Part shown: positions 1-64,000 of the stretch, piece after piece
How positions within the stretch are numbered: the first letter of the stretch is position 1
How the letters are laid out: every line of letters begins with the position of its first letter
DNA from: Nitrosopumilaceae archaeon
GTDB taxonomy: Archaea > Thermoproteota > Nitrososphaeria > Nitrososphaerales > Nitrosopumilaceae
Direction of reading: 5' to 3'
Assembly: GCA_965209085.1 (NCBI GenBank)
Contig: OZ242376.1
Location: forward strand, 352,001 to 416,000
DNA length: 64,000 bases
Notes under the pieces: generated by a model
Databases searched by the model: none
What the model saw: the letters and a program-made list of their open reading frames with translations, nothing else
What the model was told of the DNA's origin: nothing
Program-made: the position numbers and the translations under genes

Positions 1-664
1 TCTCGCAGAACGATTTGGATCTCTGACTTGTCCGGCTTGCCACAAAAAATTTGTAACCGCGGCGTATGAGGGATTTTGCAACAAGGCTTGATATCTCACC
101 GGTTCCAATCAGCAAAACTTTTTTTGATTTTATATCATCCACGTTCTCTTCGGCAAGCCTTACTGCCATCGAACCAACGGAGGTGCCGCCGCGGTTGAGT
201 CCCGTCGACTCCCTGATGCGAGCTCCGGCACGCACCGACCTGTCAAATAAAAGATCAAGCCGGCGTCCGCTGGCACCTGCCTCTTTTGCGGCCGATATTG
301 AGCCGCGTATCTGTCCAAGAATCTGCTCCTCTCCAATCACCATTGATTCAATACCTGATGTAAGACGCAGCAGATGGCTTGTAACCTCGCTGCCGCCGGA
401 AAACTCGATATTTTTGTACACTGCATCCTCGTCTATTCCGGCAAGCTCGGCCCACGTTTTGCTTATTTTGTTGCGGTCAAGCTCGCTTGCCGTACCGTAT
501 ACTTCGACCCTGTTGCAGGTCTGAACTATGACGCACTCTTCAAACCCTGAGCGTTTTTTAAATTCCGCAAGCGCCCGGTTTGTATCCTTGAATGTGAATT
601 TTTCAAGCACGTGTATGGGCGATCCGCGAAAAGTTACACGCGCGTTTACAATAATTCCGCTCAT
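1..664 (-). CDS. hemA: Glutamyl-tRNA reductase, N-terminal part (runs off window)
   Basis: Manual translation from ATG at 664: MSGIIVNARVTFRGSPIHVLEKF...QTCNRVEVY...DSMVIGEEQILGQIR...LIGTGE. TCNR active-site motif; ATGA overlap with the stop of the upstream gene. Confidence 0.93.
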   Translation of the reverse strand, partial: MSGIIVNARVTFRGSPIHVLEKFTFKDTNRALAEFKKRSGFEECVIVQTCNRVEVYGTASELDRNKISKTWAELAGIDEDAVYKNIEFSGGSEVTSHLLRLTSGIESMVIGEEQILGQIRGSISAAKEAGASGRRLDLLFDRSVRAGARIRESTGLNRGGTSVGSMAVRLAEENVDDIKSKKVLLIGTGEISSLVAKSLIRRGYKFFVASRTSQRSKSFCE

Positions 665-1317
665 TTAAAATCCTCTAGCATCTCCATGGCCCGACTACGG
701 GCAAGCGTTATCTTTTCCTGTTTTATAAGCCGTATTACCTCCGAATCGCGCATCACCGCATACAGGTATTTTTTGCGCATATTCTGCCCCGGTATTGTTT
801 TTTTTGCCTCAATCCTGGCCTCCTGCTGGAGGTTTATCTGTGCAATATCCTCATTTGTCACAAGATCGTTTAGATATTTTTCAGCGCGCATTCTAATCTC
901 TCTTGCCATTGCCGGACTCTTGCTTCCGGTGGAGACTGTAATTTGGACCGTATCTTTGATGTTTATCACCGAAGGGTGGGAAAAATCACTGGATTCGGGA
1001 TCATCAGAGGCGTACGCCATGCAACCGGGAATCTTTTTAGCTTTATTTATAATCGTGCAGTTGAGCGCATGATCGTCTGTTGTCGCCATTACCAAAACCG
1101 GGCTGTACCTTGAGAGAAACGAGCCATCGTGCAAATCCTCCCGCAAAAATTTAATCCTGCCATCTTTGAGATATTTTTCAACCGCGGGGTTTGACTCTTT
1201 TGAGACGAGCAAAATTTCACAATCCTGCGTTAAAAGCGAATTTACTTTTTTGAGCCCTTCAGCTCCGGCACCGACCACAACTGCCAGCCCTCCCTTTAGA
1301 TAAAGATCCACGATCAA
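661..1317 (-). CDS. sirC: Precorrin-2 dehydrogenase / sirohydrochlorin ferrochelatase (CysG N-terminal, SirC/Met8 type)
   Basis: VVVGAG Rossmann motif, ATTDD, DDPESSDF, VSTGSKSPAMAR; directly upstream of hemA. Confidence 0.88.
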   Translation of the reverse strand: MIVDLYLKGGLAVVVGAGAEGLKKVNSLLTQDCEILLVSKESNPAVEKYLKDGRIKFLREDLHDGSFLSRYSPVLVMATTDDHALNCTIINKAKKIPGCMAYASDDPESSDFSHPSVINIKDTVQITVSTGSKSPAMAREIRMRAEKYLNDLVTNEDIAQINLQQEARIEAKKTIPGQNMRKKYLYAVMRDSEVIRLIKQEKITLARSRAMEMLEDFK

Positions 1318-1385
1318 CCATTTGGTGCACCCCGTGCGGCATTTTAAACCCTAATGACAGATTACATTTTTAACCAAAGGAGATC

Positions 1386-2402
1386 ATGCGCGAAATGTTG
1401 AAGCAAAAGATGGACGATTTGGACAGGGAAATTCTCAATGAAATTCAGTGGACGTTTCCCCTTGTTTCAAGACCGTACGATGTGCTTGCGGAAAAATTCG
1501 GTCAGTCGCCGCAGGAGATAAAGGAGCGCATACTGCGGCTTCGGAAATCCGGAATACTGCGGCAGATGAGCGCCATATTTGACACGCGCCGGCTCGGATA
1601 CAAGAGCTCCCTTGTGGCAGCAAAGATAGAGCCGGACAAACTGAACTCTGTGGCAGAGAAGGTAAACCAGCATCCTGGAGTGAGCCACAACTATGAGCGC
1701 GACCATGAATTCAACCTGTGGTTTACGCTTGCCGTACCGCCGGATTCGGATTTGAAAACCGAATTGGATAAATTTTCAACCGTGCCGGGAATCATAAAAA
1801 TGCGCATGCTGCCCACAATACAGCTCTTCAAAATCGGCGTAAAGCTTGACATGGTGGCGAGTGAAAAGCACGAGGTAAAACCAACCGAGCAAAAAAAAGA
1901 GATAGAACACGTGGAGTTTAAACCGACCGAGGATGACAAAGAGTTTGTCCGCCATCTGCAAAAAGATCTTGAAGTTACGGACAGGCCTTTTCTAAAGGCG
2001 GCCGAATCGCTTGGGATGAGTGAGGATCAGATATTTGAAAAGCTTGCACACTATGAAAAAATTGGTGTGATGAGAAGGTATGCTGCAATACTGCGGCACC
2101 GCGATGCGGGATTTGTAGCAAACGGAATGATCGTATGGAAAGTTCCAAAGGAACGCATCTCGCAGGTGGGGCAAACCCTTGGAGCGTTTCCGCAGGTAAG
2201 CCACTGTTATGAGAGGCCATCGTATCCGGACTGGCCGTACAATGTTTTCTCAATGATACACTGCACATCAAAAGACGAGGCCATGGAGGTTGCAGACACG
2301 ATACAAAAACAGGTAAACGTTGACGAATACATGATACTCTTCAGCCTGCGCGAGTTTAAGAAAACACGCGTGGAATACTTTATGGAAAATCAGGCAGCCT
2401 AA
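1386..2402 (+). CDS. ahbAB: Fused siroheme decarboxylase AhbA/AhbB (NirDL-like, Lrp/AsnC fold)
   Basis: Two Lrp-like halves with VSHNYER and VSHCYERP..PDWPYN motifs; divergent from sirC-hemA. Confidence 0.88.
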   Translation: MREMLKQKMDDLDREILNEIQWTFPLVSRPYDVLAEKFGQSPQEIKERILRLRKSGILRQMSAIFDTRRLGYKSSLVAAKIEPDKLNSVAEKVNQHPGVSHNYERDHEFNLWFTLAVPPDSDLKTELDKFSTVPGIIKMRMLPTIQLFKIGVKLDMVASEKHEVKPTEQKKEIEHVEFKPTEDDKEFVRHLQKDLEVTDRPFLKAAESLGMSEDQIFEKLAHYEKIGVMRRYAAILRHRDAGFVANGMIVWKVPKERISQVGQTLGAFPQVSHCYERPSYPDWPYNVFSMIHCTSKDEAMEVADTIQKQVNVDEYMILFSLREFKKTRVEYFMENQAA

Positions 2403-3155
2403 ATCCCAGTCATCTTGATTGGCGGCATGATTGTAATCATGCAAAAAATACACCGATTTTGGAGGATTAACCACATCTGAATTTTCAAAAATCAAGGTTG
2501 TGGCTTGTGAATAACAGATCTTGTATAAAATCATTCAAATCAGTTATTTTTATTCGTAAAAACTGTGAATTTGATCATATTCTGATATATAATTATGAAA
2601 AGATCCTTATTCAAGCTGTGGTTTGAATCTTGTTGCGTTAACTTGACCTGTTCTTAAACTCGAAATATGAATATTTGAAATGATCCCTGAAAATATTAAT
2701 ACTCGTAGATGGTTAAAATAAATGAATTGTATGCAGAATTTGATAGTGATTATACCACAGAAGAAGCTTATAAAAAAATTATAAAACAATCCTCATACGG
2801 AGATTTTGAAATAATCTCCTCTGTGAAAAATGAACAAATAGTTTTCAAAGGTAAACGAAATTACAGTAAGGGTGTGATGGGCATCTTGATATTGGTAGGC
2901 TTGTTATTGTTTATTGTAGGACTTGTCTTAGCAGCTGTTTATTATTGGACAAGACCGTATCAAAAAATTGTTTTTGAACTGGAATCCAGAGATGGAGGAA
3001 GTACAATTACCATAAGAACGGATGGCAAAACTCATGATATTATAATACATGAAATTAAAAAATTACTTGAATCCAAAACCGAATAAAATCAAACATGCAG
3101 ATCTAAAAAAACAAAATTGTTAATGAAAGAATAAGAAAATCAGGCAGCCTAAATC
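2385..3155. mobile_element. AT-rich inserted cassette bounded by perfect 21-bp direct repeats
   Basis: GAAAATCAGGCAGCCTAAATC at 2385-2405 and 3135-3155; interior visibly more AT-rich than the flanks. Confidence 0.8.
2709..3086 (+). CDS. Hypothetical membrane protein (cassette cargo)
   Basis: 125-aa ORF with one central hydrophobic stretch GVMGILILVGLLLFIVGLVLAAVYYW. Confidence 0.7.
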   Translation: MVKINELYAEFDSDYTTEEAYKKIIKQSSYGDFEIISSVKNEQIVFKGKRNYSKGVMGILILVGLLLFIVGLVLAAVYYWTRPYQKIVFELESRDGGSTITIRTDGKTHDIIIHEIKKLLESKTE

Positions 3156-3484
3156 TCGTTGTCATCGTGCCCCATCAGATGTTTTCGACAGTAATACGCA
3201 TCATTCATCACACAGTAATATGCGGATTTTTTGCCGCATTCTGTACATGATGGAACCGAATCCGCAGGATCTATCGGACGATGATAGTATTTGGTGCGCC
3301 GTCTGACGCTTCCGTTCTTGTACGTGCCGGCCATGGATGCCACGTATGCGTACTCTTCACCGTTCAATCCGACACCTTTGTCCAATTTCTCAAGCATGCG
3401 CTCCCATTTTGCATACTCGCCGATGCGTGCAAGCCTCATCTTTTCTATAATGTCAGCCGTGCGCTGTGCATCCGTGCCGGACAC
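3149..3484 (-). CDS. Hypothetical protein with C-terminal Cys/His zinc finger
   Basis: CTEC...YYC...YYCRKH; last gene of a tightly coupled minus-strand operon. Confidence 0.7.
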   Translation of the reverse strand: MSGTDAQRTADIIEKMRLARIGEYAKWERMLEKLDKGVGLNGEEYAYVASMAGTYKNGSVRRRTKYYHRPIDPADSVPSCTECGKKSAYYCVMNDAYYCRKHLMGHDDNEI

Positions 3485-3488
3485 GCAA

Positions 3489-4484
3489 TCACGCCTGAAC
3501 CGTGGCCTTTAGCTCGTATGTGGGCCAGTCCGAATACATCCGGCCGATCTCCTGCATGTCCGAATCGGAGAGGTATTTCCCGTCCGCCATTGCGGCAAAT
3601 TCTTCAATCTCATCTTCGCTTATCACGGTTGGAAAAACGGACGTAATGCCGCGCTTTGAGAGGATGAACTTTATTGCAAGCTCTGTAATGCTTAATCCGT
3701 TGCGCTCAGCTATTGGGCGCAACTGTTCCACTTTTTGCAGCGATGCACGAATCCATTCGCCTTTTCTGACAGAGCGGTGATCTTTTTCATCAATCTTTGT
3801 ATCCGCATTTACCTTGCCGGTCAGTATTCCAGAGGCGTCAGGAACCCTGACAAAAACGCCGGTATCGTTTTTAAAAGCGCCATCCAAAAGCTCGTTGCCT
3901 GGGGTCTGCTCTAAAATATTGTATACTGTCTGTACGGCGTCAACTTCCGGACGGGCTATTGCAGCATGTCCCTCCTCTGTCCAGCCGATTGCCGGACCAA
4001 GAGCTGTCTGAATTGCGCGCGTTTTGCCTGAGAGTTTTAGATCCTTTAGCGTTGCAAATATTGCATCATCTTTTACATGGTTCATCTTTGGATTGTGCAG
4101 GCCGTATACGTCCACGTGGTCGGTACGCAGCCTCTCAAGGCTTGCATTCAGCGCCGCTTTGGTAAATTTCTCGTCAAAAAACTGCGGCAGCTCGGTGTGT
4201 CCTATCTGTTCGGCGTTTGCAAAATCATATCCGTATTTTGTGGATATTACCACCTCTTCGCGCACGCCTTTCAGCGCCTCGCCGATGAGTTTCTCACTCT
4301 TCCCCCTCCCGTACATGTCGCCGGTTTCAAAAAAATTGATTCCCAAATCGTACGCTTTTTTGATCATGCGTTTTGCCTCATCCTCTTCTATGGATTTACC
4401 CCACCAGTTCATTGCGATACTCCATGCACCAAAACCAATCTCTGAGACGCTTATGCCGCTTTTTCCAATTTTGCGGTACTTCAT
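3489..4484 (-). CDS. Aldo/keto reductase
   Basis: VSEIGFGAW, GDMYGRGKSE, ISTK, SLERLRTDHVDVYGLH, QTVYNIL. Confidence 0.93.
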   Translation of the reverse strand: MKYRKIGKSGISVSEIGFGAWSIAMNWWGKSIEEDEAKRMIKKAYDLGINFFETGDMYGRGKSEKLIGEALKGVREEVVISTKYGYDFANAEQIGHTELPQFFDEKFTKAALNASLERLRTDHVDVYGLHNPKMNHVKDDAIFATLKDLKLSGKTRAIQTALGPAIGWTEEGHAAIARPEVDAVQTVYNILEQTPGNELLDGAFKNDTGVFVRVPDASGILTGKVNADTKIDEKDHRSVRKGEWIRASLQKVEQLRPIAERNGLSITELAIKFILSKRGITSVFPTVISEDEIEEFAAMADGKYLSDSDMQEIGRMYSDWPTYELKATVQA

Positions 4485-5023
4485 GATGTGATACCCTCAA
4501 ATTTTTCAAGCTCTGCGGACAATTTCGATGAATCCAAAACCTGCATGGAATTTTCCGGACTGATATTTATCTCCAACCACGACCTGCACCCTGAATATTC
4601 TGCAATGTTGTCAATTTCAACCGGTTTTATCATACTCACTTTTAGAAATACGGCACGCATGGGCTTTTGGGGCATCCATTTTCCCCTCTCGCGCACAAAC
4701 TCATCACTCCAGATGTGAAATCCGCCAAGTTTTTGGGCAGTCTTTGCATCAACGTCAGCACCGCACAGCACCTCTGCTACAGAACTGATTCGCACTTTGC
4801 CGGGTAGACTGTCGGATTTTACAGAATATTGTGAACCTGATTTACTCAAATGCTCGCTTCTCTGATGCTCGTATGTGGGGAATAGCAAAAACGTACCGGA
4901 TTCCTCGCGGAAACCTGATGCTGCATCGCGTATGCCGCCTTTGCGGAGCAGCACAGTCTGCGCTCCGTCTTCGAGCGCACTCACTATTGATGCCCATTCT
5001 TTTAGCGCCTTCATCTCAACCAA
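4481..5023 (-). CDS. DUF1802 family protein
   Basis: ALKEW...G.QTVLLRKGGI, FLLFPTYEHQ, YSGCRSW. Confidence 0.85.
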   Translation of the reverse strand: MVEMKALKEWASIVSALEDGAQTVLLRKGGIRDAASGFREESGTFLLFPTYEHQRSEHLSKSGSQYSVKSDSLPGKVRISSVAEVLCGADVDAKTAQKLGGFHIWSDEFVRERGKWMPQKPMRAVFLKVSMIKPVEIDNIAEYSGCRSWLEINISPENSMQVLDSSKLSAELEKFEGITS

Positions 5024-5696
5024 GACTCTGTATCATCGGCACTATGTCTTTTTTGACGCACACAATCATGGGCGTATCTGAAGTGATATATTCGGAGACG
5101 CGCGTTGCGCGCAACTCTATGATTAGATCCTGAAATTTTATCAACTCGTCAGTCTCAAAGGCCAGCATGAAATCCTCATCGTGTATTCCAAAAGAATACG
5201 TGGTGTTTAAGATGACTTCGGGATATTTGTTGCCCACCGCAATGTGCTCGTCCATCATGGCCTGCCTTTCGGCTGCCGAAGTGCGGTACCACTTGCGGCT
5301 TTTTATGAACGGATACACGATTGCATATTTTAGCGCCTCTTCTCCTGCAACAAACGCCGGAACCCTGCCGGTTTTGGCGTACATTGATGGACGAGTAACG
5401 GAAAAAAATGTTCTAGACGGAACAATGTATTTTCCAAAAACGGTAAGATACAGCCTCGAGACTGCACTCTGTATCTCTTCTACGGTTTTTGCAGCAAACC
5501 ACAACATAAAGTCGGCATCATCGCGTATGCCAAGCGTGGAATACGACCTGTACATGCAGCTGGAATTTCCAAGTATGTTTTCCACTTCTTTTGCCGATTC
5601 CTGTTTTGCCAAATCCGCCATCCAGCGCCATTTTGGATCGACTTTGAAAAACGAAAATGCAAAGTAATATCTCTCATCCGTATTCTCTGTCTGCAT
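5016..5696 (-). CDS. Chlorite dismutase / coproheme decarboxylase family haem protein
   Basis: GIRDDADFMLW, VYPFIKSRKWY, MMDEH (proximal His), YSFGIHDEDF. Confidence 0.88.
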   Translation of the reverse strand: MQTENTDERYYFAFSFFKVDPKWRWMADLAKQESAKEVENILGNSSCMYRSYSTLGIRDDADFMLWFAAKTVEEIQSAVSRLYLTVFGKYIVPSRTFFSVTRPSMYAKTGRVPAFVAGEEALKYAIVYPFIKSRKWYRTSAAERQAMMDEHIAVGNKYPEVILNTTYSFGIHDEDFMLAFETDELIKFQDLIIELRATRVSEYITSDTPMIVCVKKDIVPMIQSLG

Positions 5697-5820
5697 GAAT
5701 ATTGTCCATTATGGGCCCATTTTAAAATATGTATGCAGCATATGCGTTGAAAATTTATGCCTGTTTTACACCGTGCAAAAAAGACCAAAATTGCAGTATA
5801 CGCTTGAAATACCTGCCGGA

Positions 5821-5849
5821 TAAAATATGACGCCTATCGTCATATTTTA
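5821..5849. promoter_or_regulatory. Perfect 12-bp inverted repeat in a divergent intergenic region
   Basis: TAAAATATGACG-cctat-CGTCATATTTTA. Confidence 0.6.
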
Positions 5850-5962
5850 GGCATAAACGTTGGTATGCACACGTGCAAATTTGACCGTATTTTACGCATC
5901 TTGGAATCGTATTTCACCTGACAACTCTCAACGCTTAATTAACTAAAAACCCCACATGAACC

Positions 5963-8914
5963 ATGAAAAAAATACTGGCCGTATTTATGATGGCAGTTCT
6001 CCTCGCTCCGGCATATGTTGGGGCGCAGTCTGGAGGCATCGTACTGCTTGACAACTTTGGAGATTTCTCAAAGGGCGATTCTGTATTCATATACGGCAAT
6101 GCCGGAGTGCCCACGCCAAATTCATTTCTCATATTAAAGATTACAAATCCAAACGGCGACATATGCCAGATACAGCAGATTCTCCCTCTCCAGGATGGAA
6201 CGTTTGTAATGGATAAAGTGCCGTTGCGCGGAAACATATGCGGCATGGCCGGATCATATGAGATAGAAGTATTTTATGGCGATAGAAAGAGCACCGCATC
6301 GTTTTCAGTATCAACATCGGTGAAACCTGACCTGACAGATTCCCAGTATGCTGCAGCAGCTGACGAGTATGTAAGCCAGGTTATCGATGACGTGGCTACT
6401 GCGAATTCTGCGAATCTTAAATCGCGTCTTGCAGCAGCCTCTGGCGATCTGCGGGTCATACTGTACATTTTCAAGGATGCTATAGATTACACGATAACTG
6501 ATGATGTACTGTACGGCGTGGATGCAGTATTACGGCCCGCGGTCTATTCGTTTTTGAATGCAGCAGACGATTTGGAACGGTCGGGAAAAATTTCACCCAG
6601 TACAAAAATGACTTTGACAGATGATGTGATAACGTCGATATTTTATTATCAGATAGGGGATAAAACTGCCGCACTTGACATCATATACAGAACGTACGAC
6701 GTGCTGACCGTGGCGGATCCGACAACTGAGATTGCTGCAAGCGTTCCATATGAGGATCTAGAAGATACACTGCTGAATCTGATGACAAAGACCGGCTCGG
6801 TTATGAACCGAGACGTGCAAAAAGAGATTGCGCTGATATTTTCAAGGGGACTGGGTCCGATATACGTGGACGAGCTTGGAGGGATGCTTGACTTTCTGAC
6901 TAAAACGCGGTTCCTTGACGTGGTATTGCTGAAAAACGATCCCCTCTATTCAGTCTTAAAATCCGAATGGGAAACAGAACGCCTCACGCTTGTGGAAAAG
7001 CATACTGTTGCAAAACTTTTGGCTCAATCATCGGATGTTGATGAGATACATGAGGCGGCCATACTGCTGCGGGGATTGGACCGCGTGGAGAGATTTATCA
7101 GCACGCCTACTGGAACTTCGGAGGAAAATCTTGCAGCACTCATAGAGCCTGAATGGACATCCCTGCAAGGATACCTGAATACGGCATCATCAGCACAGTC
7201 CATACTTGGAAAAAGCTCGGAGATTAAATCAATAAAGAGCGTCACGCAGATATCAGAGCGCATATCCAAGGCTGTGGATCTCTCAGGTACTACGGGTATA
7301 GGGGCGGAGCTTTCAGGCGAATGGATGGCGCTACTCTCTAATGTGGACAATGCCAGCTCACTTGAGGAGATTTTATCAATAGTTTCACGCTTTGATGCCA
7401 CGATAACTGAACTGCGCGAAAAACGCAATCCAATAGCAATACTGACTTTTGAGTACCGCCGCATGGCAGAACAGGCCCAGAGGCAGGCAGACTATGCAAA
7501 TTTGGCCGTCATAGGAGAGGCCATAAAAATACTCGAAGCTGCGGCAAGACTGAATGCAGAGGGATCCGCGGCGGGCAGAATCGACCGGGTGGAGTTTCTT
7601 CTTACGTGGATCAGCGAAAAAGCTCCAATCATACGGGAAGATCTTGACGCGTACACGGACGTCCAGTTCAAAGAAAGGGCCGGGAAAATACTGCACCGGG
7701 CAAATTCTCTGAACGCGCTTGTGGATATGGCGCTTGAGAATCACAGATTTGAAGTCGGCTTTGAGGACTTTGCAGACTCGATAATGGCAAAAGTAGACCG
7801 CGTGCAAAGCTTGGTTGTCGCAGAACGGCTCTACGAGGCAGAAGAGGCGCTTGATGCAGCATACGATGAATGGCAGATTATACTAAAGATGTATTCGGAC
7901 AATCCGGATACGGAGGTGCCGTTTACTCTGGTAGAATTAAAACGCATAGAATACCGCAAACTAATCCAATTGGTGGATGATGCGGTGGACAGGTATGCTA
8001 ATGCAAACTTTAACGAGCATACGGCCGACTATGACAAACTGAGATCCTCACTTGATCTCTCACTCTCGCTTGGAAACTTTGCAACGGTGGAAGACAAACT
8101 GGAGAATCTGCTTTCATTTGTCGGCGAAAATTTGGACTCGTCAAACAATTCGATAAAATACAAAGTCGAGTATGATGAGCAGACGGGAACGTGGTCTACC
8201 ACGGGATTTTTGGACAAGGATAATGACAGGCGCGTGAATCTTGTACTTGGAATGTACGATCCGAAAGGCGAGCAGATTCAATTGCTTGAGTTTAGCGATA
8301 CAAAGAGCGGAAGATTCAACACGTTTTGGATTGAAAAAGTGGAACCGGGACTATACGCCACGGTGCTAAACTGGAATGGCGCCACAAGCACCAAAATCAT
8401 GCATATTCAGGACAAGAGCGTTTATGATGCATCAAAGGATGATCCGCAACTTGTGGAAGCTTCTGCCAAATATGAAATGATCAAAGTATTCGTGCAGGAA
8501 TTTGGAGGATCACAGTATGCGGTAAATTCAGCAGCATTTATGGAAATTGAAAAAGATATTGAAGAGGCGATAAATGACGGTGATTACGGGGCGATCGTGG
8601 CAGGAACCTTGCAGCTGCAGACCCTTGCGGAAAGATACCTGCCTCACAGGGATCGCGCAGCTATCATCGAGGTATCTTACGGGAACGGACTGGTACGCAT
8701 TACCGGTGCTGTTGAAAAACTGGTGCAGTTTAGCGAAGATTTGTACGTGGACATTTACGACGGAAACGGGGACGTACTGCTTTCTGTGGCAGTAAAGGAT
8801 ACGCCTACCGGATACATTGAAGAGTCGATAAACATAAACCTTGAATCCGGACTGTACGTGGCGCGCATCCAATACCACGATCTTGTGGCCACCGATTTTT
8901 TCTCGGCAAACTAG
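5963..8914 (+). CDS. Large secreted hypothetical protein (beta-rich ends, long helical core)
   Basis: 983-aa ORF with N-terminal signal peptide MKKILAVFMMAVLLAPAYVGA. Confidence 0.8.
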   Translation: MKKILAVFMMAVLLAPAYVGAQSGGIVLLDNFGDFSKGDSVFIYGNAGVPTPNSFLILKITNPNGDICQIQQILPLQDGTFVMDKVPLRGNICGMAGSYEIEVFYGDRKSTASFSVSTSVKPDLTDSQYAAAADEYVSQVIDDVATANSANLKSRLAAASGDLRVILYIFKDAIDYTITDDVLYGVDAVLRPAVYSFLNAADDLERSGKISPSTKMTLTDDVITSIFYYQIGDKTAALDIIYRTYDVLTVADPTTEIAASVPYEDLEDTLLNLMTKTGSVMNRDVQKEIALIFSRGLGPIYVDELGGMLDFLTKTRFLDVVLLKNDPLYSVLKSEWETERLTLVEKHTVAKLLAQSSDVDEIHEAAILLRGLDRVERFISTPTGTSEENLAALIEPEWTSLQGYLNTASSAQSILGKSSEIKSIKSVTQISERISKAVDLSGTTGIGAELSGEWMALLSNVDNASSLEEILSIVSRFDATITELREKRNPIAILTFEYRRMAEQAQRQADYANLAVIGEAIKILEAAARLNAEGSAAGRIDRVEFLLTWISEKAPIIREDLDAYTDVQFKERAGKILHRANSLNALVDMALENHRFEVGFEDFADSIMAKVDRVQSLVVAERLYEAEEALDAAYDEWQIILKMYSDNPDTEVPFTLVELKRIEYRKLIQLVDDAVDRYANANFNEHTADYDKLRSSLDLSLSLGNFATVEDKLENLLSFVGENLDSSNNSIKYKVEYDEQTGTWSTTGFLDKDNDRRVNLVLGMYDPKGEQIQLLEFSDTKSGRFNTFWIEKVEPGLYATVLNWNGATSTKIMHIQDKSVYDASKDDPQLVEASAKYEMIKVFVQEFGGSQYAVNSAAFMEIEKDIEEAINDGDYGAIVAGTLQLQTLAERYLPHRDRAAIIEVSYGNGLVRITGAVEKLVQFSEDLYVDIYDGNGDVLLSVAVKDTPTGYIEESININLESGLYVARIQYHDLVATDFFSAN

Positions 8915-10107
8915 GATTTTTTTACCATGTGGCATATCTGTCTGATTGTAAAGAGCGGATGCCTTAATGCCATCTTTGCAGCATACTTTGATCCAAAATC
9001 AGCTTTCATAAACTGAACCAGTTCAGAATCATTCAAACAGCGTATTGATTCAAGCTCTTTATCCCACTCTGTATCTGAGAGCTGCAGCCATCTGCGCTGA
9101 ACACGGAATGCCGAACGTATCTTTGCGTCAACCTCGCCCCTCCATCTCTTCTCATACGTGGCAAGATCTTCTGCCCGCGTTTTTCCGCAGAGGGCAGCTT
9201 TTGCTGCAGTCTTCCCTGCACTGTGTCCGTATCGCACAGCGTACCTGATACCCTCCAAAACAAGCGGGTTTGCCTGGCCTGCTGAATCGCCTGCCATGAG
9301 CAGTCCGTCATGTACGGTGCGGCGCACGGTTCCATCGTTTGGTATGATACCACTGTGGAATTCAAACGGGGTTATCTTCCCAAGCGATGCAATAGGTCCT
9401 GTTTTCTCCCTGATTATTTTATCCAGCAATACTGCAGGATTCTCATGCCAGTCCGGTTTGCCAACGCCAACTCCGATACGCACAGTATCCGGACCTACGG
9501 GAAATATCCATGCATACCCTGACGGCGTATACTCAGAACCTACCATGAGCCACCATGTGTCCGCATCCACGTGTTCGGCGTGCGCCTCGTATTCTGCACC
9601 GGCTCCGAATTTTTCCCATTTTTTGATGCAGCCAAGTTTTGATGAGAGAACGGACGAGAATCCGCTTGCATCAACTGCCACGCTGCAAGAATATGATGCA
9701 GAACCGCCGGTTTGAATTGATATTGAACCGTCAGCAAGATATGATGCTCCCGTTACCACAGTATCGGTCATAATTTCAGCACCGGCACTACGGGCGCGCT
9801 CTGCGAGCCATCTGTATGTACCGCGCACGTCAAGCACGGCAGCACCTGGTTTTTCACCCTCTATTATGATCTCGTTGTTTTTGGAGCAGAACGCATAGCG
9901 CCTAATCGGATTGTACAGACTGGGGGGAATTCCCATCGATACTGCATCCTTTAGCCACGTCACGCCGCTGGTTCTGACGGTGGTGGAAACCTGCTGTTCC
10001 CTCTCAAAGACTGCAACCTTTGCACCGGCCTTTGATGCAGCATACGCTGCAGAAGATCCCGCAGGACCGCATCCTGCCACCAAAACATCGTACGTGGGTA
10101 CCTTCAA
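8911..10107 (-). CDS. Geranylgeranyl reductase family FAD-dependent oxidoreductase
   Basis: YDVLVAGCGPAG, VDASG, GYAWIFP, AGDSAGQANPLVLEGI. Confidence 0.88.
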   Translation of the reverse strand: MKVPTYDVLVAGCGPAGSSAAYAASKAGAKVAVFEREQQVSTTVRTSGVTWLKDAVSMGIPPSLYNPIRRYAFCSKNNEIIIEGEKPGAAVLDVRGTYRWLAERARSAGAEIMTDTVVTGASYLADGSISIQTGGSASYSCSVAVDASGFSSVLSSKLGCIKKWEKFGAGAEYEAHAEHVDADTWWLMVGSEYTPSGYAWIFPVGPDTVRIGVGVGKPDWHENPAVLLDKIIREKTGPIASLGKITPFEFHSGIIPNDGTVRRTVHDGLLMAGDSAGQANPLVLEGIRYAVRYGHSAGKTAAKAALCGKTRAEDLATYEKRWRGEVDAKIRSAFRVQRRWLQLSDTEWDKELESIRCLNDSELVQFMKADFGSKYAAKMALRHPLFTIRQICHMVKKS

Positions 10108-10157
10108 TTCAAGCCTGAATGGACATTTACGTTGATTTAATCCTTGGCGGTTAAATT

Positions 10158-10219
10158 TGCAGTCAGATACCCCAGGCGTACTTCATCATAGGATCATAGA
10201 GCCTGCTCATCACTCTGCA
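10158..10219 (-). ncRNA. Box C/D guide sRNA
   Basis: Minus strand reads TGCAG-A-GTGATGA(C)-GCAGGCTCT-ATGA(D')-TCCT-ATGATGA(C')-AGTACGCCTGGGGTAT-CTGA(D)-CTGCA: 5-bp terminal stem, four boxes, TATA-like TTTATTTT about 20-27 nt upstream. Confidence 0.82.
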
Positions 10220-10297
10220 GACTGTCCATACGGTGCCAAAATAAAGACCTGTTGGCCTGTCCGATCTTTTTTATGCCCAACAAAACAACCTATAGGT

Positions 10298-11614
10298 ATG
10301 CTGGATATGATACTGCAGGCTGGACAAATCCAAGATTCTCTTGCCACCGGCGTTGAAAACGTCATAGATCAGATAACTCCGCAACTGCCGCATACGACGT
10401 TTGTTACAGACCTTGCAATAATCATGATAATAGGATCGATAATTACGCTGGCATTCTTCAAGATACGGCAGCCGCTCATCATTGGATATCTTTTTGCCGG
10501 CATGCTGATAGGGCCGCTCTCCCCCCTGTGGTCGAGCATACTTCCAAAAGGCGGATCTAATGCGACAAACGGAGTTGGAATTTTATCAGATGTTGGCGCA
10601 CTGAATCTTTTTGCCGAGATTGGCGTGATACTGCTCTTGTTTGTAATTGGTATTGAATTTCCCTACTCGCGCATACGATCCATCGGCAAGGTCGTGGTCG
10701 GCATGGGGAGCATCGGACTCTTTGCCACACTGGGAGCGGTATTTTTTGCGGCAAGCGCGCTTGGAATGGAGTTTATGGACGCGCTCTTTATTGCAGCGGC
10801 ACTCTCAATCAGCAGTACTGCGGTAATTGTAAAAATACTTACCGACCTTGGCCGGATTAAAAAACAATCCTCGATACTTGTACTTGGAATACTAATCGTA
10901 GAGGATGTCATCGCCGTAATTCTCATATCAACACTACAGTCCGTGGCGCTTGTAGGTTCAGTCTCGCCTGAATCAATAATTGCCGTCATACTAGTTGCCG
11001 CCGGTCTGATTATAGGCACGTTTACTGTTGGAACGCGCCTGATTCCGCCCCTGATAGACAAGGTGGCAGCCACCGAGCACCGCGAGATACTTCTGTTAAG
11101 CGTGCTTGGAGTGTGCTTTGGATATGCACTGCTTGCAAACATTGTGGGACTCTCTGTTGCAATAGGAGCTTTTCTTGCCGGCGTTCTTGTGGCCGAATCC
11201 AAATCCTCAGAGGTCTCAAAGATGCTCTCCAGTCCGATAAAGGACATGTTTGTGGCCATCTTTTTCATCTCTGTTGGAGCTTTGATGGACATTGGGGAAA
11301 TTCAAAACTATATCCTGATTGCACTTGCAGTTATTGCAGTGGCCACGGTGACAAAATTTGCCGGCAGCTTTTTGAGCGGCATTGCGCTGAGGGTCTCAAA
11401 AAAAAATGCGGCACGCTCTGCATTTTCACTTGCCTCGCCAAGGGGGGAATTTTCAATCGTCATAGTAAAAGTAGGGGTGGATTTGGGCGTTGTCAGCAGC
11501 TATCTGTTCCCACTGATTGGAGTCATAACAATCATCACCACGTTTTTGACGCCACTTTTGATAAGACTCGGGGATTCGGCAGTCGGACGGCTGGAGTCAA
11601 AAAATGCCCCATAA
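10298..11614 (+). CDS. Cation:proton antiporter (CPA2/KefB-like)
   Basis: Multi-TM; AEIGVILLLFVIGIEF, SISSTAV, LIVED, GAFLAG, PRGEFS. Start moved to ATG 10298 (TATA-like about 25 nt upstream; the longer ORF overlaps the sRNA). Confidence 0.9.
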   Translation: MLDMILQAGQIQDSLATGVENVIDQITPQLPHTTFVTDLAIIMIIGSIITLAFFKIRQPLIIGYLFAGMLIGPLSPLWSSILPKGGSNATNGVGILSDVGALNLFAEIGVILLLFVIGIEFPYSRIRSIGKVVVGMGSIGLFATLGAVFFAASALGMEFMDALFIAAALSISSTAVIVKILTDLGRIKKQSSILVLGILIVEDVIAVILISTLQSVALVGSVSPESIIAVILVAAGLIIGTFTVGTRLIPPLIDKVAATEHREILLLSVLGVCFGYALLANIVGLSVAIGAFLAGVLVAESKSSEVSKMLSSPIKDMFVAIFFISVGALMDIGEIQNYILIALAVIAVATVTKFAGSFLSGIALRVSKKNAARSAFSLASPRGEFSIVIVKVGVDLGVVSSYLFPLIGVITIITTFLTPLLIRLGDSAVGRLESKNAP

Positions 11615-12035
11615 TCTTGGCACTCCGCACGGCGAGGATTTAAAATCACTCAATGCAAGGGCGCACGGAGATCTTGAAAAAATCACCGACAGCCAAACAA
11701 ACTATCCGTGCATAATTACCGACAATGAGACTTTTGCACGGCTTGCCGGCTCGTACGGGACAGGACCGCTTGCCGTTAACGTTGACCTTGAAATACTGCG
11801 CGATGGAACAGGAAACGTCTTTGTGGACGTAAAGTTTTCAGCCAAGGACATGCGCGAATCATTCCTGATTGACGCATCAAAGCATGATTGGTTTTTTCAG
11901 ACGCTTGCTGAATCCTCCGTGGTGGGAGTTGCGCCAAAAAGCGCCGACGGGCGCATGTTTGCAGTACAGCTTCCAAAACCTCAGGCTGCAAGGGACGCGC
12001 TTGAAAAAATACGCGAGAGTCTTGGAAAAAATTAG
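11604..12035 (+). CDS. Hypothetical protein
   Basis: 143-aa ORF coupled to the antiporter; start uncertain. Confidence 0.65.
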   Translation: MPHNLGTPHGEDLKSLNARAHGDLEKITDSQTNYPCIITDNETFARLAGSYGTGPLAVNVDLEILRDGTGNVFVDVKFSAKDMRESFLIDASKHDWFFQTLAESSVVGVAPKSADGRMFAVQLPKPQAARDALEKIRESLGKN

Positions 12036-12042
12036 TTTAAAA

Positions 12043-12119
12043 TGGTGCAGTTGCCGGGATTCGAACCCGGGTCACCAACTTGGCAAGCTGGAATAATAAC
12101 CAAACTATACTACAACTGC
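12043..12119 (-). tRNA. tRNA-Gly(GCC)
   Basis: GCAGTTG acceptor stem, CCAGC-TTGCCAA-GTTGG anticodon arm, GTTCGAATC T loop, encoded CCA. Confidence 0.96.
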
Positions 12120-12191
12120 ACGGAATGAAATATCGTTAATGTCTATAAAAGCCTAGTGTGTTCTCATGCTGCAAACATTTGCCCATACGGT

Positions 12192-15100
12192 TTATTCGTT
12201 TCTAAGATATGCGGGAAGTTTCTCAAAGGCGCGCTGATATTCCTGACGGAGTATGTCATCAAAACCGTCATTGTTGCGTCCCGGTCCGTGAAATACCCTT
12301 TCTCTGTCATCATGCGGAATCTGATATTCCTGAAAAGTAATCTGCTTTAACATGTTATCCTGCATGCTCCATTTGTATCCGTATTCATCCACCCAAAGTC
12401 CCTGCAACCGATCGGTCTGAATCAGGTATATGTTACCGGTTTTTACCGGATGGTATGTTGTATGTGATGCGCTAATTGCAATGAATGGGCGGTCGTTCTG
12501 GGATATTCCGTCCACCCGTATGCCATCATTAAAGTAAAATTGGTACGCCTGATTATCCCAGTCTACCGGTTTTACTGCCATGGTGTTGTATAGCGGCGCT
12601 TCCCTGTACGAATATTGCAGATTGACAAAGAGACATTCTGGTCCGCCGTTGGAGCATGAAACCTGTGATATTTCTGCTGAAATATGCGAATTTTCCAGCA
12701 GATTCAACTCATCATTAATGATGAGATCTTTTACAACCAATACGTCTTTTTCCATCCACACCTCTATGATTACCTCTGCATCATGATACAGACCTATGTC
12801 CGGTACGCCTAGTGCAAACTCGACGCGTTTTACACCCTGTGGACCTGCACCATCGTAGATCTTTATTTTTATCGAATTAATGTCTCCTACATTTGTACTG
12901 ATTAGCGGAAATTCCGTGTGGTATCTGCCTACATTTACGCCAAGTCCGTTGTAATCAAAACCGTTTGTTACAATCTGTTCTCCGGCGCCGGTTTTGCCCA
13001 GTGTCGGTGCGCCTGAACTGCTGGTTTGTTTGGACGATGAGCTTGCCCTGTCTAGTATTGCTTGAGATAAATGTGCAAACCACAGCGTATATGTTGATTC
13101 TGTTGGATTCCATACGTACATTGAATTATTGTAGTTTTTGTTTGCGGTTAGTATGGAAAATGCGTGGGATGCATTATCAACGATTCCATTGTATTGTAAT
13201 ATTTTTGATATCTCACCCTCGGAATTATTCCTAAACAAAGGCGTGTCTCTGATGGATGCATTGTAAAAAACAATTTTTATGGCGTGATCGCCCACCTCAT
13301 ATCTTACGTGTTCATTGCCAATTTCAATTACCAGGTAGTATTTTGGATCTTCTATTTCACGTACGACAAAACTGACATGGTCGGCATGTGATGCATTTGA
13401 TCTTACAATGGTGTCTTTTTTAATTTCTACAAACGCTCTGGAGTTTGGAATAAATCCCAAATCTGATGGATATTTTGACGTATGTATGCCTGCATTTTCA
13501 TCTGTAATATCAGAATTATTCAATATGGTATGCGATGACATTAACGTAAGCACGTTGTCGTTAGTGATGTTTGAAACTCTTACTCTGATATTTTTTTCAT
13601 GCTGTAAAGTAAATGATTTGTTATGATTAGACGTGGTTAATGCCGCAGAACCGTCGGATTCTGTGACCGTGACGATCCTCTCTGCACTGCTACCCCTGTT
13701 TCCGGCATCATCATCATCTGCAACATATGTGACAAAGTAAACGCCCGGAGCACTGGTGTTGACGTTGTTTTTTGTTGTAATTGTGCCATTATATCTTGGA
13801 TCGTTGTCTGTAACTTTAGCTCCACTGTCTGTATAATTTTCACCATTGGAAATGATGTGGGGGTTTTTACCAAGTATGAGCAGCTTTGGATGCAAAGTGT
13901 CCACGAATATGTTTGATGAATTTAGATCGTTTTGTGTAACGGCAAGAATGCCTCTCCCAAATTCAGTTTCGTTTGAAACCGACATTGAAAATATTGCATA
14001 ACCGTGATCATTGGCAGTTACATTTGTTTCAAACGTGGCAGTATTATTGTATATGAGAACCGGAACAACTCTGCCAAAGATCTGTGCTTTAGCTTCGGTC
14101 AACGGGCGATCCGTGACCAACGTTACATTCAGAACATCGTTACGTTTTGCATATTCTGTATTGCCGTTGTCGCTTGATATGGTCATTTCTAACATAACAG
14201 GACCTGGAATGTTTGTTGTGCTTATCGTGGTAACTGCCAAAATATCTAACACACTATTATTATTGTACGATAATGGTAGTGAATGATCATAATATCTTAC
14301 CGTTATCGTATCCTCAAATGATACAAGTAACATATGTCCGTTTGATCTGCCATTTATTGTAAAGTCTACCGTTCCTTCGAATACACCGGTATCATTTCTA
14401 GTTTCAATTAGGTTTAATGTTATTCCTCCAGGATCGGAATCTGACCAGACATCCACACTGACGTTTTCTACAATGCTGTTGTTTGTATTTAGATCCGGAT
14501 CGATTATTCGTACTAGGCCATTTTCAATTGCGGTATAACCTGACGATCCCCACGTGGCGATTCCGATTGTTTTTGTTGGGTTATCTAAATTGTTGTTTGA
14601 AAAGTTTGCAGGTTTTACAATCACGGTACCAGATTGCCACGGATGAACTATACAAAAATAGTCAAAAGTTTTGATTTCCGTAAATGTATGACTGAATTTT
14701 ACACCGGGGGATATTATTGAAGAGTCAAATTCGCCACCAGGACCGTTAAATGCAGATCCACTTGTCACAGTATGTACGGCAGTATCGTCATTTGTCCATG
14801 TTACGGTTCCGCCTGTTGAGATATTGACATGTGCGGGTATGAAACACGTATCATTTGTTTCACAACCTTGAATACTAGATCCTGAGGGTATGCTGACATT
14901 TACAAATCTTGGATAAGATACGTGTATACTTGCATTAAATACGTGTATACTCGCATTAAATATTATTGATGCGGATTTATTCATACCGTTATAATACGCA
15001 TCAATGGTATACGTGCCAGATTCTGCCCATAAATAATCTACACTAGGTTTGATGTTTATGACATTTTGCATATCTGATATGGGAATAAATTGTCCAACAT

Positions 15101-16067
15101 GTATTAATTGATTAGTAGGATTTGTAATTTTATACGTTACGGCAACATCATATAATGTGGGAAAATGATTGGATGACGAATTTATAGAAATTATTGTGGT
15201 TACTGATTCTCCTAATATGTAATAGTTTTTTATCGTACGCATGGTGATTAATTCATCAACTGTTGGCCGTACAAACATACTAGCATTATATGTGATGAGT
15301 GCTGAGATATGATTTCCTCCATGAGTAACAGTGATGGTATATGTGCCTGATTTATCCCACTTGCTGCTGTCTGTATTAATTACTTCAATTTTTGTAGTAT
15401 TTGTTACATAACCTAAATATTTAAAATAAGTAACATTGTGATAGGGATCTGTGATTGTATATACCAAGGCGGCACTAGTAGAAGAACTTGTAGTAATCGT
15501 CACAATTATTTTTTCACCTGACGTGTAATTATTTTTTAATGTGGACACAGTTACTGTTGGTTTGAATGCCTGATAACTTGAATTAAACATAATTGACGTT
15601 GAGGTTTGACTGCCGTTATAATCAATAATAATGCCATACGTGCCTGATTGTTTCCATAGATAAGCATCATCAGTATTGATTGATAGATTGGTTGAAACAT
15701 TCGACATGTGATTGATTTGTCCAACATCAATAAAATTGCCATCGGGATTTGTAATTCTGTATATCATATCAGTATCGGAAGATGAAGAATTTACAGTAAC
15801 TAGAGCAATTATGGTCTCACCAGATGTGTAATTATTTTTCAAAGGTTTGATATCTATGGTAGTTATTTGTGTAAAATTTGCAGTCTGTGCATACGCGTTT
15901 ATCATTGAATTTCCTATCCTGTGATTAAATTCTCTTTGAAAATCTATTGGACCGTATTTGACATCTGCCGTATCATTGTTTACTGCAAAATCATAACCGA
16001 ACGGAGCTACAAACGGCAGCGGAGACAATAATCCTAAAACCATGAAAAGTATTACATACATATTCAT
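12192..16067 (-). CDS. Large modular surface protein: three Ig-like repeats, cupredoxin (type 1 Cu) domain, DUF5011-like Ig domain, thaumarchaeal C-terminal domain
   Basis: Signal peptide; three KNNYTSGE-like repeats; CFIP...GGTVTWTNDDTAVHTVTSG...FDS...YFCIVHPWQSG; YTDSGAKVTD...VNTSAPGVYFVTYVADDDAGN. Confidence 0.85.
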   Translation of the reverse strand: MNMYVILFMVLGLLSPLPFVAPFGYDFAVNNDTADVKYGPIDFQREFNHRIGNSMINAYAQTANFTQITTIDIKPLKNNYTSGETIIALVTVNSSSSDTDMIYRITNPDGNFIDVGQINHMSNVSTNLSINTDDAYLWKQSGTYGIIIDYNGSQTSTSIMFNSSYQAFKPTVTVSTLKNNYTSGEKIIVTITTSSSTSAALVYTITDPYHNVTYFKYLGYVTNTTKIEVINTDSSKWDKSGTYTITVTHGGNHISALITYNASMFVRPTVDELITMRTIKNYYILGESVTTIISINSSSNHFPTLYDVAVTYKITNPTNQLIHVGQFIPISDMQNVINIKPSVDYLWAESGTYTIDAYYNGMNKSASIIFNASIHVFNASIHVSYPRFVNVSIPSGSSIQGCETNDTCFIPAHVNISTGGTVTWTNDDTAVHTVTSGSAFNGPGGEFDSSIISPGVKFSHTFTEIKTFDYFCIVHPWQSGTVIVKPANFSNNNLDNPTKTIGIATWGSSGYTAIENGLVRIIDPDLNTNNSIVENVSVDVWSDSDPGGITLNLIETRNDTGVFEGTVDFTINGRSNGHMLLVSFEDTITVRYYDHSLPLSYNNNSVLDILAVTTISTTNIPGPVMLEMTISSDNGNTEYAKRNDVLNVTLVTDRPLTEAKAQIFGRVVPVLIYNNTATFETNVTANDHGYAIFSMSVSNETEFGRGILAVTQNDLNSSNIFVDTLHPKLLILGKNPHIISNGENYTDSGAKVTDNDPRYNGTITTKNNVNTSAPGVYFVTYVADDDDAGNRGSSAERIVTVTESDGSAALTTSNHNKSFTLQHEKNIRVRVSNITNDNVLTLMSSHTILNNSDITDENAGIHTSKYPSDLGFIPNSRAFVEIKKDTIVRSNASHADHVSFVVREIEDPKYYLVIEIGNEHVRYEVGDHAIKIVFYNASIRDTPLFRNNSEGEISKILQYNGIVDNASHAFSILTANKNYNNSMYVWNPTESTYTLWFAHLSQAILDRASSSSKQTSSSGAPTLGKTGAGEQIVTNGFDYNGLGVNVGRYHTEFPLISTNVGDINSIKIKIYDGAGPQGVKRVEFALGVPDIGLYHDAEVIIEVWMEKDVLVVKDLIINDELNLLENSHISAEISQVSCSNGGPECLFVNLQYSYREAPLYNTMAVKPVDWDNQAYQFYFNDGIRVDGISQNDRPFIAISASHTTYHPVKTGNIYLIQTDRLQGLWVDEYGYKWSMQDNMLKQITFQEYQIPHDDRERVFHGPGRNNDGFDDILRQEYQRAFEKLPAYLRNE

Positions 16068-16141
16068 ATCGTAAAAGAGATTCCTGTATTTATGTTTTGG
16101 ATGAGATATTCTAAAACTGTTATTTTAATATGATGTCTGCA

Positions 16142-16636
16142 TTATTTCAAAGGAATTACCTTTATGGTCGGGGTGCACGGAAGTTTGACGCATGCACCCT
16201 TTAGGGCTTTTTTTGCATGATCCAGATATTCCTTTTTGATGTTTACCTCGTATATGCACTGACCGCGTTTCACGCGGGCTGCAAGACTTACCGCCTTGCC
16301 AAAAGCATGTCTCATGCCTTCCTGAAGCCTGTCTGCACCGGCGGTTGCGATCATTTTGTTCTCGCGCAACAATATATGCGGATATATCCGCAGTCTGGAC
16401 TGGTATCCATTTTCTCCCGTAGCTTTTTCTATCGTCTTGTTTGCGGCAAGACGCGCGGATTCTATTGCCATGTGACGAATCTGTACATTTTCATTTACAA
16501 GCAGCTGGACACAATAATCATAGTCGCCTGGTTGGCCACTCTGAAATTTTGCGATCTTTATCTGCGGCTTTCCCTTGATGTATTTTTTTCTCGAGTACGG
16601 CTGACCGTTTCCCCTTCTGTAGTTTGCACCGTGCAT
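16142..16636 (-). CDS. rpl10e: 50S ribosomal protein L10e (uL16)
   Basis: YPHILLRENKMIATAGADRLQEGMRHAFGK. Confidence 0.97.
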   Translation of the reverse strand: MHGANYRRGNGQPYSRKKYIKGKPQIKIAKFQSGQPGDYDYCVQLLVNENVQIRHMAIESARLAANKTIEKATGENGYQSRLRIYPHILLRENKMIATAGADRLQEGMRHAFGKAVSLAARVKRGQCIYEVNIKKEYLDHAKKALKGACVKLPCTPTIKVIPLK

Positions 16637-16779
16637 ATCATACGCACCCTCTGACCCATATTTTAATGGTCAAAGGATAAAAGCCTCATTTGCCAGTATT
16701 TTGAATAAAAAATACAAATTTCACAGCAGCCTGTACGCATTCATGTTGCCTTATATTGAAAAATCATTCCAGCATACCA

Positions 16780-17328
16780 ATGGATGATGAACGCGAAGAG
16801 CCGGCCGTTGCGGCCGTTCTACGGGGAACTGCGGCAGTGATACATGAAAAATCCGCGCAGGATGCACTGCATTCTCGGGGATACGGGGAGGAGGATGGAA
16901 ATAGGTACATTCTTCGTCCATTTGAATCGCTGTACCTGCTGTACAAGAAAAGCCTGATACTGAAAAAAGCCGGCAAACCTGTGGAATTTGACTCGCTGTT
17001 GCGCACATGCATGTCCGAAGACGGGAACGCGTTTACCGACTATCTGATATACCGTGACTTGCGTACACGCGGATACACGGTGCGAAAAGGATTTGGATTT
17101 GGTTCTGACTTTTTGGTATATGAGCGGGGGGATTACGGACAAAAAGGGGCAAAATATTCTGTCTTTGGATTCAGCGAAGGAAGACGGGAAAAAATTTCGG
17201 CAATGCAAAAGAAAATTCGTACAATGTCTCAGATGGGAAAAGAGCCCATCATTGCGGTAATAGAGCGGCGCGGGGAAATCATATATTATAAAGTTTCAAC
17301 GTCAGTCTTTGCACAAAATTCCAAATAA
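16780..17328 (+). CDS. endA: tRNA splicing endonuclease subunit, probably structural (beta) type
   Basis: YLIYRDLRTRGYTVRKGFGFGSDFLVYERG; the catalytic His expected after the Tyr motif is not seen. Confidence 0.85.
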   Translation: MDDEREEPAVAAVLRGTAAVIHEKSAQDALHSRGYGEEDGNRYILRPFESLYLLYKKSLILKKAGKPVEFDSLLRTCMSEDGNAFTDYLIYRDLRTRGYTVRKGFGFGSDFLVYERGDYGQKGAKYSVFGFSEGRREKISAMQKKIRTMSQMGKEPIIAVIERRGEIIYYKVSTSVFAQNSK

Positions 17329-17979
17329 TCATCCAAGATCAATTGCCCATTCGGCAGAATATTTGAGAATATTTTCCCTCTCAGCTTTTACATAATCGTA
17401 CATTTCAAGATTTTTTGTTTTGTTGTCCCAGAGGTTTTCAAAATCGGCAACCTTTGTTTTTGTCCTGCTTGATTCGTTCCACGAGGTGAAAACGTCCACC
17501 GACTCAAAGTCCTGATCCTGCATGTCAAAGGTGTGTGAAGAGGTGCCGGTAAACGTCACCACGTCGCCTAACTTGTCCGTGAATATTCCGATGCGCTCGG
17601 TAAATAATCCTGAAATTTCCTCGTCATTTGGAACTGCAACCTTTACGGCCAGGTGGTTTCCGCGTACGGCCTGCTGCAGTCTGTTAATCTTTGTGTCGCG
17701 TATAAAATCTCCGACAACCTTTGTACCGCTCCCTGAAAATATCTTATTCATCAGGGCAATGTCGGCAGCACCAAATCTGTGCCCTGAAACTATGCGGACT
17801 CTGGTATCAGGATCCTCGCCCATTGCCAAAATTATGGTCGTAAGACTCTTGGCGGATATGCGCTCCACACACCTGCTGTATTCTATACAGTTGGCAAGAC
17901 ACGGGACAAAAAATTCCGATATAATGTCGTCACGGTCTGATCTGTAAATTTCCTTTAGAGGCAAGCTGCGCAGACCCAT
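17329..17979 (-). CDS. Stand-alone PLD-like domain resembling the N-terminus of SF2 restriction/repair helicases, degenerate HxK motif
   Basis: YRSDRDDIISEFFVPCL, GLFTERIGIFTD, VTFTGTS, ESVDVFTSW, FENLWDN; no helicase motifs. Confidence 0.65.
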   Translation of the reverse strand: MGLRSLPLKEIYRSDRDDIISEFFVPCLANCIEYSRCVERISAKSLTTIILAMGEDPDTRVRIVSGHRFGAADIALMNKIFSGSGTKVVGDFIRDTKINRLQQAVRGNHLAVKVAVPNDEEISGLFTERIGIFTDKLGDVVTFTGTSSHTFDMQDQDFESVDVFTSWNESSRTKTKVADFENLWDNKTKNLEMYDYVKAERENILKYSAEWAIDLG

Positions 17980-18091
17980 CGCATAATCAAAGTGCACTCG
18001 TATAATAAAATGTTGCAGATACGGGCATTTTGAATTACCGTAAGAGGTTTTTTTATATCGGTATATATTACTAAATATACATCATACGTGT

Positions 18092-18895
18092 ATGTCAACC
18101 ACATTGAAGGTCATAGTTATCGTGGCTGCGGTTGCCGCACTCTCGGTGGTGGCAGTTTACTCGCTGGATGTCTGGGAATGGGAAAAATTTGCGCAAAATA
18201 ACGAGATTTCAGTCAAACACGCCAAAGATAAAAACGTCTATGCGGCGGAGACGGACAGTGAAAAACCTGGAACAATCTCGGTTACGGGAACTGCCACAGC
18301 CTCGGTGGATCCTGATATTTTCACCGTCAGGCTTGGTGTGCAGACACAGGATAAAAATGCCAGCAAAGCACTCTCGCTAAACTCGCAGACAATGAAAAAT
18401 GTGATCGCCGGCATAATGAATGCTGGAGTTGAGAGAGATGAGATATCTACATCGTCCCTGAACATCCATCCAGTATACGGGGATTATGATCGGGATACAA
18501 ACACCTCGCCGATAGTCGGTTTTAGGGCCGAAAACATCGTATCGGTTAAAACAACAAAACTTGATTCTGCTGCATCAATCATTGACGGCGCATCAGAGGC
18601 TGGAGCAAACCGCATCGAAGGACTGTACTTTACACTCTCTGCGGAGCTGCGTAAAGAGACGGAAAATTCGCTTTTACAGGATGCGGTCCGAGATGCCAAA
18701 AAACATGCAAACGATGCCCTAGAACCGCTGGACAAATCCGTATCAGACGTAAAGACTGTAAATCTCTCACCCGTACGTTACGGCGGATACGACGTACAGT
18801 ATTCGGCAAAAGCGGAATCATTTTCATTGGCACCGATATTTTCATCATCTGAGGATGTAACGGTAAGCGTTCACGTGATATTTACAATTCAATAG
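18092..18895 (+). CDS. SIMPL (DUF541) domain protein
   Basis: N-terminal anchor; TISVTGTATASVDPD, GANRIEGLYFTLS. Confidence 0.9.
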   Translation: MSTTLKVIVIVAAVAALSVVAVYSLDVWEWEKFAQNNEISVKHAKDKNVYAAETDSEKPGTISVTGTATASVDPDIFTVRLGVQTQDKNASKALSLNSQTMKNVIAGIMNAGVERDEISTSSLNIHPVYGDYDRDTNTSPIVGFRAENIVSVKTTKLDSAASIIDGASEAGANRIEGLYFTLSAELRKETENSLLQDAVRDAKKHANDALEPLDKSVSDVKTVNLSPVRYGGYDVQYSAKAESFSLAPIFSSSEDVTVSVHVIFTIQ

Positions 18896-18971
18896 TGCTC
18901 CCGCCGGGATTTGAACCCGGGATCACTGCCTTGAGAGGGCAGTATGCTTAGCCGGACTACACCACAGGAGC
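18896..18971 (-). tRNA. tRNA-Glu(CTC)
   Basis: GCTCCTG acceptor stem, CTGCC-CTCTCAA-GGCAG anticodon arm, GTTCAAATC T loop. Confidence 0.96.
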
Positions 18972-19005
18972 CTCTAGTGTAATAAACGAATGTAGCAATT
19001 TAAAT

Positions 19006-19566
19006 CTAGTTTGAAAATTTTCTAATGCCACGTTTGCGCATCTTTTTTGATTCTTCCACCACTGCGTCATGACGGCTGTTTTTAAATTTTACAAGCTTTG
19101 CGGCAATGTCGGAAAATTCATTCGCAAGTATCTTTGCAGCGTATATTCCTGCGTTTTCAGCTTTGTTTATGCCGACACACGCAACAGGGGATCCGGTGGG
19201 CATTTCGGATATGGATACCAAAGAGTCAAGGCCGCCAAACGCGGAGAACTTGTGTTTCTCTCCCTGTTTGTCATTGTACACCATTATTGGAACGCCAATT
19301 ACCGGCATGTTCGCATATGATGCAATCATTCCGGGAAGGTGTGCTGCCCCTCCAGCTCCTGCTATTATTACGCGAAATTTTGATTTTTTTGCATGCTTTG
19401 CATACTCTTCAAGTCTTGTGGGCGTTCTGTGCGCGGAAACTATCTGATCCTCATGCTTTATGCCAAACTTGTCCAAAACTTCGGCAACCTTTACCATTAT
19501 TCTAGCATCGGAACTAGAACCCATGACAATTCCGACAAGCGGGGATTTTTTATAGCTCATTTTCAT
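19006..19566 (-). CDS. purE: N5-CAIR mutase
   Basis: VGIVMGSSSD, VSAHRTP, IIAGAGGAAHLPGMIA. Confidence 0.96.
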   Translation of the reverse strand: MKMSYKKSPLVGIVMGSSSDARIMVKVAEVLDKFGIKHEDQIVSAHRTPTRLEEYAKHAKKSKFRVIIAGAGGAAHLPGMIASYANMPVIGVPIMVYNDKQGEKHKFSAFGGLDSLVSISEMPTGSPVACVGINKAENAGIYAAKILANEFSDIAAKLVKFKNSRHDAVVEESKKMRKRGIRKFSN

Positions 19567-19620
19567 TTAAAACAAGAACGTGGGTATTTTTATCTATTGC
19601 CGTTTTACACCTAAATACTC

Positions 19621-19872
19621 ATGAGTGGGAAACCCCGTATGCCAGAATGGACGGGAAGACCGGTAGTAATGAACATCAAAGCGGGGGATAGTATAGCGTA
19701 CTGTATGTGCGGACTCTCAAAGAACGGTCCAGTATGTGACGGCACCCACAAGGGTACTTCAATAAAGCCCCAGGTGGAAAAATATGACGCTGATGCGCGC
19801 ATATCCTCATGCGGATGCAAACGATCCAAAGCAGTACCGATGTGCGATGGCACGCACAAAGAACCCGAATAA
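19621..19872 (+). CDS. CDGSH iron-sulfur protein with two domains
   Basis: CMCGLSKNGPVCDGTH and CGCKRSKAVPMCDGTH. Confidence 0.92.
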   Translation: MSGKPRMPEWTGRPVVMNIKAGDSIAYCMCGLSKNGPVCDGTHKGTSIKPQVEKYDADARISSCGCKRSKAVPMCDGTHKEPE

Positions 19873-19933
19873 GTCTGCGTACGGTTTGTTAAATTATGCA
19901 GGTTTAAGAAATGCCACAGATACTGTGGATGTG

Positions 19934-20812
19934 ATGGATTTTCAAAAGATACTAAACGAATACACTTTGGAGGATTTTCCTGCAGGCCTGACCGGATGCA
20001 GAAGTGACGGCACATCGCACGAATGCTGCGAATATGATCTTACTGTATTTGATGAACGCAATGAGCTTGATACTGTGGCAGAATACGGGGATTCACTAGT
20101 ATGCATAAGACACCGTTCACTTTCATCGCCGCGTTCTCCGGACATGGTAAGATATGATGATATGAAAATAATTTCCGATGCATCGTGGGATCTGCACATG
20201 TTACTTGCGCGCATACGTGAAAAACGAACCGAACTGTATGCCGATTACATGAGGGATTCACTTATCGATTCGATGTTTTGCACCACAAAATTTCGAGAAG
20301 GGTTGAAAATGTCGGATCCATTTGCAATCTGCTGGATAAAATGTGCCGCGTTGTACCTGGCTGATGCCGCACTTTTATCATGCATGGAAAGACCGTCTCC
20401 AACACACGCACTGCATAAACTTCGCATGGTGCAAAAAAAGATCTCCGGTAACGCGTTTTCACTGGTAAACGAATGCATGGGAGCTGAACGCGCCACACCT
20501 TCGCTGCTTGAACGCATGGCAAAATCCACCGCGGGATTTTCCGATACGGTGGAAGGAAACGATCATTCAAAAATAATACTGCACAAAACCAAATATCTTT
20601 TGTCCGAATCGCTTTTGGCAGACTGTTATTTCTATCTCCAGTATGAAAACAGGAACATGCTGATAAAAATAAAAAACCAACTCCGAAAGAAACCCGATCT
20701 GATTTACATATTAAAAGTGTCAATGGATGTGGGGGTGGATACGGGCATGCTGGAAAATTACGCCCACAGGCTGTACGGGGAGGCAAGCCGTATACTTGCT
20801 GAACGTACGTAA
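19934..20812 (+). CDS. Hypothetical protein with nucleotidyltransferase-like N-terminus
   Basis: GLTGCRSDG...CEYDLTVF followed by a helical region; start moved to ATG 19934 to avoid the CDGSH gene. Confidence 0.65.
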   Translation: MDFQKILNEYTLEDFPAGLTGCRSDGTSHECCEYDLTVFDERNELDTVAEYGDSLVCIRHRSLSSPRSPDMVRYDDMKIISDASWDLHMLLARIREKRTELYADYMRDSLIDSMFCTTKFREGLKMSDPFAICWIKCAALYLADAALLSCMERPSPTHALHKLRMVQKKISGNAFSLVNECMGAERATPSLLERMAKSTAGFSDTVEGNDHSKIILHKTKYLLSESLLADCYFYLQYENRNMLIKIKNQLRKKPDLIYILKVSMDVGVDTGMLENYAHRLYGEASRILAERT

Positions 20813-20885
20813 AATGATACGAATATGTGAAAACACCTGTGTGGTTTTTCTAAACCTTTAAACTAAACTCTTTGAAAATGTCACC

Positions 20886-21026
20886 ATGTCAGATGCATCA
20901 TGCGGTTGCGACGCCTCCAACGAGACCGGTAACATATGTGATTGCGACATACAGGGGCAATGTTTTTGCGATGCAACATGCGAGTGCAGATCCAACCTTT
21001 GTAAAGACGCAACAAAAGACATGTAA
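20886..21026 (+). CDS. Metallothionein-like Cys-rich microprotein (46 aa)
   Basis: MSDASCGCDASNETGNICDCDIQGQCFCDATCECRSNLCKDATKDM: 9 Cys, four CxC; TTTAAA about 25-30 nt upstream of the ATG. Confidence 0.78.
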   Translation: MSDASCGCDASNETGNICDCDIQGQCFCDATCECRSNLCKDATKDM

Positions 21027-21130
21027 AATGTCCATTATGCACTATTTTTTAGATACTTTTACTATGCGTGATCATTTTTTTGATAAATATACCGTAATGT
21101 ATTAAAGCAAATTTGGCATGTGGTAATTAT

Positions 21131-21919
21131 ATGAAGTACGTTTTACTTGCATTTACAATTCTAACCGTTTTTGGAGCCATACAACATGTTGCTGCACTGG
21201 ATACAGGCACTGCGGCCGAAAACGATTGTCCAAGAGACTATGATTATGTGCAAATCCAAAAAAATTCTTCGCTCTCATCATACCTAATCGATGTGACATA
21301 CGGTCCGCCTGAGATTAAACTTGGATGTGACATTGAATGGATCATAAATTTTTTAAACCCGCGCAACCAATCTGAATTTTTAGAAAACGTCCAGTATGAC
21401 ATTATTTTGGATGCATCCGTGAATAATAACGATCCGCACATTATCCAATCACTTGCATCAGACGAAGGAGGTCGGTTCCTATATTCGTCATCAGGACAGG
21501 CTGAAAAATTTATGACGGTAAACCATTCCATCAATCCGACAAAATATGTGATTCTAGTGTACGGTCTCTCACCTTTGGATGTAAAACCGTCTGGATTCTT
21601 TGAAACTTTGGAGATAAACGTACCATTTAACGAACCTACCGTACCGGTAAAGTTCGTACCGGAATGGATAAAAAAATCCGCCTCGTTTTGGATTCAGGGT
21701 CATACCGGCGACATTGAATTTGTCTCCGCAATGCAGTATCTGGTAAACGAGGGCATCATAGTACTGCCTCCTACAGAAAGCGGCTCTGACACGGACGGAG
21801 GTATCCCAGGCTGGATCAAAAATACGGTGGGATTTTGGGTGGACGGACATACAACTGATGCAAAATTCACAAGTGCCATACAATACCTTGTAAAACAGGG
21901 CATCATTGTTCTCTCATAG
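21131..21919 (+). CDS. Secreted protein with two C-terminal thaumarchaeal (V/I)PxWIK repeats; shortened paralogue of the next gene
   Basis: Signal peptide; VPEWIKKSASFW...EFVSAMQYLV..GII and IPGWIKNTVGFW. Confidence 0.82.
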   Translation: MKYVLLAFTILTVFGAIQHVAALDTGTAAENDCPRDYDYVQIQKNSSLSSYLIDVTYGPPEIKLGCDIEWIINFLNPRNQSEFLENVQYDIILDASVNNNDPHIIQSLASDEGGRFLYSSSGQAEKFMTVNHSINPTKYVILVYGLSPLDVKPSGFFETLEINVPFNEPTVPVKFVPEWIKKSASFWIQGHTGDIEFVSAMQYLVNEGIIVLPPTESGSDTDGGIPGWIKNTVGFWVDGHTTDAKFTSAIQYLVKQGIIVLS

Positions 21920-22053
21920 ATGCAAACTCTGGTCAGATATTGCCAAAATCGTTCATAACGGGATAAAACACATGTTACGTTTAGTGCCTAACATGTAAAA
22001 ATTTTTGAAAAATCTGGCATAAAATATTATAATGGGTGCGAATAAACAACATT

Positions 22054-23487
22054 ATGAAATACATATCTGCTGCATTTGTAATTTTATTTGTAATCGGTGC
22101 AGCACAGCATGCTGCAGCGCAGGATATCGGAGGCGGCGTGGACAAGAAAGGAACCTGGTACGTGGGCGAAGGTCTCAAAATAGGAGAAAGATTTGAATAT
22201 TCTGTGTGCCATGTGGCGTATAAAGAGTGCACGCCTTTGGTAATGGATTTTTGGATCAAAGGTAATATTGTAGAAGGCACTGAAACCAAATGGCTGGTCG
22301 AGACTGTCGTATATGATGGAAAAAAAATAATCAAAGGCCAGATGCATCTTGGCAAAGTGGCTCCGGAACCTACGGGAGGCTCACTTGAATTGCGTTCGTA
22401 CGCAAGCGTATTCAAATCTTCGATTGTATGGCTTTCTGCATTTGCAACCTCTTATGGCGGCGAAGGAGGGGAAGGTCCAAAAGAATTCAAGGCCGTCTCG
22501 TGGGGCAAAATAGGCAACATTGGAGGTCAGCAGGTAAAACCAACCCAGATAGAAACTGTAAGCACAAGAGAGGGCATAATATATGATGCGGTGCAGGTAT
22601 CGTGGCGTACCGGAGGCTCGACTAGCAAGATTTGGATTGTAGATGAATTCCCGTTCCCGGTTAAAGCTAGTACGTGGGTACACGTAGCGGAAGGCATTCC
22701 GCCGCAAGAATACAAATTTGAACTGTTAAATTATGAAGATGGAGTAACGGAGGATCCGTATGCTGACATAGTACCGACCGCTCTAAAAATCAAGCCAATA
22801 AACTGCCCAACAGATTATGATTATGTCAAAGTCAAAAAAACATCATCTGGGAATTCTTATCTGATAGATCTCAAATACGGTCCGCCGGAGATTAAATTTG
22901 GATGCGACATTGAATGGATTATAAACTTCCGCAGTCCGTACGATGAATCTGACTTTGTGTATCAGGTTCAATACGATATTTTTGTGGAAGATCCAAACAA
23001 TGCAGAGATTGTCCAATCGCTTGCAAAAGATGAAGGTAGCCAGTTCCTGTATTCGGCGTCGGGGCAGATTAGAAGACACATGGAAACTGACACTTTTTTT
23101 AATCCTACAAAATACATCGTCATAGTGTACGGGCTGGCGGCAAAGGATGAGGTACCAAAAGAATTACCTGAAACTCTGGAGATAAACGTACCATTTAACG
23201 AACCTACCGTGCCAGTAAAATTCGTACCGAAATGGATAAAAAAATCCGCCTCGTTTTGGATTCAGGGTAATACTAGCGACATTGAATTTGTCTCCGCAAT
23301 GCAGTATCTGGTAAACGAGGGCATCATAGTTTTGCCACAGACTGAAAAAACCCAGGATTCTGGAGGAAATATTCTAAATTGGATAAAACAGACAGTGAGA
23401 TTCTGGGTGGATGGCCATACAACTGATGCAGAATTCACAAATGCCATACAATACCTTGTAAAACAGGGCATAATCGTCCTCTCCTAG
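22054..23487 (+). CDS. Secreted protein with two C-terminal thaumarchaeal WIK repeats
   Basis: Signal peptide; N-domain GTWYVGEGLK...EFPFPVKA; C-terminal half paralogous to the preceding gene. Confidence 0.85.
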   Translation: MKYISAAFVILFVIGAAQHAAAQDIGGGVDKKGTWYVGEGLKIGERFEYSVCHVAYKECTPLVMDFWIKGNIVEGTETKWLVETVVYDGKKIIKGQMHLGKVAPEPTGGSLELRSYASVFKSSIVWLSAFATSYGGEGGEGPKEFKAVSWGKIGNIGGQQVKPTQIETVSTREGIIYDAVQVSWRTGGSTSKIWIVDEFPFPVKASTWVHVAEGIPPQEYKFELLNYEDGVTEDPYADIVPTALKIKPINCPTDYDYVKVKKTSSGNSYLIDLKYGPPEIKFGCDIEWIINFRSPYDESDFVYQVQYDIFVEDPNNAEIVQSLAKDEGSQFLYSASGQIRRHMETDTFFNPTKYIVIVYGLAAKDEVPKELPETLEINVPFNEPTVPVKFVPKWIKKSASFWIQGNTSDIEFVSAMQYLVNEGIIVLPQTEKTQDSGGNILNWIKQTVRFWVDGHTTDAEFTNAIQYLVKQGIIVLS

Positions 23488-23532
23488 GCGTATCGGGGTA
23501 GACTTAAACCGTACACGTGATCAAAACTGCTC

Positions 23533-23886
23533 ATGACAGGATTTTTTTCAAAACCAAAGCGCACGCTGCGTAAAATGGCAAAAAACGGCGATTACAAGGA
23601 GGCACTTGAATACGGGCGCAGCATTGCCGCACAGTACGAAAAGGATCATGATTATCTGTTCATAATGGGCGGCATACACTATATTTTGGATGATGCAAAA
23701 AACGTCTTTTACTATATGGACAGGGTTCTTGAAATAAATCCGTATGATACTGATGCTTTGCATCTAAAGGCCAGCGTATACGCTGCATCGGACGATAAAA
23801 AAAAGACGACCGAATACTGTGGAAAAATTCTGGACATTGATTCTGAACACCAGGGTGCAAGGGAACTGTTAGACCGTTTGAGGTAA
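23533..23886 (+). CDS. TPR repeat protein
   Basis: YMDRVLEINPYDTDALHLKA, CGKILDIDSEH. Confidence 0.82.
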   Translation: MTGFFSKPKRTLRKMAKNGDYKEALEYGRSIAAQYEKDHDYLFIMGGIHYILDDAKNVFYYMDRVLEINPYDTDALHLKASVYAASDDKKKTTEYCGKILDIDSEHQGARELLDRLR

Positions 23887-24348
23887 AAGATAGACATTCT
23901 TCATGAGCCAATCGCAGTATTCTGTGACCTGCGGGGTAAATTCACACCATATGTGCAGCGAGTGGGGGAGAATATCTATGCGGCCTCCCTCATGAAACAC
24001 TTTTGCACCTTCCTTTCCCTCGTACATGTACGCATCCTGTGTTTTAGATCCGGGTATTTTTTCATGCGCTGTGGTTTTTATAATTCCGCGTTCTATGGGG
24101 AACCTGGTTTTACTCTGATCCATAATTATGCTGATATCGCGTTTGCCGTACATGTCAAATTCTTCTATGCGGCTCTGACCTGGAAAATTTACGATGATTT
24201 TTACGCCGTATTTTCCCCCCACCTCGCCCCCAAGTTTGGTAATCAGCGTATACGCCATGGCAGGATTCTTTTTTAACATGACCCTGATCTGTGGCATGTT
24301 GGATTGAAGATGTGTCTGCAGTGCTCTGGTAATTTCCGTAAAGAACAT
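23869..24348 (-). CDS. Hypothetical protein
   Basis: Start trimmed to ATG 24348 to remove overlap with the divergent gene. Confidence 0.7.
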   Translation of the reverse strand: MFFTEITRALQTHLQSNMPQIRVMLKKNPAMAYTLITKLGGEVGGKYGVKIIVNFPGQSRIEEFDMYGKRDISIIMDQSKTRFPIERGIIKTTAHEKIPGSKTQDAYMYEGKEGAKVFHEGGRIDILPHSLHIWCEFTPQVTEYCDWLMKNVYLLPQTV

Positions 24349-24391
24349 TATACAAATGACCTTGAATGGCGCAGTATATTTGTAAAGCGTC

Positions 24392-25069
24392 ATGATCGGG
24401 TTTTTAACACAACATGGCGGCAAAACTTTGATGGCGATGCCTATGCAAGGTTCCGACGCATACGATGAATCCGAGCGTACGACCAACGTGGACAGCTACC
24501 GTATAACGTGCACATCTTTCATCGAGGACATATCCAAGGACTATCTTGAATGGGTTGACAGGTACGAGCTCCCAAAAGAAGAGGATGCCCGACGCCGCAC
24601 CGAGATTGCCGCCACGATTGAAAAAACAAACCACTGGATTTCCAAAATTGCCCAGTCGATACGCGCAATAGACGTGGTAATGAACGATGGAATTCAAAAA
24701 ATGGCCGAAGCTACGGCGGGAAGGCCATTTGAAATTGGGGTTTTTGTAAACGGTGCCGCCGGATATACTGTGGCAAATCCGGGCAGCCTAAAGGTGCTTG
24801 TAAAAGCCTCGGGTAGGGAGGGCAGGCAAACAAAACTTGGATTCTACTTTAAGGATATGAGGTTTCGTGTGGAATCCACCGCGCATGCCACACTTGCGGT
24901 ACAGCAGGAGTGCGAGTCCGAATACGACCTGATGCAACTACATCTGACACTTGATGCCAGCCTGTGCAAGCCGCGCGATATTGTTTCATTTACGGTGACA
25001 GTCTCGGAGATAAAAGACGGCCAGGAATCGGACAGACGCGGACTTAGCACTATTGTACATTTAGTCTGA
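24392..25069 (+). CDS. Hypothetical protein
   Basis: 225-aa ORF filling the gap with typical composition. Confidence 0.7.
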   Translation: MIGFLTQHGGKTLMAMPMQGSDAYDESERTTNVDSYRITCTSFIEDISKDYLEWVDRYELPKEEDARRRTEIAATIEKTNHWISKIAQSIRAIDVVMNDGIQKMAEATAGRPFEIGVFVNGAAGYTVANPGSLKVLVKASGREGRQTKLGFYFKDMRFRVESTAHATLAVQQECESEYDLMQLHLTLDASLCKPRDIVSFTVTVSEIKDGQESDRRGLSTIVHLV

Positions 25070-25367
25070 CGCGTATTGCAACCCTGCGTTCTGCGGCGCG
25101 CGCATCATCTGAATATTTTATTCTGCATACGCGGCGTACAATCTCCTCGTCTTCTACAGGCTCTGCCGTACCCGGAAGAGTCTTACCTTCGATGGTTACA
25201 GTTACCGCGCCGTTTGCCACGCAGTTTTTGTACCAGTCGCTGTCCGGCTTGTGCCGGGTAAGATACACGTCGCCGCCGTACATTACCGCCAATAGTTCTT
25301 TTTTATGTTCCCTGCCGGTTATTCTGCCGTGCGCTGTAAGCACCGTATGAAAGCGGCTATTACTCAT
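25050..25367 (-). CDS. Deazaflavin(F420)-dependent nitroreductase family (DUF385-like)
   Basis: LTAHGRITGREH, SDWYKNCVANGAVTV. Confidence 0.78.
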   Translation of the reverse strand: MSNSRFHTVLTAHGRITGREHKKELLAVMYGGDVYLTRHKPDSDWYKNCVANGAVTVTIEGKTLPGTAEPVEDEEIVRRVCRIKYSDDARAAERRVAIRVRLNVQ

Positions 25368-25454
25368 GTGTGATATTATAATGTCAAGTAATTTAACCCC
25401 GCTGTCTGATTTATCTGATTTTTATGCTGATATGCTCATATCAAAACATACGGT

Positions 25455-25907
25455 ATGTCAAATATGATGGATGGAATGCGCGAATGTGCGGCAACAGCTG
25501 ATACGTTTACCGGCAAAAAAGTAGTGGACAAAGAAGGCATTGAATATGGAACTGTAAAACACGTCTTTGTGGGTCAGGACAGCCTAGAGGTTACAGGTGT
25601 GGCGATAAACTATGGATTCCGCAAGGAATACTATCTGCCAAAGGCGTTTATAGCTAAATTTACGGAAAAAACACTCCAGCTCTCAAAATCCCCCGTCCGC
25701 AAGGGCGTCAAAGTGGTGGATATTGACGGCAAAAAACTGGGCAAGGTGGGAAACATACACCGCGATGCAAAGACTGGAAATTTGGAATCAATTACGGTCT
25801 CATCCGGACCGCTTTCAAACAAAGTGATCGGCAAAAATTCGATATGGGGCGTGGGCAAAAATGTTTCCCTGAGTCTCACGCGTGAAGAATTTAAAAAACT
25901 GGACTAG
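25455..25907 (+). CDS. Tandem PRC-barrel protein
   Basis: GKKVVDKEGIEYGTV and GVKVVDIDGKKLGKV. Confidence 0.85.
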   Translation: MSNMMDGMRECAATADTFTGKKVVDKEGIEYGTVKHVFVGQDSLEVTGVAINYGFRKEYYLPKAFIAKFTEKTLQLSKSPVRKGVKVVDIDGKKLGKVGNIHRDAKTGNLESITVSSGPLSNKVIGKNSIWGVGKNVSLSLTREEFKKLD

Positions 25908-26005
25908 TTTTTATTTTTCTCAAAGCATTCCTTGCATGTGGGAAGTCCGTCCATTATGACGGTCTCAAGATTGGATCTGTTGCAGATGTGGCATAAGCCT
26001 TTCAT
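25904..26005 (-). CDS. C4 zinc-finger microprotein (33 aa)
   Basis: MKGLCHICNRSNLETVIMDGLPTCKECFEKNKN; stop shares CTAG with the PRC gene. Confidence 0.68.
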   Translation of the reverse strand: MKGLCHICNRSNLETVIMDGLPTCKECFEKNKN

Positions 26006-26076
26006 AAACGGTTTAAAATCATAGAGTATTTTATCCGTTTCCCGTCATTTATAATCGGAATAAACGTGGCAATCGT

Positions 26077-27069
26077 GTGTATGCCGTAGAAACAAAATCC
26101 CTTACAAAAATGTACGGGAATTCGACGGCGCTTGATTCAATATCCCTCAAAGTTGAAGAGGGTGAGATCTATGGATTTTTGGGACCAAACGGGGCCGGAA
26201 AGAGCACCACCATGATGATACTGACAACACTGCTAAAACCTACGTCCGGTTCTGCATTTGTATTTGGCGACAACGTTCTTACCGACGCCCGCAAAGTGCG
26301 ATGCAACATAGGATGCGTACAGCAGGATACGGTGGCAGATGAATTTCTAACCGGAAGGGAAAACCTGTATCTGCAGGCCCGGCTTAGCCACATACCTTCT
26401 GGGGATGCAAAGCGGCGCATAGATGAGATACTCTCAATGATAGAGCTTGAAGACCGGCAAAACGATCCGGTACTGACGTATTCTGGAGGAATGCGCAAAC
26501 GGCTTGACATTGCCAGCGGTCTGCTGCACATGCCGCGTGTGCTGTTTCTTGACGAACCAACGGTAGGTCTTGACACGCAGACGCGCAGAAGAATATGGGA
26601 ATACATACGCAGAATAAACGGCGAGTACGGAATGAGCGTGTTTTTGACCACGCATTATATGGATGAGGCAGATCAGCTGTGCAGCCGCGTGGCCATAATA
26701 GACAAGGGAAAGATACAGGCGGTGGATACGCCTTCGGCCATGAAAAAATCACTCGGTGGCGAGGTTGTACGGCTTTCCGTGGAAACCGGTGCAGCAGATC
26801 TGGCAAAAAAACTGGCAGAATCCAAGTACGTATCGGAGGTGGCCTCGGTTGCAGGCGGAGAGATAAAGATGTACGTCAACGACGGGGTAAAGGCAACGCG
26901 TGATGTGATGCAGATATGCGGCCAGATTGGTTCTGAGATTGTCTCGCTTTCAGTGGGACAACAGACGCTTGATGACGTATTTGTCTCGTATACTGGCCGT
27001 GATCTGCGCGACAGCGGAGGATTTGACAGAAAAAAAGAGAAACGCAAAATGAGGAAGATGCGGCTGTGA
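26077..27069 (+). CDS. ABC exporter ATP-binding protein (DrrA-like)
   Basis: GPNGAGKST, YSGGM, LFLDEPT, TTHYMDEA. Confidence 0.95.
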   Translation: MYAVETKSLTKMYGNSTALDSISLKVEEGEIYGFLGPNGAGKSTTMMILTTLLKPTSGSAFVFGDNVLTDARKVRCNIGCVQQDTVADEFLTGRENLYLQARLSHIPSGDAKRRIDEILSMIELEDRQNDPVLTYSGGMRKRLDIASGLLHMPRVLFLDEPTVGLDTQTRRRIWEYIRRINGEYGMSVFLTTHYMDEADQLCSRVAIIDKGKIQAVDTPSAMKKSLGGEVVRLSVETGAADLAKKLAESKYVSEVASVAGGEIKMYVNDGVKATRDVMQICGQIGSEIVSLSVGQQTLDDVFVSYTGRDLRDSGGFDRKKEKRKMRKMRL

Positions 27070-27842
27070 TAGTATCCGACGTGTACACTGTATTTTGGAG
27101 GGAGATGAAACGCTATAAAAAATCTCGCAGCGGCGTGCTCATACGTCTAATACAACCGGCAGTATGGATTATAGTTATAGGAAATACGTTTTCCGGAACG
27201 CAGCCTCTCATAGAGGCGGTTGGATTTGACGGGGAATATATTGAATTTATGGCTCCGGGTGTAATCGTACTTACGGCAATATTTACCAGCATCTTTGGAG
27301 GCGTTAATACACTGTGGGACAGACGGTACGGATTTATGAACAAAGTTCTCATGTCGCCAATCTCGAGAGTTTCAATAGCTTTGGGCAAAATGCTCGCAAT
27401 ATCGATGATTGCCGCAATGCAGGCTGCATTAATAATCGCAATAGCATTGGCAATCGGCGTAAGCTATCCTGGAGCGGGCGCCATAGCACTGGTAATGGGT
27501 ATTGTGGTGCTGTTTTCACTGGGATTCTCCGGCATTTCAGTTGCAGTGGCCGCAACTGCAAAGTCGCAGGAGACATTTTGGGGAGTGATCAATTTTCTTG
27601 GAATGCCTCTTTTTATGCTCAGCCCTGCACTTTTTCCACTGGAACTGCTCCCCGATTGGCTCGCTTTTGTGGCAAAACTCAACCCTGTAACGTACACGGT
27701 GTTGTTAATACGCAGTCTAATGACCGGCGTAGACGCGGGCGTACCAACATTTACCAGTCTTGGCGTGATATTCGCATTCGTAATAGTGATGGTATTTGTG
27801 GCCGGATACGTCTTTACACGTGAGGCTACAAAGCCGTTTTAA
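27066..27842 (+). CDS. ABC-2 type permease
   Basis: Six TM segments, FMAPG, LNPVTY; GTGA overlap with the ATPase. Confidence 0.93.
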   Translation: MIVSDVYTVFWREMKRYKKSRSGVLIRLIQPAVWIIVIGNTFSGTQPLIEAVGFDGEYIEFMAPGVIVLTAIFTSIFGGVNTLWDRRYGFMNKVLMSPISRVSIALGKMLAISMIAAMQAALIIAIALAIGVSYPGAGAIALVMGIVVLFSLGFSGISVAVAATAKSQETFWGVINFLGMPLFMLSPALFPLELLPDWLAFVAKLNPVTYTVLLIRSLMTGVDAGVPTFTSLGVIFAFVIVMVFVAGYVFTREATKPF

Positions 27843-27914
27843 TCGTCAAAATTGACCAAATCAGCAAGAAATAATCACACAGAGGATCTTTTTAGATAAA
27901 TTAGAGTAAAATAC

Positions 27915-30900
27915 ATGAAATTCTGGCACCTGTTACCAGCATTGGCGCTCTCTATGATGCTTGCTGCAGCAATTCCTGCAGTCAGTGCAAGCTATGATTA
28001 TCCGTTTGTTCTAAAATGGGGGGAGCGTGGAATTGGAACTTTTGGAGAATTTTCCAGTCCGCAGTATGCAGCAGTTGATTCCAACGGTTCAGTATACGTT
28101 ACGGATCTTGGAAACAAACGAGTTCAAAAATTCAGCGGAGACGGGGAATTTTTAACCGCATGGGGAAATTCCGGCAGCCTGCCAGGAGAGTTTAACGCGC
28201 CGGCAGGAATAGCCGTATACGGGGAGAGTGTTTACGTGGTGGACAGACACCTGCACCGCGTGCAGCAGTTTGATCTTGACGGCAATTTTGTAAATGAATG
28301 GGGATCGAAAGGATCCGGAGACGGGGAATTTTTACTTCCAAATGGAATTGATACTGACATCAACGGTTCCGTATACGTGATTGACACCGGAAACCAGCGG
28401 GTACAGGTATTTACATTTGACGGGGAATATGTTTTTGAATTTGGCTCAAGCGGAACACAAGATGACAAATTTCTAAACCCGGTGGGAATATCCGTGGAGA
28501 ATGGAGCAGCGTACGTGACGGATGCGGGAAACAACGCGGTCAAAAAATTCAAGACAGACGGAACTTTTATAAAAAATTATGATTCAAGCAGCGGCGGACT
28601 TGTGATGGGTCCATACGGAATACAGGGCGACGGGGACGGAAACATGTACATTGCAGACTATCGCAACAACCGCATCCTGTATCTTGGAGGCGACGGTCTT
28701 GCCATAACCTCGTGGGGCAAAGGAGGTGTAAGAGACGGGGACTTTATGTCGCCAACTGATGTTGTCATGGATGATAACGGATATCTTTTTGTAACTGATA
28801 CAAACGGCAACAGAATTCAAAAATTCAGCTCCCCCATGGTGCGGGAGATGTCCATGCCCGAGGAGATTCCTGACGCACCGGAGCAGGAAATTCCAGCAGA
28901 GCCTGAACCCATACAGGGACATCCTGACACTATACCGCCGATACTCCAACTTCCAAACCATATCTCTGGAGATATTGTAAAGCCCACCATACTTGTGCCG
29001 GCGGATCTAACCGTAGAGGTCACCGGACATCTTACCGCGATAAACATTGGCCACGCATCAGCACATGATGAGAGCGGAATACAGTTGCTAACAAACAACG
29101 CGCCTTCAAAATTCACGCTTGGTACCAGCACCATAATCTGGACTGCCATAGACGGTTCGGGCAATTTGGCAGTGGCGCCCCAACAGATAACCGTACAGGA
29201 TACAATGCCTCCGGTAATAACGCCGATGGACAACGTTACACTGCTTGCAGTGCATCCGACGTTAAATTTGGTCCTACTAAATGCCCCTAACGTATATGAT
29301 ACACTGGGCGTACTCTCGCTTACAAATGATGCGCCAGAGCACTTTGTAATCGGAACCACCGCCGTAACGTGGACTGCAATGGACGTGGTGGCAAATACTG
29401 CAAAATTCGTCCAATACGTCCATCTGGTGGATATTGAGCCGCCCGTACTGTACGTGCCAAAAGCAATAGTGCAGGAAGCGGTTGCAGTTTTTGAAAATCT
29501 CGTAGATCTTGGGAATGCAAACGTGACTGACAACAGCCTTGCAGCGCACGTGGGCAACGACGCTCCTGAATACTTTCCACTTGGAAACACCACTGTAATC
29601 TGGACTGCAACTGACGGTTCGGGAAATTCGATATCCGACGTGCAAAACGTTATGATAACTGACACGACAGCGCCGCAGTTTGATCCAATAAATGCAATCC
29701 TATCCGAGGCTGTCACGGCTGTGGCCAACAAAATAAACCTGACCGAACCTTACGCATATGATGTACAAAATTTTACGATATCAAACAATGCCCCGGACGC
29801 ATTTCCAACGGGAACCACCCTGATAACATGGGTTGCAGTTGACGCGTACGGAAACAAGGCCACAGCAATTCAAAACGTAACCATACGGGACACGACGCCT
29901 CCGGCAATAAACCATACCGGAGATGTAATCGCAGAGGCGGCCGGACCGCACGGAACCCCCGTGGTACTGCAGATACCCCAAACAACTGATGCAATATCTG
30001 CAGTCAACGTGACAAATGACGCACCGGATCTTTACGCACTTGGAGAGACAAACGTAACGTGGATTGCTGCGGATGAAAACGGCAACAATGTGAGCATTAT
30101 ACAAAAAATAACAGTCCTGGATACGATTGCGCCTGAAATTACGATACTGACGGAAATCATTGCAGAAGCTATAGGATACATGAACAATACCGTGGATATC
30201 GGCCTGCCTGTGGTGTATGACATCGTAGGAGTGGAAAATCTGACAAACGATGCCCCGCAGGCGTATGCGGTGGGAACCACGACTGTAACATGGATTGCAT
30301 CTGATGAATCTAAAAACACAGCAAATGCAACGCAGACTGTTACCATAGTGGACACAAAACAGCCATCCATTACTGCACCATTTGACATTATAGTGGAAGC
30401 TCAAAACCCCAACGGCGAACCGGTCGCAATAGGCAAAGCATCGGCAGGCGATGCGGTGGGAATATTCGAGGTGAGACACGACGCGCCTGAAATATTTCCA
30501 TTTGGAATTACAAACGTAACATGGACTGCCACGGACATGTCTGGCAATTCAAATTCCACAGTGCAGACTGTAACCGTACATGACACCGTACCTCCAAGCA
30601 TAACGGCACCGCAAAACGTGACAATAGAGGCGCAAAGTCCTGCATCAAACCGGGTGGAACTGGGCGTTGCACTGGCAGATGATGCAGTAGGCGTGGTGGA
30701 ATTAAGGCACAACTCTCCGCTACTCTTCCTAATGGGAACCACTCTGATAACGTGGACCGCCACTGACGCTTCGGGCAATTTTGCATCAGATGTGCAGACT
30801 GTTTTAGTGCATGATACGAGCAGTCCGGCACTTGAAATTCCAGCGGATATTACAGCAGAAGCTGTATCTGCAAACGGAACCGCGATACCGATAGGTGATG

Positions 30901-32768
30901 CTACGGCAACTGACATTGACGAGATTGAAATTACAAACAACGCTCCGGAACTTTATGCAATCGGAACAACACTGGTGACGTGGACCGCCACTGACGCTTC
31001 GGGCAATTTTGCATCAGATGTGCAGACTGTTCTAGTGCACGATACGAGCAGTCCGGCAGTGGCGGCACCTGCGGACATAACATCAGAGGCAATTGCGACA
31101 AACACCCCCGTTAATACCGGAATTGCAATAGCATACGATACTGCAGGCGCAGTATCTGTCACAAGTGACGCTCCGGCCGCATTTCTGATTGGCGTAACGC
31201 AGGTAACATGGACTGCAACAGACGGCGCAGGAAACACCGCTTTTGCCGTACAGGAAATAAACATCATAGATAGTACATCTCCAATAGTTGCAGCTCCGGC
31301 AAACGTTGCAGCAGAGGCTCAATCCGAGAACGGGGCAAAAGCTGACATTGGTACTGCCACTGCAACGGACATTGGAGAGGTAACAATATCAAACAACGCC
31401 CCTGAAATATTCCCAATTGGAAAGACACAGGTAACATGGACTGCAGTTGACGCATCAGGCAACGGGGCAACTGTTGTACAAAACATCACAGTATCTGATA
31501 CAACAGCACCTGTAATAACGGCGCCGGCCAACGTAACAGCAGAAGCGGTTGCACACAACACGCCTGTGGAAATAGGCATTGCAAAGGCAACTGATACGGC
31601 GGGAAGGGTTTTGATCTCAAACAACGCCCCAAAATCATTTTTGATGGGTTCAGTACAGGTAACGTGGACTGCAGCGGATGATTCAGGTAACATTGCTGCG
31701 GTAATACAGATTGTGACCGTACAGGATACGACCGCGCCTGCCCTGACGCCTCCGGCAAACGTTACAGCAGAGGCTGAATCTGTAAACGGTGCGGTAGTTG
31801 CCATCGGTACTGCCACTGCAACGGACATTGGAGATGTAACAATATCAAACAACGCCCCTGAAATATTCCCAATTGGAAAGACACAGGTAACATGGACTGC
31901 AGTTGACGCATCAGGCAACGGGGCGAATGCGGTACAGACTGTGAAAGTCTCTGATACAGTTGTGCCCGTAATAGTTGCACCTGTGGGAATTACAGCCGAA
32001 GCTGAATCATCAGATGGCACAAGCGTGAGTCTTTTAGATCCGCAATCTGCGGATATTTCAGGAATAGCGTCAGTTACAAACAACGCCCCTGAAAAATTCC
32101 AACTGGGGGATACAGTGGTAACCTGGACCCTTACGGACAATTACAATAACACGGCTACGGCAGAACAGACTGTCAGTATTGTCGATACGACTCCTCCGGT
32201 GATAGATTTGCCGGATACTGTGGTATTTGAAATAACGGGAACAAGTACCAGAGCGTCCCTTGAAGATGCCACAGCATTTGATTTGGTGGACGGTGCAGTT
32301 TCAGTTACAAACAACGCCCCAGAATCGTTTGGATTGGAAAAAGTAAACATAACATGGACTTCCACTGATGCATCAGGAAATACCGCAAAGACCATTCAGA
32401 TTCTTGAACCAAACGCATGCGGAAAACCGCTTTCGTATTACGTATTGACGGTTGGAACCGACTTGGATGATTCAATACGCGGAACCGCCCAGCCTGATCT
32501 GATGTTTCTTTTGCGCGGAGATGATGTTGTATTTGGAGAGCGCGGCAATGACTGCATATTCGGAGGACAGGGCTCTGATGTGATATTCGGCGGCGAAGGG
32601 GATGATACGCTCTATGGGGACGAGGATGGCGATGTACTGCGCGGCGATTCAGGCTCTGATTCCATATTTGGAGGCGAAGGATACGATATAATCGACGGTG
32701 GAGACGGATACGATTCATGCGGCCTGATAACTGACACAGCGCAGGATCTGACCATACGGTGCGAATAA
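27915..32768 (+). CDS. Secreted adhesin-like protein: NHL beta-propeller, 15 HYR/Ig-like repeats, RTX-like Ca-binding repeats
   Basis: Six NHL blades (F..P.GI....VYV.D.GN.RVQKF); 15 units of about 76 aa ending TWTA.D.SGN; C-terminal GG.G.D.I.G nonapeptides. Confidence 0.9.
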   Translation: MKFWHLLPALALSMMLAAAIPAVSASYDYPFVLKWGERGIGTFGEFSSPQYAAVDSNGSVYVTDLGNKRVQKFSGDGEFLTAWGNSGSLPGEFNAPAGIAVYGESVYVVDRHLHRVQQFDLDGNFVNEWGSKGSGDGEFLLPNGIDTDINGSVYVIDTGNQRVQVFTFDGEYVFEFGSSGTQDDKFLNPVGISVENGAAYVTDAGNNAVKKFKTDGTFIKNYDSSSGGLVMGPYGIQGDGDGNMYIADYRNNRILYLGGDGLAITSWGKGGVRDGDFMSPTDVVMDDNGYLFVTDTNGNRIQKFSSPMVREMSMPEEIPDAPEQEIPAEPEPIQGHPDTIPPILQLPNHISGDIVKPTILVPADLTVEVTGHLTAINIGHASAHDESGIQLLTNNAPSKFTLGTSTIIWTAIDGSGNLAVAPQQITVQDTMPPVITPMDNVTLLAVHPTLNLVLLNAPNVYDTLGVLSLTNDAPEHFVIGTTAVTWTAMDVVANTAKFVQYVHLVDIEPPVLYVPKAIVQEAVAVFENLVDLGNANVTDNSLAAHVGNDAPEYFPLGNTTVIWTATDGSGNSISDVQNVMITDTTAPQFDPINAILSEAVTAVANKINLTEPYAYDVQNFTISNNAPDAFPTGTTLITWVAVDAYGNKATAIQNVTIRDTTPPAINHTGDVIAEAAGPHGTPVVLQIPQTTDAISAVNVTNDAPDLYALGETNVTWIAADENGNNVSIIQKITVLDTIAPEITILTEIIAEAIGYMNNTVDIGLPVVYDIVGVENLTNDAPQAYAVGTTTVTWIASDESKNTANATQTVTIVDTKQPSITAPFDIIVEAQNPNGEPVAIGKASAGDAVGIFEVRHDAPEIFPFGITNVTWTATDMSGNSNSTVQTVTVHDTVPPSITAPQNVTIEAQSPASNRVELGVALADDAVGVVELRHNSPLLFLMGTTLITWTATDASGNFASDVQTVLVHDTSSPALEIPADITAEAVSANGTAIPIGDATATDIDEIEITNNAPELYAIGTTLVTWTATDASGNFASDVQTVLVHDTSSPAVAAPADITSEAIATNTPVNTGIAIAYDTAGAVSVTSDAPAAFLIGVTQVTWTATDGAGNTAFAVQEINIIDSTSPIVAAPANVAAEAQSENGAKADIGTATATDIGEVTISNNAPEIFPIGKTQVTWTAVDASGNGATVVQNITVSDTTAPVITAPANVTAEAVAHNTPVEIGIAKATDTAGRVLISNNAPKSFLMGSVQVTWTAADDSGNIAAVIQIVTVQDTTAPALTPPANVTAEAESVNGAVVAIGTATATDIGDVTISNNAPEIFPIGKTQVTWTAVDASGNGANAVQTVKVSDTVVPVIVAPVGITAEAESSDGTSVSLLDPQSADISGIASVTNNAPEKFQLGDTVVTWTLTDNYNNTATAEQTVSIVDTTPPVIDLPDTVVFEITGTSTRASLEDATAFDLVDGAVSVTNNAPESFGLEKVNITWTSTDASGNTAKTIQILEPNACGKPLSYYVLTVGTDLDDSIRGTAQPDLMFLLRGDDVVFGERGNDCIFGGQGSDVIFGGEGDDTLYGDEDGDVLRGDSGSDSIFGGEGYDIIDGGDGYDSCGLITDTAQDLTIRCE

Positions 32769-32816
32769 CCGTCAGGACTTCAGACTTTTATTTGCGGCAA
32801 AGACAACACGTGCCGA

Positions 32817-32903
32817 GCGGAGATCGCCTAGCCTGGTAGGGCGTGTGATTGCTAATCCCATGTCCGAAAGGACACGGGGGTTCAAATCCCCCTCTCCGCG
32901 CCA
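32817..32903 (+). tRNA. tRNA-Ser(GCT)
   Basis: GCGGAGA acceptor stem, TTGCTAA loop, long variable arm TGTCC-GAAA-GGACA, encoded CCA. Confidence 0.93.
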
Positions 32904-32960
32904 TATTGCCGAATGTGTACAAAAATTACAGTTAAAATAGGCGGCAGCCGCATGTTTGAC

Positions 32961-33122
32961 ATGGGTCGCAGAAAATCACAAAAGATCATCCGTTCAGCTC
33001 CAAGAAACGTTACTACAGGCATGTGTCCAAAGTGCCAGACCATAGGGCGCATCTACATCATTGGAAAACCTGGGAAAGAACACGGTAAATGTCCCGCATG
33101 CAACCAAGATTTTGATCTCTAA
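32961..33122 (+). CDS. Small basic zinc-ribbon protein (Elf1-like layout)
   Basis: MGRRKSQKIIR...CPKC...CPAC. Confidence 0.7.
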   Translation: MGRRKSQKIIRSAPRNVTTGMCPKCQTIGRIYIIGKPGKEHGKCPACNQDFDL

Positions 33123-33175
33123 TCCGTGGAAAAACAATAACTTTTTAAGTAAATTTTTAAAGTATATGATCGGCT

Positions 33176-33349
33176 ATGGTAAAGAAAGACTCCGAGACAG
33201 TATACGATAAAGTGGCAAAACTCGAAAAAGAGGTCATAATGTTGCGCAAACAAATGGACGTGGTATTGGGTGCCGTACGCAATAAAATTGCACGGCACGA
33301 GATAGCCATGATACGCGAAGGCGACGATGTAAAGTCAGTATTGGACTAG
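33176..33349 (+). CDS. Small coiled-coil hypothetical protein (57 aa)
   Basis: MVKKDSETVYDKVAKLEKEVIMLRKQMDVVLGAVRNKIARHEIAMIREGDDVKSVLD; AT-rich promoter upstream; CTAG stop overlap with the next gene. Confidence 0.65.
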   Translation: MVKKDSETVYDKVAKLEKEVIMLRKQMDVVLGAVRNKIARHEIAMIREGDDVKSVLD

Positions 33350-34167
33350 ATTTTTTCACGTATGCTTTTTATCATCTCTAAAACATGATCAATGTCGTGT
33401 CCTCCTGGATTTATCTCAAGATACCTGTTTAGGTGCTCAAGGGATGCACTATAATGCAGCAGCCTTGCCTCGATTATTCCCTTGTCCCTTACATCGTCGG
33501 GGGATTCAGGATCAAATGCAAGAACCATGTCTGCGCATCTTCCTGCCCTTGCATAATCGTACGAATGCATGTACGAATTTTTCAGATTGCGCGCCATACG
33601 AATCATCAGCCTCTCAGGTTTGGCCTCGTCAAGATATTCTGGTTTAAACAAAACTTCGCCATCAAAGACACTGTCCAAAATTACCTGCAAATCATCGTGT
33701 CCTACAATCATTCCGCCGTTGTACGGATCAAGTATGACCATCTCTCCAATCTTTGCCAAAATATGTCCTGGAAAATCAACCAACCTGACGTTAAGGCCTG
33801 TATGTCCTGCCACCTCTGCGTACATTATGGATAACGTAATGGGGATGCCAGTTTTTTTGTCAATGACCTCGTTGAGAAAATTGTTGCGCGGATCGTAATA
33901 ATCTGTCTCGTCCGGACCGTATCCAAGTGATCCAAAAAACTCTCCGTTGAATCTGCCGACCCTGTCTGCAATTTCACCCTCGCCGGAGCATACAGACCAG
34001 CAGTGTCTGCCAAGTGCGTTTATTTTTTCAATGTATGCGCCAATATCCAAGTCGGGGTATTCGAGCAGTTGGGCCATCTTGAGATATTTTTCAACCGGTC
34101 CAAGATTTGGATTATTCACATACGATGCCCATTCTGCCACAAATGGGTCAAATCCGTGCTCTTCCAC
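33346..34167 (-). CDS. SirB1/transglutaminase-like protein with C-terminal TPR
   Basis: DYYDPRNNFLNEVIDKKTGIPITLS, FPGHIL, LDPYNGG. Confidence 0.88.
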   Translation of the reverse strand: MEEHGFDPFVAEWASYVNNPNLGPVEKYLKMAQLLEYPDLDIGAYIEKINALGRHCWSVCSGEGEIADRVGRFNGEFFGSLGYGPDETDYYDPRNNFLNEVIDKKTGIPITLSIMYAEVAGHTGLNVRLVDFPGHILAKIGEMVILDPYNGGMIVGHDDLQVILDSVFDGEVLFKPEYLDEAKPERLMIRMARNLKNSYMHSYDYARAGRCADMVLAFDPESPDDVRDKGIIEARLLHYSASLEHLNRYLEINPGGHDIDHVLEMIKSIREKI

Positions 34168-34170
34168 GAG

Positions 34171-35358
34171 TTACACCCTTGCCAGATACGTCCCAGGTTC
34201 CTTTAACTCGCGCGTGGTGGGGGGACTATCAAGAAGCATTTCAAAAGTTTTCTTTCCATGTTTTTCATATACTGCCTTTGTGAAATCCCTTCCCATGCTT
34301 TTTCGAACCCTGTACGAGGATATGTCGGTGCCGGCAAATGTGGACAGATATGCTGCAAAATCCTCGTCATCTCCGAGCACGTTTTCCACGGCAAATTCGG
34401 CCATCCCCTCCATTGCGGTAAACGCCGCATGGTGCGACTGTATGGGCTCCAGCCAGCGCTGGTAAATTTCCAAAAGTTCTGGAACCATCCCAGATATCTT
34501 TGGATCTATCTCAACCTTGTTGAACGTCATCACGTCCGGACCTAGAATGTTGACGATAAAGTTGTCCGGATTTAACATGAAAAATAAATTTGCCCTCTTT
34601 GCAATGGGAAAATCATCCGGTACGGTCTGCAGCTGCAGGTATTCGTAAAGGGATGATGCGGTGTCATCGTCCAGCGAATTTATTATTCCTGCCAGTTCTT
34701 CATTTATCAGGTTTACCTCAAGCGAGGCTTTTTCATTTATTTTGTGCAGTTTTTCCTGTCCTGAATGAACCAGCTCTTCAAGTATTGTCATCTTCAAGGC
34801 TCCCATGTATCCGGAATTTACGCGCTCAAATTTCTGATCAAAGGGCTCACCCTGTCTGTAGAGTATTATCCGGGGGTAGTTTGATAGTACAAATTTGTTC
34901 AGATATACCGTTCCATCCATATAGTCGCCGTACGTCGTGGAGATCTTTGAGAGGTATGCTTTTGCGTACGTTGAATATACGAAAAATCTCGGCCTGTCTT
35001 CCTTTATGAGATTGGATATTTCCACAACGTTGGCAGCAGATACTGCTGCAAAAAGTCTGTCTATATACTGGCGTGAATCGTCTTTTGCCACCACTTTTCT
35101 GCCCTTGAGCGCTTTGAATTCATTCAAATCTGCAAATTCAAGAACGGTATTGCTGCAATCCAGCCCTGTAAATTCTGACATTTTCTCCCCCATGGGATCA
35201 AAGAATCTTTTCGCCGCATCCTCGAGCGGCTCAAATTTCACATCAAAGGGAGAATCACCGGATATCTTTTCTGCAAGATCCGCAATCACTTTCTCTTCGT
35301 TTGTTTCAACGGCAATCTGATCAAGCAACGCGTCTGCAAATTCCTCAAGCTCTGGCAT
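34171..35358 (-). CDS. Hypothetical zincin-like protein
   Basis: LEELVHSGQ (degenerate HExxH) and MEGMAEF; start trimmed to ATG 35358 because the longer ORF overlaps the tRNA. Confidence 0.65.
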   Translation of the reverse strand: MPELEEFADALLDQIAVETNEEKVIADLAEKISGDSPFDVKFEPLEDAAKRFFDPMGEKMSEFTGLDCSNTVLEFADLNEFKALKGRKVVAKDDSRQYIDRLFAAVSAANVVEISNLIKEDRPRFFVYSTYAKAYLSKISTTYGDYMDGTVYLNKFVLSNYPRIILYRQGEPFDQKFERVNSGYMGALKMTILEELVHSGQEKLHKINEKASLEVNLINEELAGIINSLDDDTASSLYEYLQLQTVPDDFPIAKRANLFFMLNPDNFIVNILGPDVMTFNKVEIDPKISGMVPELLEIYQRWLEPIQSHHAAFTAMEGMAEFAVENVLGDDEDFAAYLSTFAGTDISSYRVRKSMGRDFTKAVYEKHGKKTFEMLLDSPPTTRELKEPGTYLARV

Positions 35359-35432
35359 GAAAATTGCATATGCGTTGCTGAATTTAACGCTAGTGATGGG
35401 GCATCCGCTGACCTTGAACGTGCATCTGTGTG

Positions 35433-35530
35433 TGGTGCCGGAGGTGGGTTTCGAACCCACGACCTCCAGATTATGAGTATTGCCCTACACGGGGAGGCTG
35501 GCACTCTAGGCCAGGCTGAGCTACTCCGGC
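35433..35530 (-). tRNA. tRNA-Met(CAT), elongator type, with a 19-nt intron at non-canonical position 30/31 (35479-35497)
   Basis: Removing CCTCCCCGTGTAGGGCAAT restores CCAGA-CTCATAA-TCTGG; junction folds as a bulge-helix-bulge; encoded CCA. Confidence 0.92.
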
Positions 35531-35576
35531 ACGAAATAAAGCCTGTCGTGTGTTAAATTAAATGATTCGTATGATG

Positions 35577-37172
35577 TCAGTATTTTTTAGAAACGGACGA
35601 CCATTTGTCATGTTCTTCCTTTACCCACAGAAACTTTCTTTGTAGCGCCAAAGTATACAGTTTTTCCCAAGGAACTTCAACGTGATCCGTCCATGATTTT
35701 AGGACGCGGGGGTCTATATAATTGCGCAGCGAAGTGCCGAGATTATAGTCGCGTGTTTGCTGCACCAGTTCAAGCTGCAGTTTGAGCTTGGTTATTCTTT
35801 CTTTTTTGCGTATTTCCTGTTTCTTTGTTTTGGTTTTTGCATTCTTTACATTTTTGAGGATTTCACGTTTCTTTTCAATGGATTCTTTAAAGGTTTTTGG
35901 AATAGTACGTTTGTGATTGCACATCTTTGCAGCCTCAAGATTTGCAAGTTTTGCATAATAGATCTTTTCCACGGGAGTCTTGCCTGATATGTTGCCGACA
36001 TTCCTGAGATATTTTGAAACCACAGTTGATGCAAGATATGTTCTAAACACTTTTGCCGACAGGCCGTCAACTATGCCTGAAAAATACATGTTTACATGTC
36101 TTGACGTAATTCCGCCGAATATCTCCTCTTTTGGGGATATTTTATCCGTAAGTTCCTTGAGGTTGAGGCGGAACTGTTCATCATGACCCACGGCTTTTAC
36201 CGTCTCGCGCCATCTGACACTGTCTTTTCCAAGAAAATCAAATTCTATTGCATCATTTGTGATCTTTACATGTTCTTTACGCAGTGTGGTAGCTCCCACG
36301 GTGTCCGCCTCGTCGGGATCTTTTTCATCTCCCACCCTCATGGCAGTTCTGTATATGAGATAACATGCGGTGGCCACCAGTTTTTTTCTTGTATCTGAGC
36401 CTTTCATATCGCGTGTAATCTGCGCGCTTATACGCTCGATGCTCTTTGAGAGGTTTTCGGCTTTGACATATTTTGCTTTGTCATTTTTTTGTTTTATTCC
36501 TGCCGTGTCTGCAAACCCGACGTATTTTGTATTTTTTGTAAGATCGTCCACCCAGCTTGCTAGCCACGCGGCCTCTTGATTGTGAATAATTTTTCCCCAT
36601 TTGCCGGGAGGAACTTTGGCTTCCTTGCCCATGTTCAAAATTACATCCCCGTGCATTACGCGTTTTTTCCATTTCCCTCTGAGGGGATGCGCTCCCCTTC
36701 CTATGAATATGCCCGGGGGTTCGGCCATATAGTTTCCAACCTCTACTTTTTCACCGTCAAGAACTGCAACACCGTACTGGTCTTTTAATTTTTCACGCAG
36801 CTCTTTTCGTTTTTTTGCAAGGGATTTTCGATCTTCTTTTGTCATCATCTCACGCGCGTCTTTTTCTGCGTCAACAATTTTGTACATGTCTGAAAAATTA
36901 ATATCCAAATATTTTGTACCAGAAAATTCCTTGCCAAGCTGGCGCGAAAAATCTTTTGTAAAGTTTTTCTGAAACACCGTATCCTGTACGTACGGCGTGT
37001 CTTTTTTTTTGGCCCACAGATATGCCATTTCTTCCTGCAGCGGCGTAAGATTTGTTTTTTTACCCTTTATGGAAACTGACAGCCCTTTTGTCTCGTATGC
37101 TGGAGGAAAAAGTATGCCGTTGTGCTGCAGGGTGTTCCATTTTTTTTCTTTTTTCTTTTTTATCTTGTTCAT
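35577..37172 (-). CDS. DNA topoisomerase IB (thaumarchaeal, eukaryote-like)
   Basis: WNTLQHNGILFPP, EPPGIFIGRGAHPLRG, MRVGDEKD, FDFLGKDS, AKVFRTY, CNH, GTSLRNYIDPR (catalytic Tyr). Confidence 0.96.
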   Translation of the reverse strand: MNKIKKKKEKKWNTLQHNGILFPPAYETKGLSVSIKGKKTNLTPLQEEMAYLWAKKKDTPYVQDTVFQKNFTKDFSRQLGKEFSGTKYLDINFSDMYKIVDAEKDAREMMTKEDRKSLAKKRKELREKLKDQYGVAVLDGEKVEVGNYMAEPPGIFIGRGAHPLRGKWKKRVMHGDVILNMGKEAKVPPGKWGKIIHNQEAAWLASWVDDLTKNTKYVGFADTAGIKQKNDKAKYVKAENLSKSIERISAQITRDMKGSDTRKKLVATACYLIYRTAMRVGDEKDPDEADTVGATTLRKEHVKITNDAIEFDFLGKDSVRWRETVKAVGHDEQFRLNLKELTDKISPKEEIFGGITSRHVNMYFSGIVDGLSAKVFRTYLASTVVSKYLRNVGNISGKTPVEKIYYAKLANLEAAKMCNHKRTIPKTFKESIEKKREILKNVKNAKTKTKKQEIRKKERITKLKLQLELVQQTRDYNLGTSLRNYIDPRVLKSWTDHVEVPWEKLYTLALQRKFLWVKEEHDKWSSVSKKY

Positions 37173-37265
37173 ATAAAACGCACCATAATTGTGGACTTTG
37201 ACATAAACTCCACATATTGGTATATCAATTTACCCATATAACAACATACAGTATGATTCATGCGA

Positions 37266-38009
37266 TTATGCACCGTCCATTTTTGCAGGACACATACTGC
37301 GGTATTTGCAGACCCTGCATTTTGCCACGACGTTGTGATGTTTTGGCTCTGCAGCGTTCAAAAGCAGCGTTGCAAATCTCTCCACCGCTTGGTTAAGATA
37401 CGCCGTTTCATACACACCGCATTTGCCGGTATATTTTTTCACAAGCGCATTGCCGTTGTTTTTATCGCGTATGTTTACCGTCCATTCCTTTGATTTATTT
37501 TCAATTTCAAACCAGTCTTCGCCTTCTGAGGAATGCGAATAATCCGAATTCAAATATGCAAGAATCTGCAGCAGCTGGTTGTCGTATGGAGCATCCCTCT
37601 TCAGATACGGGAGCGTTTTTGCCGGAAATTTGTCATCCTCCACTCCAAGTATGCCTTCGGATCTTTTCAGCTTGTCGGTTCTGCCGTAGAGTGTTACCAC
37701 CGCATCTTTGCGCCCAATCCTGATGTTTGAGCGCATTCGCGTGCGTATGTACTCGCGGGGAAATTCAATATTCTGAACCGGATCCGCAATCTGCTTGACG
37801 GTAACCTCTTCAAGTACAACGTGTTCTTTTTCATACTCTTCCTCCTCCTCGTGCGCTTCAAGGCCTGCCATGACTGCCTTTGAGGGTTCGGTTTTTATTT
37901 TTTGCAGTACCATGGGAGCTTCGTATTCACAGTATCCAATAACGCCGGTAAATTCACTGACGGATGCTGCCACGTGATCCGTATCGCCAGTGCTCCAGGT
38001 ACTTGCCAT
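37266..38009 (-). CDS. Exo5/Cas4-like PD-(D/E)xK nuclease with four-Cys Fe-S staple
   Basis: SVSEF....YCE, G...H, RE, GRTDKL, EDDKF, QILAY, CRVCKYRSMC; start trimmed to ATG 38009. Confidence 0.78.
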   Translation of the reverse strand: MASTWSTGDTDHVAASVSEFTGVIGYCEYEAPMVLQKIKTEPSKAVMAGLEAHEEEEEYEKEHVVLEEVTVKQIADPVQNIEFPREYIRTRMRSNIRIGRKDAVVTLYGRTDKLKRSEGILGVEDDKFPAKTLPYLKRDAPYDNQLLQILAYLNSDYSHSSEGEDWFEIENKSKEWTVNIRDKNNGNALVKKYTGKCGVYETAYLNQAVERFATLLLNAAEPKHHNVVAKCRVCKYRSMCPAKMDGA

Positions 38010-38058
38010 GTTTAAAGGCAAACTTCCGACTTTAAAAATATGTGCAGCATACTCTGCT

Positions 38059-38292
38059 CTAAATGTCAGAGACGTCATCGGATGCACCAAAAACATCGTG
38101 TTTGACAACCCCGGTCCAGCATCCAAAATGATAGAATATGCGGCGTTTGTGATCCGTAACGCTACTTTCCGTACCGATTGTTTTGCCGCACACGTAGCAT
38201 ATCTGCCCGGATGGCAAAGACGAGCTTGCCTGACCTTTCCAGTATATGCCGGCAAAGAATGCCAAAAGCACCATGCCAACCTCTGCAATCAT
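38059..38292 (-). CDS. Small membrane-anchored zinc-finger protein
   Basis: MIAEVGMVLLAFFAGIYW (TM) then CYVC...YHFGC. Confidence 0.62.
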   Translation of the reverse strand: MIAEVGMVLLAFFAGIYWKGQASSSLPSGQICYVCGKTIGTESSVTDHKRRIFYHFGCWTGVVKHDVFGASDDVSDI

Positions 38293-38472
38293 GGGACATC
38301 TAGCCTCTGTATAGCATTGGTTCGTTGTCGCCATCGTCAAACTCGCGGATTATTATCGGATACATCTTTGAATTTGCAGATTTTGCAGGTCTGATCTCAT
38401 TTTTCATCATGATTGAATGTGGGTTTAGAAATTATTATATTACACCACCATAGTATGCATATTGAACATAAT

Positions 38473-39219
38473 ATGAATAATGTTACGGATTTGCGCGTAC
38501 ATGTGGCCCCTGTGGGATATGAGGAAGACCGGATAGTGATTCCGGCGATACAAAAAAAAGCCGACCGTGTTTGGCTTTTGGTGCATTCAAATCCCAGTGA
38601 AGATCGGGCACTGCAGTTTACGGAAAGAATTAAGAAAAAACTGGAAAATGAAAAAATCGAGGTTGTTACAGAACCGCACGACAGGACGGATTTTTTTCAA
38701 ATAATAAAATGTATAAAATCCGTAATAGAAAAAGAAAAACAAAACACCCTGTACATTAATCTGGCATCCGGATCCAAAATACAGTCAATCGCCCTGATGA
38801 TGGGATGCATGACGGTTAACAACAGACAGAACATACGTCCGTTTTACGCAGAGGCTGAAAGTTATCCTGGAATGGCAAAAAAACAAATCTCATACGGCGT
38901 TAAAAACATAATGGACGTTCCAACATACAGAATACATACTCCAAAACCCGCGCTTGTTGCAGCACTGCATCTGATACGCCAGGAAAACGGCCGCATTACA
39001 AAAAAACGGCTTGCACAACTTGCAATTGAATCGGGAATAATAAACGTGGGGGCAAGGGAAGAAAATAAAAATCCTGCCGCCCTGACAAGTCTGGCACAAA
39101 ACATTATACGGCCGCTTGAAGATGAATGGGGTTATATCCGGATAGAAAAAGTGGGAAGAAACCGGTGGGTGGAGCTGACCGAAGAGGGACGCAACGTTAC
39201 GGAATTTCTCTCTAAGTGA
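38473..39219 (+). CDS. CARF-like + winged-HTH transcriptional regulator (DUF6293/HFX_2341, Csa3-like)
   Basis: VHVAPVGYEEDRI, ADRVWLL, YINLASGSKI, C-terminal GYIRIEKVGRNRWVELTEEG. Confidence 0.85.
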   Translation: MNNVTDLRVHVAPVGYEEDRIVIPAIQKKADRVWLLVHSNPSEDRALQFTERIKKKLENEKIEVVTEPHDRTDFFQIIKCIKSVIEKEKQNTLYINLASGSKIQSIALMMGCMTVNNRQNIRPFYAEAESYPGMAKKQISYGVKNIMDVPTYRIHTPKPALVAALHLIRQENGRITKKRLAQLAIESGIINVGAREENKNPAALTSLAQNIIRPLEDEWGYIRIEKVGRNRWVELTEEGRNVTEFLSK

Positions 39220-40036
39220 ACAGCTGCGATTTTATGTAATTTTCAAACTCAATGTCAGTCTTGCCGCGTCTTACCTCATCAAACATTGCAGCATCAGTAC
39301 CCACAGTATACCTTGGAAGGGGATTTTCTTCCTCTAAAACGTCCGCTATTTTTTTGGCAACCTCTGCCGGTTCTGTTCCAAACTGCGCCATCATCTTTAT
39401 GCCAGAAACCACCTTGTCTGTGAGCTCCCCGTACGGGGAATTTTCTTTGGGTTTTACCACCCTTAGCGAATCAAAGAATTTTGTTTTTGTCACGCCCGGT
39501 TCCACGGTTATGACCTTTATTCCAAACTGTCCAAGCTCGTACCTAAGGCACTCTCCGAGTCCCTCTAGTGCGAATTTGGAGCTCACGTATGCTGGCGATC
39601 CTGGAAATCCTATCTTACCTGCGATGGAGCTTACATTTACAATGTGTCCGGAACCTTTGGCCCTCATTGACGGGGAAATCTGGCGTATTATTCGTGCAAC
39701 ACTGAAAAAATTTGTCTCAAACTGGGATTTTAATTCGGCATCCGAAATGTCCTCAAGACTCCCAAACAGTCCGTAACCGGCATTGTTTACCAAAACGTCA
39801 ATACTGCCGCATTCGGAGAGCACCGAATCTATTGCCGTACCGGTTGCCACTGCATCATCAACATCCATTGGAATTATTCTTATGTCCATCCCGTCTTTTG
39901 CCGCATCGGCAAGACCGCCGTCATTGGATGCCCTGTGCACTCCGGCATACGTGACGTATCCACGTTTTGCGATCTCTAGTGCGGTTTCGTATCCTATGCC
40001 GCTTGAACTTCCCGTCACAAGCGCAGTTTTTGCCAT
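39212..40036 (-). CDS. Short-chain dehydrogenase/reductase
   Basis: TGSSSGIG, NNAG, YVSSK. Confidence 0.95.
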   Translation of the reverse strand: MAKTALVTGSSSGIGYETALEIAKRGYVTYAGVHRASNDGGLADAAKDGMDIRIIPMDVDDAVATGTAIDSVLSECGSIDVLVNNAGYGLFGSLEDISDAELKSQFETNFFSVARIIRQISPSMRAKGSGHIVNVSSIAGKIGFPGSPAYVSSKFALEGLGECLRYELGQFGIKVITVEPGVTKTKFFDSLRVVKPKENSPYGELTDKVVSGIKMMAQFGTEPAEVAKKIADVLEEENPLPRYTVGTDAAMFDEVRRGKTDIEFENYIKSQLFT

Positions 40037-40095
40037 GCGTTAGCATACCATGTATTGGTTTATCATTCTTTAGGAAGTGGGGGTTTTATGGCCGC

Positions 40096-42600
40096 TCAGA
40101 CAAGGGGTTTTTCCCCGTCTTTTGCACTCACCATCCGTGTAACCTGTCCTTTGCATATTTTCTCAAATATCTCAAGAGCCGCTGCCTTGTGCAGGTATTC
40201 GTTGTTATTTCCGCATCTATACGAATAGGTGCATCTTGGACAGCCGTCAACTCCGGTGCAGGGACACTCTTCAACCATGCTTTTGGCCCTTGATACGGCA
40301 TCCTCAAACCTCTCGTACAGGGCACGGCTTGCACCGCTGCCTCCCACGGCTCCGTCGTATACGAATACAAGTCCGGACGTACCTAGCGATATGCCTCCCA
40401 GATCCTGCGATGCTCCGCCGGTTACCATGTTGCTGCCCTCTATGATGACGTGTTCTGCCGCGTGATATCCGCTCGCCATGGTATATTCGGCATCGGAGGA
40501 ATCTGCCGCACATATGTCCGGCTGCGGCGCATGAAACGCTATTCCTTTTGTAACAAAATCATAGTGCAGCGGTTCTGCAAGATTTACCCTCGTACCCTGC
40601 ATGTTTGCGCCGATCTTTATGTTTGCATATCCGTAAACTGTTTTTTCCACATGCAGTCTGCAAAACACGATTTCGGTTCCAAACGCCTTCTTTTTTTCAT
40701 AAACATGCTCGATGGTGGGCCACTCGTCGGTAAGCGCTTTTGTATAATATGGATAATCTCTTGGGGCATTTTCTATTACGGCGCGCATCTTGTCCGGATA
40801 TGATAAATGTTTTACAATGTACTTTGTACCTGCCAAAAAATAAACCGCCCCCTCGTGCAGCTCCTCCAAAGCCATGGGCAGCGTTCTCTCGCCTACCATG
40901 CGTCCGTTTGAGATAATCCCTACGTGTGCACCTATCCCCCTGATGCTGTATTCTGACAAAAGACGTTTTCCCCTGGCTCCGGGCGCATACCTGCCGCCGT
41001 AGGATACAAGATTGCGGGAATCGCAGTGCATGCGTATAACCTTCTCGTGCTCGGGCATCTCGCCTATTTTTATGGCCTTGTCACAGGCCATTGCAAGCAC
41101 ATGTGATTCTTCAACAAACGGGTTTTTTGGATCAATGTACGCCTCTTCGGCATCCTCAAAGTAATCGTCGGGGTGGTTTTTGTAGTATTGGGATATGGGA
41201 TCCTGACCAAGGGCCAAAAACGCAAAACCCATCTGGCCTTTGCGGGCTGCCCTCCCGATTCTCTGCACAAGCCTGTTGACAGGTACCGTGGATGAGACGA
41301 CCCCGTCTACATCACCCACGTCTATCCCAAGCTCTAGCGTGGGAGTACATGATATGGCCTGCAGCCGGCCATTGCGAAATTCATCCTCTACGGTTTTTCT
41401 ATATTCTGGTGTGAGACCGGCCCTGTGGACCTTTATTGAAACTCCGAGTTTTTTGGTCTGTATTGCCAAAAGTTCCGCACCCTGGTGTGAGTTGCTGAAC
41501 ACAATGGTTTTGTGTCCACTGGCGGTCAGTTTTTTTGTCAAATCTGACATTAGTGATCTCTGCGTCCGCAGGGAAGGAAACAGCATGACAAAATCAACTT
41601 CAGACTTTGCACCCTGACCTGCAACATGCTCCATCTCTTCGCCGAAGAGATGCCTGCAAAAACCTGCCGGATTGCGCAGCGTGGCAGAGGATGCGATAAA
41701 CTGTATTCTGTCTGATGCGAGTCTTTTGAGCCGTTTTAGTATATAGTGTACGTTTGATCCGAATATGCCCGTATACGCATGGGTCTCATCCACTATGACA
41801 AATCTTACGTTTGCAAGCAGCGATGCAAAAGACGTGCGCCGCATCATATGATAGTGCAGCACGTCAAAGTTTGTAACAACAACGTCAGGTTTGCTGCGCA
41901 CTATCTCGGATTTGCGCGCCGGCCCGACATCCCCGTCAAAAACTTCCGCCTTTAGATCCACAGAAGATGAAAATTTTTTCACTTTTGAATACTGATCGTG
42001 CGCAAGAGCCTTTGTGGGATACAGTACGAGAACTGACGGGCCAGGAGTGTGTTGCGTGCACGCCATGTGGAGCACCGGAATCAAAAATGCCTCCGTCTTA
42101 CCTGATGCGGTAGGGGCGTCTATGATTATGTTTTTACCTGTGAGGATTTTTTTAATTGATTCATGCTGAAATTCATACAGTTTGGATATGCCAGATTCTG
42201 CAAGCGCATCAACCAGTCTTTTGTCAATTTTTGACTTTACAGTACCGTCTGCAAAGGGCGGCTTGGGTCTGCTCATTCTCTTATAGCATGCGATGTAATC
42301 TTTCTTTGAATACAGTACGGATTTTGTGAGCGCATCCGGACTGTGACCTTTGATCAAACGGGCAATCTCAGCCTCTTCTCTTATCATGTCTGATGGTGTG
42401 TCTGCAGGATTCTGAGACCTGTGGGATAAGCTTCCATCGTCATAACTGCATCCAAACTCCATCACCGCCATGTCTGTGCCACCTGAGCCATCAAAGAGTC
42501 CGTGCAGACCGCAGGAAGGACAGGATATGTGAATTCTTTTGTCAAATGCGGTGTCCACACAAAGATCCGATTTGCAGTTTGGACACGGATATTTTGACAT
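40096..42600 (-). CDS. DEAD/DEAH helicase with DUF1998 zinc domain (Hrq1/MrfA/SftH type)
   Basis: PTASGKT, DETH, SAT, LELGIDVG, QRIGRAAR, C-terminal CPC..GCPRC; N-terminal zinc ribbon. Confidence 0.93.
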   Translation of the reverse strand: MSKYPCPNCKSDLCVDTAFDKRIHISCPSCGLHGLFDGSGGTDMAVMEFGCSYDDGSLSHRSQNPADTPSDMIREEAEIARLIKGHSPDALTKSVLYSKKDYIACYKRMSRPKPPFADGTVKSKIDKRLVDALAESGISKLYEFQHESIKKILTGKNIIIDAPTASGKTEAFLIPVLHMACTQHTPGPSVLVLYPTKALAHDQYSKVKKFSSSVDLKAEVFDGDVGPARKSEIVRSKPDVVVTNFDVLHYHMMRRTSFASLLANVRFVIVDETHAYTGIFGSNVHYILKRLKRLASDRIQFIASSATLRNPAGFCRHLFGEEMEHVAGQGAKSEVDFVMLFPSLRTQRSLMSDLTKKLTASGHKTIVFSNSHQGAELLAIQTKKLGVSIKVHRAGLTPEYRKTVEDEFRNGRLQAISCTPTLELGIDVGDVDGVVSSTVPVNRLVQRIGRAARKGQMGFAFLALGQDPISQYYKNHPDDYFEDAEEAYIDPKNPFVEESHVLAMACDKAIKIGEMPEHEKVIRMHCDSRNLVSYGGRYAPGARGKRLLSEYSIRGIGAHVGIISNGRMVGERTLPMALEELHEGAVYFLAGTKYIVKHLSYPDKMRAVIENAPRDYPYYTKALTDEWPTIEHVYEKKKAFGTEIVFCRLHVEKTVYGYANIKIGANMQGTRVNLAEPLHYDFVTKGIAFHAPQPDICAADSSDAEYTMASGYHAAEHVIIEGSNMVTGGASQDLGGISLGTSGLVFVYDGAVGGSGASRALYERFEDAVSRAKSMVEECPCTGVDGCPRCTYSYRCGNNNEYLHKAAALEIFEKICKGQVTRMVSAKDGEKPLV

Positions 42601-42723
42601 GGTGCAATTAAAATGACACTTCATTTATTGTTTTGAAATCCAAACGTGGTCAATACGGCATAACCAAACGGCAAACTTTACTCAATCTCACACGATATGT
42701 ACGATGGTGTGCATCAATGTTAC

Positions 42724-42912
42724 ATGGCTGGATACACATCCCAAGTTGTACAAATTCACAAAAAATACAACACGCAGCTCAAAAAGGCAAAATCTTCAAA
42801 AACGGTACTAAAGGCGTTTACGGCACACAAAAAAGCACATACGCGTCTGTTAAAGAGCCACCTCCGTGAGGAAAAAACCATAGCTGACAGACTTCGTAAA
42901 ACTTTGAAATAA
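42724..42912 (+). CDS. Small basic Lys/His-rich hypothetical protein
   Basis: MAGYTSQVVQIHKKYNTQLKKAKSSK...; start uncertain (42697 or 42724). Confidence 0.6.
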   Translation: MAGYTSQVVQIHKKYNTQLKKAKSSKTVLKAFTAHKKAHTRLLKSHLREEKTIADRLRKTLK

Positions 42913-43001
42913 AGTCAATAATCGTGCGGATTTTTTTTGACACTACGTTAGCTTGTGTGCACACATTTTATTACCAGTTACAATAAACACATACTATTAG
43001 A

Positions 43002-43781
43002 TTGAAAAAAAAAACCTCTGATCTGGTGTGCAACGAGGACTGTATTGTCGGAATGCAGAAAATGCAGGCAAAAAGCGTGGATCTTATCGTAACCGATCCG
43101 CCGTTTGCGATAAAATTTGGCGCGCGCAAGGACAACTATAACCGCAAAGGCTCCCGTGTGTTGCAAGGATACGGCGAGATAGACGAGTCCGAATATGGCG
43201 AATTCACACGTAACTGGATGATGCAGGCATACAGAACATTAAAGGAATCTGGAAGCATGTACGTCTTTTCCGGATGGAATAATCTTGGGGACATACTTGC
43301 AGGACTTGATTCTGCAGGATTTACGGTGGTAAACCATCTTGTGTGGAAGTATCAGTTTGGCGTTGTCACAAAACGCAAGTTTGTTACCTCGCATTATCAC
43401 TGCCTGTATGCGTGCATTAATGATAAAAAACGCACGTTTTACCCTTTTTCCCGTTTTGAAAAAAACGATCGGGATAAAAACGGCAAAAGCCGCCATTATG
43501 CTGACAAGGAAGATGTCTGGATGATAAAACGCGAATACTGGTCTGGGATGACAAAAACACCGACAAAACTTCCGCGCGAACTGGTGGAAAAAATACTCTC
43601 ATACTCTAGCAAAAAAGGCGATCTTGTAATGGATCCGTTTCTTGGCTCAGGACAGGTTGCCGTGGTAAGTAACATGATGGAGCGAAAGTATGCAGGATTT
43701 GAAATTGTAAAAGAATATTGTGAATTTGCACAGCGCAGGCTGCAGAGCGGCGGGTATGGTCTTGAAAAAAACACCGGCTAG
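43002..43781 (+). CDS. Orphan beta-class N4-C/N6-A DNA methyltransferase
   Basis: VDLIVTDPPF precedes VMDPFLGSG; no adjacent restriction endonuclease. Confidence 0.92.
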   Translation: MKKKTSDLVCNEDCIVGMQKMQAKSVDLIVTDPPFAIKFGARKDNYNRKGSRVLQGYGEIDESEYGEFTRNWMMQAYRTLKESGSMYVFSGWNNLGDILAGLDSAGFTVVNHLVWKYQFGVVTKRKFVTSHYHCLYACINDKKRTFYPFSRFEKNDRDKNGKSRHYADKEDVWMIKREYWSGMTKTPTKLPRELVEKILSYSSKKGDLVMDPFLGSGQVAVVSNMMERKYAGFEIVKEYCEFAQRRLQSGGYGLEKNTG

Positions 43782-44107
43782 GATTCTTTTTTACCCATCT
43801 TGGATTCCACTGTCTCGCGCAGCTCCTCATCGGATTTGTCCGTAAAATCTATTCCAAGCGATTTGCACATCATTTCAAGTTTTTGCCGTTCTGTGTCAAC
43901 CGGACCTTTTACACCTGCCTGCTGAATTCCAGCATCACTCAGATTCTTTTTTATTTCCTCTTTTACACGGTTGTACTCGTTTACCGCCTTGCCCATCTTT
44001 TTTGCAGCTTCGGGTAGTTTGTTTGTACCCAAAATCAGCACAAGTGCAACAAATATGATGATTACCCATTCTCCGCCTATGATGTTTAACACGGTTTCGT
44101 AAATCAT
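43778..44107 (-). CDS. tatA: Twin-arginine translocase TatA
   Basis: GGEWVIIIFVALVLILGTNKLPEAAKKMGKAVNEY. Confidence 0.9.
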   Translation of the reverse strand: MIYETVLNIIGGEWVIIIFVALVLILGTNKLPEAAKKMGKAVNEYNRVKEEIKKNLSDAGIQQAGVKGPVDTERQKLEMMCKSLGIDFTDKSDEELRETVESKMGKKES

Positions 44108-44139
44108 GCCGTACTGTGGATGGTGCCTATATTATAATG

Positions 44140-45294
44140 TCAACCCCGGACTGCACTAGGTCGCAGAACAGAACGTCTGAATATTGCCGTGAATGCCACG
44201 CCAAACCCCAGTGCGGCGAACACAATGTACGGTGCTGACCCGCCGTATTCATGCGATACTGTGCCGGCAATTATGGGTCCGAGCACCCAGCCTACTCCAA
44301 AAATAGATTCGTATGCGCCGATGAGCGAGCCTGAAACTTGCGTTCCTACCCTGGAGAGTGCAATTTCAAGCGTAAGCGGAACTACGGCGCTAAAACCAAA
44401 TCCCATTACAATCAGTGCTGCAGCATACCATAACAATCCGTCGCCAAAATATGCCGCACCCATGCCTGCACCGATGGAGAGTACGGCGGCAACCAGGGTG
44501 GCAGCAGGATGTCTGACAAATTTTTTGGCGAACAACAGGGTAATTATGCGGGAAACGCCGAATGCAAAATACAAAATTTCAACATGTATCGCACTTGCGC
44601 CTTTTTCGGCAAGAAACGCCGGATATACTGCAAGTATTGCCCCAAAGGATGCCGTACAGTAGATTACAATCATGATAATATCGGGCATCAAGATCATGCT
44701 GCGAAATCCTGAAAGCGATATTCTTGCACTTGATGATATGGTGCGTATTCTGGATGAAGAAACAGAAGATACCAGCGCGGCGGCCATTACAAACGCGGCA
44801 AACTGGAACAGCGTACGGTATCCTGATTCGGCATCCCCCAAAAACAGCGAACCTAAAAGCGGACCGATGGTAAATCCGGCTACAAAAAACCCCACAAATC
44901 TTGCAATGTTCTTTATCCTCTCGGGGCCGGAGCTGACGCTGGAAATTATTGCCTCGCAGGGGGGCCAAAAGAATGCGTGCGCTATGCCGGTTCCAATTCT
45001 GCACACCATGATCTCCGGTACAGTGTGCACTATGGAGAGTGCATACGTGGATACTGCGTTAAGTGCAACGCCTGCCGTAAGAATCCACCCGCGGTTAAAC
45101 CTGTCAAGCAGCATTCCGACAAACAACGGGACAAAAATATACGGTGCAAAATTCGCAACACCAATGGCGCCAATTTCCGAATACGTTGCGCCTATCGTCT
45201 CAGAAGCAAATATGGGAAGCACCGGATTATGCATGCCGTAGGATATGCCGATAAGAAGACTGACGACATTTACCAGAAAAAGCTGGCGCCTCAT
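44140..45294 (-). CDS. MFS transporter
   Basis: About 12 TM segments, GMLLDRFNR motif A. Confidence 0.9.
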   Translation of the reverse strand: MRRQLFLVNVVSLLIGISYGMHNPVLPIFASETIGATYSEIGAIGVANFAPYIFVPLFVGMLLDRFNRGWILTAGVALNAVSTYALSIVHTVPEIMVCRIGTGIAHAFFWPPCEAIISSVSSGPERIKNIARFVGFFVAGFTIGPLLGSLFLGDAESGYRTLFQFAAFVMAAALVSSVSSSRIRTISSSARISLSGFRSMILMPDIIMIVIYCTASFGAILAVYPAFLAEKGASAIHVEILYFAFGVSRIITLLFAKKFVRHPAATLVAAVLSIGAGMGAAYFGDGLLWYAAALIVMGFGFSAVVPLTLEIALSRVGTQVSGSLIGAYESIFGVGWVLGPIIAGTVSHEYGGSAPYIVFAALGFGVAFTAIFRRSVLRPSAVRG

Positions 45295-45998
45295 TTGTAT
45301 GCGGCCACCATAACGGCCCCGCCCATCAGATCTTTTCCAAATTCGACCCTTGAAAATTTTTCAAGTAGCAATGATTCAAGTTTCTTGTTTGCAGGCCATC
45401 TCTGAAACGTGCCGTACAGTGCGGAAAATTTCAGGCCAAGCCGGCCTGCGGCGCAGTACGCAATAATTGGAAGCGCAAATCTGAGGTAAAATCCCACGCC
45501 CGCTCTTACGAATCTTGAATCCGGTTTGCCAAGATCCACGATGACAAACCTTCCGCCGTCACGTAAAACCCTGTGTGCTTCTGATATTGCAATTCGCAGT
45601 CCTATGGCATCGCGCAGCGAATATCCGCACATGACCGCGTCAAAATGGCCGGAGCGAAATGGCATGTGTTCAAAAACGCCGCACGAGAGAGCGGGGGGTT
45701 TTTCAAACAGTTTGCCGGTGTTTTTGAGCATGGGTATGAGGGGATCGTACATTATGATTTTTAAATCACCGCCGCACAATGATAGGGCAGCCTTTGACAT
45801 GTTGCCAAAACCGGAACCTGCATCCAAAACAACATCGCCGGGATTTATGCGTCCTCGTATGCCCGTATCGCGGTGTTTTGCATCACGCCCCAAAGATATG
45901 TACGAGTTTACCTTGTCATATACTGGAATGATTTCGCGTAATACGTCCATGACGCCGCCCCAGCTTCCGCCAAGACCCAAAACAAACCCTGCCGTCAC
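45291..45998 (-). CDS. UbiE/MenG family SAM methyltransferase
   Basis: YDKVNSYISLG, VLDAGSGFG, MPFRSGHFDAV, RVLRDGG. Confidence 0.85.
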   Translation of the reverse strand: MTAGFVLGLGGSWGGVMDVLREIIPVYDKVNSYISLGRDAKHRDTGIRGRINPGDVVLDAGSGFGNMSKAALSLCGGDLKIIMYDPLIPMLKNTGKLFEKPPALSCGVFEHMPFRSGHFDAVMCGYSLRDAIGLRIAISEAHRVLRDGGRFVIVDLGKPDSRFVRAGVGFYLRFALPIIAYCAAGRLGLKFSALYGTFQRWPANKKLESLLLEKFSRVEFGKDLMGGAVMVAAYK

Positions 45999-46720
45999 AC
46001 TTTGCCGAATTTTTCGGCAACGGTTGTGTATTTTTCCACGTCTTTATCGCTGATTTTCTGCATGGTTCCGTCTTTGGAAGTTATGGCAGCCATCTTAATG
46101 TGGATCTTGTCTGATTTTTCATCCGTTTTTCTGTTTGTTGCAGCAACAGCCAGCGCAGCCGCATCATCAATGCTCATCTGTGCGTCGTAATTTGTTTCCA
46201 AAAATGCATTTGCCTCCTCCGATCCGGCGCCTATTGCAATTGCAGCATATTGTACATACGTGCCGCTCGGATCCGTAACGTATACGGAGCTTCCTTTTTG
46301 ATCAACTCCTGCTATTATGAGTGACACGCCGTACGGTCTTACTCCAGAATATTGGGTAAACTGGTGACACTGGTTTGCAAGATACTTTGCCACCGTTTCG
46401 ACCTCTACTGATTCATCATATGTAATTCTTGTTCCCTGGGAAAAATATCGCGCATTATTTACCTGGATACGCGCGTCGGGAATATACCCTGCAGCAGCAA
46501 TGCCAATATGTTTGTCAACTTGGAATATTTTTTGCGTGATCCCGCTGGTCTGCAGTGCTTGGGGCACCTCTTCTACGGCAACTAGAACGCCACCGTTGAA
46601 TTTTATGCCTATTGCCAGCGTTCCACGGTTTACGGTTTCTATGGCATATTCTACCTGGTATATGCGTCCGTCAGGTGAATACATTGTAGGGGTCATATCA
46701 TAACCGCGTGATGCCATCAT
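45995..46720 (-). CDS. psmA: Proteasome alpha subunit
   Basis: GYDMTPTMYSPDGRIYQVEYA, RPYGVSLIIAG, TDPSG; start at ATG 46720. Confidence 0.96.
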   Translation of the reverse strand: MMASRGYDMTPTMYSPDGRIYQVEYAIETVNRGTLAIGIKFNGGVLVAVEEVPQALQTSGITQKIFQVDKHIGIAAAGYIPDARIQVNNARYFSQGTRITYDESVEVETVAKYLANQCHQFTQYSGVRPYGVSLIIAGVDQKGSSVYVTDPSGTYVQYAAIAIGAGSEEANAFLETNYDAQMSIDDAAALAVAATNRKTDEKSDKIHIKMAAITSKDGTMQKISDKDVEKYTTVAEKFGKV

Positions 46721-46765
46721 ACGTAAAATATCCCAAAGTGCAAATTTAAGGGTATGGCAGTATGT

Positions 46766-47470
46766 GGCTCTGTCCATGAATAAAATCCAAAATATACCGT
46801 AAATCTTTTAGATCATGAACGTAAATGACCGAAAAAGCTTTGGATCAGTAGATCAGAGCCAATTTCATGAAATCAACAAAGCGCATACGACAAGGAAATC
46901 TTACCCGATCACGCCAAATGCTAACCTTGATTATAATGAAAGTAAAAAATCAAGGGGTAAGGCCATGGAAACAGAATCCATTAGGGCAATACGGCTTTGA
47001 CCCCCTGACCTTTCATGCAACATATGCACGCTCATAGAAAAGACCGGACGAATTCCTGTAATAATGCCAAGAAAAAGTGTTCATGTACGTGGATTTGATG
47101 CAATGGGCAAAAGATGGCATCGTGATAATCCTGATGAATTTCTATCAATATACTACAAACGCAACAACATAGAGGCTACGTTTTCATCCATGAAGAGGAG
47201 GTTTTCATCCACTCCGAGTGCCCGCAAATTTGCAACACGGAAAATTGAATTGGGCTTTTTTGTCTTGTGTTATAATATTCACATTCTAGCTGCCGCAGTC
47301 TAGATTCTGACACTTTGTGTCAGATATGATCCTAGCGTATGCCATACTCTAAAACCCAATATTTGCAATACTGACAAGATTAGCAGGGCTTGATGATGGC
47401 GGACATGTTGTATAATTTTGAATGAATTTGATCGGATTTTTATAAAAAATGCTCATTCATGGACAGAGCT
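46766..47470 (+). mobile_element. Decayed, internally deleted IS (IS5 family-like DDE), 705 bp
   Basis: TIRs gGCTCTGTCCATGAAT (46766-46781) and ATTCATGGACAGAGCt (47455-47470); 9-bp TSD GCAGTATGT at 46757-46765 and 47471-47479. Confidence 0.9.
47020..47303 (+). pseudogene. Transposase C-terminal fragment
   Basis: ICTLIEKTGRIPVIMPRKS...YYKRNNIEATFSSMKRRF...LCYNI (DDE Glu motif); upstream part disrupted by stops. Confidence 0.85.
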
Positions 47471-47515
47471 GCAGTATGTACTGCCGTTTAATCCGCATAC
47501 GGTCAAGCTCGCAGA

Positions 47516-48397
47516 TCATGAATTAATTCCGTTTACCGCTTCTGCAAGGCCGGTTTTATACGAGGGATATTTTACGTCGATCATTTTTGCCATTGCCGAG
47601 CCGTCGCATACGGTCGGCGTGGTAAGCATTTTTACGGTATCGCGGCCCATCGCCATTGCCGCAATCATGGATGGAATGTTTCCGGGATATTTGACATCCA
47701 ACAGTTTGCAGACATGCCGTATAAAATCGGAAAACATTGCCGGCTCAGTATCTGCCAAAATGTGAACTCCCTGCTCTGAATGCCTGCCAATTGTACCGAG
47801 GGCGGCAACTGCATCGTCCACATGCACAAAGCTTTTTGCGTACATGCCGTCGCCCGGAACTTTGAATCTGCCTTTTTTGATTCTTGGAACAATCTGGGAT
47901 GCAAGCCATCCTCCCGCACCGTATACTTCGCCCATACATGCAACTGCAAACGCGCCGCCGTTTTCACTGCACACATTTTGCACGTATTTTTGCGCTTCAA
48001 GACGCACTTTGGAGTATTTTGTATTCGGATTTGGTTTTGTCTCCGCGGTTATGGGAGAATTGGTTTTACCGTATATGCCGGTTCCGGTAACGTATACAAA
48101 AAAATCAGTACGCCCTTTTACCGCCTCTAGGATATTCTTTACACCGCCATAATTTATCCCCCTGCAGCCGTCCAAACTGCGGGCCAGCGGAGTCGCCGCC
48201 GCCAGATGGTATACGATATCATATCTGCCATTTGGAATGTCGGGAACTTTGGCTGCAAGGTCTGCCTTTACCGCCGTGCATCCGAGTGGAACCAAATTTT
48301 TGTTGCCAAGTGCCACCACCTCGTCGCCTGAATCTGCAAAATTAGACGCCAGCTTGTATCCGATAAACCCCGACGCACCAGTTACCAGTATTTTCAT
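47516..48397 (-). CDS. NAD-dependent epimerase/dehydratase family protein
   Basis: MKILVTGASGFIG, VYHLAA, SFVHVDDAV. Confidence 0.9.
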   Translation of the reverse strand: MKILVTGASGFIGYKLASNFADSGDEVVALGNKNLVPLGCTAVKADLAAKVPDIPNGRYDIVYHLAAATPLARSLDGCRGINYGGVKNILEAVKGRTDFFVYVTGTGIYGKTNSPITAETKPNPNTKYSKVRLEAQKYVQNVCSENGGAFAVACMGEVYGAGGWLASQIVPRIKKGRFKVPGDGMYAKSFVHVDDAVAALGTIGRHSEQGVHILADTEPAMFSDFIRHVCKLLDVKYPGNIPSMIAAMAMGRDTVKMLTTPTVCDGSAMAKMIDVKYPSYKTGLAEAVNGINS

Positions 48398-48488
48398 AAA
48401 CTTGGTTTGCACATGCGTATTTTGAGTTTTACTGACGTATGGGATATGGCGCAGGCTTAATATACAATTACGCAATTTGTAATGCCGT

Positions 48489-49763
48489 ATGGCAGGCGCT
48501 GATCCATTTGAAAACGCAACAAAACAGGTCTACGACGCATGCGATACTTTGAAAATAAAAGATCAGGGAATACGGGACTATCTTGCAATACCAAACAGGG
48601 TTTTACGGATAAAAATTCCAATTAAAATGGACAACGGTAAAATCCGCGTCTTTATAGGATTTAGATCACAGCACAACAACGACAGGGGGCCGTACAAGGG
48701 GGGAATACGGTACTTTGATCCTGCCGGAGGAGTGGAATACATGGAACGCGAAGTCATGGCATTATCATCATGGATGACATGGAAGTGCGCCGTAGTGGAC
48801 GTACCGTTGGGCGGAGCCAAGGGTGGCATTTTTGTAAACCCGAAAAAAGAAAAACTTAGCGCAGGAGAAATGGAACGGCTTACACGAAGATTTGCATACG
48901 GGATATCCGAAGTTATAGGACCTGAAAAAGACATTCCGGCTCCAGATGTGTACACTACCGGACAGGAGATGACGCACATTATGGATACGTTTGGCAAATT
49001 GAACGGAAACAAATACACGCCCGGCGTAATAACCGGCAAACCGATACCAATGGGCGGCTCGCTTGCAAGAAATGTTGCCACGGGACTTGGTACGGCATAC
49101 TGCGTGCGCGAGGCTGCATCAAAATTCAAAATCAAACTTGCCGGATCAAAGGTCGTATTGCAGGGATTTGGAAACGCGGCAACATTTGCAGGCGAATATC
49201 TTGAAAAAATGGGCGCGGTCATAATAGGCGCAAGCGATTCCAAAGGATCCATCCTATCCGCCAAAGGTATGAAAATGTCAAAACTTGAAGCGTACAAAAA
49301 ACAAAAAGGAACCGTTGTGGGATTTCCAGGCAGCAGTAAAGTAACCGTATGGGCGCTGTTAACTGCAAAATGTGACATACTCATACCTGCCGCACTTGAA
49401 AACCAAATTGACGCAAAAATTGCAAAAAAACTCCAGTGTAAAATAATCGGCGAAGCGGCAAACGGCCCGACACTACCTGAGGCAGATCCAATACTGTACA
49501 AGAAAAACATCGTGGTAATTCCCGATATTTTGGCAAACTCTGGAGGAGTATGCATATCGTATCTGGAATGGGTGCAAAACAACATGGGATATTACTGGAC
49601 TTTTGACGAGGTGGCAAACAAAATGGAGGCAAACATAGTGCGCGGCTTTGATGATTCGTTAAAAATATCCAAAAAATACAAAATTGACATGAGGCGGGCC
49701 GCGATGGTGCTTGCCGTACAACGCGTCATGGAAGCATTTGAGCTAAAAGGCCTGTGGCCATAG
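48489..49763 (+). CDS. gdhA: Glutamate dehydrogenase
   Basis: GPYKGGIR, PLGGAKGG, DIPAPD, QGFGN, EAANGPT, PDILANSGGV. Confidence 0.96.
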   Translation: MAGADPFENATKQVYDACDTLKIKDQGIRDYLAIPNRVLRIKIPIKMDNGKIRVFIGFRSQHNNDRGPYKGGIRYFDPAGGVEYMEREVMALSSWMTWKCAVVDVPLGGAKGGIFVNPKKEKLSAGEMERLTRRFAYGISEVIGPEKDIPAPDVYTTGQEMTHIMDTFGKLNGNKYTPGVITGKPIPMGGSLARNVATGLGTAYCVREAASKFKIKLAGSKVVLQGFGNAATFAGEYLEKMGAVIIGASDSKGSILSAKGMKMSKLEAYKKQKGTVVGFPGSSKVTVWALLTAKCDILIPAALENQIDAKIAKKLQCKIIGEAANGPTLPEADPILYKKNIVVIPDILANSGGVCISYLEWVQNNMGYYWTFDEVANKMEANIVRGFDDSLKISKKYKIDMRRAAMVLAVQRVMEAFELKGLWP

Positions 49764-49803
49764 GCATTTTCAGGATTGATTCTGCAAATTATTTTTTGGT
49801 AAA

Positions 49804-50481
49804 ATGTCTGACATTCTAGTATTACAAAATTCGCAGCTGGAAGGCATTGGCACTCTTGGCCGCATGATGGAGCATGACGGGTTTGAACTGGACGTAATTG
49901 ACGCAAAAAGAACCATTCCTGACAGAATGTATGGTGTCCTCGTGGTTTTGGGAGGACCCCAGAGTGCCAATGATAAAAAACCATATCTTCGGAAAGAAGA
50001 GGATGCAATACTCCGGCATGCTGGTGCGGGCATTCCAGTACTTGGAATATGTCTGGGCGCGCAGCTTGCCGCAAAAGCGCTGGGAGGGATTGTATACGAG
50101 GGCGAAAAAAAAGAAGTGGGATTTTACGATGATCTAACATCAGTATCTGATGAGAAATTTTTTTCGGGATTGGAAAATTTTTGCGCGTTTCACTGGCACA
50201 ATGACACTTTTGATCTTCCCAGCGGAGCAGTACGCCTTGTCGAATCAAACGACTACAAAAACCAGGCTTTTCGGCACGGAACCGTGGTTGGACTTCAGTT
50301 TCATCTGGAAGCGGATACTGACATGATGAAAAAATGGCTTACAGAATATGCAGATTACGTAAACAGCTCTGCACATCTTGACGCGGACCGCATTATGCGG
50401 CAGGTTGATGCGCGCATAAACGAGGTAGGTTCCAATCTGGCTAAATTTTATGCCAATTTTAAATCTGAATTTTCAATATAG
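49804..50481 (+). CDS. Class I glutamine amidotransferase-like protein
   Basis: PVLGICLGAQL, HWHND, GLQFHLE. Confidence 0.92.
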   Translation: MSDILVLQNSQLEGIGTLGRMMEHDGFELDVIDAKRTIPDRMYGVLVVLGGPQSANDKKPYLRKEEDAILRHAGAGIPVLGICLGAQLAAKALGGIVYEGEKKEVGFYDDLTSVSDEKFFSGLENFCAFHWHNDTFDLPSGAVRLVESNDYKNQAFRHGTVVGLQFHLEADTDMMKKWLTEYADYVNSSAHLDADRIMRQVDARINEVGSNLAKFYANFKSEFSI

Positions 50482-50563
50482 GATAGCATCAAAAACCTAC
50501 CAATCGGCTGAATGGATATGTCATTTGGGTTTAGTATATTAAACCGAAAAATAGGCAAAACTA

Positions 50564-52681
50564 GTGATGGCGCAGGCCGATAAAATATTCGACGAAACAA
50601 TACGCACCACTCACAAAGTAATAACCGAAGAGCTCTCAAAATCAATTTTAAAGTCATACGGACTCAAAGTCCCGCCGTACACCCTTGCAACTTCCCCTGC
50701 AGAATCTGTAAATGCCGCAAAAAAAATCGGATTTCCACTCGTAATGAAGATAGTTTCACCGCAAATTCTGCATAAAACCGACGTGGGTGGGGTCAAAGTG
50801 GGCATTGACAATATTGCTGATGTGAAAAAAACATTCAATGACATGTATGGCCGCCTCTCAAAGAAAAAAGGCGTCACCGTAAAGGGAATTTTGCTTGAAA
50901 AAATGGTTCCAAAGGGTGTGGAACTTATCGTAGGACTTCAAAATGATCCGCAATTTGGTCCTGTAATTATGGTTGGCATGGGCGGAATCATGACTGAAAT
51001 TATGCACGATGTTGCGTTTAGAATGCTTCCGATAGGAACATCTGATGCCAAATCCATGATAGATGAACTGCAGGGCTCAAAACTGCTCAAAGGTTTCCGC
51101 GGATCAAAACCCGTGGATATGGGCATGCTCGCTTCGGTACTTGTAAAGATTGGAAAGATGGGCATGGATCATGCAACGCATTTTGAAAGTATTGATTTTA
51201 ATCCGATTGTAGTATATCCGAAATCCTACAATATCGTTGATGCGAAAATCATACTGCGCAAAACCATAAAACCGGATGCGGTCTCAAAAGTAAAACCGGA
51301 CTCGTCGTTTATGGAAAAATTCTTCACTCCAAAATCTGTTGCACTTGTCGGAGCTTCTGCAACTCCTGGCAAAATAGGAAATTCGGTTTTGGACAGTCTT
51401 GCAAAACATGATTACAAGGGCAAAGTCTACCCGATAAACCCCAAACAAAAAAACATCCTTGGAATAAAATGCTATCCGTCAATATCTGATGTTCCAAACA
51501 AAGTGGATTTGGTAATAGTGTGCGTGGATCTTTCAATAACAGAACCTGTTATGAGAGAGTGTGCAAAACTTGGAATTCACAACGTGGTCATAGTATCCGG
51601 CGGCGGCAAAGAACTTGGAGGCAAACGTGCCGAATACGAGGCAAAGATACGGGAAATTTCACTTGAAAACAAAATACGCATCATAGGTCCAAATTGTATT
51701 GGAATGTTCAATGCCGCAAACCGTCTGGACTGCGCGTTTCAGGGACGTGAACGCATGGTGCGGGCCAAACTTGGACATGTGGCACTGCTTTCGCAGAGCG
51801 GAACAATGGGAATAAGCTTTTTGGAGACTGCCGATTCATTTGGACTCTCAAAAATGATAAGTTATGGCAACCGTTCGGACGTGGACGAGGCAGACATGAT
51901 CTGGTATCTTGCAAACGATCCGCAGACCAAAGTAATCGCATTGTACGTTGAAGGCTTCGGTGACGGACGAAAATTCATTAAAACTGCAAAACAGGTAATG
52001 AGGGAAAAGAAAAAACCCATAGTTATATGGAAAAGCGGACGGACTGCAGCCGGAGCAAAACAGGCAGCATCGCACACGGGTTCTCTTGGCGGCTCCAATG
52101 CAATAATCATGGGTGCGTTCAAACAGGCCGGAATAATATCAGTTGACAGCTATCAGGAACTGGCGGCAGTAACAAAGGCGCTTGTATGGCAGCCTTCTGC
52201 AAAAGGCAACAAGTGTGCATTGTGCAGCAATGGGGCAGGACCTATGATCGGGGGAATTGATCATTTTGAAAGACTCGGACTTTCACTGGCAAAAGTTTCA
52301 TCTGCCACACTCAAAAAAATGACGGATCATTTCCCAAAAACGTACGTTATCGGCAAGGGAAATCCTGCGGACGTTACGGGAGGGGCAAGTGCTGAAGATT
52401 ACAAGTTTACAATGCAGGCATTTTTGGATGATGCAGGCGTGGACGTAATTATGCCGTGGTTTGTATTCCAAGATGATCCGTTGGAGGAAACAATTGTGGA
52501 TTATTTGGAAGGTATTTCAAAACGCCGCCGCAAGCCGGTTTTGGTGGGAGGTAACGGCGGTCCGTACACGGAAAAAATGTCCAAAGCCATAGAGGCTAGG
52601 GGAATACCCGTATATGATGACATACGCGACTGGGTTGCGGCAGCATCTGCCCTGGCACAATGGGGACGCATAAAAAAATAA
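50564..52681 (+). CDS. 3-hydroxypropionyl-CoA synthetase (ADP-forming) of the thaumarchaeal 3HP/4HB cycle
   Basis: ATP-grasp domain first ([10 protein letters not shown]), then CoA-binding domain (VALVGAS, GPNC, SQSG, ASHTG). The ATP-grasp-first order and 705-aa length match the 3HP-CoA rather than the 4HB-CoA enzyme, as recalled. Confidence 0.85.
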
Positions 52682-52683
52682 CA

Positions 52684-53547
52684 TTAGAGTTTTTTCAAAT
52701 ATTCTATAATTCCGGTATAATCCAAATCCCCGAATCCGCAGTCTGCAGCATCCCCGTACACTTTGAGCGCTTTTTTGCCCATGGGCAAATCCAGTCCGAT
52801 ATCCAAGGATGCCCCCGCAAGCGCGCCCAAATCTTTTTTGAGGTTGCGTAAAAGAAACGTGGGGCTTACTCTGCCATTTGTCATTCCATACGCCTTTTTT
52901 TTACTCATACCGGTGCCAAAATAGGTGGAGTTTAAGACCTCGAGGAATTTTCTTGGCTCAACACCTGATTTTTCCACAAACATGATTCCTTCGGATATTG
53001 AAAGGGCCAGCATGGCAATCTGCAGATTCATTGCAAGCTTTACCGCGTATGCATCGCCAGTCTCTCCGATGTAAAATATTTTCTCTGCAACAAGGGATAA
53101 AATCGGACGGCATTTGGATAGCGCATTCTCCGACCCTGATGCCATCATGACAAGTCTGCCAGCAGCTGCTGCATCCGGACCGCCCATTACCGGCGTACCA
53201 AGCATTGTTACAGAGTATGCCTTGAGTTTTTTTGTAATTTTCTTGGATTCTTTTGGTCTAATCGTACTCATATCGCATACAACAGGGCAGTCCTTTGAGC
53301 TCTCCACAAGTCCTCCGGAATCAAAACATACCCTCTCAAGTGCGTCCGCATCCGTCACGCAAGTTATGACAAGATCGCATCCTGCTGCAGCACCTGCCGG
53401 ACTGTCTGCAACGGTGGATCCGGCATCGGAGAGTTTTTTGGTTTTTGAGGCGGTACGGTTGTACACTGCAAGTTTTACCCCTTTTGCAATCATGCGTATG
53501 CCTACCGCTGAGCCGAGCATTCCGGTGCCTATGATGCCTACCTTCAC
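52684..53547 (-). CDS. Beta-hydroxyacid dehydrogenase (3-hydroxyisobutyrate DH family)
   Basis: GIIGTGMLG, YNRT, DMSTI, PVMGG, KLAMN. Confidence 0.92.
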   Translation of the reverse strand: MKVGIIGTGMLGSAVGIRMIAKGVKLAVYNRTASKTKKLSDAGSTVADSPAGAAAGCDLVITCVTDADALERVCFDSGGLVESSKDCPVVCDMSTIRPKESKKITKKLKAYSVTMLGTPVMGGPDAAAAGRLVMMASGSENALSKCRPILSLVAEKIFYIGETGDAYAVKLAMNLQIAMLALSISEGIMFVEKSGVEPRKFLEVLNSTYFGTGMSKKKAYGMTNGRVSPTFLLRNLKKDLGALAGASLDIGLDLPMGKKALKVYGDAADCGFGDLDYTGIIEYLKKL

Positions 53548-53635
53548 GGCGTAAAAATGACTAATGCGTATATTTTAGTTTGTGGATGAGTTTGAGGCAC
53601 TTTTGAGTGCCAGCATACGCGGTTTGTTTGCATAC

Positions 53636-54022
53636 TTATCTGCGTTCTTCAACACGTATCTTCCATTTGGAATTTCTAAGACGGGACGACTCTAATTCCA
53701 AATGCCCTATCACCACTTCGCCCCGTTTGATCATGGCATATTCGGATTTTCTCCAAAGGTACGTTTTTTCCATCGGTTTGTATCCGCCTTCTACGGCTTT
53801 GACCTTGAATCTCTTGCTAGCTTTTGTGATGAGTTTTCTTGCAGACTGTATATCGCCCATCCATGAGATCATCTCAAATGAACCAAAGTTTTCGGTTTCA
53901 ATCTCGTATCCATACAATCTGAATTCTATTTTGCATTTTTTTGTCAGAGCTTCTGAATTGAGCCACTCTACGACCTTTGCCCCGGAACCTTTCTCAATTC
54001 CAAACGTTTCAGAGAATTCCAT
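53636..54022 (-). CDS. Hypothetical protein
   Basis: 128-aa ORF with typical composition. Confidence 0.7.
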   Translation of the reverse strand: MEFSETFGIEKGSGAKVVEWLNSEALTKKCKIEFRLYGYEIETENFGSFEMISWMGDIQSARKLITKASKRFKVKAVEGGYKPMEKTYLWRKSEYAMIKRGEVVIGHLELESSRLRNSKWKIRVEERR

Positions 54023-54097
54023 TACACGTGCGGGATTGCGAGTTTTTATAATCCTTGACCACCAATGTTCAAATATGGATGCGCAAAAATCATAAAA

Positions 54098-54469
54098 ATG
54101 CTGGATGTAGACTGCCGTGACATAAAACCGATAATGCGGGATTTATTGGTGTACGTTTCAGACCAGGTGGGGGCAATTCCTGCAATAAAATCCCGCGGCT
54201 TTGCGCTTGAATCCTTTGATGAAGACGGTATGGATTCATCACTTGTCATAAGATCCATAAGGGAATATCTTGTTTCAGTCGGTGAGGATAAAAAATACGC
54301 GATAACGGCACAGGGTAAAACAATAACAATCCGTTCCATATCAGGAGAACAGATGAAACCTGTGAAAAACGAATCTACTGATGCGGGTCTTTTTTCATGC
54401 ACCCACTGCGGATACGTTACAAGATATGAAACGGATCTAAAAGCCCATAGAGTGATACATTATCTCTAG
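54098..54469 (+). CDS. Protein with C-terminal C2H2 zinc finger
   Basis: FSCTHCGYVTRYETDLKAHRVIH. Confidence 0.78.
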   Translation: MLDVDCRDIKPIMRDLLVYVSDQVGAIPAIKSRGFALESFDEDGMDSSLVIRSIREYLVSVGEDKKYAITAQGKTITIRSISGEQMKPVKNESTDAGLFSCTHCGYVTRYETDLKAHRVIHYL

Positions 54470-54647
54470 ACTGCCGAATGTATCGGAAATTTCAGCAGAT
54501 GTGATAACTTGAACAAAATAGACAAATTTTTACAACCATGCAACATATCACTGTAAAATATAACACAGTACAGTTGACGATAATTTACGTGCCAATAAGA
54601 CCTACAAAAAGTACACACTATGCGGACGATGAAGAATCCGAATAGGA

Positions 54648-55571
54648 TTACAGCCGGGAAAACGAATTTTTTGGCACCGAAATATTTTCCGTCAACGCCG
54701 GATGTATTATCTTTGAGAGAATTTCTATTCCTGTAATTATTCTGTGGCTTGGTTTGCTAGAATACGAGTCAGCATCAACTGCAAAAACACGACCATTTTT
54801 TACCGCACGCAGCTTGTTCCATTCTTCCGAATGTGCAAGCGTCGTTGCATACTCTGAGGCAGAACGGGCAACGTCAAAACCGCATGCCATGATGACTATG
54901 ACTTCCGGATCCTCTTTTGCAATTTCATCAATGCACGTTTTGCGGGAGCGCTCTCCGGATTTACTAATTAGATTTATTCCGCCTGCGGCTTGCACCATGT
55001 CCGGAACCCAATGTCCTGCAGTATATGGGGGATCCACCCATTCAAGTATCATTACGCGTTTTGGATCCGTGGAGCATTTTTTTGAAACATTTGAAATTCT
55101 TGCACGGAGGGATTTTGCAAGTTTTACACCGCGTTCGGCAAGACCGACTTTACACGAGAGATCCTCGATGCCATTTAATACATCCTCAACCGTATGGGGA
55201 TTCATCTCGTACAGTTCTGGCTTTTTATCCAAAACACGTATTGCGTTTCCAACATGTGTGGTGTGAGCTGCACACACCTCGCAAGTATTTTGTGAGATAA
55301 TAAAATCAGGATTTGTCTGTCGTACAACATTTTCGTCTAACACGAACGCACTTTTTTGTGCATACTGCATTTTTGAATTTTCCACGTCTATTTCTAAACT
55401 GCTCATGCATTCGGGATCTATCGGAGATGTGATTGCACGAGGTTTTGTTTTTGCCGCGTCCGGATACGTGCATCTGTGGGTTACAGCTTTAACCGATTCT
55501 CCTGCCCCGATCTCGTAGAGAATTTCGGTGGCACTGGGTAAAAGGGATAAAATTCTGTTTGGAGCCATCAT
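54648..55571 (-). CDS. Cobalamin/iron-binding BtuF-like protein
   Basis: RILSLLPSATEILY, CEVCA, LEWVDPPYTAGHWVPDMV. Confidence 0.87.
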   Translation of the reverse strand: MMAPNRILSLLPSATEILYEIGAGESVKAVTHRCTYPDAAKTKPRAITSPIDPECMSSLEIDVENSKMQYAQKSAFVLDENVVRQTNPDFIISQNTCEVCAAHTTHVGNAIRVLDKKPELYEMNPHTVEDVLNGIEDLSCKVGLAERGVKLAKSLRARISNVSKKCSTDPKRVMILEWVDPPYTAGHWVPDMVQAAGGINLISKSGERSRKTCIDEIAKEDPEVIVIMACGFDVARSASEYATTLAHSEEWNKLRAVKNGRVFAVDADSYSSKPSHRIITGIEILSKIIHPALTENISVPKNSFSRL

Positions 55572-55642
55572 ACCTGTGTAAAAACTGCCGGTCATAAACT
55601 TCACGCAGCTTGCCTTAATAGGAACACACAGTACATAGATGC

Positions 55643-56794
55643 GTGCAGAGCAGCACGGATTTAAGAAAGGCCGCTGAATCACAATGGAATGAATTTTTAC
55701 GCGGCCAGTGGACTTTTTCTTCGGATAATCTGCAGGGATCTAGCCCTCCGTCCGTCTTTGTAGGCTCGTTTGGATATCCGCGTCTTAGCGTAGGACCGAT
55801 GGCAGTTTCAGGCGGCGGCGATTCTGCATTTCTTGACGCACCAGAAAAATGGGCCGGCATGAAATTGGAAGACATTGTAAGATACAGGCTAAATTTGGTG
55901 AGGGGGGTAAAACACCTCCGCGTACACGAATCTTCCGGCAGATACATTGAATCGTTGCAGGATATGGCAATGTCTTCACGTCCTGCAGACACGGATATGA
56001 TTTTCGAAAAACCTCTGGCAGCATCGTCCACATTTGATGGTCAAAGTGCCCCGTTTGGACCCGTGGGGAATTTAAAATCCGCAAAATTCTCCTTTGGAAA
56101 CTCTGAGAAAAAACTAGAACGCGTATACTATGACCAGGATATGCCCGCAAAAGAGGCTGTTTTGGATTTGTATGGTGCTGGAGTAGAAATTTCAAAAATA
56201 CAAAAATGCTTTTCGATAGGCATGATGGGAAGAAAACGCAGACTGAATCCTACAAAATGGAGCATCACTGCGACAGACGACATTATATCAAAATGGCTTG
56301 TACATGAGATACTTGAAATGCCGCAGATAAATTCATACGAGACATATTTTTTTGAACATCTTGGAAATTTGTTTTCCATAATACTCTTTCCACACAGATG
56401 GATGTATGAAATGGTGGAGGCATGGTATTCGGGCGGAGTGCTGGGTTTTGGATCCGATCACGAAGATGCGCGCGGCATAAACCATGCCCCTGCAATTGCC
56501 GGCGCATACCATGCGGCAAAACTTGCAGTTGCAGAACATCTCTACGGACGTAAGATGCAGGCTGGCTCCCTAATCCTGCGTGAAATCCGTCCCGAATACT
56601 CTATACCCGTTGGCGTATGGCAAGTGCGCGAAGGTGTACGTTCTGCATTGGTAGGCAAACCTGTAATATCTGAAAGCCTTCATGATTCATTAGATGTGGC
56701 ATGTTCGCATTCGAACATATCCAAAAATGAATGGCTACGGCAGGGATATTTTACAAAAATGATGCTTCAAAGAACAATTTCCGAATATGTCTGA
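55643..56794 (+). CDS. nreA: Nre family PCNA-interacting DNA repair protein (DUF650/651)
   Basis: GSSPPSVFVG..GYP, PTKWSITATDD, PVGVWQVRE, C-terminal PIP box QRTISEYV. Confidence 0.88.
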   Translation: MQSSTDLRKAAESQWNEFLRGQWTFSSDNLQGSSPPSVFVGSFGYPRLSVGPMAVSGGGDSAFLDAPEKWAGMKLEDIVRYRLNLVRGVKHLRVHESSGRYIESLQDMAMSSRPADTDMIFEKPLAASSTFDGQSAPFGPVGNLKSAKFSFGNSEKKLERVYYDQDMPAKEAVLDLYGAGVEISKIQKCFSIGMMGRKRRLNPTKWSITATDDIISKWLVHEILEMPQINSYETYFFEHLGNLFSIILFPHRWMYEMVEAWYSGGVLGFGSDHEDARGINHAPAIAGAYHAAKLAVAEHLYGRKMQAGSLILREIRPEYSIPVGVWQVREGVRSALVGKPVISESLHDSLDVACSHSNISKNEWLRQGYFTKMMLQRTISEYV

Positions 56795-56797
56795 TTG

Positions 56798-58543
56798 TTA
56801 TTCTTCAACGTTTGTACCCGATGCCTTTAATCTTTCTTGTATCTGTGTCATTATCCGTCTTGCCTTTTCCCCGTCGTCATTTCTGTCCACATTACCGTCC
56901 ATTATGCTGTCTATTTCAAAACCTTTGTCAACTAGAATGTCTGCCACATGGTTATCCAAAGTTCCATCCCCTACCAAATAATATGCAAATACGGTGTTTT
57001 TTTGCCCCATGCGGTGCAGTCTGTCTTCTGCCTGTCTGTGTATTGCCGGACTCCAGTCAAGTTCGGCAAAAACCACATATCTTGCACGACTCAGATTTAT
57101 TCCAACGTTTCCTGCCCGCAACCCTGCTATCATTAGGTTTGATTTTCCATCTTGAAAATTGTCTATGCTGTTTTGTCTGTCTTTGTCGGTCTGACCTCCT
57201 ATAATGGATACTGGGGAAAATTCTGCTAGCTGTTCATGAAGCAGTTTGTGTATGGCCCTGTGATGGCAAAATACCACCACGCTTTCTTCAATCTCCATTA
57301 TTCCCTTTACAAAATTGATCACATGTGGCAGTTTTGCAATGCCGGCTGCCTGTCTTTCACTTTGTATTGCGCGCTGATATGATGCTGATTTGTCAAACGA
57401 AGTCCTTGCATGTTTTTTATCCTCAAGCATTTTTTTCCAAATTTTCTTCAGTTCGCCCACGTAATATTGTGAATCTGAATCTATGACTTCGCGGTGGCGC
57501 ACTTTACCTTTTAATTCTCGTAGAACATCAGCTTTTTTGCGGCGGAGCATTATGTGTTCTTGAAGCTGTTTTCTTAGTGATTCTCTTTTGTTTTCAAGCA
57601 CTATGGCTTTTCCTTTTTCATTCAAATAACAAAAATACTCACAAAACTCGCGATAATTTCCAAGCATACCTGGTTTTAGTATGTCTATAATCGGCCAGAT
57701 TTCCGAACCACGATTGTATATCGGCGTACCTGACAAACCTATGCGATGCTCTATCGTTTCCAGCTTTGAAAGTTTTAACACCGCAGAATATTTTCTAGTG
57801 GATTTTGATCTAAGATGTTGCACTTCATCGCATATGAGAGAACGAGCTCCAATTTTTGATAAATCCAAAAGACGGCGTTCCAACAATTCATAATTTATAA
57901 TATAAAAATCAAATTCTCCAAGATCCGCGGATTTGCCGCGACGAATCATTGTGGTTGTTGGGATTGAACTTTTTATCACACGTCCGTTACGACTTTTTTT
58001 GAACATGAATTTTCCAATTTCCCGTTCCCAATTTTTCAAAGTAACTAGAGGTGCAACAACTATTGCAGGAAACGGTTGCTTTTCCGTCGCCAGATATGCC
58101 AGAGTCTGCACGGTTTTACCCAAGCCCATCTCATCTGCAAGAAGTGCATTGCCAGAAGATTTTAGCAAAAAATCAAGTCCTTCTTTTTGAAAATCCAGCA
58201 ATTTTCCCTTGAATTGGGATCCTGGTTTTGTGCGTTTGAGGGTGTATTTTTGTATCACCGGTGCCTTCTTTTGGCGTGGTTTGACACTCTTTCTCCTCCA
58301 TACGGATTTTGAAAGTATCTCCAACGGATGTCTATCTGCGATCCATTGTAGCTGTTGGATGTTCTGTATATTGTCTTGTACTATTACCTCGTTGGCTCCA
58401 TCACCATACCATGATTGTGGGATCATTTTTGAGACCATATTGATCGCTTCCAATCCTGTGATTTTCCAACTCCATGCTTGTGAATACCTGTCCATCACGT
58501 ATTCCATAGTGCCAAAATCATGTTGCTGTGCCATGAATTGCAC
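56798..58543 (-). CDS. SNF2 family ATPase (SMARCAL1/HARP-like)
   Basis: LADEMGLGKT, DEVQ, LSGTPIYN, MLRRKK, QAEDRLHRMGQ. Confidence 0.92.
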   Translation of the reverse strand: MQFMAQQHDFGTMEYVMDRYSQAWSWKITGLEAINMVSKMIPQSWYGDGANEVIVQDNIQNIQQLQWIADRHPLEILSKSVWRRKSVKPRQKKAPVIQKYTLKRTKPGSQFKGKLLDFQKEGLDFLLKSSGNALLADEMGLGKTVQTLAYLATEKQPFPAIVVAPLVTLKNWEREIGKFMFKKSRNGRVIKSSIPTTTMIRRGKSADLGEFDFYIINYELLERRLLDLSKIGARSLICDEVQHLRSKSTRKYSAVLKLSKLETIEHRIGLSGTPIYNRGSEIWPIIDILKPGMLGNYREFCEYFCYLNEKGKAIVLENKRESLRKQLQEHIMLRRKKADVLRELKGKVRHREVIDSDSQYYVGELKKIWKKMLEDKKHARTSFDKSASYQRAIQSERQAAGIAKLPHVINFVKGIMEIEESVVVFCHHRAIHKLLHEQLAEFSPVSIIGGQTDKDRQNSIDNFQDGKSNLMIAGLRAGNVGINLSRARYVVFAELDWSPAIHRQAEDRLHRMGQKNTVFAYYLVGDGTLDNHVADILVDKGFEIDSIMDGNVDRNDDGEKARRIMTQIQERLKASGTNVEE

Positions 58544-58606
58544 ACTTTTGTTTTTTCTGCTTATGAATCTTGATTTTTTTAGTATATTTGGATAATATTG
58601 GCTCGA

Positions 58607-58756
58607 TCAGCCATGAGGGGCGTCTACTGTACCCTGTTCTGCATGAGGCTTTGTATTCTCATCATGGCAGTCGCAGTGGCACAGGTATTCCTTGTGATCG
58701 CTATGACAATCGATACATTCGTAGTGTTTGTGGTTCTCACATGCTGCGCATATCAA
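58607..58756 (-). CDS. Cys/His-rich metal-binding microprotein (49 aa, TTG start)
   Basis: MICAACENHKHYECIDCHSDHKEYLCHCDCHDENTKPHAEQGTVDAPHG: 7 Cys, 8 His; AGGAG upstream of the TTG. Confidence 0.7.
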   Translation of the reverse strand: MICAACENHKHYECIDCHSDHKEYLCHCDCHDENTKPHAEQGTVDAPHG

Positions 58757-58890
58757 TAAATGCCCAAACTCCTGAAATTGCCCAATCCTGACATGAGTAT
58801 ACTGTGTGTATGGGGGGATAAAAAATTATTGCCCACTGGAGTAAAATATTAGATATAGCCCCATAAGAGCATGATTCATCATTATTTTTT

Positions 58891-60081
58891 ATGCGTACAT
58901 GGTACATTCTGGCACCAGTCATTGCGTGCCTTGCAATGGCGCCTATGGTACAGGCAGATGCAATATTTTGGGATCTACTCATACACCCTACAATCACCAA
59001 TGATCCGGTACCTTTGGGCGGACATCCTGAGCTAAATGGGATTATAGAAGATCATGGTGGTAATGCCGTGGTTGGAGCTAGCATAAGCGTCAGAACTTTG
59101 GGACATACTGCTTGGCTGGAGACAGATGAATATGGTAGATTTGCGTATTTGTTTAATGAAACTACGGCAACTCCGGGACTTCATTCTATACAAATACATG
59201 CAACCGCGGACGGTCTTGGCGGAGAAAAAACTGGTTTTGCCGATGTCACATATAGAACAGAAGGCGGTCCTGGACTTTCTGCAGAGGCAAAAATATTGGC
59301 CACCGAAGACGCAAGGAAATATCTTAATGCCAATGAAGATGATTTTACAAATGATCTTGTGGGATCTTTATTGTATGAATATTATAATGATTTGTATCAA
59401 ACACATCTTAAACAAATTGTAAGAGAACAGGAATTAGAAGAGAGAAACAATCAAATTTTAAAAAACCGTGCAATTGCATTAAATATCACAAATAATCTAA
59501 TAAACGATAATGACCAGAGAACTGGACATATCTCAAAATATTCCTATGAGAAATTAATATCCAATACGGATCCTACCATACGTAATGACGTGATACGCCA
59601 GATCAATTATACAATAACTGCATTCCACGAAGCGCAAGATGCCATAAAAATAATACAACAATCTGGAAAATCTTACAAGGATGCTGTAAACATATATTCT
59701 GAAAACAATCCTCTCTCACGTGAAAACATGGATATGATTCTATCTGGATATTCATACGATGATCTAGAACGTATGAACATGGAAGGCGTGGAGAATAATA
59801 TGTCTGCCGTTGATTCAAATGCAACTATTTTGGATGTACCAGTAAACGATCTGAACAGCACCATGACAAATCAGACTGTACCAAAAGACGTGATAATTCC
59901 TGATCCCACGTACAATTTACACATATCTGTCACGGCACTAAATTGGGATCTTCCTCCCTCTGGAACTAGCATAAATCTTACCGGTTCTGCGATTGGGCTT
60001 AGCTCATCTGGTAAAATAATGGTTGGAATAAATGGAACTTTGGTAGAATTACAACTACATGAACTAATTATATCAGAATAA
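58891..60081 (+). CDS. Secreted hypothetical protein (Ig-like N-domain plus coiled coil)
   Basis: Signal peptide MRTWYILAPVIACLAMAPMVQA; ETDEYGRF motif. Confidence 0.78.
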   Translation: MRTWYILAPVIACLAMAPMVQADAIFWDLLIHPTITNDPVPLGGHPELNGIIEDHGGNAVVGASISVRTLGHTAWLETDEYGRFAYLFNETTATPGLHSIQIHATADGLGGEKTGFADVTYRTEGGPGLSAEAKILATEDARKYLNANEDDFTNDLVGSLLYEYYNDLYQTHLKQIVREQELEERNNQILKNRAIALNITNNLINDNDQRTGHISKYSYEKLISNTDPTIRNDVIRQINYTITAFHEAQDAIKIIQQSGKSYKDAVNIYSENNPLSRENMDMILSGYSYDDLERMNMEGVENNMSAVDSNATILDVPVNDLNSTMTNQTVPKDVIIPDPTYNLHISVTALNWDLPPSGTSINLTGSAIGLSSSGKIMVGINGTLVELQLHELIISE

Positions 60082-60255
60082 TCTTCAATTTTGATTTCCA
60101 ATATACAATACTGATTTAATAAATATACTTTTTTAATTCATAATTTTTAATAAAAATAGACATAATTTTTATTAACATTGTATTTCACAATAGACTCTTT
60201 CAAATCAGTCATTCTCATTCATAGAAATTGTGAATTTGGTCAGTCATGTATATGA

Positions 60256-60273
60256 TCTAATCTTATGATTAGA
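60256..60273. promoter_or_regulatory. Candidate operator palindrome upstream of the Met-rich gene
   Basis: TCTAATC-ttat-GATTAGA, about 25 nt upstream of the TATA-like TTTTTATT. Confidence 0.4.
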
Positions 60274-60328
60274 CGTACATTTGGATTATTTCAATACCTT
60301 TTTATTGAAATTTTTTAACTATAAACTC

Positions 60329-62572
60329 ATGAATCGTACGATGCAACTTATGGCATTATTCACAATATTGCCACTTTTGACTGTATCAATTTCAATGTCT
60401 GCAAATAACGCATACGGTGCAACCAACATCTGTGGCGTACAATTGTGTTCTGATTACCCTGGTGGCAAATCCAAGTTTGAGGAAGATAAAATGCTTGGTT
60501 ATGGATATTCTGTAAAATCTAATTCAGTTATTGATCCAACTATGATGATGAAAACCCATGATGAAAAATCCAAATATGCTATGAAAATTGCTGATTGCAT
60601 GGAAAATATGATGATGGATGAAATGATGATGAAGATGATGATGGACAGGATGATGACGGATGAAATGATGATGATGGACGAGATGATGATGGACGAGATG
60701 ATGATGGACGAGATGATGATGGACGAGATGATGATGGACGAGATGATGATGGACGAGATGATGATGGACGAGATGATGATGGACGAGATGATGATGGACG
60801 AGATGATGATGGACGAGATGATGATGGACGAGATGATGATGGACGAGATGATGATGGACGAGATGATGATGGACGAAATGATGATGGACGAAATGATGAT
60901 GGACGAAATGATGATGGACGAAATGATGATGGACGAAATGATGATGATGATGAAGAAAATGATGACGGACGAAATGATGACGGATGAAATGATGATGATG
61001 AAGAAAATGATGACGGACGAGATGATGACGGATGAAATGATGATGATGAAGAAAATGATGACGGACGAGATGATGACGGATGAAATGATGATGATGAAGA
61101 AAATGATGACGGATGAAATGATGATGATGATGAAGAAAATGATGACGGACAAGATGATGACGGACAAGATGATGACGGACGATATGATGACGGATGAAAT
61201 GATGATGATGATGAAGAAAATGATGACGGACGATATGATGACGGATGAAATGATGATGATGATGAAGAAAATGATGACGGACGATATGATGACGGATGAA
61301 ATGATGATGATGATGAAGAAAATGATGACGGACGATATGATGACGGATGAAATGATGATGATGATGAAGAAAATGATGACGGACGATATGATGACGGATG
61401 AAATGATGATGATGAAGAAGATGATGACGGATGAAATGATGATGATGATGAAGAAAATGATGACGGACGAAATGATGATGGACCACGAATTTGATTGTGA
61501 AACTTACAAAATGAAGTATGCTGATAAAATGCATAAAAAAGACAGTATGCATGGTGATAAAATGGAAGAAATGCGAGGTTCCAATGATGATGAAATGAAA
61601 GGCATGGATCACAAGAAAAAAGTTTATCTCTCTAGAGCAAATGTAGCCGCTGAAATTCCTCTACATGAAGGATATTACAATGGCGATAACGTTTACTATA
61701 TTATAACTGACGCAAGCGAACAGAGCCACGTAGATACTATCTCTACAAACCAAGATTGGAATGTTGCATATGCACCCTTACTGACCAACGCTCCAGAATC
61801 TGCACTTTCAAAAACATACATGTTCGTAAACGGTGTTGATGGGAATGGAGTACACGGATACCAATCTGAAGTATTTACCACTATTCCAGGTCAAGATAAC
61901 TATAGTCCTTTAAAATCTCATGTACACGTTGTTTGGAATGACGGTGTTTCTCCTACACTATTAACATCAGAAGATGATATCGAAACTGCTGCAGCACAAA
62001 ACAAAGTAACACTCATTCCACTAGATGTGGTAATCAACATGCCATTCATAATGTGGCCAAACGGACAATTACAGATCAATGAAAATACTATAACCGATCA
62101 TCTTGTATATGGTGGGGGTCAAATTACAGATATTGATCTTGACGACATGACCGTTACGTTCATTGCACATCGCGGATGGGGTCCTGATGGCAGCACAATA
62201 TACTATATCGTGACAGATGCCATACCATCTGGTCCTGCTGAAGCAATGGGAGTCCCACATACACCAGCTACAGCATCTTTGCTTGCAAACCCTGCCGCAG
62301 TCGATTTATACCAGTTCAAAAACGGGTTAACAGGTACAGGTCCACTAGGTTTCCAACCTGGAATTGGAGCTGCAGGTTTTGGAGATGATAATTATTCACC
62401 AATGTGGCGTATATTCCTTATTGAATGGAATGATGCTGATCATGCATCATTATTGATGACCAAAGGGGATATTGATGCTATGAATGAATCTGGAAAAATC
62501 ACCATTGAACTAGCAATGCCTATGGACTTGGCGCATATTGTAAACTGCCCGTTTATAGATCCATTCCAATAA
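60329..62572 (+). CDS. Secreted protein with a giant methionine-rich repeat tract and a duplicated globular C-terminal domain
   Basis: Signal peptide; ICGVQLCSDYPGG; MMMDE and MMTD(E/D)MMTDEMMMMKK repeats; two copies of YYI(I/V)TDA...YSP(L/M)...(N)xPF. Confidence 0.88.
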   Translation: MNRTMQLMALFTILPLLTVSISMSANNAYGATNICGVQLCSDYPGGKSKFEEDKMLGYGYSVKSNSVIDPTMMMKTHDEKSKYAMKIADCMENMMMDEMMMKMMMDRMMTDEMMMMDEMMMDEMMMDEMMMDEMMMDEMMMDEMMMDEMMMDEMMMDEMMMDEMMMDEMMMDEMMMDEMMMDEMMMDEMMMDEMMMDEMMMDEMMMMMKKMMTDEMMTDEMMMMKKMMTDEMMTDEMMMMKKMMTDEMMTDEMMMMKKMMTDEMMMMMKKMMTDKMMTDKMMTDDMMTDEMMMMMKKMMTDDMMTDEMMMMMKKMMTDDMMTDEMMMMMKKMMTDDMMTDEMMMMMKKMMTDDMMTDEMMMMKKMMTDEMMMMMKKMMTDEMMMDHEFDCETYKMKYADKMHKKDSMHGDKMEEMRGSNDDEMKGMDHKKKVYLSRANVAAEIPLHEGYYNGDNVYYIITDASEQSHVDTISTNQDWNVAYAPLLTNAPESALSKTYMFVNGVDGNGVHGYQSEVFTTIPGQDNYSPLKSHVHVVWNDGVSPTLLTSEDDIETAAAQNKVTLIPLDVVINMPFIMWPNGQLQINENTITDHLVYGGGQITDIDLDDMTVTFIAHRGWGPDGSTIYYIVTDAIPSGPAEAMGVPHTPATASLLANPAAVDLYQFKNGLTGTGPLGFQPGIGAAGFGDDNYSPMWRIFLIEWNDADHASLLMTKGDIDAMNESGKITIELAMPMDLAHIVNCPFIDPFQ
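60608..61480 (+). repeat. Coding tandem repeat: about 18 x 15-nt ATGATGATGGACGA(G/A), then 48-51-nt higher-order units
   Basis: Directly visible; all units are multiples of 3 and the frame stays open. Confidence 0.97.
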
Positions 62573-62603
62573 CCAACATATCATATTATTTATGACCGTC
62601 TAG

Positions 62604-63551
62604 ATGCGTATATTTATGATGCAGAATAAAACATTGTTTGTTGCAATTGCAGTCGTATCGTTACCAATAATATTCGCATTTGTGGCATATTCTGAAACGT
62701 TCAATCTAAGTTGGAATCAAGGTCGTGGGGGATTTTTATTTGCACTTGCATTCATAATAGCCGAGCTAATAGGACTACGGATCGGAATAGCCAAAAATCG
62801 TATTTTAATGGCAATTCCTTTGGCTTTGATTGTCATAACATACATGATCTTACTAGAAAATGGATTACGTGAACAAATTGAATCGTTAGCTAGCAATTTT
62901 GGAATTCAACTTTTACTTTCTTGGGTGTGGATGTGGGACTTTATAATCATGGCTGCGTTTACAACCGCAACATTGATCCTCTTTTTTGGCACCAAGTGGA
63001 TAAGAATAGCACCGGCAGGACCAATTTTTCTTTATGGAAGTGCAATAATATTGTCTTTAGATGCATTTTTCCCATATGATTCACTTGGCCCGTTGCAATA
63101 TTTTGTACCATATTTGGTAAATCTTAACGTTTGGCTTGTGAATTTGTTTGATCTTGGTGTAGCAAATGCATCCGGAAACATGATGTTTCTAAAGGGTGAT
63201 TTTGGTCCATTTGCATTGCAAGTATTCTGGCCTTCTGCAGGAGTACACAGCATAATTATCTACTCGCTTGTCATGATGGCATTTTTGCTTAAAATGCGTA
63301 TAATACCTAGACGAAAACTTGCTTGGTTTGCAATTGGGATCTTTGGAACAATAGTGGTTAATGTAATCCGGATCTTTTCACTCTCTTGGTATGCATTAAA
63401 AGTTACTACCGATACGGCACTTTGGGAAGAATTTCATTCCGTAGCTGGAGAAATCATGTTCCTACCGTGGCTATTCGCGTTTCTTATGATCGTCGCTGTG
63501 GTAGAAAATAAAAAATTAAAGCAACTAGACAAACAAAACGATCAAAAATAA
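62604..63551 (+). CDS. Thaumarchaeosortase (archaeosortase/exosortase family)
   Basis: Multi-TM; WNQGRGG, VFWPSAGVHS (Ser at the catalytic Cys position), VNVIRI, EEFHS. Confidence 0.88.
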   Translation: MRIFMMQNKTLFVAIAVVSLPIIFAFVAYSETFNLSWNQGRGGFLFALAFIIAELIGLRIGIAKNRILMAIPLALIVITYMILLENGLREQIESLASNFGIQLLLSWVWMWDFIIMAAFTTATLILFFGTKWIRIAPAGPIFLYGSAIILSLDAFFPYDSLGPLQYFVPYLVNLNVWLVNLFDLGVANASGNMMFLKGDFGPFALQVFWPSAGVHSIIIYSLVMMAFLLKMRIIPRRKLAWFAIGIFGTIVVNVIRIFSLSWYALKVTTDTALWEEFHSVAGEIMFLPWLFAFLMIVAVVENKKLKQLDKQNDQK

Positions 63552-64000
63552 TCGTCAATGCTTAATTGACCTGTAACATCTGACAATTCTGAAACCTTTA
63601 CTCCTAGTCTACGAATTGGCTTATTTTGAATTTCCAAGGCTTCATGCAAAAGTTGTTTGGCAATTTTTGAGAGATCCTGCAAAGATGCAGTGGGATGCAA
63701 TAACATTTTGGAATGGGATTTACCTGTCATGTCATTTTGCACAAATTGAACGCCTACTGATCTAAAAAGTTTGTTGTTTTTCATCACAATTTCATGAATC
63801 TGTCTGCACATTCTATACAAATTTAACAAAAGATATGTTTCATCAGAAGAATCTTTAGAAAGAGTGGATATTTTGCTATATTGAACACTTGGTTCTTTCT
63901 TAGTAACTGGCGATAAATCTTCACCTTTTGATGCATTGTAAATATACGTACCAACTTTTCGCCCAAATTCTCTTTGCAGTGCAAATATATCTGCATTACA
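63542..64000 (-). CDS. dinB: Y-family DNA polymerase IV, C-terminal little-finger domain (partial)
   Basis: EPSVQYSKISTL...FRSVGV...PIRRLGVKVSEL; C-terminal PIP box QLSIDDYF. Confidence 0.88.
   Translation of the reverse strand, partial: CNADIFALQREFGRKVGTYIYNASKGEDLSPVTKKEPSVQYSKISTLSKDSSDETYLLLNLYRMCRQIHEIVMKNNKLFRSVGVQFVQNDMTGKSHSKMLLHPTASLQDLSKIAKQLLHEALEIQNKPIRRLGVKVSELSDVTGQLSIDDYF

Follow-up and report, generated by a model that had tools for sequence, protein, structure and literature searches.

The beta-type domain of metallothioneins carries nine cysteines and binds three divalent ions (Zn(II) or Cd(II)) or about four to six Cu(I) ions. Its count and layout, four CxC motifs plus one further cysteine, are the same as in the archaeal microprotein that we describe here. 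To our knowledge, reviews describe metallothioneins as undescribed in, or absent from, Archaea. Our literature searches returned no paper on a metallothionein of ammonia-oxidising archaea, and the exact phrase 'archaeal metallothionein' was not found in full text. Bacterial metallothioneins are given as rare examples in PMC7558416, which puts MymT of Mycobacterium tuberculosis at ~4.9 kDa with a predicted capacity of up to six Cu(I) ions, and which places the discovery of Csp1 in a methanotroph.

The idea of a metallothionein in the present lineage is not new at the annotation level, since orthologues of the microprotein have already been named automatically 'Metallothionein' (UniRef, for Nitrosopumilus) and 'metallothionein 4' (IMG); the NCBI label is 'hypothetical protein'. 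The named orthologues include UniRef100_A0A0C5C143, AFS82280.1, AJM93030.1 and WP_014962771.1, and the database cluster representative is 49% identical over 100% of the query.

The microgene and its conservation

We analysed a stretch of 64,000 nucleotides, referred to below as the window. It contains an ATG-to-TAA frame of 46 codons, in which an earlier note had seen a candidate metallothionein missed by the open reading frame track:

20886..21026, + strand: coding sequence of a 46-residue, nine-cysteine microprotein (stop TAA at 21024..21026), identified by 34 orthologues and the codon pattern

The product, as computed from this frame, is indeed the acidic peptide with nine cysteines and one aromatic residue that had been noted. 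The cysteines lie at positions 6, 8, 18, 20, 26, 28, 32, 34 and 39 and form CGC, CDC, CFC, CEC and a lone C; F27 is the sole aromatic residue, and His, Trp and Tyr are absent. With seven Asp and two Glu against two Lys and one Arg, the protein has a pI of 4.05, and cysteine accounts for 9 of the 46 residues (19.6%) in a mass of 4877 Da. The whole 1,693,554-base genome contains 10,497 ATG-started ORFs of 25 to 90 residues, 50 of which have at least six cysteines and at least 15% cysteine; the microprotein is the only one among these 50 with four CxC motifs.

Other small cysteine-rich genes were seen in the same genome. Three ORFs, at G000:C1:1385625..1385759 (- strand), 932181..932294 (+) and 1374547..1374723 (+), encoding 44, 37 and 58 residues, look like real zinc-ribbon or cysteine-cluster microproteins and not like off-frame noise. 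A second, unrelated microgene at G000:C1:30953..31057 (35 residues, seven cysteines) is present in all 24 sampled genomes of the family and in one genome of another family, and lies ~3.1 kb from a CopD-family gene (27506..27838).

We searched 60 relatives in six frames, comprising 36 genomes of the same family and 24 genomes from 19 other families of the order. Each of the 36 family genomes, like the window's own, has a stand-alone open frame of 45 to 65 codons, and the 24 genomes from other families gave no convincing match to the microprotein. In the latter, the search gave three weak matches (E 0.037-0.54), of which two contain in-frame stops; we put these down to chance, along with a third match in the window's own genome, which is also weak (E 0.349) and has an internal TAG. 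A single-sequence word-index search returned one match only, and a profile was needed to reach the family. With the alignment profile, 178 of 180 further genomes of the family were found to contain the module (175 of 177 if the unpublished matching genomes G173, G259 and G307 are excluded); the two genomes with no match are 97% and 95% complete. Outside the family, the same search covered 120 genomes, from 14 families of the class, without a match. Against 1.84 billion representative proteins, the profile has 30 matches at E <= 0.001, of which 29 belong to the same family in free or fused form, one being a 129-residue protein with an N-terminal membrane segment; the thirtieth is, by inspection, an unrelated repeat protein. 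Public orthologues are labelled Nitrosopumilus, Nitrosarchaeum, Nitrosotenuis, Nitrosotalea, Nitrosopelagicus and Cenarchaeum, and the family is therefore the Nitrosopumilaceae.

Our orthologue alignment includes 34 of the 37 family copies, those of G021, G023 and G036 being left out. The proteins measure 44-49 residues, with 18.4-21.3% cysteine and a pI of 4.05-4.71. Thirteen columns are invariant (M1, D3, C6, G7, C8, C18, D19, C20, C26, C28, C32, C34 and C39) and Q23 is conserved in at least 90% of copies. Conservation of the cysteine pattern among relatives, which the earlier note had proposed as a check, is thereby confirmed: all nine cysteines are retained in 34 of 34 orthologues, and their spacing is constant in 33, the 34th having an added tenth cysteine. 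Aromatic residues number one in 27 proteins, two in five and none in two; histidines number none in 15, one in 16 and two in three.

Could the frame be a chance ORF or a non-coding RNA that is never translated? We consider this practically negligible, as it is already contradicted by the comparative data. The ATG is found four or five codons ahead of the first cysteine and the frame is open in all 34 loci. Summed column entropies for codon positions 1, 2 and 3 are 38.2, 35.7 and 61.8, both TGT and TGC are used in every cysteine column, and dN/dS is 0.02-0.35 in close orthologue pairs; this codon-position pattern, the synonymous changes of cysteine codons and the low dN/dS all point to coding. 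A search of 20500..21400 against Rfam gave no match at E up to 1. These comparisons show that the microgene codes for protein and evolves under purifying selection. It occurs throughout one archaeal family and only there, as a single copy in a streamlined lineage.

The gene is frequently overlooked by gene callers. The exact microprotein sequence is absent from a 15-billion-protein collection that does contain a paralogue encoded on the same 1,693,554-base contig (the fused protein described below), so that the suggestion of a gene missed in annotation is plausible. The main tryptic peptide deduced for the protein, with 35 residues and eight cysteines, would explain an absence from standard proteomes.

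Transcription unit and gene neighbourhood

The sequences flanking the microgene contain the following elements:

20829..20850, + strand: imperfect palindrome GAAAACAC..GTGGTTTTTC, not significant and not conserved
20850..20862, + strand: BRE-like CTAAACC followed by the TATA box TTTAAA (20857..20862), 29 nt before the ATG; predicted promoter of a leaderless transcript
21045..21050, + strand: T6 run, a likely archaeal oligo-T terminator, 18 nt past the stop and kept in a same-genus genome
21075..21081, + strand: second T run (T7), downstream of the T6 run

A TATA box at leaderless spacing had been claimed for this gene, and the orthologous loci bear this out, with a box between -28 and -31 in all 34. 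The motif TTTA[AT]A starts 29 nt upstream of the ATG in 27 loci, 28 nt in four, 30 nt in two and 31 nt in one, and occurs just once elsewhere within the upstream 60 nt of the 34 loci. Archaeal TATA boxes are centred about 26 nt before the transcription start site; at the spacing found here, the transcript should therefore start at or next to the ATG, that is, be leaderless. In the alignment with the same-genus genome, identity begins abruptly at CTAAACC-TTTAAA, spans the gene and stops just past the T6 run. Positions 20850..20879 are identical at 30 of 30 sites, despite a pS of 0.42 at the synonymous sites of the gene, and the sequence 5' of 20850 is unalignable. Within 30 nt of the stop, 33 of 34 loci have a run of at least five T, and within 80 nt all 34 do, as a raw count without a shuffle baseline. 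Given the conserved BRE/TATA start and the conserved T6 end, the transcription unit would therefore extend from about 20850 to 21050 and be monocistronic.

The palindrome pointed out by the earlier note is present just upstream of this unit, but it is neither significant nor conserved. Its fold of -5.3 kcal/mol (z -0.70) is equalled by 41 of 200 shuffles, and it is not retained at the same-genus locus, where identity starts only at the BRE/TATA element; we thus ruled it out as an operator. Its T5 run (20845..20849) probably terminates the gene that lies upstream, whose stop codon is at 20810..20812. A run of at least five T occurs at -41 to -43 in 8 of 34 loci. A scan of 20600..21200 for sigma-70 promoters and intrinsic terminators produced one site of each kind, both within shuffle expectation and irrelevant to an archaeon.

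Three genes define the surroundings of the microgene:

19934..20812, + strand: upstream syntenic gene, 292 residues; 29 of 34 loci have a homologue in this position and strand
21134..21919, + strand: partial paralogue of the exported protein that follows, inserted between the microgene and 22036..23487
22036..23487, + strand: downstream syntenic gene for a 483-residue predicted exported protein; 32 of 34 loci have a homologue on this side, one of them on the opposite strand

The upstream frame is open over 342 residues (19784..20812). We set its start at the Met codon at 19934, because homology begins there and because a CDGSH gene (19621..19872) overlaps the earlier part, so the true upstream gene is probably the one listed. 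A language model places its product near NTP_transf_2 (PF01909) clusters (0.93, 177-178 features), which is a lead only; the 292-residue upstream and 483-residue downstream proteins both have no Pfam or NCBIfam match. The exported homologues at relatives' loci have 400-500 residues. In the window, 21134..21919 and 22036..23487 are tandem paralogues, likewise with no Pfam or NCBIfam match, whose common C-terminal half ends in two repeats of ~35 residues; the shorter is an insertion specific to the window's lineage and the longer is the one kept downstream in relatives. In 29 of 34 relatives (for example locus L007), the microgene is directly followed by a convergent gene of ~55 residues on the opposite strand. 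Its product has a conserved N-terminal CxC, two His, a further Cys and an acidic tail, and no Pfam match. The window's genome has no such gene at the microgene, its sole relative elsewhere being a 119-residue protein with neither Cys nor His (L043 1498..1857).

Pfam scans identified PurE, a CDGSH protein, SIMPL, a tRNA intron endonuclease and a TPR protein as other neighbours, all of housekeeping type, and found no metal transporter, metal sensor, radical-SAM or other maturase among the ORFs adjoining the microgene. These scans bear on two alternative functions. A carrier or delivery protein for iron-sulfur clusters would be rich in cysteines, as this one is, and in the window's genus a CDGSH gene of [2Fe-2S] type lies two genes upstream. 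However, CDGSH is adjacent in only 2 of 34 loci, and we set this linkage aside; the microprotein, moreover, contains no CxxC or CxxCxxC motif of the ferredoxin type and has no Pfam match, which makes such a role quite improbable. A second alternative is the precursor of a ribosomally made, post-translationally modified, cysteine-rich peptide. SCIFF- or ranthipeptide-like precursors have a similar size and cysteine density, so the microprotein resembles them in both respects, but its neighbouring ORFs include no radical-SAM gene or other maturase. Since the gene is also universal and single-copy in a streamlined lineage, and the module recurs as the tail of a large membrane protein, we regard this reading as very improbable indeed.

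A membrane-bound copy of the module

The window's genome contains a second copy of the module (55% identity over residues 2-43, E 5.6e-10):

G000:C1:1328989..1330362 (locus L002 268..1641), outside the window: fused paralogue, a 457-residue type-I membrane protein with the module as its last ~45 residues

The family alignment gives the order of its parts as a signal peptide, an ectodomain of ~290 residues, a hydrophobic helix, an R/K-rich stretch, a Gly/Gln/Thr-rich linker and the nine-cysteine module. The linker is conserved and the nine module cysteines are invariant in the fused family, spaced 1-9-1-5-1-3-1-4 in 30 of 30 copies; the ectodomain of the paralogue is free of cysteine, and 26 of the 30 proteins have none outside the module. 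By the positive-inside rule, the R/K-rich stretch after the helix means that the module should face the cytoplasm, from which we infer that it is the cytoplasmic tail of a membrane protein. The cytoplasmic location which had been proposed for the microprotein is supported in the same indirect way, as it has no signal peptide and its fused counterpart follows a helix and a basic stretch.

The fused form was found in 14 of 37 family genomes with a single-sequence query, against 37 of 37 for the free form. The fused family has 2435 database matches at E <= 1e-5, all of them nameless or called 'putative exported protein', and no Pfam match. AlphaFold2 models the ectodomain of the fused paralogue confidently (147 residues with pLDDT of at least 90) and the tail and helix with values below 50. 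With this model, Foldseek found no PDB match at E <= 0.001 (TM ~0.1), and in a wide VIA-align search no chain reached Z 5, the best value being 4.8. The model shows an ectodomain with no recognised fold, which is not proof of a new one.

A tree of free and fused modules (47 columns) is poorly resolved. The one well-supported split (100/99) sets the 17 copies that have x10 spacing apart from every x9 copy and every fused tail. The tree is compatible with a single origin of the fusion without demonstrating it.

In view of the fused protein, one may ask whether the nine cysteines hold a zinc cluster that is structural, and whether the module acts in protein interaction or signalling; the free form would then modulate or mimic the tail of the ~450-residue membrane protein and not buffer metals. 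Zn3Cys9 clusters have structural roles in the pre-SET and CXC domains of eukaryotes, and a nine-cysteine cluster can also be purely structural. The main argument for this alternative is that the same module, with identical cysteine spacing in 30 of 30 copies, forms the C-terminal tail of a type-I membrane protein; in one metagenomic protein, the module also follows a short multi-helix membrane segment. In addition, the invariance of D3, G7 and D19 and the conservation of Q23 in at least 90% of copies imply more constraint than chelation alone requires. However, the distribution of the two forms with this query leaves most free copies partnerless, the neighbourhood contains no binding partner, and no fold is predicted for the microprotein (pLDDT 56.2). 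We thus consider a structural zinc domain rather unlikely, although it is the main rival to a cytosolic metal buffer.

Proposed metal binding and likeness to metallothioneins

Metallothioneins are operationally defined by a mass below ~10 kDa, a high cysteine content in CxC, CC or CxxC motifs, and few or no aromatic residues and histidines. At 4877 Da, with 19.6% cysteine in four CxC motifs, one Phe and no His, the microprotein has a composition (small, 20% Cys, CxC only, almost no aromatics, acidic) that fits this definition. Its CxC pairs, as read from the sequence, cannot make the CxxC knuckles of zinc fingers or rubredoxins, and its acidic pI argues against nucleic-acid binding. The label 'metallothionein' is based on composition and cysteine pattern only. 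The identity put forward by the earlier note thus stands as regards composition and a conserved gene, but there is no homology to the Pfam metallothionein families at curated thresholds.

The window protein has no significant match in Pfam or NCBIfam (for Pfam, none at E up to 10), and the family profile matches no PDB chain at E up to 10. When the 34 orthologues were scanned singly at E up to 10, five gave weak matches to PF00131, the best with E 0.019 and short of the curated threshold; eight touched PF22906, an unrelated family, with a best E of 0.034; and none matched PF02069 (SmtA/BmtA), to which the window protein, having no His, cannot be assigned. Nor does it belong to the Csp family (PF03860): Pfam gives no match, and the AlphaFold2 model contains no helix of at least four residues. 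In this model the microprotein has no stable fold (mean pLDDT 56.2, pTM 0.27). An absence of pre-formed fold is expected of metallothioneins, which fold around their metals, according to PMC7558416. The low-confidence model is compatible with a metal-thiolate cluster and proves nothing. In a language-model comparison the nearest entries are two unnamed clusters of 47 residues (0.94 and 0.93), and the nearest named ones are metallothioneins (PF02067, 0.85, 175 features; PF02068, 0.78; PF00131, 0.77), which we take as leads only.

The host is an ammonia oxidiser, as the earlier note had assumed: the genome contains an archaeal amoA (394.7 bits). Profile searches of this single-contig, 98.35%-complete genome gave two CopD-family matches and found no HMA domain (PF00403), no P-type ATPase (PF00122), no DUF326/Csp (PF03860) and no ZIP; among 14 control genomes, 13 have an HMA domain and all 14 a P-type ATPase. 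HMA is found in 10 of 36 family genomes versus 16 of 24 from other families of the order. All 10 HMA-bearing family genomes also keep the microgene, which is not, then, a simple substitute for HMA or CopA, being present whether or not a gene of that type is. The gene complement of the window's genome leans towards Cu(I) in a circumstantial way; copper and zinc cannot be told apart from sequence.

In a genome with CopD genes of the copper-uptake type and no recognisable cytosolic copper chaperone, store or efflux pump, a universal and family-specific metallothionein-like protein is an obvious candidate for a cytosolic buffer. We propose, with a probability of roughly 0.6, that the microprotein works as a buffer of Cu(I) and/or Zn(II) in the cytosol, where it forms a metal-thiolate cluster. 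On this reading the microgene, which has a conserved promoter and terminator of its own, would serve as a housekeeping gene and encode a metallothionein-like protein of one domain. The protein would be disordered without metal and fold upon binding, its nine cysteines (CxC-x9/10-CxC-x5-CxC-x3-CxC-x4-C) wrapping soft metals into one metal-thiolate cluster in the reducing cytoplasm. By analogy with known nine-cysteine domains, the protein may carry three or so Zn(II)/Cd(II) ions, or between four and six Cu(I) ions. It would buffer and hand on Cu(I) or Zn(II) in a cell that has CopD and no recognisable HMA chaperone, P-type efflux ATPase, Csp or ZIP, while the paralogous module would be tethered to the inner membrane face as the tail of the type-I membrane protein.

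Ammonia oxidation suggests another use for so many thiols. In a host that makes NO during this process, the protein might be a thiol-rich scavenger or sensor of redox changes, NO or peroxide, for instance a thiol buffer of sacrificial or reversible type, its metal binding being incidental. Its 20% cysteine and cytoplasmic location would suit this, as would a housekeeping-type, stand-alone gene with no metal regulator nearby, and metallothioneins themselves also defend against oxidative stress, as stated in PMC7558416. Nine cysteines at exact CxC spacing, however, indicate a defined cluster geometry and not bulk thiol, and no thioredoxin- or peroxiredoxin-type neighbour is conserved. We find this explanation unlikely, and less so a structural zinc domain, and we retain the metal buffer as our reading.

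A broader and speculative proposal, which we hold to be rather doubtful, is that the copper (perhaps zinc) economy of Nitrosopumilaceae is a two-part thiolate system, in which the free module and its inner-membrane-tethered counterpart replace the chaperone-and-pump logic of the CopZ/CopA type, missing from this genome, and feed or protect the copper-rich ammonia-oxidising machinery. If true, Archaea would have their first functional metallothionein, and the tethered form would be the first membrane-anchored one in nature. Members of this family, which oxidise ammonia, rank with the most abundant microbes of the ocean and rely strongly on copper enzymes. If the biochemistry were proven, the metallothionein class would reach into the third domain of life, and the microgene might serve as a marker for metal stress in marine nitrifiers.

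How does the microprotein compare with the systems already described? The role that we propose for it is the one of Csp1 and Csp3 (PF03860), as presented in PMC7558416: to store Cu(I) on thiolates in the cytosol of an organism that needs much copper and oxidises a small reduced substrate. Csps, however, are pre-folded tetramers of four-helix bundles, whereas the microprotein has 46 residues and no predicted helices. SmtA/BmtA (PF02069) are described in the same source as prokaryotic, small, cysteine-rich proteins for which cytosolic metal sequestration is proposed, and in this the microprotein resembles them, but SmtA has a zinc-finger-like fold with His ligands and the microprotein has no His. 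MymT, likened to it from the description given there, is also the product of a previously unannotated small ORF, and is likewise cysteine-rich, prokaryotic, cytosolic and ~4.9 kDa. MymT is induced by copper and required for copper resistance.

The closest likeness in architecture is to the nine-cysteine, beta-type domain of vertebrates and crustaceans, also a small single module made mostly of CxC motifs plus a lone cysteine, with almost no aromatics; PF00131 is the only metallothionein family to match any orthologue (5 of 34, best E 0.019). There is no significant homology to the vertebrate domain, which is Lys-rich whereas the microprotein is acidic (pI 4.05). The microprotein also differs in standing alone, in its wider cysteine spacing (x9/10, x5, x3, x4), in being archaeal and in its confinement to one family. 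Judged by these comparisons, it stands for a new archaeal family without homology to the known ones, of a functional kind already described, accompanied by a predicted membrane-tethered form.

Follow-up and report, generated by a model that had tools for sequence, protein, structure and literature searches.

The window analyzed here, a 64,000-nucleotide stretch of a Nitrosopumilaceae genome, contains a gene for a predicted exported protein of 747 residues, P0001 (Table 1). The signal peptide, Cys pair, Met-rich tract, single bracketing Cys residues, His/Met linker, and duplicated domain named in an earlier reading of this DNA (the original prediction) were all confirmed in the open reading frame. 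The mature form has a computed mass of ~83.6 kDa and a pI of 4.2. A hydrophobicity scan of the whole protein gave a single hydrophobic stretch (residues 4 to 26; KD19 up to 1.95) and no C-terminal anchor, and the signal peptide is presumably cut after AYG. The Cys-pair motif is present in 104 of 105 Nitrosopumilus-type homologues among the matches listed (as a CG/CK-x-x-x-C pattern), and Cys35 and Cys40 likely form a disulfide; a disulfide between Cys90 and Cys390 is possible. A metallothionein (small, Cys rich) is ruled out by the total of five Cys residues.

Table 1. Features of the P0001 locus, with positions in the window
Feature	Position	Strand	Remarks
Palindrome TCTAATC-4-GATTAGA	60256..60273	.	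7-4-7, upstream of P0001; judged a chance feature
Exported DUF7482 protein gene (P0001)	60329..62572	+	ORF, 747 aa
Predicted Sec signal peptide	60329..60418	+	Residues 1-30; homologues have similar N termini
CGVQLC Cys-pair motif (Cys35/Cys40)	60431..60448	+	Common to the orthologous group
Cys90 (ADC), tract start	60596..60598	+	Kept in P0002, L059, and L034
Met/acidic tandem tract	60599..61480	+	Residues 91-384, 294 aa, 163 Met (55%)
18 perfect consecutive MMMDE units	60668..60937	+	15-nt period; 13 with GAG, then 5 with GAA
Higher-order MMTD(E/D/K)...MMMM(M)KK units	60938..61480	+	~51-nt period
Cys390 (FDC), tract end	61496..61498	+	Kept in P0002, P0015, L059, and L034
Lys/Met/Asp/His linker	61499..61618	+	Residues 391-430, 40 aa; 7 Met, 3 His
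DUF7482 module 1 core	61664..62050	+	Residues 446-574; ends near N-M571-P
DUF7482 module 2 core	62168..62557	+	Residues 614-743; His614 (89% conserved), Met640, N-Cys740-P
Thaumarchaeosortase neighbor	62604..63551	+	TIGR04297, 461 bits, cutoff 250

The tract combines its Met residues (55%, against a genome-wide background of 2.5%) with 82 Asp plus Glu and 26 Lys plus Arg; no His lies inside it, and one lies between Cys90 and Cys390. Its length agrees with the ~290 residues originally predicted, whereas the predicted Met share of ~60% was too high. The 18 MMMDE units and the higher-order units after them (11 ending in KK, each 12 to 27 aa) were found, in the order predicted. Of the proposed blocks of synonymous codons, those of GAG and GAA hold, but GAC and GAT alternate by position within the longer units. 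The unit structure and the differing units of sister genomes support the proposed expansion by in-frame slippage. Two sequencing runs from different studies, one of which may be the source of the assembly, contain 0.94 of the sampled words from positions 60100 to 62600; since the tract accounts for 18% of the distinct 31-mers, most variant units are present in the raw data. No RNA data set is listed as containing these words, which counts neither for nor against expression of P0001. Contigs over 61490 to 62600, 3′ of the tract, are identical where they cover it (four runs). The tract is no assembly invention, as it recurs between the same Cys residues, in different lengths and with different units, in three close relatives; the figure of 294 aa is its assembled length.

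The C-terminal region consists of two homologous ~130-aa cores and matches the DUF7482 profile (PF24298) over positions 1 to 256 of 257 with 323 bits (E = 1.8e-96; curated cutoff, 27.5 bits); no other Pfam or NCBIfam match was found in P0001. With its signal peptide, CGxxLC, variable linker, C-terminal HIVNCPFIDPFQ, and synteny, P0001 fits the CGxxLC orthologous group of the Nmar_0730 type, and a quick tree groups it with the Nitrosopumilaceae CGxxLC clade. Orthology with Nmar_0730 of N. maritimus was deduced from the gene order given in a supplement and not from sequence, and NVIE_012720 of N. viennensis was assigned to DUF7482/arCOG08798 by a synteny/family table. DUF7482 was found in 249 of 301 Nitrosopumilaceae genomes and not in genus g24 (0/37) or g5 (0/4), the smallest genomes sampled. 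The domain is evolving under purifying selection (dN/dS, 0.125 to 0.135 in three of three pairs). One-module bacterial members have tails with 18% Met and the motif H-[TP]-E-x-S-D ... L-T-x-M-M ... N-M-P (His-x-Glu...Met-Met in 115/117, NMP in 111/117). This motif was not found in P0001, whose module 1 reads YYIITDASE (Thr-Asp) and keeps NMP without the Met pair, and whose module 2 reads YYIVTDAIP with a single Met and NCP.

The two-module structural model (pLDDT, 98) matched no solved fold (best Foldseek E = 0.74; none at Z ≥ 2 in the wide VIA search), and fold searches with a one-module model gave no PDB chain match. The best E value of a PDB sequence search was 0.61, and the ESM Atlas gave no usable match for the domain or for P0032; this absence of matches does not prove that the fold is new. 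P0001 was rejected as a type-1 copper protein or multicopper oxidase (cupredoxin fold, C-x-x-H-x-x-M), as it had neither a PF00127 match nor a fold match. Fusions to cupredoxin, DsbA-like (three cases), and DsbD-TM domains were seen among 51 DUF7482 proteins scanned. A literature search found no paper on DUF7482/PF24298 or Nmar_0730/arCOG08798.

The original prediction missed that this linker varies across the whole family and that the P0001 tract is its most extreme form. In 104 orthologues, the linker usually has 38 to 92 residues (median, 54) and 8% Met, while that of P0001 after the Cys pair has ~390 residues and 175 Met. The orthologous group can do without Met, considering that 31 of the 104 linkers contain fewer than three Met and some consist of Lys/Asp repeats instead (MKDKDK, KMISDK). 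Within the clade, a Cys-bracketed tract with differing units is present in all four members seen. It measures 299 aa (55% Met) in P0001, 227 aa (53%) in P0002, 120 aa (42%, with decayed repeats) in L059, and 80 plus 61 aa, split by a frame break, in G019. P0002 is 95% identical to P0001, yet its tract units differ, and MMMDE is coded with GAT in G019 versus GAC in P0001's genome. Separate expansions occur elsewhere on the tree, with 79 identical MMDDT units in G408 and MKDKDK in G070 and G088; the quick tree leaves many forks open, and the one point it supports is that the G408 expansion falls outside the clade of P0001's genus. Among the 23 proteins of the genome with short-period repeats (at least 100 nt), only P0001 and two type-1 cupredoxins with Met-rich stalks are Met rich. 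In none of the other 20 does Met exceed 8%, and the proteins with expanded linkers include some that we take, from their N termini, to be DnaK, GrpE, and RadA.

The neighbors of P0001 are genes for a carboxypeptidase-regulatory-like protein, the thaumarchaeosortase, and what are presumably a SNF2 helicase and a DinB-like polymerase. Synteny with the helicase and carboxypeptidase-regulatory-like genes is conserved in Nmar_0730-type loci. The thaumarchaeosortase, on which a literature search found no paper, also adjoins the DUF7482 gene in G019 and not in Nitrosopumilus loci. P0001 was rejected as its (PEFG-CTERM) substrate, as the protein ends in DPFQ and has no C-terminal hydrophobic window or NCBIfam sorting match. 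Of 10 orthologous loci, including Nitrosopumilus, 7 have a second Fe/Mn superoxide dismutase (SOD) gene 45 to 55 bp upstream in the same orientation; this gene was not found at the DUF7482 locus of P0001's genome or G019. The upstream palindrome had been proposed as a regulon site, which was rejected. A genome scan found one copy, shuffling the 247 nt upstream of the gene 500 times produced arms of at least 7 nt in 224 cases, and the palindrome was not seen upstream of the DUF7482 gene in L034 or L059. A sigma-70-type scan, whose consensus is not suited to archaea, found 15 sites against 15.0 expected. The idea of one system with two Cys-rich microproteins likewise fell away: only one convincing gene (9 Cys; ~20889 to 21026) was found, 39 kb away, and no shared palindrome half-site lies in 20600 to 21200.

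The gene context of relatives, together with the restriction of Met repeats to P0001 and two cupredoxins, backs the predicted link to soft metals. A P-type ATPase motif lies upstream on the same strand in 29 of 32 metagenome loci with at least 1,900 nt of upstream sequence, taken from the best 80 of 533 loci, which are 57 to 100% identical kin and not independent. All 11 full-length linked ATPases scanned passed the Cu-ATPase cutoff (TIGR01511); they also carry a noncanonical YPC/FN motif and pass the Cd-family cutoff, so Cu is no more than a candidate for their metal. Other metagenome neighbors were CopZ-, CsoR/RicR-, and MerR-like proteins, CcdA/DsbD, MerF, and a MerB-like protein. Both plasmid matches lie in metal clusters, one after a mer operon and the other directly behind a heavy-metal ATPase, an HMA protein, and a four-helix copper-binding protein. 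Among archaea, the genes for one two-module member and a canonical CPC/YN/MxxSS Cu(I)-ATPase stand head to head, 84 bp apart, and a CopZ-like gene and a broken merA lie close by; NVIE_012720 adjoins merA. The ATPase link was seen in only one of five fetched f15-family loci, and when 20 regions surrounding P1B ATPases were checked in P0001's own family, DUF7482 turned up in only one, at a distance of 6 kb. No P1B ATPase was found in P0001's genome (98% complete) by a TIGR01525 search or tblastn.

Tentatively, and with the balance close to even, we read the P0001 tract as a putative extracytoplasmic soft-metal [Cu(I)] buffer or relay tail that was lengthened by slippage, and not as a starvation scavenger. 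P0001 would be exported to the space under the S-layer, where DUF7482, judging from gene context, may be a module for handling soft metals, mainly copper, outside the cytoplasm. By analogy with the Met-rich tails of CopI-, PcuC-, PcoE-, and SilE-type proteins, the N-terminal linker would be an acidic tail without fixed structure, in which clusters of Met thioethers could offer many weak sites for Cu(I), and it might serve as a kinetic buffer or relay beside the ammonia oxidizer's many cuproproteins. In P0001's genus, this tail lies in a loop between two conserved Cys residues and has been enlarged by in-frame slippage. The Met/acid composition of the tract and its reading frame appear to be maintained by selection, and its extreme length probably owes as much to tolerance as to selection. 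The soft-metal reading is weakened by the absence of the His/Met-Met site from P0001, the rarity of the ATPase link in its own family, the many expanded linkers in the genome, and the lack of induction of orthologues by Cu limitation.

It is unlikely, though less so than for the alternatives that follow, that the tract is a near-neutral spacer, a flexible acidic stalk whose Met residues have no chemical role and which grew by in-frame slippage of an ATG/GAT-type microsatellite under weak selection in a host-associated genome. Such a spacer would fit the free variation of linker length and content among orthologues, the expanded non-Met repeats in 20 other proteins, the use of other units in independent expansions, and the frame break in the G019 array, but it sits poorly with the confinement of Met-rich repeats to 3 of 23 proteins and with the maintenance of 42 to 55% Met while units and codons turned over. 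The recurrence of Met-rich tails in distant bacterial members, the retention of both flanking Cys residues, and the cost of 163 extra Met also count against it. If neutral, the tract would be a striking but ordinary microsatellite expansion. We consider it quite improbable that DUF7482 is an extracytoplasmic acceptor with an undescribed fold, to which the P1B ATPases of bacteria and soil archaea hand over Cu(I) or other soft metals, and that selection in this sponge-symbiont-like lineage, which has no copper-export ATPase, has favored a loop closed by a disulfide and holding over 100 Met as a length-tunable, high-capacity thioether gel that buffers Cu(I), and reactive halogen oxidants, at the cell surface and so replaces the pump.

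Less probable again is a sacrificial sink for oxidants (HOCl, HOBr, or H2O2) at the cell surface, also part of the original prediction, or a redox-responsive Met-rich low-complexity domain that lets the tail change from a condensed to an open state and back. The slow reaction of Met with H2O2 counts against it. The SOD gene upstream of Nitrosopumilus orthologues and the DsbA/DsbD fusions and neighbors of DUF7482 favor this reading weakly, but the SOD gene is absent from the locus here and in G019, and Nmar_0730 is expressed 7 to 9 times above its neighboring SOD gene, so that the two are probably not one transcription unit. MsrA and MsrB of P0001's genome are without signal peptides and no PF00174 (MsrP-type) gene was found in it, which suggests that oxidized Met is not recyclable outside the cell. 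In a retabulation without significance values, H2O2-inhibited cells contain 1.6 to 3.8 times as much Nmar_0730 protein as the catalase or coculture controls. This shift is not H2O2 specific, given the ratios for catalase versus noninhibited H2O2 cells (+0.12) and for coculture versus catalase alone (−1.25), and OG0028 is not named as a responder in the main text of Bayer 2019.

The strongest form of the original prediction, a high-capacity store or scavenger that feeds ammonia monooxygenase when Cu is scarce, is very unlikely. In principle, 163 Met could hold ~50 Cu(I) at three Met each, and the organism is copper dependent, with six PF00127 loci and no Cu-export ATPase. However, Met-only Cu sites are of low affinity (micromolar) and would hold no metal at the free-Cu concentrations of seawater, the context of DUF7482 in other organisms is efflux or resistance and not uptake, and the domain is missing from the smallest genomes sampled. 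Nor do orthologue transcripts rise under Cu limitation: NVIE_012720 is unchanged (log2 fold change, 0.18; adjusted P = 0.51), and Nmar_0730, which is transcribed at 77 to 107 TPM and detected as protein, is lower (log2 fold change, −2.29), as are many housekeeping genes in the same table (PMC12974425, Dataset S4, retabulating Qin et al. 2018). The decrease in Nmar_0730 is the behavior expected of a buffer for excess Cu. Least probable of all is an artifact of assembly that makes a far shorter in vivo tract look long, since, although short-unitig contigs of both runs stop inside its 3′ edge without spanning it and a substring of up to 196 nt is repeated exactly, the variant blocks are ordered, the frame is intact across 882 nt, P0002 has a long tract of other units, and the two runs contain 0.94 of the words sampled from the region.

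To our knowledge, most ammonia-oxidizing archaea lack textbook periplasmic copper chaperones. Because DUF7482 is near-core in Nitrosopumilaceae, has no solved fold, and is tightly linked to P1B ATPases in bacteria, it is a concrete candidate for copper handling outside the cytoplasm in these archaea. The small one-module bacterial members offer a cheap test of domain function, and the natural series of tails, from 0 to ~170 Met on one scaffold, could reveal whether Met-rich tails provide metal capacity, oxidant protection, or nothing.

Among known systems, CusF receives Cu(I) from CopA in the periplasm (PMC7558416). One-module bacterial DUF7482 proteins are comparable in being small, exported, encoded directly behind a P1B ATPase, and equipped with His + Met + Met, which is also CusF's ligand set, but DUF7482 has no fold match, P0001 lacks the motif, and its genome lacks the ATPase. 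Like the sponges SilE and PcoE, the P0001 tract is exported, predicted to be disordered, and Met rich, with many potential soft-metal sites, and relatives of the attached domain also occur in metal-efflux clusters. SilE and PcoE are defined by HxxM and MxxH motifs, and SilE is about half as long as the P0001 tract. P0001 was rejected as their homologue, having no profile match and no such His-Met repeats; no sil, pco, or cus genes or two-component regulator lie beside it. SilE uses His and Met motifs and folds upon binding ~six Ag+ (PMC5008109; PMC7558416), whereas the 163-Met tract of P0001 is without His and fused to a folded domain. P0001 shares the two-module domain, signal peptide, CGxxLC, and synteny of Nmar_0730-type proteins but lacks the upstream SOD and has a ~390-residue linker and two extra tract Cys residues. 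CueO-type proteins carry a similar appendage, a Met-rich extension on a periplasmic copper protein. In CopI and PcuC, as in P0001, a disordered Met-rich segment is attached to a folded extracytoplasmic domain (PMC13308877; PMC12860648). The Met/His-rich disordered extension of PcuC shows no Cu coordination in the structure (PMC12860648), which counts against a Cu(I)-binding tail. The P0001 domain is not a cupredoxin, PCuAC, or multicopper oxidase, no solved structure was found to be related to it, and compared with the extensions of CopI, PcuC, and CueO its tail is five to ten times longer, derived from tandem repeats, and bracketed by Cys residues.

The target is a real gene with a conserved domain, a tract built by slippage, and relatives set among metal efflux genes. 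Its source genome is a single contig of 1.69 Mb (98% complete) from an archaeon that oxidises ammonia, and named relatives of the protein in protein and locus searches belong to Nitrosopumilus and Cenarchaeum. The next gene encodes a thaumarchaeosortase (TIGR04297, 461 bits). The target protein has one hydrophobic stretch, at the N terminus, and a DUF7482 match (PF24298; residues 451 to 721; E = 1.8e-96) joined to Cys390 by a 40-residue Lys/Met/Asp/His linker. As assembled, the tract spans 294 residues, with 163 Met (55%), 82 Asp plus Glu, and 26 Lys plus Arg. It opens with 18 perfect MMMDE units (GAG in the first 13, GAA in the last 5), followed by KK-ended units of 12 to 27 residues each. 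The reading frame is preserved at every step, in agreement with the in-frame slippage proposed earlier. The original description of the sequence was otherwise borne out, save that the Met share was put at ~60%, that blocks were seen for GAC/GAT as well as GAG/GAA, and that significance was attached to an upstream palindrome. Shuffling the upstream DNA gave an arm at least as long in 224 of 500 trials; the palindrome has a single occurrence in the genome and was not seen upstream of two relatives. A 46-codon ORF with nine Cys lies 39 kb upstream, at 20889-21026 (+) of the window; it had been suggested as possibly part of one system with the target, but we found no tie between them and no common upstream motif.

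Features of the target and the two cupredoxins with Met-rich stalks
Feature	Coordinates	Strand	Description
Target gene	60329-62572 (window)	+	747 aa encoded
Target order			N-terminal hydrophobic stretch, CGVQLC, short spacer, Cys90, tract, Cys390, linker, DUF7482
Type-1 cupredoxin, membrane-anchored	G000:C1:770272-770940	-	60-80-residue stalk, 42-45% Met
Type-1 cupredoxin, membrane-anchored	G000:C1:132036-132698	-	60-80-residue stalk, 42-45% Met

DUF7482 occurs in 249 of 301 genomes of the target's family and in 123 of 201 genomes of its class; it was not found in genus g24 (37 of 37 genomes) or g5 (4 of 4 genomes). A genome usually encodes two paralogues. The first type has a globular domain at its N terminus (L002 in the target's genome); the second, which includes the target, combines CGxxLC with a variable linker. 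Relatives of 730 to 790 residues (P0003-P0014 and P0016) carry four modules, with a short Met/Glu linker between pairs. Among 105 Nitrosopumilus-type proteins with the motif, from the best 120 of 1837 matches, the linker measures 38 to 92 residues (median, 54) in 104; these linkers contain 8.0% Met and 28% acidic residues, compared with 3.9% Met in the domains, and hold at least 3 Met in 73 proteins and fewer in 31. Long tails recur: Met/Asp/His in G028, His/Met with flanking Cys in both G014 and protein P0399, and MKDKDK in G070 and G088. The G408 tail (403 residues, 162 Met) comprises 79 identical MMDDT units, each of 15 nt, in an orthologue at L194 (G408:C1:1157367-1159790). This array either expanded independently in the very recent past or is an artefact of assembly, and G408 falls outside the clade of the target's genus in a quick tree. 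The tract thus stands at the far end of the range of a linker that is prone to repeats throughout the family.

The DUF7482 domain is under purifying selection (dN/dS 0.125 to 0.135 in 3 of 3 pairs). Residues 430 to 747 form two homologous modules (AlphaFold2 model from 95 sequences; pLDDT 97.6, pTM 0.93); a one-module model reached pLDDT 87. Sequence comparison, Foldseek, and VIA-align matched neither form to any solved structure. A profile-free search gave 588 representatives, many of them small, exported, and one-module. A His-x-Glu anchor is present in 117 of 120 proteins close to the bacterial P0270, accompanied by Met-Met in the following helix in 115 and by NMP in 111; their tails are 18% Met. 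The target lacks this motif, with Thr-Asp and no Met pair in module 1 and one Met, plus Cys for Met, in module 2; its His614 is 89% conserved.

The context of the one-module relatives is metal efflux. Both plasmid matches lie in metal clusters: in Indioceanicola, DUF7482 stands behind merT/merF/merA and a MerR-family gene, and in Deinococcus it overlaps the end of a heavy-metal ATPase gene, near HMA and four-helix copper-binding genes. Of 533 metagenome loci, the best 80 were analysed; these are close kin and count as few events. At least 1900 nt of upstream sequence is available for 32 of them, and 29 of these show a P-type ATPase motif there; the remaining three show a fragment of an ATPase, an ATPase on the downstream side, or a MerB-like gene. 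The neighbour scan at these loci covered 105 of 237 ORFs, and all 11 full-length ATPases scanned scored above the copper-ATPase cut-off and also above the cadmium-family cut-off. They carry YPC and FN where CPC and YN are canonical; according to PMC4541151, YPC is the motif of the CopA verified in Sulfolobus solfataricus. The recurring bacterial operon (L064-L143 and L063) comprises a regulator (MerR- or CsoR-like), a P1B ATPase of the YPC type (HMA domains at both termini, FN replacing YN), and one-module DUF7482, together with CcdA/DsbD-TM, CopZ-like, and MacB-like ABC permease genes and at times MerF or MerB-like genes. Fusions among 51 DUF7482 proteins scanned included one cupredoxin, three DsbA-like domains, and one DsbD-TM.

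In the archaeal genome G406, a two-module DUF7482 gene adjoins, in divergent orientation, the gene of a canonical CPC/YN/MxxSS ATPase (599 bits), with a CopZ-like gene and a disrupted merA nearby; it is the only one of five loci examined in its family to show the ATPase link. NVIE_012720 of N. viennensis, which shares its arCOG and protein family with the orthologue, adjoins merA. Within the target's family, 42 of 121 genomes have a P1B ATPase and DUF7482 is in just 1 of 20 ATPase regions; neither P1B ATPase nor CopZ was found in the target's genome. Orthologues instead usually adjoin a second gene for an Fe/Mn SOD, which lies immediately upstream at 7 of 10 orthologous loci and is missing at the target locus and in G019, the sole other genome of the genus. 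Genes 4 to 6 kb downstream of the target (G000:C1:418611-420861), likewise in G019, resemble those of LysE-type exporters and NRAMP-like metal transporters.

We tentatively read the tract as a weak, multi-site kinetic buffer or relay for Cu(I), and give this nearly an even chance. The protein would be exported to the space under the S-layer, where a Cys90-Cys390 bond may close a probably disordered tract into a loop; Met clusters would bind Cu(I) weakly at many sites, assisted by negative charge, and thereby buffer or relay it. The rest of the genome provides a control that cuts both ways. Of 28 short-period arrays of at least 100 nt, 26 lie within 23 proteins (reading frames picked by eye). 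In twenty of these proteins Met does not exceed 8%; exported proteins are among them, as are what we take to be DnaK, GrpE, and RadA tails. The other three, at 42 to 55% Met, are the target and the products of two of the six loci for type-1 cupredoxins. Met-rich stalks also occur on cupredoxins of three other genomes. The genome allows linker growth, and therefore the extreme length need not be adaptive; Met-rich linkers, for their part, accompany copper proteins. A neutral spacer, as the 20 expanded low-Met linkers might suggest, is rather unlikely, since the Met-rich repeats go with copper proteins.

Several other repeats were observed in this genome, which has many coding repeats and giant ORFs of 6,500 to 19,900 codons; Nop56 and a DEAD helicase are presumably also among its repeat-tailed proteins. 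The G019 counterpart (L185) of the cupredoxin at 132036-132698 has a short stalk. An exported protein at G000:C1:279537-280301 (+) is rich in Met in its middle part, with 9 Met among 30 residues, ahead of what we take to be a DM13-like domain. About 0.9 kb past the window end, G000:C1:416938-418497 encodes 519 residues with about ten GSCGCS...HEH repeats and a C-terminal domain presumably resembling Alba; shorter in G019, it is a candidate second metal-binding repeat expansion near the target.

The target's genome encodes MsrA and MsrB, neither with a signal peptide, and a search of it for an MsrP-type gene found none. With no exported Met-sulfoxide repair found, an oxidant sink would be single-use, and we consider it improbable that the Met-rich tract is such a sink or a redox switch. 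Expression bears on copper storage. For Nmar_0730, the N. maritimus orthologue assigned by gene order, PMC12448741 Dataset S4 lists 77 and 107 TPM, with a log2FC of 0.04 in biofilm, and 11 TPM for its SOD neighbour. In PMC12974425 Dataset S4, Nmar_0730 is detected as protein, and its transcript, one among many falling genes, has a log2FC of -2.29 in Cu-limited versus replete cells (Qin 2018); H2O2 ratios of +0.12, -0.67, -1.13, and -1.92 and a co-culture versus catalase value of -1.25 (Bayer 2019) are given there without significance. In PMC7785015 Dataset S1, Cu limitation leaves NVIE_012720 unchanged (log2FC 0.18, padj 0.51). These data speak against a starvation scavenger; towards a buffer of excess they are neutral or slightly in favour. 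The store put forward in the original prediction thus fits poorly with orthologues that fall or hold steady under Cu limitation, and we regard a true copper store or scavenger as very unlikely.

A Cys-bracketed tract between the same two Cys recurs in three relatives: P0002 (95% identical in the domain; 227 residues, 53% Met, GDEMMM/DEMMM/KMKMMM units), L059 (84% identical, short contig; 120 residues, 42% Met, repeats decayed), and G019 (~22 DEMMM units and one frame break, with Asp encoded by GAT, versus GAC in the target's genome). L059 is filed in a GTDB bin labelled Alphaproteobacteria, as are L041 and L047, all short contigs 84 to 85% identical to the target's gene; they are probably contamination from several strains of its archaeal genus. 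In G019 (L034:880-1420), a shortened DEMMM unit disrupts the frame, and the database protein consequently begins inside the array; the break is either a sequencing error or a phase-variable state. The three-unit pattern was found in 2 of 61 genomes searched. P0015 (82% identical; NCBI label, Cenarchaeum symbiont of the sponge Oopsacas minuta) starts within such an array, and its origin suggests a host-associated lineage. A fraction of 0.94 of the sampled words of the region, 18% of them from the tract, is present in two runs from different studies, one of which may be the source run. Contigs of these runs show no difference over 61490-62600 yet break at the tract, and so its length stands as assembled only. 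Inflation of that length by assembly is nonetheless highly improbable, given the same design with other units in three relatives.

Our literature search, which did not cover subscription journals or some supplements, found no paper on DUF7482, and the interest of the finding is owed as much to this uncharacterised, ATPase-linked domain as to the tract. As a Cu(I) buffer or relay, the target, if functional, would work like the SilE/PcoE sponges, as described in PMC5008109 and PMC7558416, and its tract may be likened to the Met/His extension of CopI (PMC13308877). PcuC is a caution, its extension being without copper coordination in the structure according to PMC12860648. The target belongs to none of these families; it is a member of DUF7482.
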